This document shows, in pieces, positions 1-9,926 of a stretch of 9,926 bases of DNA. Positions within the stretch are counted from its first letter, which is position 1. Each line of letters starts with the position of its first letter. A program made the position numbers and the translations under genes. This DNA is from a virus (taxonomy: Duplodnaviria > Heunggongvirae > Uroviricota > Caudoviricetes): IMG/VR virus record IMGVR_UViG_2713896737_000012. One strand, 5' to 3'. Below the pieces are notes generated by a model, which saw only the letters and a program-made list of their open reading frames with translations, was not told the DNA's origin and did no database searches.

Positions 1-1849
1 CCTTCGCCAGCGCAGCCGGATTATCACCGTACACGTCCCGAAGACGCTGCGCTTCAGACTCCCGCTGCGCCTGACGGTCAGTGAGACCGCGGGCTTTTGC
101 GCTGATGGCGGCCTGCTTCGCGCTCTGCTGCTGCTCAAACCGCACCGCCTGCTGTGCCAGCTCATTCAGGCGTTTCTGGTGTTCAACTTTGTCTCCCAGC
201 TCAGCCAGCTGGCGTTTGTACTCCAGCGTCTCGTCTTTATGCGCCAGCAGGAATTTTTCCTGCTCAGATAACTGCCGTTTCGTGGCAGCCTCTTTCAGGA
301 CCGCATACTGATTTTCCGCTTTCCATAAATCGCGACGCTGCCGGCTGATTTTCTCATTCGCACCGCTGTGTTTTTCCAGCGTCCTGAGCTCGGTTTCAAG
401 CGCCAGCAGGGCAGCATGCGCCTGGTCTTCCTGACGCTCACCGGCTGACACTTTGACTCCTGACGACTTCGGCTTTTTCAGCGTCGATTCATAATCCTTT
501 TTCGCCGCCGCCATCAGCGTGTTGTAATCCGCCCGCAGGATTTTCCCGTCTTTCAGGGCCTTATTCAGTTCTTCCTGACGGGCGGTATATTTCTCCAGCG
601 GCGTCAGCAGACGCTCATACGCCTTCTGCGCCTCTCCGGTATACTTCAGCTGTGATGCGTCCCGTTCGGCCCGGTCCCTGGCGGCCAGTTCACCGGCTTT
701 TTCCATATCCGACTGCAGCGTGGCCGCTGCCAGCCCCAGACGGGCATTTTCCCGGTCATTCCATGCGCCCTGAAGGTTGGCCCGGAAAGAGGCGGTTTTT
801 CCCCGGCGCTGGCTCCGGCTCTGGTACCACTGCCATTTTTTATCCGCCTCATCAAATGCCTTCTGTGCACTGGCGAGCATATCCGCTGAGGACTCAGGAC
901 GACCGATATCCAGAATGGCATCCCACATCGATTTGAATGCCTTCCCGGTTTTATCCGCCCAGGTCTCCAGTGTCCCCATGTTTTCTTTCAGGCGACGGGT
1001 CTGCTCATCAAAGCCTTTCGTGGCGATATCGTTCGCCGCCTGTAAGGCCCCGGCCTCATCACCGGAACGCTGCAGCTGCGCAACATACGCAATCTGCTCT
1101 GCCGTCACGTTACGGAACTGGCGCACCATCGCAATCAGCCCCGACGTAGGGTCGGTGGTCAGTTTTCCGAAAGCCTCTGCAACCTTGTCCACCTCCACAC
1201 CGGATGCAGAAGCAAAACGCGCGACACTCTGGTTGATGGCATCAAACTGTTCACCACCACGCACACCGGCATTCACCAGGGCTGCCAGTGACTCTCTCGC
1301 CTGGTTAAACGTCAGCCCTGCTGCCTGCCCGGCTCTTGAGAGCGTCAGCATGCGATCGGCAGTCAGTCCGGACTGATTACCGGAAAGAACCAGGGTTTTA
1401 TTAAACGCTGAAAGCGTGGAATCTCCCTGGTACCAGGCGTACACCAGCGCACCTGTCGCCACCGCCAGCGAGGTGACCCCGACCATCGGCAGGGTGATCG
1501 CACCGGCAAGCCCCCTGAACATGGGGATCATCCCGCCGAAGGAGTCCTTCACCTGACCGCCCTGTTGCAGCAGGATCAGCCAGGGATTCTGACCACCGGC
1601 AAGCTGCGTGGCGATATCCGTAAACTGTGCGGGCAGGGTTCGCATGGCCGCTTTATACTGCCCGACGGAAATCCCGGCTTTTTGTGCAGCCAGCGCCTGG
1701 CGGCTCAGGCCCTGTTCAACAGCACTGGCGGTTTTTCTGACGTCGGTATCCAGACCTGAAAAATGACGCCTTACCCGGCTCATCTGCTCATCGAAACGGA
1801 CAGCATCCAGACTCAGGTCAATAACAAGATCACCAACCGGCTGGGACAT
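1..1849 (-). CDS. H: Tail tape measure protein, N-terminal ~616 codons; partial, continues beyond the window start
   Basis: ATG is the reverse complement of 1847-1849, preceded by a GGGAGG RBS. Hand translation (MSQPVGDLVIDLSLDAVRFDEQMSRVRRHFSG...GISVGQYKAAMRTLPAQFTDIATQLAGGQNPWLILLQQGGQVKDSFGGMIPMFRGLAG...) is open to position 1 and closely matches lambda gpH as recalled. Start overlaps the 3' end of the T frame, as in lambda. Confidence 0.88.
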   Translation of the reverse strand, partial: MSQPVGDLVIDLSLDAVRFDEQMSRVRRHFSGLDTDVRKTASAVEQGLSRQALAAQKAGISVGQYKAAMRTLPAQFTDIATQLAGGQNPWLILLQQGGQVKDSFGGMIPMFRGLAGAITLPMVGVTSLAVATGALVYAWYQGDSTLSAFNKTLVLSGNQSGLTADRMLTLSRAGQAAGLTFNQARESLAALVNAGVRGGEQFDAINQSVARFASASGVEVDKVAEAFGKLTTDPTSGLIAMVRQFRNVTAEQIAYVAQLQRSGDEAGALQAANDIATKGFDEQTRRLKENMGTLETWADKTGKAFKSMWDAILDIGRPESSADMLASAQKAFDEADKKWQWYQSRSQRRGKTASFRANLQGAWNDRENARLGLAAATLQSDMEKAGELAARDRAERDASQLKYTGEAQKAYERLLTPLEKYTARQEELNKALKDGKILRADYNTLMAAAKKDYESTLKKPKSSGVKVSAGERQEDQAHAALLALETELRTLEKHSGANEKISRQRRDLWKAENQYAVLKEAATKRQLSEQEKFLLAHKDETLEYKRQLAELGDKVEHQKRLNELAQQAVRFEQQQSAKQAAISAKARGLTDRQAQRESEAQRLRDVYGDNPAALAK

Positions 1850-2294
1850 ATCTCACACCTCCCGGAATCCCCGCTGAAGCCATCATTAATGCGGCATCAT
1901 CCACCATGACATCCGCCACATCCGCAGACGATAAAATATCGCGCCCTCCGTCCCCACCGAACCGGACGCCTCCGGCAAGTCCTGCCGCTTTCTGCATCAG
2001 CATTTTGTCCTCATCCGGCCTCTCCACCTGCTCTTCCTCATGCCGGGGGACAAGCAGACTGAAATCAGAGGGATGCATATCCGGATCGCAAAAAAACAGG
2101 CTGAGTACAGCGTACGTCAGCCCGGAAAAATGCATATCCAGCTGGGTATCCTGAAAATAATGCGTGCGGTAAAAACGGTGCCAGTCGGCATATTCGGTGG
2201 ATGTCATCCCGGCAAGCATGGCGCGCCAGTCGGGTCTCCCCATCTCACGCGCCAGTCTGAGGGCAAAGTTCAGCTCGCCGTCGAAGACTTTCCC
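1830..2294 (-). CDS. T: T-frame segment of the tail assembly chaperone, expressed only as a G-T fusion after a -1 frameshift
   Basis: The -1 frame relative to G is open from the slippery site to a TGA at 1830-1832. Its translation (...VFDGELNFALRLAREMGRPDWRAMLAGMTSTEYADWHRFYRTHYF...) matches lambda gpT as recalled. There is no independent RBS or start requirement, as in lambda. Confidence 0.75.
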   Translation of the reverse strand, partial: GKVFDGELNFALRLAREMGRPDWRAMLAGMTSTEYADWHRFYRTHYFQDTQLDMHFSGLTYAVLSLFFCDPDMHPSDFSLLVPRHEEEQVERPDEDKMLMQKAAGLAGGVRFGGDGGRDILSSADVADVMVDDAALMMASAGIPGGVRYVPAGW

Positions 2295-2701
2295 GCAGAA
2301 AAATCATCATCAGTCAGCGTGTTATTTTTCGCCACTTCAGTAATATCAGTATCCGGACGAACAGCCCCGCTCATCCCGGACAGGCACAACACCACGTCTT
2401 CCGCCCGGGCAATGGCATCGGCAGGCCAGGTGGTGAGCACTTCCTGCTCTATCTTCATCACGGCCTCATTCATTGACGGTGACTGCGTTTTCTGTGGATG
2501 GTTATGCCACAGGGACATCGCCACCAGAAACGCGCCGGTTCTGACGAGATCTTCCACGCTTACCTGCAGGTTGCCGCTGGATTCTGCCTGTTCTGCACGC
2601 CGTTTCAGGAGGGCAAGATGCTCGATACGCTGCAGCGCAGACAATTCGGAAAGCGTGACAGACACACCGTTATATTCAAATTGTTCTGTTTTCAGAAACA
2701 T
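2270..2701 (-). CDS. G: Tail assembly chaperone G
   Basis: ATG is the reverse complement of 2699-2701, preceded by a GGAGG RBS. The product MFLKTEQFEYNGVSVTLSELSALQRIEHLALLKRRAEQAE...AMSLWHNHPQKTQSPSMNEAV matches lambda gpG as recalled. The track ORF starting at 2773 is an upstream extension with no homology. Confidence 0.88.
   Translation of the reverse strand: MFLKTEQFEYNGVSVTLSELSALQRIEHLALLKRRAEQAESSGNLQVSVEDLVRTGAFLVAMSLWHNHPQKTQSPSMNEAVMKIEQEVLTTWPADAIARAEDVVLCLSGMSGAVRPDTDITEVAKNNTLTDDDFSAGKSSTAS
2288..2294 (-). promoter_or_regulatory. Programmed -1 ribosomal frameshift slippery heptamer G_GGA_AAG at the end of G
   Basis: Plus strand 2288-2294 is ctttccc, so the minus strand reads GGGAAAG in the G frame as G GGA AAG (Gly-Lys). 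This is the same heptamer and position as the lambda G/GT site, and the -1 frame continues into the T homolog. Confidence 0.8.
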
Positions 2702-2714
2702 GTATGACCTCCGT

Positions 2715-3377
2715 TTACCCTGCAGCGCCCGCTTCAGTAACGGTGACTTCAGCCACTGCGGCGAACTGACCATTTCCGCTCACCACAGGGATCTGCACCT
2801 TACCTGTCGCCACGCCGTTTACCGTAATTGTCATATCTTTCACACTAATGGTGGCTTTCGACGGATCGGCGGAAACCGCTCTGAACGTCTTGTCTGTTGC
2901 ACTTTCCGGCTCAAAAGAAACCGTCAGGGTGGTTGTTTTCCCTTTTGCCACCGTACCGGATGTCGGCGTCACCTTAATCGCACTGACCGGCGTAATTTTG
3001 CTGCGTTCTTCCGCTACAGAAGGTTTACCCACGTTAGTGACTTTCACCGTGCGGGTGATCACTTCTTTCGCCGTCACGGCCTTACCGATACTGCTGACCC
3101 AGCCACGAAACACATCCACCGTGCCATTCGGAAAACGGATTTTATAGGCCCGGACATCGCCGCTTTCAAACCAGCCTATAAGCCCTTTCTGGCCTTCCTC
3201 TCCCGGTTTCCAGGCCAGCGTAAAACTGGTATCACCTGCAGATTTCTGCCCCTGCCCGGTCGCGGTCCAGTCCGCGTCTTCATCATCCAGGTAGTTATCA
3301 TCGTAGGATTCTGCCGTCATCTCGCCCGGCGTCAGATCCTTCACCTTAGCCAGTCGCTGCCAGTCATCGTCTGACAA
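2715..3377 (-). CDS. V: Major tail (tube) protein V with C-terminal Ig-like domain; native N-terminus and start codon missing
   Basis: Translation (...[58 protein letters not shown]...[41 protein letters not shown]...) matches lambda gpV. The same frame is open upstream to a stop at 3498-3500 and already encodes [12 protein letters not shown] (lambda V residues ~9-20), but contains no ATG or GTG. The track start at 3377 is a TTG. Stop TAA at 2715-2717. Confidence 0.75.
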
Positions 3378-3436
3378 CGGGTTTGCATAGGCGTCACCCT
3401 GACCGTTATAAACCCACAGGGTGGTACCGGCTCCTT

Positions 3437-3703
3437 TTACCGGCTCCAGGGGAATTCGTGTTTCGGCTTGACGTAGCCCGGACGTAACACGCGGGTTTCA
3501 CCACCGCGATGACGCAGCACTTTTCCTTCAACAACCGGGGAGACATAGGCCGCCACCGGCGTTTTTCCGGTAATTTTGTCCAGCATCACCTCTTCGGTAT
3601 GGAAATTCACCGTACGGCGGAAAAACAGCTCCAGAAACAGCGCACGAAATTTCACTTTTTGTTCGGTATAACCGAGTAACTGGCGGGTCGTAAACAATCC
3701 CAT
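3437..3703 (-). pseudogene. E: Major capsid protein E remnant: about 82 N-terminal codons, then 5 out-of-frame codons and a stop
   Basis: ATG is the reverse complement of 3701-3703 with an AAAGGAAC RBS. MGLFTTRQLLGYTEQKVKFRALFLELFFRR...[31 protein letters not shown] aligns with the lambda gpE N-terminus (MSMYTTAQLLAANEQKFKFDPLFLRLFFRE...PGYVKPKHE). Homology stops at ...KPKHE and the frame then reads FPWSR-stop. Lambda gpE is about 341 aa. Confidence 0.8.
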
Positions 3704-3731
3704 AAATCAGTTCCTTTCATTCAGAAATCAG

Positions 3732-3753
3732 TCAGGCCACCGCGGTGGCCTGA
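3732..3753. promoter_or_regulatory. Perfect 22-bp palindrome TCAGGCCACCGCGGTGGCCTGA in the D-E intergenic space; predicted GC-rich RNA hairpin
   Basis: Read directly from the sequence: it is self-complementary over 22 bp, lies 8 nt past the D stop codon (3761-3763) and about 28 nt before the E start (3703). A function as attenuator, terminator or processing site is inferred only. Confidence 0.45.
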
Positions 3754-3760
3754 TAACGTG

Positions 3761-4108
3761 TTACGGCAGCGCCGCGTGACTCAGGGCACTGCCGGCAAAG
3801 GCATTTGCCTTTTTGTGTTCATCCACACTTTCAGGCCAGCGGATTGCCTCCGTCGCAAAGGTCCCCGACTTGTAATAGGTCAGTACCGTCTCTGTGCCTT
3901 CAAGCGGCAGTACCAGTATGCCAACTGCACTACCGGCTTTCTGTCCGTCCCAGACCACCAGTTTCCCGCTGGCTTCATCCAGCATCAGGGGCGTCAGTGC
4001 CGGTGTTGCCGAGGAAATCCCGCTGCTGCCTGTGGCGGTATGAGCCGGATCATTACCGGCAAAAATACGTACTTCCGCACGCTGTTCAGTGATGTTTTTC
4101 GTTACCAT
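3761..4108 (-). CDS. D: Head decoration protein D
   Basis: ATG is the reverse complement of 4106-4108 with a GGAGG RBS. The 115-aa product (...NDPAHTATGSSGISSATPALTPLMLDEASGKLVVWDG...YYKSGTFATEAIRWPE...) matches lambda gpD (110 aa; [37 protein letters not shown]...FYKSGTFRYEDVLWPE). Confidence 0.9.
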   Translation of the reverse strand: MVTKNITEQRAEVRIFAGNDPAHTATGSSGISSATPALTPLMLDEASGKLVVWDGQKAGSAVGILVLPLEGTETVLTYYKSGTFATEAIRWPESVDEHKKANAFAGSALSHAALP

Positions 4109-4144
4109 ATTGTAAAAACCTCCTGTTGATGGTCAGCACTGACT

Positions 4145-4960
4145 TCATGGCATGGCCATGAGCATTTTCACGTCCGCATCACCGTCTGCTGACGTCTGTG
4201 GCACGCCACCCTGTACCGCAGCCGGTGAATGGTTCGCCATGATGCGTTCAAACAGGGCGGTTGTGGATGCAGAGACCGGTTCTGCCTTACCTGATCCCGC
4301 AGCCAGCACAGCCCGGGCGCTCTCCACAGTCATTCCCGGGCAGGCAGCCAGCTGTTCAGCCTGCGCCTCAGCCCCTTTTGCCTCATCCAGTGCCATGATC
4401 TGATCACGGAGTGAGGGTCCGGCATCCGCCTGCGGTGAAGCAGCCAGGATCGGGCGGGCTTTTTCCACCGTCATCTCCGGCATCGCCGCCAGCGTTGCCG
4501 CCAGTTGTTCACGACCGTTCGCTTCTTCACACGCCATAATGCGATCGGCTTCACTCTGCGTGGATGCCACCGGCTGCTGCGGTGCCGCCGCGGCCAGAAT
4601 CGCCCGGGCCTGTTCAACGCTCATGCCCTGTTGTCCTGCCAGCATCGTGGCAAGCTGTTCACGTCCTTTCGCTTCCTGGCATGTCAGGATCCCCATCACT
4701 CGCTGGTTCTCCTGCGCGGCGGCTTCCGTTGCAGTTAATTGCGGCATAGTGCCTCCTCTGACATTACTGTTCAGCGCCGTGGCCATCACACTGATGGCAT
4801 CCGACGCATTGACTAATTCATCCGCCAGCCCGGCATCAATGCCGGACTGACCTTCAAAAACGGCGGCCTCTGTTCCCGTGACGGCATCAACAGACAGACC
4901 GGTAAACATGGCCACTTTTTCGGCAAACATCCGGCGCGCCGCATCAATGCGCTGCTGCAT
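4145..4960 (-). CDS. nu3: Possible nested in-frame scaffold protein (Nu3-like) from an internal start within C
   Basis: In lambda, Nu3 is translated from an internal in-frame start in C. Here an internal ATG (reverse complement of 4958-4960; Met231 in MQQRIDAARRMFAEK) sits 4 codons upstream of the position aligned to the lambda Nu3 start, with a weak GAGG about 11 nt upstream. This is by analogy only. Confidence 0.3.
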   Translation of the reverse strand: MQQRIDAARRMFAEKVAMFTGLSVDAVTGTEAAVFEGQSGIDAGLADELVNASDAISVMATALNSNVRGGTMPQLTATEAAAQENQRVMGILTCQEAKGREQLATMLAGQQGMSVEQARAILAAAAPQQPVASTQSEADRIMACEEANGREQLAATLAAMPEMTVEKARPILAASPQADAGPSLRDQIMALDEAKGAEAQAEQLAACPGMTVESARAVLAAGSGKAEPVSASTTALFERIMANHSPAAVQGGVPQTSADGDADVKMLMAMP

Positions 4961-5650
4961 GTTCTGGCGAACCTCTGCCGGTAAGGCTTCAAACTGATTG
5001 CCATCCACCTTGTGCGCCCCTGAGTAAATCAGCGTGATATCCACACCGGCCTGCGCCAGATGACCGGCATAGCTGACATGGCTCATCATCACGCCAATGG
5101 AGCCGATACGGGATGTCTGGGTAACCAGCCGTCGGGAGCAGGCCGACGCCAGCAGCATGGCTGCAGAACAGGCCGTGTCATTGCACAGTGCCCAGACCGG
5201 CTTCTGCTGACGGAGGCGGTAAATCATGTCAGCGCAGTCAAACGCGCCGGCGGCCTGCCCGCCCGGACTGTCAATGTCCAGCAGTACGCCCCGCACCTGG
5301 CTATCCGCCATTGCCTGCTGAAGACAGGCGACAATGCCGTCATAGCCTGTCATTCCGGAAAATGGCCGCATACCCCCCAGCCGGTGCACCAGCGTGCCGG
5401 TCACCGGCAGTACAGCAATACCGTTCACCACCCGGTAAACACGGGCCGGTCGTTTACCTCCGGCCATGTACTCGTCCGTTTCAGCCAGCATTCCGGGAGC
5501 ATCAAGCTGTACCTGCTGCTGTGGTACCGAAAGACTTGCTGCCCCCATCTCGCGCCCGAGCGCGCAAAAGAAAACCCGCGCATAGGCGGGCTCCAGAAGC
5601 AGCGGTTCATTGAATGCTGCGGCAATAATGTGTGAAAGATTACGTCTCAC
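4145..5650 (-). CDS. C: Head maturation protease / minor capsid protein C (S49 SppA-like) with a repeat-containing scaffold-like C-terminal region
   Basis: The 501-aa ORF has an N-terminus RRNLSHIIAAAFNEPLLLEPAYARVFFCAL matching lambda gpC (LRNLPHIASMAFNEPLMLEPAYARVFFCAL) and a conserved core (...PVWALCNDTACSAAMLLASACSRRLVTQTSRIGSIGVMM...LIYSGAHKVDGN...). The most upstream start in frame is a GTG (reverse complement of 5648-5650), overlapping the 3' end of B as in lambda. Exact start is uncertain. Confidence 0.88.
   Translation of the reverse strand: MRRNLSHIIAAAFNEPLLLEPAYARVFFCALGREMGAASLSVPQQQVQLDAPGMLAETDEYMAGGKRPARVYRVVNGIAVLPVTGTLVHRLGGMRPFSGMTGYDGIVACLQQAMADSQVRGVLLDIDSPGGQAAGAFDCADMIYRLRQQKPVWALCNDTACSAAMLLASACSRRLVTQTSRIGSIGVMMSHVSYAGHLAQAGVDITLIYSGAHKVDGNQFEALPAEVRQNMQQRIDAARRMFAEKVAMFTGLSVDAVTGTEAAVFEGQSGIDAGLADELVNASDAISVMATALNSNVRGGTMPQLTATEAAAQENQRVMGILTCQEAKGREQLATMLAGQQGMSVEQARAILAAAAPQQPVASTQSEADRIMACEEANGREQLAATLAAMPEMTVEKARPILAASPQADAGPSLRDQIMALDEAKGAEAQAEQLAACPGMTVESARAVLAAGSGKAEPVSASTTALFERIMANHSPAAVQGGVPQTSADGDADVKMLMAMP
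4256..4702 (-). repeat. Three diverged in-frame tandem repeats (~144-159 bp; ~48-53 aa) in the C/scaffold C-terminal region
   Basis: Protein units: RVMGILTCQEAKGREQLATMLAGQQGMSVEQARAILAAAAPQQP..., RIMACEEANGREQLAATLAAMPEMTVEKARPILAASPQ..., IMALDEAKGAEAQAEQLAACPGMTVESARAVLAAGSG.... DNA units are similar but not identical, so the duplication is old. Confidence 0.7.
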
Positions 5651-7232
5651 GGGGTGTTGTCTCCTCTTCCGGCCTGCGACTCTCCGCTATCTGCTGCTGA
5701 TACGCCTGCGCTATCCACACCGGACGTGAGAGTCCGGCTTTTTGCCGCTCTGCAGATTCCCTGACCTGCTGGCGGAAAATGTCCTGATAATCCTCGCCCA
5801 TCAGCGCCGGCTCTTTCTCATACGTGCTCAGTCCGGCCTCAATGCGCATCACCGATTCCTGAACCTCCTTGAGCCCGTCAATGGCCATTCTTCCGGCACC
5901 AATCCACTCTGCCCGTGACCAGGCTGATCGCGCCTGATAAAAATCAAAACGCGCCCGTGGCGGACGGATAATCCCCCGAAGAAGTGCCTCTTCCAGCCAG
6001 TAGGAAAACATCTGCGTGGCCAGCCGGGCCGCAATAAATTTTCGCCGCCCCATAAAATAGCGCCACGACTCATTGGCAGAGGCCCTGGCACTTGAATAAC
6101 TGACCTTCGAGTAATCACGGGACAACTGTTCGTAGGAAACGCCAAGACCGGCGGCGATATACCGCAGCAGCGCCTGTTCAAGCGCCGAAAATCCATTGTC
6201 TGAATCCTGCGCAGTCTGTAGTTTCAGATCATCCCCGGGGAAAAGGTGCGGAATTTTGACACCACCCAGCGTCACGTTATTCGTGTCATACCAGCTGGAG
6301 AACTTCTCCAGAATATTAATAAGCGGATTATCCTTCTGCCCCTGCGGCGCACCGGCGATATATTCAAAGGCCTTTTCGGTATCAAGGTCACTTTCAATCG
6401 TCGCTGCATACATGGCTTTCACAATGGCCGACTGAAGCTGTGTTGCCTGCAGGGAATCGAGCATCTTCAGCCGTTCCATGACGCTGTAAAACTGGTTGGC
6501 CCCACGGGTCTGCCCGTCCTCCACCGGCTCGAAAATATGCAGCATGGCCGGACGCCCGGTGGGAAGTTCACGCGGGATCCGTTCCCATCGTCCACTCCCG
6601 GAGCGAGGAAAATCATCCTCACAGATATGGTACGCAACGGCACGGCCATATCGATCGACCTCCACCCCGGCCCGCAGAAAACGGTTCCCCATACCGTGTC
6701 CTGGCGTGTCCACCCGTTTCGGACTCACGGCTTTAAAACGCGTACGGAATAACTGCGTGGTTTCCGTATCCCAGACCGGCTGCACAAAGATTTCGCCGTT
6801 AAACGCATGAACGCCCACACCTTCACGGATAAATTCCGTGAACGTGCGTTTTCCTTCCACGTCGATCTCGCCAGACATCCCTTCGGCGTATTCCGACCAG
6901 GCCGCCTCCACCTCATCGACAAAGCTTTTTGCTGCGGTCTCCCGCATCCCCAGCCAGCGCCAGTTCGGACGGTAGCTGATAAGAAACATATGCCCGACAA
7001 TGTGATCCTTATGCAGTGCCACCGCATTGGCCGCTATTCCGTTATTGCGCACCAGATCATCTGCCCGGGCATTCCCCAGACGCAACGCGGGCAGCAGGGC
7101 CGCATCGGCACTCTGCGCCGGTGGCAACCACTCCGCCATTTGCCCGCCAAATCCTGCACCGCCCCCGTTGTAGCTGAGACTCTCACGAAGCGGAACGCCG
7201 TTCACATCAATCAGGACAGGCGTTCGTTTCAT
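5640..7232 (-). CDS. B: Portal protein
   Basis: 530-aa ORF with ATG as the reverse complement of 7230-7232, overlapping the W stop as ATGA. It matches lambda gpB (533 aa) throughout, e.g. ALLPALRLGNARADDLVRNNG, FEPVEDGQTRGANQFYSVMERLKMLDSLQATQLQSAIVKAMYAATIES, LLRYIAAGLGVSYEQLSR, GRMAIDGLKEVQESVMRIEAGLSTYEKE. Confidence 0.93.
   Translation of the reverse strand: MKRTPVLIDVNGVPLRESLSYNGGGAGFGGQMAEWLPPAQSADAALLPALRLGNARADDLVRNNGIAANAVALHKDHIVGHMFLISYRPNWRWLGMRETAAKSFVDEVEAAWSEYAEGMSGEIDVEGKRTFTEFIREGVGVHAFNGEIFVQPVWDTETTQLFRTRFKAVSPKRVDTPGHGMGNRFLRAGVEVDRYGRAVAYHICEDDFPRSGSGRWERIPRELPTGRPAMLHIFEPVEDGQTRGANQFYSVMERLKMLDSLQATQLQSAIVKAMYAATIESDLDTEKAFEYIAGAPQGQKDNPLINILEKFSSWYDTNNVTLGGVKIPHLFPGDDLKLQTAQDSDNGFSALEQALLRYIAAGLGVSYEQLSRDYSKVSYSSARASANESWRYFMGRRKFIAARLATQMFSYWLEEALLRGIIRPPRARFDFYQARSAWSRAEWIGAGRMAIDGLKEVQESVMRIEAGLSTYEKEPALMGEDYQDIFRQQVRESAERQKAGLSRPVWIAQAYQQQIAESRRPEEETTPRET

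Positions 7233-9926: not shown

Follow-up and report, generated by a model that had tools for sequence, protein, structure and literature searches.

Two prophages of the EHEC O157:H7 strain Sakai, Sp4 (CP-933M) and Sp14 (CP-933U) (PMC2884950), are the closest described relatives of the locus analysed here. Asadulghani et al. 2009 scored the head and the major tail functions as defective in both (Table 1; PMC2669165), and found that amplification of the two occurs only through regional replication of Sp5 and Sp15 (PMC2669165). Sp4 DNA was recovered in DNase-resistant particles despite the head and packaging defects, with no transfer to K-12, while Sp14 DNA was not packaged; Sp4 was proposed to be complemented by other prophages, with the terminase supplied by Sp14 (PMC2669165).

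The window, by which we mean the whole 9,926-nt stretch of DNA analysed (IMG/VR record IMGVR_UViG_2713896737_000012), is 99.8–99.96% identical to Sakai Sp14 and Sp4 over 9.6–9.8 kb. Sp4 differs from it at 4 positions and Sp14 at 18 (17 substitutions and 1 indel) over about 9.6–9.8 kb, and both prophages, in Sakai as in EDL933, have the same gene order, the same gene content and the same junction between a truncated capsid gene (E') and a truncated tail-tube gene (V'). An IS629-like insertion at codon 10 of nu1 sets the window apart from them. Its head module belongs to the phage 21 type. The D–E' DNA is 97.6% identical to shp/gene 7 of phage 21 (genes 1–7, shp), the gene order is the same and the protease/scaffold protein has 501 aa in both; however, phage 21 is a complete phage with another type of Nu1, and identity of its V reaches only 79%. 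With lambda, the window shares the order Nu1-A-W-B-C-D-E-FI-FII-Z-U-V-G-T-H, with 57% identity between E' and gpE (residues 1–83) and 79% identity between V' and gpV (starting at gpV residue 6).

An intact relative is a prophage of the O55:H7 strain USDA5905, located at yodB/zinT, which is the site of Sp14 in O157. Its head and tail modules are of the same types as those of the window, with an E that is identical over residues 1–84 and a V with 99% identity, but here E (342 aa) and V (250 aa) are full-length, and FI, FII, Z and U are present. This prophage mixes the cargo of Sp14 (espJ and a tccP-like gene) with features of the Sp4 type (sodC, a CPBP protease and a SASA esterase). As compared to these systems, the window very likely holds late genes of a defective lambdoid prophage of E. 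coli O157:H7, of the Sp4/Sp14 (CP-933M/CP-933U) type and with a phage-21-type head module, which suffered one 2,522-bp deletion that was then copied between prophages.

The late genes follow the lambda order and all lie on the minus strand of the window, as judged from the open reading frames and a Pfam search:

9802–9926, minus strand: right end of an IS629/IS1203-like element of the IS3 family (terminus ...CCGGGGCGGTTCA), inserted in nu1; 96% identity to the right end of Sakai IS629.
9319–9801, minus strand: nu1, terminase small subunit, without its first 9 codons; Pfam Phage_Nu1, profile positions 62–163 only.
7419–9347, minus strand: A, terminase large subunit, 642 aa, open here; Pfam GpA_ATPase and GpA_nuclease.
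7229–7435, minus strand: W, head-tail joining protein; Pfam gpW.
5640–7232, minus strand: B, portal, 530 aa; Pfam Phage_portal_2; 60% identity to the lambda-type portals of Sakai Sp8 and Sp11.
4145–5650, minus strand: C, prohead protease/scaffold with nested Nu3, 501 aa; Pfam Peptidase_S49 and phage 21 annotation.
3761–4108, minus strand: D, head decoration protein, shp type; Pfam HDPD.
3732–3753, minus strand: 9-bp GC-rich hairpin between D and E'; terminator-like match.
3437–3703, minus strand: E', capsid pseudogene, with E nt 1–251 (3703–3453) followed by out-of-frame PWSR-TAA; Pfam, lambda gpE and intact-relative alignments.
3453–3462, minus strand: deletion junction, where E-side AACACGAATT pairs with V-side AACACCAAAT; three-way alignment.
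2715–3452, minus strand: V', tail-tube gene, nt 16–753 of a 753-nt gene; alignment to intact V and Pfam.
2270–2701, minus strand: G, tail assembly chaperone; Pfam Phage_TAC_2.
1830–2243, minus strand: T part of the G-T frameshift product; Pfam Phage_tail_T.
1–1849, minus strand: H, tape-measure gene, first 616 codons, open to the window edge; stop-free translation.

One edge of the window falls inside H and the other inside the IS element, and neither a chromosomal flank nor a cargo gene lies within. G carries the slippery sequence G GGA AAG near 2288–2294 for the G-T frameshift. The hairpin between D and E' (TCAGGCCACCGCGGTGGCCTGA) is perfect over its 9 bp and might serve mRNA stability or attenuation. 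The C-terminal third of protein C (window about 4200–4750) contains three diverged units of about 40 aa (...EA.GREQLA..LA....M.VE.AR.ILAA...), which account for its length of 501 aa as compared to 439 aa in lambda; the repeat is undetectable at the DNA level, and no DNA tandem repeats were found in the window.

To define the lesion, we used the USDA5905 prophage as the reference, in which E (1,029 nt), FI, FII, Z, U and V (753 nt) are contiguous. The two flanks of the window align to it with 96.7% and 97.4% identity, with a 10-nt overlap and an offset of 2,522 bp. Since the flanks are only 96.7–97.4% identical, the O55:H7 prophage would be a cousin rather than the direct ancestor. In the three-way alignment, the E side reads ...AAACACGAATT and continues beyond the breakpoint with TAATTAC, the V side reads ATGGCAACACCAAAT before and CCCCTTGAG after the breakpoint, and the window joins ...AAACACGAATT to CCCCTGGAG, with the V sequence resuming at 3452. 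The deletion removes E nt 252–1029 and all of FI, FII, Z and U, along with the ribosome-binding site and codons 1–5 of V; as 2,522 cannot be divided by 3, the E and V frames are offset by one position. These results agree with the sequence-only reading that capsid gene E is cut and fused out of frame to V, with FI, FII, Z and U absent, as the Pfam search and the alignments to lambda and to the intact relative all indicated. Its estimates of about 82 retained codons and a loss of about 3 kb captured the truncation but not the sizes, as 83 codons plus 2 nt of E are retained and 2,522 bp are lost (the equivalent loss in lambda coordinates is about 2.6 kb).

The breakpoints lie in imperfect 10-nt repeats, AACACGAATT in E (codons 81–84) and AACACCAAAT in V (codons 3–5), which match at 8 of 10 positions, the last base included. 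An equally good match occurs in a fraction of 5.4e-4 of the possible E x (FI...V) breakpoint pairs; thus, the microhomology at the junction is non-random, albeit imperfect: at the crossover itself, just 1 nt is exactly shared. Given the rarity of such a match, a microhomology-guided slippage deletion seems probable, and replication slippage between AACACGAATT in E and AACACCAAAT in V would be the most likely origin of a single illegitimate recombination event removing 2,522 bp. It is the repeat in its E version that persists in the product, which fits a nascent strand that was copied from E and then re-annealed at V. Illegitimate recombination between two prophages was also considered as the origin and set aside; the intact relative has E to V contiguous and in the same order, and a simple internal deletion is enough. 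The expected outcome is a capsid stub of 88 aa plus a tail-tube gene without a usable start, which would leave both head and tail assembly dead in cis.

The E' open reading frame (3703–3437) encodes 88 aa and matches only profile positions 1–80 of the 329 positions of Pfam Phage_cap_E (PF03864), whereas the intact homologues have 341–342 aa. It shares its first 84 residues without a difference with the 342-aa capsid proteins of phage 21 and the O55:H7 prophage; PWSR and a stop follow. The stub is a fragment of E, as the sequence-only reading held, and not a complete small protein. RefSeq describes it as 'major capsid protein, incomplete, missing C-terminus' and marks the capsid gene as a pseudogene. 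The inference that the element cannot build a capsid of its own is likewise borne out, as the deletion takes most of E and the start of V together with the whole of FI, FII, Z and U.

To assess how widespread the lesion is, we searched 5,426 complete E. coli genomes with junction queries of 701 bp and 140 bp. Both queries matched at full length and 100% identity in 299 of them, and every listed carrier that names a serotype is O157(:H7). The junction was also present in 10 IMG/VR contigs, none of which reaches into the IS, while it was absent from the GTDB species representatives and no GenBank phage record carries it. One of the contigs, IMGVR_UViG_2541047168_000023, has the identical junction but a G-T-H region only 85–87% identical to that of the window, so the deleted block also sits in a different tail-gene mosaic. 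The junction was not found in O55:H7 USDA5905, and in O55:H7 CB9615 the serT-hyaA site, occupied by Sp4 in O157, is empty (13104–13617 of the extracted stretch). A deletion private to the genome of the window was accordingly rejected, as the lesion is widespread in O157:H7 and lacking in the single O55:H7 genome inspected at that site; as far as the small O55:H7 sample shows, only the O157:H7 lineage carries the deleted state.

In nine of ten sampled carriers, the junction is present at two places per genome. The first locus adjoins serT-hyaA, with sodC and a tccP2 pseudogene, and corresponds to Sakai Sp4 (ECs_1110/ECs_1111); the second adjoins yodB, with tccP and espJ, and corresponds to Sakai Sp14 (ECs_2730/ECs_2729). 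The cargo genes beside the two loci, tccP2 in the one and tccP/espJ in the other, identify them as Sp4/CP-933M and Sp14/CP-933U. Sakai Sp4 and Sp14 do not differ at a single position along 9,439 bp that begin where ISEc8 is inserted in nu1 and extend across the junction into H (window about 135–9573), and a further 693 bp upstream of ISEc8 are identical, while the flanks are only 90–97% identical. The combination of an identical 9.4-kb block with diverged flanks suggests that homologous recombination, probably a recent gene conversion, transferred one lesion between the two prophages; the deleted block is now widespread among O157:H7 genomes. The deleted E-FI-FII-Z-U segment itself had no blastn match in the two 50-kb Sakai stretches that hold the late genes of Sp4 and Sp14.

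The tail-tube gene retains most of its coding capacity. The V' frame spans 3455 to 2715, and both its tail-tube domain (PF16461, 1–135 of 135) and its Big_2 domain (2–79 of 79) are complete; the V part is 96–98% identical to the V genes of Stx phages with lambda-like tails. The sequence-only description of a full-length V without its initiator thus holds for the domains, but exactly 5 codons (MATPN) and the native Shine-Dalgarno sequence (GAGGACGAT) are also gone. A tail-tube protein could in principle still be supplied if V' were expressed from ATT 3455, or if translation of E' were coupled to reinitiation or frameshifting. The intact domains favor this idea, as do the RefSeq annotation of a non-pseudo 246-aa protein starting at that ATT (WP_029208397.1) and the position of the E' stop, 16 nt downstream of the ATT. 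However, the native ATG was deleted together with its Shine-Dalgarno sequence, the frame contains no ATG, GTG or TTG from the upstream stop to 3377, and on reading the sequence we found no Shine-Dalgarno-like motif ahead of ATT 3455. V' thus lacks a ribosome-binding site and a canonical start codon of its own, and the Sakai annotation picks a different, internal start (GTG, 3344). Furthermore, the sequenced 50-kb stretches of both Sakai prophages lack Z and U, which are needed to finish the tail. We therefore regard continued expression of V' as very unlikely. Given the lack of a Shine-Dalgarno motif ahead of the ATT, V' is best considered a 5'-truncated pseudogene that has presumably lost expression, and WP_029208397.1, the RefSeq 'phage tail protein' whose ATT start codon arose beside the junction, is probably the annotation rescue of this pseudogene and not a real protein.

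The terminase genes were described as intact in the sequence-only reading, but this does not hold for nu1, which is cut at codon 10 by the IS629/IS1203-like element. The 185-aa open reading frame at 9319–9876 is an IS-nu1 read-through fusion, in which IS-derived residues replace VATQTEVAR, the start of the DNA-binding region: the native Nu1 of Sp14 and of the O55 prophage begins VATQTEVARHLSLTDRQ, while the frame in the window reads ...KTGAVHLSLTDRQ. The IS-nu1 junction was not found in one piece in any of the complete E. coli genomes, and the insertion is therefore a further, strain-specific hit. The window taken in full likewise had no perfect match in one piece among these genomes. Independently of it, ISEc8 is inserted further inside nu1 in Sakai Sp4. 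Gene A contains a run of nine G residues at window 9079–9087 (C on the plus strand). The run has 9 residues in Sakai and in the window, 10 in TR01 Sp4 and 8 in FORC_044 Sp14, and the latter two genes are annotated as 'frameshifted'; this variation could reflect either real slippage or homopolymer sequencing error. In Sakai Sp14, a 1-nt deletion at window position 89 splits H, which is open in the window and in Sp4.

These lesions bear on the suggestion of a satellite-like arrangement, according to which the element keeps its genes for terminase, portal, protease and decoration protein and relies on co-resident prophages for the capsid, head-completion and tail-completion proteins that its packaging requires. 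The presence of Sp4 DNA in DNase-resistant particles and the complementation proposed for it (PMC2669165) are in line with such helper dependence, and Sakai Sp11 could serve as a donor in part, as it has FII (3' part)-Z-U at 94% nucleotide identity to the deleted segment and a 98% identical V. A matching capsid nevertheless appears to be missing: a phage-21-type capsid gene was not found in the Sakai prophages examined, megablast gave no third match to the phage-21-type E segment in O157 genomes, and the only intact E genes found in Sakai, those of Sp8 and Sp11, are of the lambda type, with 57% amino acid identity to the E' stub and 67.5% nucleotide identity to the missing part. Nor do the packaging and tail functions look preserved, with Sp14 DNA unpackaged and Sp4 not transferred to K-12 (PMC2669165), nu1 interrupted in separate events by ISEc8 (Sp4) and an IS629-like element (window), A, H and J split or frameshifted in relatives, and both H and J split in Sakai Sp14. 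The same deletion also destroys the element's own tail genes (Z, U and the start of V). As compared to known phage satellites (P4-like, PICI and cf-PICI), which are roughly 10–20 kb, have few structural genes and are kept functional for helper-dependent packaging, the related elements here are 44–50 kb and their packaging genes are hit. We thus give helper dependence of this kind very little credence, and a designed capsid-less satellite is unlikely; the element shows decay, not design. Sp4 DNA is packaged (PMC2669165), yet a matching capsid gene was not found in the Sakai prophages examined. One speculation is that Sp4 DNA is co-packaged with the Stx2 prophage Sp5, whose replication would include it as flanking DNA.

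Retention of the 88-aa N-terminal E' fragment and its neighbours for a function also appears highly improbable, whether the fragment poisons the capsid assembly of related incoming or co-resident phages, or whether the capsid-less head module (portal, protease/scaffold, decoration and terminase) packages Sp4/Sp14 DNA with a heterologous capsid protein. The stub still has its own Shine-Dalgarno-like sequence. However, nothing supports selection on the stub or its neighbours; the identity of its copies reflects their young age, and decay is under way in the other genes of the module.

The last alternative, which the sequence-only reading had raised, is an assembly or cloning artefact; examples would be a repeat that collapsed in assembly or a deletion made in vitro with EcoRI. 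The only EcoRI site of the window (GAATTC, 3452–3457), lying exactly on the junction, might seem to point to it. It has practically no chance of being correct, because the identical junction occurs in 299 complete genomes, each assembled independently, and at two Sakai loci, and the parental breakpoint sequences (GAATTT and AAATCC) contain no EcoRI site, which excludes an EcoRI-based construct and makes the site a by-product of the fusion.

Internal deletion followed by copying between prophages thus accounts for the locus. The lesion had already been catalogued, in the scores of Asadulghani et al. 2009 (PMC2669165) and in the RefSeq pseudogene mark, and is ordinary prophage decay; to this record we add the breakpoints and the size of the deletion, its two copies within an identical block, its distribution and an intact O55:H7 relative. 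In itself the finding matters little, being textbook prophage decay in the best-studied EHEC strain, but the lesion is now defined by its exact breakpoints, its microhomology and its 2,522-bp size. Meanwhile, the occurrence of one lesion in two prophages probably illustrates the homogenisation of co-resident lambdoid prophages by one another, defects included.

Follow-up and report, generated by a model that had tools for sequence, protein, structure and literature searches.

A natural deletion joint between capsid gene E and tail tube gene V in an Sp4-type prophage of Escherichia coli O157:H7

The joint between the major capsid gene E and the tail tube gene V in the late operon studied here is an ordinary natural deletion scar, already catalogued at the level of genes. 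It lies in a stretch of 9,926 nucleotides, hereafter the window, which is the late region of a defective lambdoid prophage of the Sp4/CP-933M type from E. coli O157:H7, with head genes of the phage-21 type. Our account of the scar as a whole, which we regard as likely, is that a natural deletion of ~2.5 kb, assisted by short homology, fused E to V in an Sp4-type prophage, and that the resulting haplotype was later copied or inherited by the two prophages, Sp4 and Sp14, that now carry it. The two features that make the joint conspicuous, a direct repeat of 10 bp and a recognition hexamer for EcoRI, play different parts in what follows. The repeat is, on the alignments presented below, V coding sequence that was there before the deletion and has no demonstrable role in it, and the EcoRI site arose by chance when the two parental sequences were joined.

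The host prophage and the structure of the joint

The window carries, on its minus strand, a late operon of the lambda/phage-21 type, with the genes Nu1, A, W, B, C/Nu3, D, a truncated E, V, G, T and H. Over 9,573 bp (window 1-9573) it is 99.96% identical to Sp4 of strain Sakai, the identity with Sp14 being 99.8%, and its positions 1-133 are of the Sp4 type and not of the Sp14 type, so that near-identity and locus both assign it to Sp4 (CP-933M). In complete genomes, the first copy of the joint lies beside tRNA-Ser (serT)/hyaA, in a prophage with tccP2 and an espV remnant (PV15-279, Sakai) that the Sakai annotation names Sp4, and the second lies beside yodB, in a prophage with espJ and tccP that it names Sp14 (CP-933U). 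Both were scored as defective for Head and Major Tail in Table 1 of Asadulghani et al. 2009 (PMC2669165), so that, at the level of genes, the defect is on record. According to the same study, the cos and Nu1 of Sp4 and Sp14 are identical, Sp4 DNA is packaged with helper functions, and the nu1 of Sp4 is disrupted by ISEc8 (PMC2669165). The literature that we searched held no description at base level of the joint, or of the 10.1-kb identical block in which it lies.

The window differs from Sakai Sp4 in being continuous across the ISEc8 target site in nu1 (9566-9573), which is empty here and makes the window a strain variant. In Sakai Sp4, strain 319 and many other O157:H7 strains the element occupies this site, with the 8-bp target duplicated; two IMG/VR contigs (L011 and L013) are uninterrupted like the window, and PV15-279 has an IS3-family element instead, from about window position 9295. 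The last 125 nt of the window (9802-9926) find ~96% matches that are displaced, and inverted in several loci, near the pch / IS629 region, which suggests a strain-specific rearrangement upstream of nu1/cos.

When the window was compared with phage records by megablast, positions 2700-3462 matched the V and G genes of VT1-Sakai-type phages and positions 3453-4150 the D and E genes of phage 21, and no phage record gave a contiguous match across both parts. The neighbours of the two fused genes are intact: a head decoration gene (D/shp homologue; 3761-4108, minus strand) precedes the truncated E, hereafter E', and the tail assembly chaperone G (2270-2701, minus strand; gpG at 18971-19402 of locus L003, the Sp4 of PV15-279) follows the truncated V, hereafter V'. 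On the plus strand, an ORF of 444 codons (2040-3374) lies antisense to T, G and V, with a translation of low complexity that is rich in Cys and Arg; most likely it is non-coding, a shadow ORF opposite the GC-rich coding strand.

The plus strand at the joint reads ...GGTACCGGCTCCTTTTACCGGCTCCAGGGGAATTCGTGTTTCGG..., and its parentage was established by in-register alignment with six intact V genes (VT1-Sakai, the second PV15-279 prophage, phage 204576, phage 21, DEC9B and O55:H7 CB9615) and four intact E genes (phage 21, phage 204576, DEC9B and CB9615). With a slash marking the breakpoint, the five V parents of the Sakai/DEC9B type read ...GGGGA/TTTGGTGTTGCCAT, with CAT as the complement of the start codon of V, the V of phage 21 reads ...GAGGA/TTTGGTGTTGGCAT, and the E parents, in all four cases, read ...TTAA/ATTCGTGTTTCGG. 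The window has V sequence up to A3453 and E sequence from A3453 on. The hexamer GAATTC at 3452-3457, which a sequence-only reading had placed where homology to E ends, does lie there: homology to the intact E genes stops at 3453, and the hexamer hence spans the crossover. Since the switch from V to E falls at A3453, the hexamer is chimeric, with G3452 from V, A3453 shared by both parents and ATTC from E. Neither parent has GAATTC at the breakpoint, the corresponding letters being GATTTG in 6/6 intact V genes and AAATTC in 4/4 intact E genes.

The deletion measures 2,513 bp against the module of DEC9B and 2,521 bp against that of CB9615, these intact modules being relatives of 93.7-98.4% identity and not the true parent. 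It removed E codons 85-342, the genes FI, FII, Z and U, and the first 14 nt of V. The alignment to DEC9B and CB9615 leaves no filler bases at the joint, and the joint has neither an IS nor a target duplication. No orthologous intact ancestor, at the same attachment site, was found. We considered O55:H7 CB9615 as the ancestral state and rejected it, because its intact module stands at ydfJ instead of the Sp4 or Sp14 site, with an identity of only 96-98%, which makes it a relative and not an orthologue. An involvement of Chi was also set aside, the nearest Chi-like string in the E parent, by inspection, matching at only 6/8 positions.

The direct repeat, the EcoRI hexamer and the mechanism of the deletion

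The direct repeat is where it had been reported, with taccggctcc on the plus strand at 3425-3434 and 3438-3447 and ttt between the copies, which sit 6-28 nt from the crossover, on the V side. Exact direct repeats of 10 nt spaced by at most 30 nt occur twice in the whole window, and Markov-1 simulations gave a mean of 0.31 such repeats, with a probability of 0.21 for at least one and of 0.07 for at least two; GAATTC occurs once in the window, against 2.9 expected from shuffles. Neither the repeat nor the hexamer exceeds chance. The sole other such repeat in the window is a pair of exact copies of CGCGCCAGTC (2222-2231 and 2248-2257, 26 nt apart), in the region of the G/T gene boundary.

A perfect repeat so close to a deletion endpoint had been taken to suggest slippage or rearrangement at microhomology, and the parental alignments speak against such a role. 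Both copies lie in V (codons L-E-P-V-K-G-A-G-T) in different registers, the one at 3425-3434 falling on the minus-strand codons G-A-G-T and the one at 3438-3447 on L-E-P-V, and alignment with the four intact E genes revealed no similarity to the E parent at 3425-3447. When each copy is assigned to its parent, as had been proposed, both fall to V and none to E. Three intact V alleles of the Sakai type contain an 8/10 version of the repeat, and the copy in phage 21 V is more diverged; the two bases that perfect the repeat here, T3432 and C3447, are synonymous third positions (GGA vs GGT in other V alleles at T3432, and CTG vs CTT at C3447). Further evidence comes from intact operons. We reconstructed a pre-deletion query from the V 5' end of the window, the V start and the U 3' end, and searched complete E. 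coli genomes with it; three of them matched at 100% over 107/109 nt, with V beside U. DEC9B, F2_407_2_2 and 7_33_46A thus have the perfect repeat in an intact V that adjoins U, and in DEC9B the whole module from Nu1 to J is intact, with the identical repeat in the V 5' end. In IMG/VR, an exact 23-mer scan for the perfect repeat returned ten matches, 10/10 of them with the same joint and none from an intact example. The sequence-only reading had itself proposed that the repeat should count as ordinary coding sequence if it were seen in the native V of intact relatives, and the undisturbed U-V region of the DEC9B-type prophages is such a case.

These observations make it extremely improbable that the deletion was caused by slippage between the two taccggctcc copies, one derived from E and the other from V. 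The repeat is perfect and lies 6-28 nt from the crossover, which could be cited for such an event, but the arrangement expected of slipped strands, one copy from each parental segment, is not found: none of the four intact E genes inspected has taccggctcc at codon ~85, and the same perfect repeat persists in intact V genes adjoining U. Moreover, slippage between these copies would remove 13 bp, not 2.5 kb, and chance alone would place such a repeat in 21% of windows as large as this one.

The restriction hexamer had raised a different concern, namely that two EcoRI fragments were ligated in vitro at GAATTC and that the window is a recombinant clone. Two observations could be cited for this: the hexamer lies exactly across the crossover, and the sequence of the E parent, AAATTC, is a single mismatch away from the site. 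Ligation nevertheless requires GAATTC in both parents, and intact V genes have GATTTG, with two mismatches, which, together with the AAATTC of the E genes, excludes EcoRI cloning. The distribution of the joint leads to the same result. A 60-nt probe centred on the joint, searched against 5,426 complete E. coli genomes, found it in 591 places in 299 of them, always at an identity of at least 99% and with a median of two places per genome, the joint being 100% identical across the 299; 589 of these places are chromosomal, in 299 genomes that include natural isolates. Among the carriers are EDL933, Sakai, Xuzhou21 and wild isolates from cattle, food and humans, the natural isolates dating from 1982 onward, and in these genomes the joint occurs twice. 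It is restricted neither to vectors nor to engineered strains: it is absent from all 50,697 phage records and from plasmids of cloning-vector size, and the only plasmid records that contain it are two large replicons, NZ_CP124741.1 (287 kb) and NZ_CP114132.1 (439 kb). One of them comes from an assembly of EDL933 in which the chromosome, at only 5.14 Mb, is ~400 kb short, and is for that reason probably a mis-binned chromosome segment; the second was recorded from E. coli of the pig gut. Finally, the flanks of the joint are contiguous prophage and chromosome. We therefore assign in-vitro construction a negligible probability.

Of the short-homology deletion that had been suggested, two elements survive: the E-V joint is real, and short homology was probably involved in forming it. 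The homology is not taccggctcc; it is A.TT.GTGTT, which the E and V parents share at 3453-3462 with 8/10 positions matching in register and an exact run of 5 nt. Together with the crossover at A3453, this imperfect microhomology extends over 3453-3464 (A.TT.GTGTT.C) and pairs the 5' end of V with codons 80-84 of E; the minus-strand sequences are GAAACACGAATT in E and GCAACACCAAAT in V, with 9/12 matches including the terminal base. Among random endpoint pairs in the V..E interval of DEC9B, 0.33% reach 8/10 (P=0.0033), and 1.3% have a run of 5 nt. The retained patch is wholly of the E type, and the switch to V is at its V-proximal edge, the A/T at 3453. The endpoints are colinear in the intact parent, one copy of the homology was retained and there is no insert, as in a deletion between short homologies. 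Exact homology at the crossover itself amounts to 1 nt, the extended patch having mismatches at 3454, 3457 and 3463, and the V..E interval contains better exact direct repeats (20 pairs of 10-mers and eight pairs of 11-mers) that went unused, so that homology alone fails to explain the choice of site.

These last observations are also the arguments for a break-and-join event independent of homology, by topoisomerase/gyrase or by end joining after double-strand breaks, for which A.TT.GTGTT would be a coincidence; the search for a patch was moreover made post hoc, which inflates its apparent significance. We consider this unlikely, given that an in-register match of 8/10 abutting the crossover is found for only 0.33% of random endpoint pairs, and that the patch survives as a single, unmixed parental copy at whose edge the switch falls, which is what template switching predicts. 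We thus favour an illegitimate recombination, aided by short, imperfect homology in register, which would have joined E to V. The pattern is consistent with template switching by copy choice: a nascent strand, made from E toward V and with the 3' end ...GAAACACGAATT, would have dissociated, re-annealed at the V start (GCAACACCAAAT) and then been extended. From the letters of the joint we infer both the direction of this switch and the causal part that microhomology may have had in it.

The two copies of the joint and the fate of the truncated genes

Sp4 and Sp14 of Sakai (loci L022 and L023) have zero differences, ISEc8 ignored, from window coordinate 134 to ~10,257 (~10.1 kb). The part of this block within the window (134-9926) reaches from the tape-measure gene H through Nu1 and beyond and carries the joint in both prophages. 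Directly to the left of the block, in the tape-measure gene, the two differ abruptly at 14-47 positions per 500 nt (3-9%), and their other modules are 90-96% identical; comparison of Sp4 and Sp14 across strains gives the same picture as within Sakai. Since the same joint stands in Sp14 within a block of 100% identity, the scar has a single origin, and it now stands in two copies in most genomes that have the joint. Most simply, the deletion happened once, and a block of ~10 kb was afterwards exchanged or gene-converted between resident prophages. Homologous recombination or gene conversion would then have copied the deleted haplotype from one resident prophage to the other, or else both Sp4 and Sp14 would have inherited it, and it is from the identity profile that gene conversion is suggested as the route to two copies.

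Common inheritance without gene conversion would mean that Sp4 and Sp14 descend from one phage, already deleted, which lysogenised two sites with the aid of a helper. The similar architecture of the two prophages and their paralogous cargo (tccP2 / tccP and pchA / pchC, in Sp4 / Sp14) agree with such a descent, and defective Sp4 DNA can be packaged when helper functions are supplied (PMC2669165). The profile of identity is nevertheless a mosaic, with zero differences over 10.1 kb, an abrupt change to 3-9% and 90-96% identity in the other modules, and the immunity and replication modules of Sp4 and Sp14 are annotated and laid out differently. This mosaic agrees better with a recent exchange of a single block than with uniform common descent, which we therefore hold to be rather unlikely. 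After the shared deletion the module decays independently, as follows from private frameshifts in different strains: within the same block, the Sp4 of PV15-279 (L003) and the Sp14 of 644-PT8 (L019) have lesions of their own in the genes for portal, terminase large subunit, tape measure and J.

The deletion left E' (3437-3703, minus strand, 88 codons) with its own start and its AAGGAA ribosome-binding site. Residues 1-84 are native E (...KPKHEF) and are followed by PWSR and a TAA stop at 3437-3439, which is read out of frame in V sequence, inside the spacer between the repeat copies. The 88-aa product (3440-3703, minus strand) matches positions 1-80 of the 329 of the Pfam profile Phage_cap_E (E=1.5e-14), that is, not the full length of gpE, and because the rest of the profile was deleted E' is a gene fragment. 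It is annotated as a 'phage head protein' in Sakai (ECs_1110 / ECs_2730) and as a pseudogene by PGAP.

V' (2715-3453, minus strand) is the tail tube gene without its first 14 nt. Its ATG, codons 2-5 and the GAGGA ribosome-binding site were lost with the deleted DNA, and its frame is -1 relative to E'. In the 246-aa reading (2718-3455, minus strand), both the tube domain and the C-terminal Ig-like domain are complete (Phage_TTP_12, 1-135/135, E=2e-69; Big_2, 2-79/79), and the gene lacks an initiation codon and a ribosome-binding site of its own. PGAP annotates it as an intact 'phage tail protein' of 246 aa (WP_029208397.1) starting at ATT 3453-3455, in the joint itself and overlapping the E' pseudogene, and the Sakai annotation has 209 aa from GTG 3344; the first canonical start in frame is TTG 3377. 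No Shine-Dalgarno sequence was found before ATT 3455, TTG 3377 or GTG 3344. The PGAP call is probably an artefact of homology-driven annotation, and expression of V', judged from these start regions, is unlikely. The allele-specific T3432 also creates a Shine-Dalgarno-like AAGGAG inside the V coding sequence (minus strand, 3436-3431), downstream of which the only candidate start in frame is a CTG at 3417-3419; as a ribosome-binding site for V' this repeat-internal motif was rejected, the CTG being all that follows it in frame. We also rejected a programmed -1 frameshift fusing E' to V', because inspection from the joint to the E' stop found no X_XXY_YYZ heptamer.

The TAA of E' (3437-3439) lies 16 nt past the in-frame ATT (3455) that PGAP takes as the start of V', which brings up the possibility that the scar was not neutral, and that re-initiation on V' or a capsid-interfering E' favoured its fixation in two O157:H7 prophages. 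We think this very unlikely. If re-initiation did occur, ribosomes ending the strongly initiated E' would yield a near-full-length tail tube protein with its Pfam domains intact; if E' did interfere, an N-terminal capsid fragment of 88 residues would hinder capsid assembly in related phages of the phage-21 type.

Significance and comparison with known systems

Beyond bookkeeping, the significance of the scar is small. Its description provides an account at base resolution of the head and tail defects of Sp4 and Sp14, and positions 3423-3482 are a unique 60-nt marker for the deleted haplotype. The joint also illustrates that an apparent cloning-site signature can emerge by chance at a natural deletion, and its analysis exposes the inconsistent annotation of V', with 246 aa from ATT in one case and 209 aa from GTG in the other. 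The identical block of 10.1 kb would be a clean example of a defect copied between the resident prophages of one chromosome, and copying of this kind bears on the homogenisation of the O157 prophage pool and on large inversions between such repeats.

Spontaneous deletions that depend on short homology are well known in E. coli from the classic lacI deletion class, which is explained by models of copy choice or slipped mispairing. The lacI deletions, like the joint described here, have colinear endpoints, a short homology in register of which one copy is kept, and no filler DNA. The E-V joint differs from them in the imperfection of its homology, which matches at 8/10 positions and is exact over only 1 nt where the switch falls.

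In gene order and orientation, the window is the same as the late operon of phage 21 and lambda (Nu1-A-W-B-C-D-E-FI-FII-Z-U-V-G-T-H); its head genes are 96% identical to those of phage 21, and its V is a tail tube protein of the same type as lambda gpV, with a C-terminal Big_2 domain. In contrast to these phages, the window has E cut after codon 84, lacks FI, FII, Z and U, and has lost the start of V, the intact equivalents of the cut region being those of DEC9B and O55:H7 CB9615. The closest counterparts are the Sp4 and Sp14 of Sakai and EDL933, which have the same pair of E' and V' (ECs_1110/1111 and ECs_2730/2729). Compared with Sakai Sp4, the window is free of the ISEc8 that disrupts nu1, and it departs from Sp4 and Sp14 alike over its last 125 nt.

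What the first reader, a model, noticed from the sequence alone, without database searches (positions are those of the whole stretch)
3704..3760. Perfect 22-bp palindrome between decoration gene D and capsid gene E
TCAGGCCACCGCGGTGGCCTGA is fully self-complementary and would fold in the mRNA into a hairpin with a ~9-bp GC-rich stem directly after the D stop, followed by the E RBS. No U-run follows, so a classical intrinsic terminator is unlikely. It is more plausibly an attenuator, a stabilising 3' hairpin or processing site that sets D:E stoichiometry, or a dimeric protein-binding site. It is the only strong secondary-structure element I found in an intergenic space here.
Basis: partly seen in the sequence, partly recalled or inferred. 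Interest (0 to 1): 0.4.

Follow-up and report, generated by a model that had tools for sequence, protein, structure and literature searches.

The report
Late-operon RNA hairpin after gene D
The perfect 22-bp palindrome is real, and it is the phage-21 version of an RNA hairpin that most lambda-like phages examined carry between their head-decoration and major-capsid genes (a textbook terminator in lambda itself), so it is an ordinary, already recognised kind of feature whose exact role is still unsettled.

Summary
Observation confirmed. TCAGGCCACCGCGGTGGCCTGA lies at window 3732-3753, in the 57-nt spacer between the D/shp homologue (3761-4108, minus strand) and the 5' remnant of the E/gp7 homologue (starts at 3703). 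A perfect palindrome this long appeared in 3 of 1000 shuffles.

The window is a defective phage-21-type prophage of E. coli O157:H7. Phage 21 has the identical spacer.

Comparison settles what it is. Lambda, Gifsy-1, mEp237 and about 25 other enterobacterial, Aeromonadaceae and Vibrio lineages carry a GC-rich hairpin at the same junction. Their stem sequences differ, wobble pairs are G.U on the sense strand only, and most are followed by T6-T8. The mEp237 GenBank record annotates it as a rho-independent terminator.

The 21 type shares the core GGCCRC..GYGGCC, but its U-tract is replaced by CUGAUUUCUG.

In phage 21 and lambda, the only long gaps between Nu1 and J's downstream neighbour are D-E, E-FI, I-J and the gap after J. 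Each holds a hairpin.

Most likely it is a sense-strand mRNA hairpin of the terminator class with a weakened U-tract. Q-modified polymerase reads through it, and it probably acts mainly as a 3'-exonuclease barrier and leaky stop for unmodified polymerase.

A DNA protein-binding site, an RNase III site and RBS occlusion are not supported. In this prophage it is a relic. Low interest.

The parts
3732..3753 (-). Perfect 22-bp palindrome. In the late mRNA it forms a hairpin with a 9-bp stem (UCAGGCCAC/GUGGCCUGA) and a CGCG loop.
   Evidence: I1; folds (-16.8 kcal/mol); identical in phage 21; 3 of 1000 shuffles reach 22 bp.
3704..3760 (-). Complete 57-nt D-E intercistronic spacer: 7 nt, then the hairpin, then a 28-nt tail that carries the E ribosome-binding site.
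   Evidence: Spacers that lack a hairpin in relatives are only 12-26 nt.
3722..3731 (-). Tail CUGAUUUCUG immediately 3' of the stem. This is a degenerate U-tract: 5 U in 10 nt, and none adjacent to the stem.
   Evidence: One search lists it as terminator-like only under lenient criteria. The T-score is 1.1-2.2, against about 3-5 for lambda-type tails.
3701..3719 (-). E ribosome-binding region (AAAGGA) and ATG start codon. It is highly conserved in the 21 lineage.
   Evidence: RBS annotated in phage 21 records. Only 2 of 28 spacer sites are variable in 86 haplotypes.
3761..4108 (-). Head decoration gene (lambda D / phage 21 shp homologue), 115 aa, intact.
   Evidence: Pfam HDPD E=4e-24; 98% DNA identity to phage 21.
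3453..3703 (-). 5' remnant (about 83 codons) of the major capsid gene (lambda E / phage 21 gene 7 homologue). It is truncated by a deletion.
   Evidence: Pfam Phage_cap_E profile positions 1-80 of 329 only. Homology to phage 21 ends at window 3453. PGAP labels it as an incomplete major capsid protein.

Best explanation
The palindrome encodes a hairpin in the sense (late) mRNA. It is the phage-21-lineage form of a conserved 'punctuation' hairpin that lambda-like head modules carry between the decoration gene (D) and the major capsid gene (E). In lambda and most relatives this hairpin is a canonical intrinsic (rho-independent) terminator.

The 21 form keeps the ancestral-looking core (GGCCRC-loop-GYGGCC). 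It has lengthened the stem to 9 perfect pairs and lost the U-tract (UGACUGAUUUCUG in place of UUUUUUU).

Inferred mechanism:
- During lytic growth, Q-modified RNA polymerase reads through the site, and the hairpin forms behind it.
- Its main effect in this lineage is probably post-transcriptional. It would act as a barrier to 3'-to-5' exonucleases, protecting the upstream D-containing segment once the long late transcript is cut downstream.
- A second hairpin after E would do the same for E.
- It would act at most as a weak, leaky stop for polymerase that has not been modified by Q.

In this particular window the prophage is defective: E is truncated and the terminase genes are disrupted. The element is therefore an inherited relic here.

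Shown: the position, the structure, its conservation across lineages with sequence turnover, its strand specificity, and the weak U-tract. Inferred: read-through by Q-modified polymerase and the exonuclease-barrier role.
For: 1. The hairpin is real and unlikely by chance.
2. The sequence is identical in phage 21 itself and present in 1911 of 5426 complete E. coli genomes.
3. A GC-rich hairpin sits at the same D-E junction in lambda (AAAGGCCGC CUGU GCGGCU + U7), in Gifsy-1 (AAGGCCGC GAA GCGGCCUU), and in prophages of Serratia, Buttiauxella, Erwinia, Kluyvera, Enterobacter, Citrobacter, Klebsiella, Trabulsiella, Pluralibacter and Aeromonadaceae. It is also present in two Vibrio phages and coliphage 705R4. 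The stems and loops differ between them.
4. In a hand-built alignment, 95.9% of cells pair and 5 of 9 pairs show changes on both sides.
5. Non-Watson-Crick pairs in established hairpins are G.U on the sense strand (about 20 variants) and never A.C. This points to an RNA structure on the late transcript.
6. Most lineages have T6-T8 directly after the stem. The mEp237 record annotates the element as a rho-independent terminator.
7. The 21-type and lambda-type hairpins share the core GGCCRC..GYGGCC.
8. In phage 21 and in lambda, the only intergenic gaps longer than 40 nt between Nu1 and the gene after J are D-E, E-FI, I-J and the gap after J (lambda's annotated L-K gap excepted as a gene-start annotation artefact). 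Each holds a hairpin of -12 to -23 kcal/mol.
9. The U-tract is not the conserved part. Lambda has U7 after D but none after E. Phage 21 has none after D but U6 after E. Three sublineages of the 21/Gifsy clade keep strong but unrelated stems with poor U-tracts.
10. In 86 haplotypes of the 21 lineage, the lower five stem pairs never vary, while third codon positions vary at 44-59% of sites.
11. [quoted passage not shown]
Against: - No transcript data were available, so neither termination, read-through nor stabilisation is shown.
- If the purpose were to stabilise mRNA for abundant proteins, the equivalent hairpins after I and J (low-copy proteins) are unexplained.
- The widespread, well-kept U-tracts in the lambda lineage argue that termination itself is selected there, so the 21 form could simply be a decaying terminator.
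- Within the 21 lineage there are no compensatory double changes in the stem. Rare variants break single pairs as often as they preserve them (G.U and A.C both occur).
- The adjacent 28-nt RBS spacer is as conserved as the lower stem, so stem conservation may partly reflect general low divergence.
- A Providencia relative does without any hairpin.
- The covariation alignment was built from sequences already chosen as hairpins, so it is partly circular.
Confidence: 0.55

Rival explanations
1. It is still primarily a working intrinsic terminator, though a leaky one. It stops RNA polymerase that has not been modified by Q, such as read-through past tR' or spurious initiation inside the prophage. 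This keeps the very efficiently translated E gene silent in lysogens. Q-loaded polymerase ignores it.
For: - It is the top terminator-like hit of the window scan.
- It is the homologue of canonical terminators at the same junction.
- The suggestion that such terminators stop spurious, non-antiterminated transcription has been published (PMC8022706).
- Hairpins after I and J fit an insulator role better than a role in stabilising mRNA for abundant proteins.
Against: - The tail CUGAUUUCUG has no U next to the stem, and the bottom stem pairs are A-U rich.
- The T-score of 1.1-2.2 is below that of lambda-type tails (about 3-5). It is also below the cut-off usually applied by terminator predictors (about 2.5, recalled from memory).
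- The carefully annotated phage 21 genome marks terminators at I-J and after J but not here.
- A terminator placed after the lysis and packaging genes protects little.
Confidence: 0.27
2. It is a neutral relic: a former terminator whose U-tract has decayed in the 21 lineage. The stem persists only because divergence within the lineage is low. Its perfect symmetry would be maintained or restored by hairpin-templated (quasipalindrome template-switch) mutation and not by selection.
For: - There are no compensatory stem changes within the lineage.
- Single-pair-breaking variants exist at low frequency.
- One common variant (G14T, roughly a quarter to a third of loci and haplotypes) breaks the top pair.
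- The centre changed symmetrically from CCGCGG to CCATGG, as template switching would produce.
- Providencia relatives lack the hairpin altogether.
- Many carriers are defective prophages.
Against: - Three other sublineages of the same clade (Gifsy-1, the L310 type, Trabulsiella L089) have unrelated but equally strong hairpins at the same place. The structure is therefore re-created or kept through sequence turnover.
- The lower stem is invariant in 86 haplotypes, while synonymous sites vary at 44-59%.
- Spacers without a hairpin collapse to 12-26 nt, so unselected spacer DNA is evidently lost.
- The one-step intermediate CCACGG exists, so template switching need not be invoked.
Confidence: 0.1
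3. It is a DNA-level element: a binding site for a dimeric protein, or a cruciform or recombination site that marks a mosaic boundary.
For: - Perfect two-fold symmetry includes the loop centre (CGCG; the variant CATG is also symmetric).
- One prophage has an IS200 inserted immediately 3' of it (L042).
Against: - The sequence is not conserved across lineages, while pairing is.
- Wobble pairs are strand-specific (G.U only on the sense strand).
- There is a single copy in the phage 21 genome and none with up to 3 mismatches elsewhere.
- It lies inside a transcribed operon, far from promoters, cos or att.
- Common variants break the symmetry (CGCGTT, CACG).
Confidence: 0.03
4. It is a translational control element. 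The hairpin, or a long-range pairing nucleated by it, would occlude or expose the E ribosome-binding site and so couple E translation to D translation.
For: The 101-nt minimum-free-energy fold pairs D codons (CCCUGAGUCA) with the E start region (UGAUUUAUGGG).
Against: - That fold has an ensemble frequency of 0.046 and disappears in a 140-nt context.
- Mean unpaired probability of positions -15 to +6 is about the same with or without upstream sequence in 21 (0.54 vs 0.50), Gifsy-1 and others. No pattern is conserved across lineages.
Confidence: 0.05

Closest known systems
Rho-independent terminator between the head-decoration and major-capsid genes of lambda and N15-type phages (annotated in Enterobacteria phage mEp237, NC_019704.1, 5938-5958; the same element is at lambda 6097-6125)
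   Same: - Same junction, same strand, and a similar distance to the E start.
- GC-rich stem of 6-9 bp with a 3-5 nt loop.
- Shared core GGCCRC..GYGGCC.
   Different: - The 21 form has no U-run (CUGAUUUCUG against U7).
- Its outer pairs are UCA/UGA instead of AAA/UUU.
- It has an A-U pair where lambda has G-C.
- It is a perfect DNA palindrome, including the loop centre.
Intra-operon terminators of lambdoid (P22-like, phage L) late operons
   Same: They are terminator-type hairpins inside an operon that is transcribed from one promoter by antiterminated polymerase. Their function is acknowledged as unknown, with partial termination or stopping spurious transcription proposed (PMC8022706).
   Different: The head modules are different (P22-like, with no D/E genes), and those hairpins sit at module ends, not between the two most abundant head proteins.
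Intercistronic stabiliser hairpins in polycistronic mRNAs, such as the REP hairpins between malE and malF and the puf operon hairpins (named from memory, not checked here)
   Same: A stable stem-loop sits just after a highly expressed cistron and has no U-tract. It is expected to block 3'-to-5' exonucleases and protect the upstream segment.
   Different: There is no sequence relation to REP, and the element is single-copy. The stabilising effect is not shown here.
RNase III processing sites of phage T7 late mRNAs (named from memory)
   Same: They are also punctuation structures between cistrons of a long phage transcript.
   Different: RNase III substrates need about 20 bp of duplex. This stem is 9 bp, or 13 with wobbles and a bulge, so the defining feature is not met.

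Membership tests
Intrinsic (rho-independent) terminator | GC-rich stem of about 5-14 bp with a 3-8 nt loop on the transcribed strand, downstream of a stop codon | tested here: met
   9-bp stem (6 G-C pairs), 4-nt loop, -16.8 kcal/mol, starting 7 nt after the D stop.
Intrinsic (rho-independent) terminator | U-rich tract of about 7-9 nt starting within 0-2 nt of the stem, with several U at the stem-proximal positions | tested here: not met
   The tail is CUGAUUUCUG, with no U adjacent to the stem. The T-score is 1.1 (2.2 with the extended stem), against about 3-5 for lambda-type tails. It passes only the lenient rule of 5 T in 8 nt used. It is not annotated as a terminator in the curated phage 21 genome.
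Intrinsic (rho-independent) terminator | Transcript 3' ends at the tail, in vivo or in vitro | not testable with these tools
   No RNA data are available here. Term-seq of O157 Sakai exists (GSE143631, cited in PMC7547250) but could not be read.
Conserved D-E intercistronic hairpin of lambda-like head modules | A hairpin in the spacer between an HDPD-family decoration gene and a Phage_cap_E major capsid gene, on the sense strand | tested here: met
   Gene families confirmed. A hairpin is present at this junction in all but one of the lambda/21-like lineages and in three more distant phages.
Conserved D-E intercistronic hairpin of lambda-like head modules | Pairing is maintained through sequence change, and wobble pairs are valid only on the sense RNA | tested here: met
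   95.9% of cells paired and 5 of 9 pairs with double changes (the alignment was hand-picked). G.U is present and A.C absent outside the 21 lineage. Within the 21 lineage itself there are no compensatory changes.
RNase III processing site | About 20 bp or more of near-continuous duplex RNA | tested here: not met
   The maximum is 13 pairs, including two wobbles and a bulge.
Palindromic operator or dimeric protein-binding site | Sequence (not merely pairing) is conserved among relatives. Such sites are usually repeated or next to a promoter or other regulatory site. | tested here: not met
   The sequence differs between lineages while pairing is kept. There is one copy in phage 21. The site is inside the late operon, with no convincing promoter nearby.
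Any curated Rfam RNA family | A match to a covariance model | tested here: not met
   No hit with E up to 10 in window 3400-4200 on either strand.

The most novel reading that the evidence does not exclude
In the phage 21/Gifsy clade the D-E hairpin has been kept, and repeatedly rebuilt with unrelated stems, after losing its U-tract. This would mean selection for a role independent of termination. The four 'punctuation' hairpins of the late operon (after D, E, I and J) would then define decay-resistant segments of the 20-kb late transcript. Segmental mRNA stability, and not only translation initiation, would help set the very high D and E output. A more speculative version is that the D 3' end plus the hairpin is released as a stable 3'-derived small RNA in lysogens that carry many such prophages.
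Probability: 0.25. Interest if true: 0.4.

Novelty: new member of a known kind. Interest (0 to 1): 0.2.

Why it matters
On its own it matters little. It is a lineage-specific form of a hairpin long visible in lambda's sequence and annotated as a terminator in at least one related phage. In this window it sits in a dead prophage.

The comparative picture is mildly useful. Lambda-family late operons are tightly packed except for four gaps, and each gap holds a hairpin. The hairpin is the conserved part, not the U-tract. The purpose of terminator-like hairpins inside an antiterminated operon is still stated to be unknown in the literature. The 21-type element, which has a strong stem and no U-tract, is a natural separation-of-function allele. 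It could be used to test whether these structures act through termination or through RNA stability.

Tried and rejected
1. Rfam scan of the region, both strands, E up to 10: nothing found.
2. Long-range pairing between D's 3' codons and the E start, which appeared in one MFE fold. It was rejected because it has low ensemble frequency, is absent in a longer context, and has no consistent effect on RBS accessibility in eight lineages.
3. An apparently alternative hairpin upstream of a 21-type E gene (L042). It turned out to be the end of an IS200 inserted just 3' of the palindrome, not a D-linked allele.
4. Two loci that seemed to lack the hairpin:
   - L034 (28-nt spacer): a frameshift in D makes the ORF run through an intact palindrome.
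   - L365 (17-nt spacer): not inspected; I assume the same explanation.
5. Literature searches for a specific description of the lambda or phage 21 D-E hairpin, for Term-seq of lambda, and for the Sampson et al. 1988 paper. These gave only a general statement on intra-operon terminators (PMC8022706) and a pointer to O157 Term-seq data I could not access. PMC4424060 is not held.
6. Within-lineage covariation: no compensatory stem changes were found, so that test is uninformative.
7. The promoter scan found only one weak consensus match (4136-4109, minus strand, upstream of D), which is fewer than expected by chance.
8. DNA-level repeat or operator idea: single copy.

Full report
**1. What is in the sequence**

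The late genes of this window lie on the minus strand. The ORFs and Pfam matches give the following order:
- a terminase small-subunit remnant;
- terminase large subunit (7419-9404);
- gpW (7229-7435);
- portal (5640-7232);
- S49 protease/scaffold (4145-5650);
- head decoration protein D/shp (3761-4108; HDPD, E=4e-24);
- an 88-codon ORF starting at 3703 that matches only profile positions 1-80 of 329 of Phage_cap_E;
- the lambda-type tail tube protein V, then G, T and the start of H.

The 57 nt between the D stop and the E start (3704-3760) contain TCAGGCCACCGCGGTGGCCTGA at 3732-3753. This is a perfect 22-bp palindrome. On the mRNA it forms a 9-bp stem with a CGCG loop at -16.8 kcal/mol.

A perfect palindrome of this length arose in 3 of 1000 dinucleotide shuffles of the window.

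**2. Where the window comes from**

The D-E region is 100% identical to a prophage of E. coli O157:H7 strains and 97.6% identical to phage 21. The phage 21 spacer is identical. Related D-E segments occur in 1911 of 5426 complete E. coli genomes.

The prophage is defective.
- Homology to phage 21 runs from the terminase gene to phage 21 position 6603 (E codon 84). It resumes at 9148, two codons into V, with about 10 nt of overlap at window 3453-3462.
- The 3' three quarters of E, together with FI, FII, Z and U, are therefore deleted.
- In the matching RefSeq record, an ISEc8 interrupts the small terminase gene and the large terminase gene is marked frameshifted.
- Whatever the hairpin does in a live phage, here it is a relic.

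**3. Comparison with relatives**

I collected D-E junctions from annotated phages, IMG/VR contigs and GTDB genomes. I then extracted the spacers by script.

A GC-rich hairpin occupies this junction in almost every lambda-like head module:
- lambda: AAAGGCCGC CUGU GCGGCU followed by U7;
- Gifsy-1: AAGGCCGC GAA GCGGCCUU;
- a second Salmonella-type lineage: CAGGCCGC ACA GCGGCCUG followed by UUCUGUUUUU;
- Trabulsiella: AAUCGGGUC..GACCUGAUU;
- Serratia: GGCUGCC AAUU GGCGGCC;
- about twenty Kluyvera, Enterobacter, Citrobacter, Klebsiella, Buttiauxella, Erwinia and Aeromonadaceae prophages;
- coliphage 705R4 and two Vibrio phages whose E proteins are about 30-40% identical to gp7 over the aligned region.

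The stems and loops differ between these lineages. In a hand-built 19-sequence alignment, 95.9% of cells pair and five of nine pairs show changes on both sides. This alignment is partly circular, because the sequences were chosen as hairpins.

Non-canonical pairs in established stems are G.U on the sense strand in about 20 variants, and never A.C. This identifies the structure as an RNA hairpin on the late transcript, not a DNA-level palindrome.

Where no hairpin exists (a Providencia prophage, phage Chi, a cyanophage), the spacer is only 12-26 nt. The extra spacer length evidently exists to hold the hairpin.

**4. Relation to a terminator**

In most lineages the stem is followed directly by T6-T8, which makes it a textbook intrinsic terminator. 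The GenBank record of mEp237 annotates it as a 'rho-independent terminator'.

The 21-type hairpin shares the core GGCCRC..GYGGCC with the lambda type. It has one compensated G-C to A-U change. Its outer A-U pairs, and the U-run that supplies them, are replaced by UCA/UGA plus CUGAUUUCUG.
- Its T-score is 1.1-2.2, against about 3-5 for lambda-type tails.
- The window scan lists it as terminator-like only because its rule is lenient.
- The carefully curated phage 21 genome annotates terminators at I-J and after J but nothing at D-E.

**5. Operon-wide pattern**

In both phage 21 and lambda, the genes from Nu1 to J overlap or are separated by fewer than 16 nt. The exceptions are four gaps: D-E, E-FI, I-J and the gap after J. 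Lambda's annotated L-K gap (148 nt) I set aside as a gene-start annotation artefact. Each of the four gaps holds a hairpin of -12 to -23 kcal/mol.

The U-tract is not the constant feature.
- Lambda has U7 after D but only UGUUUCUCUG after E.
- Phage 21 has none after D but U6 after E.
- Gifsy-1 has partial tracts at both junctions.
- Three sublineages of the 21/Gifsy clade keep strong but unrelated stems with poor U-tracts.

This favours a function carried by the hairpin itself.

**6. Variation within the 21 lineage**

I compared 86 gap-free haplotypes.
- The lower five stem pairs never vary.
- Third codon positions vary at 59% of sites in D and 44% in E.
- Variation is concentrated in the loop and the top pair.
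  - Loop: CGCG, CAUG, CACG and UGCG all occur.
  - Top pair: G14U, in roughly a quarter to a third of loci and haplotypes, shortens the stem to 8 bp.
- Rare variants break single pairs. No compensatory stem changes were seen.
- The 28-nt segment that carries the RBS is equally conserved (2 of 28 sites variable).

The within-lineage signal is therefore weak. The case for selection rests on the between-lineage comparison.

**7. Mechanism**

Shown:
- a sense-strand RNA hairpin;
- positional and probable sequence homology to the lambda D-E terminator;
- a degenerate U-tract;
- one of four conserved hairpins in the operon.

Inferred:
- Late transcription in these phages is carried out by Q-modified polymerase, which reads through terminators. 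This is established knowledge for lambda and phage 21 Q.
- The hairpin should therefore not stop productive late transcription. It would form behind the polymerase.
- In this lineage its most plausible effect is as a barrier to 3' exonucleases. That would stabilise the D-containing segment, with the post-E hairpin doing the same for E.
- It would retain at most a weak capacity to stop unmodified polymerase.

I give this combined reading about 0.55. The rivals are:
- a still-functional leaky terminator or insulator as the primary role (0.27);
- a neutral relic (0.10);
- translational control (0.05), because a long-range pairing seen in one fold is not robust and predicted RBS accessibility is unaffected by upstream sequence in eight lineages;
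- a DNA protein-binding site (0.03), because the site is single-copy, its sequence is not conserved, and its wobble pairs are strand-specific.

RNase III processing is excluded by the stem length.

**8. Known or new**

A published genome paper states that terminators inside lambdoid late operons are common and that 'their roles are not known'. It proposes partial termination or stopping spurious, non-antiterminated transcription (PMC8022706). I found no paper in the held library that describes the phage 21 palindrome specifically. Neither phage 21 GenBank record annotates it.

It is a new, or at least unannotated, member of a known kind. Interest is low. The one useful point is that it offers a natural hairpin-without-U-tract allele for testing what these punctuation hairpins do.

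Noticed in passing
window 3453-3462 (junction); E remnant 3453-3703 (-), V 2715-3455 (-): A 2.5-kb deletion joins codon ~84 of the major capsid gene to the second or third codon of the major tail gene V, with about 10 nt of overlap between the two alignments. The rest of E, plus FI, FII, Z and U, is missing, so the prophage cannot make heads.
   Followed up: yes
window ~9612-9926, and 7419-9404 (-): By comparison with O157:H7 strain TR01, the window's right end is the end of an ISEc8 element inserted in the small terminase gene (Nu1). The large terminase gene is annotated there as frameshifted. The 185-aa ORF at 9319-9876 is therefore an IS/Nu1 read-through artefact.
   Followed up: partly
L001 2937-2987 (phage 21 E-FI), L003 2862-2902 (lambda), L002 2905-2961 (Gifsy-1); L143 15633-15692 and 19176-19233: A second strong hairpin follows the major capsid gene in nearly all E-type phages examined. 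In lambda and phage 21, the only long gaps between Nu1 and J's downstream neighbour (D-E, E-FI, I-J, after J) each hold a hairpin. U-tracts are distributed reciprocally: lambda has one after D, phage 21 has one after E.
   Followed up: partly
L042 ~1-440 (IMG/VR contig 2654587509_000011): In one E. coli prophage an IS200-family element (Y1 transposase, with its own terminal hairpin CCTCCGGC TAT GCCGGAGG) is inserted within or just after the CTGATT that follows the palindrome, upstream of an intact E gene.
   Followed up: partly
L034 ~1100-1500: In one prophage a frameshift near the 3' end of D makes the D reading frame run through the intact palindrome and stop inside the spacer.
   Followed up: yes
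21-lineage loci, palindrome positions 11-12: The centre of the palindrome exists as CCGCGG, CCATGG (a symmetric double change that is still a perfect palindrome, seen in dozens of loci) and the one-step intermediate CCACGG (one locus). This could reflect stepwise change or quasipalindrome template switching.
   Followed up: partly
L092-L107, L125-L133, L136 and others (GTDB genome contigs): Short, low-coverage contigs identical to lambda D-E DNA occur in assemblies of unrelated taxa (Neobacillus, Kitasatospora, Shewanella, Bradyrhizobium, Akkermansia, Prevotella and others). This is almost certainly lambda control-DNA contamination.
   Followed up: no
hit H22, MT713136.1 (Aeromonas phage AP1) 250152-250396: A 245-bp stretch that is 98% identical to the E. 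coli 21-type major capsid gene sits near the end of a 254-kb Aeromonas jumbo-phage record, with no annotated feature. It looks like an assembly chimera or contamination.
   Followed up: no
window ~4330-4700 (-), within the protease/scaffold gene 4145-5650: The C-terminal scaffold part of the gpC/Nu3 homologue contains three tandem repeats of about 37 aa (..EAKGREQLATMLAGQQGMSVEQARAILAA..). These correspond to the 'Tri box' repeats annotated with unknown function in the phage 21 record M81255.
   Followed up: no
L272 16388-16915 (O157:H7 TR01, outside the window): A sodC (Cu/Zn superoxide dismutase) cargo gene lies on the opposite strand between the tail assembly gene I and gene J of this prophage, at the position of the I-J hairpin gap.
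   Followed up: no
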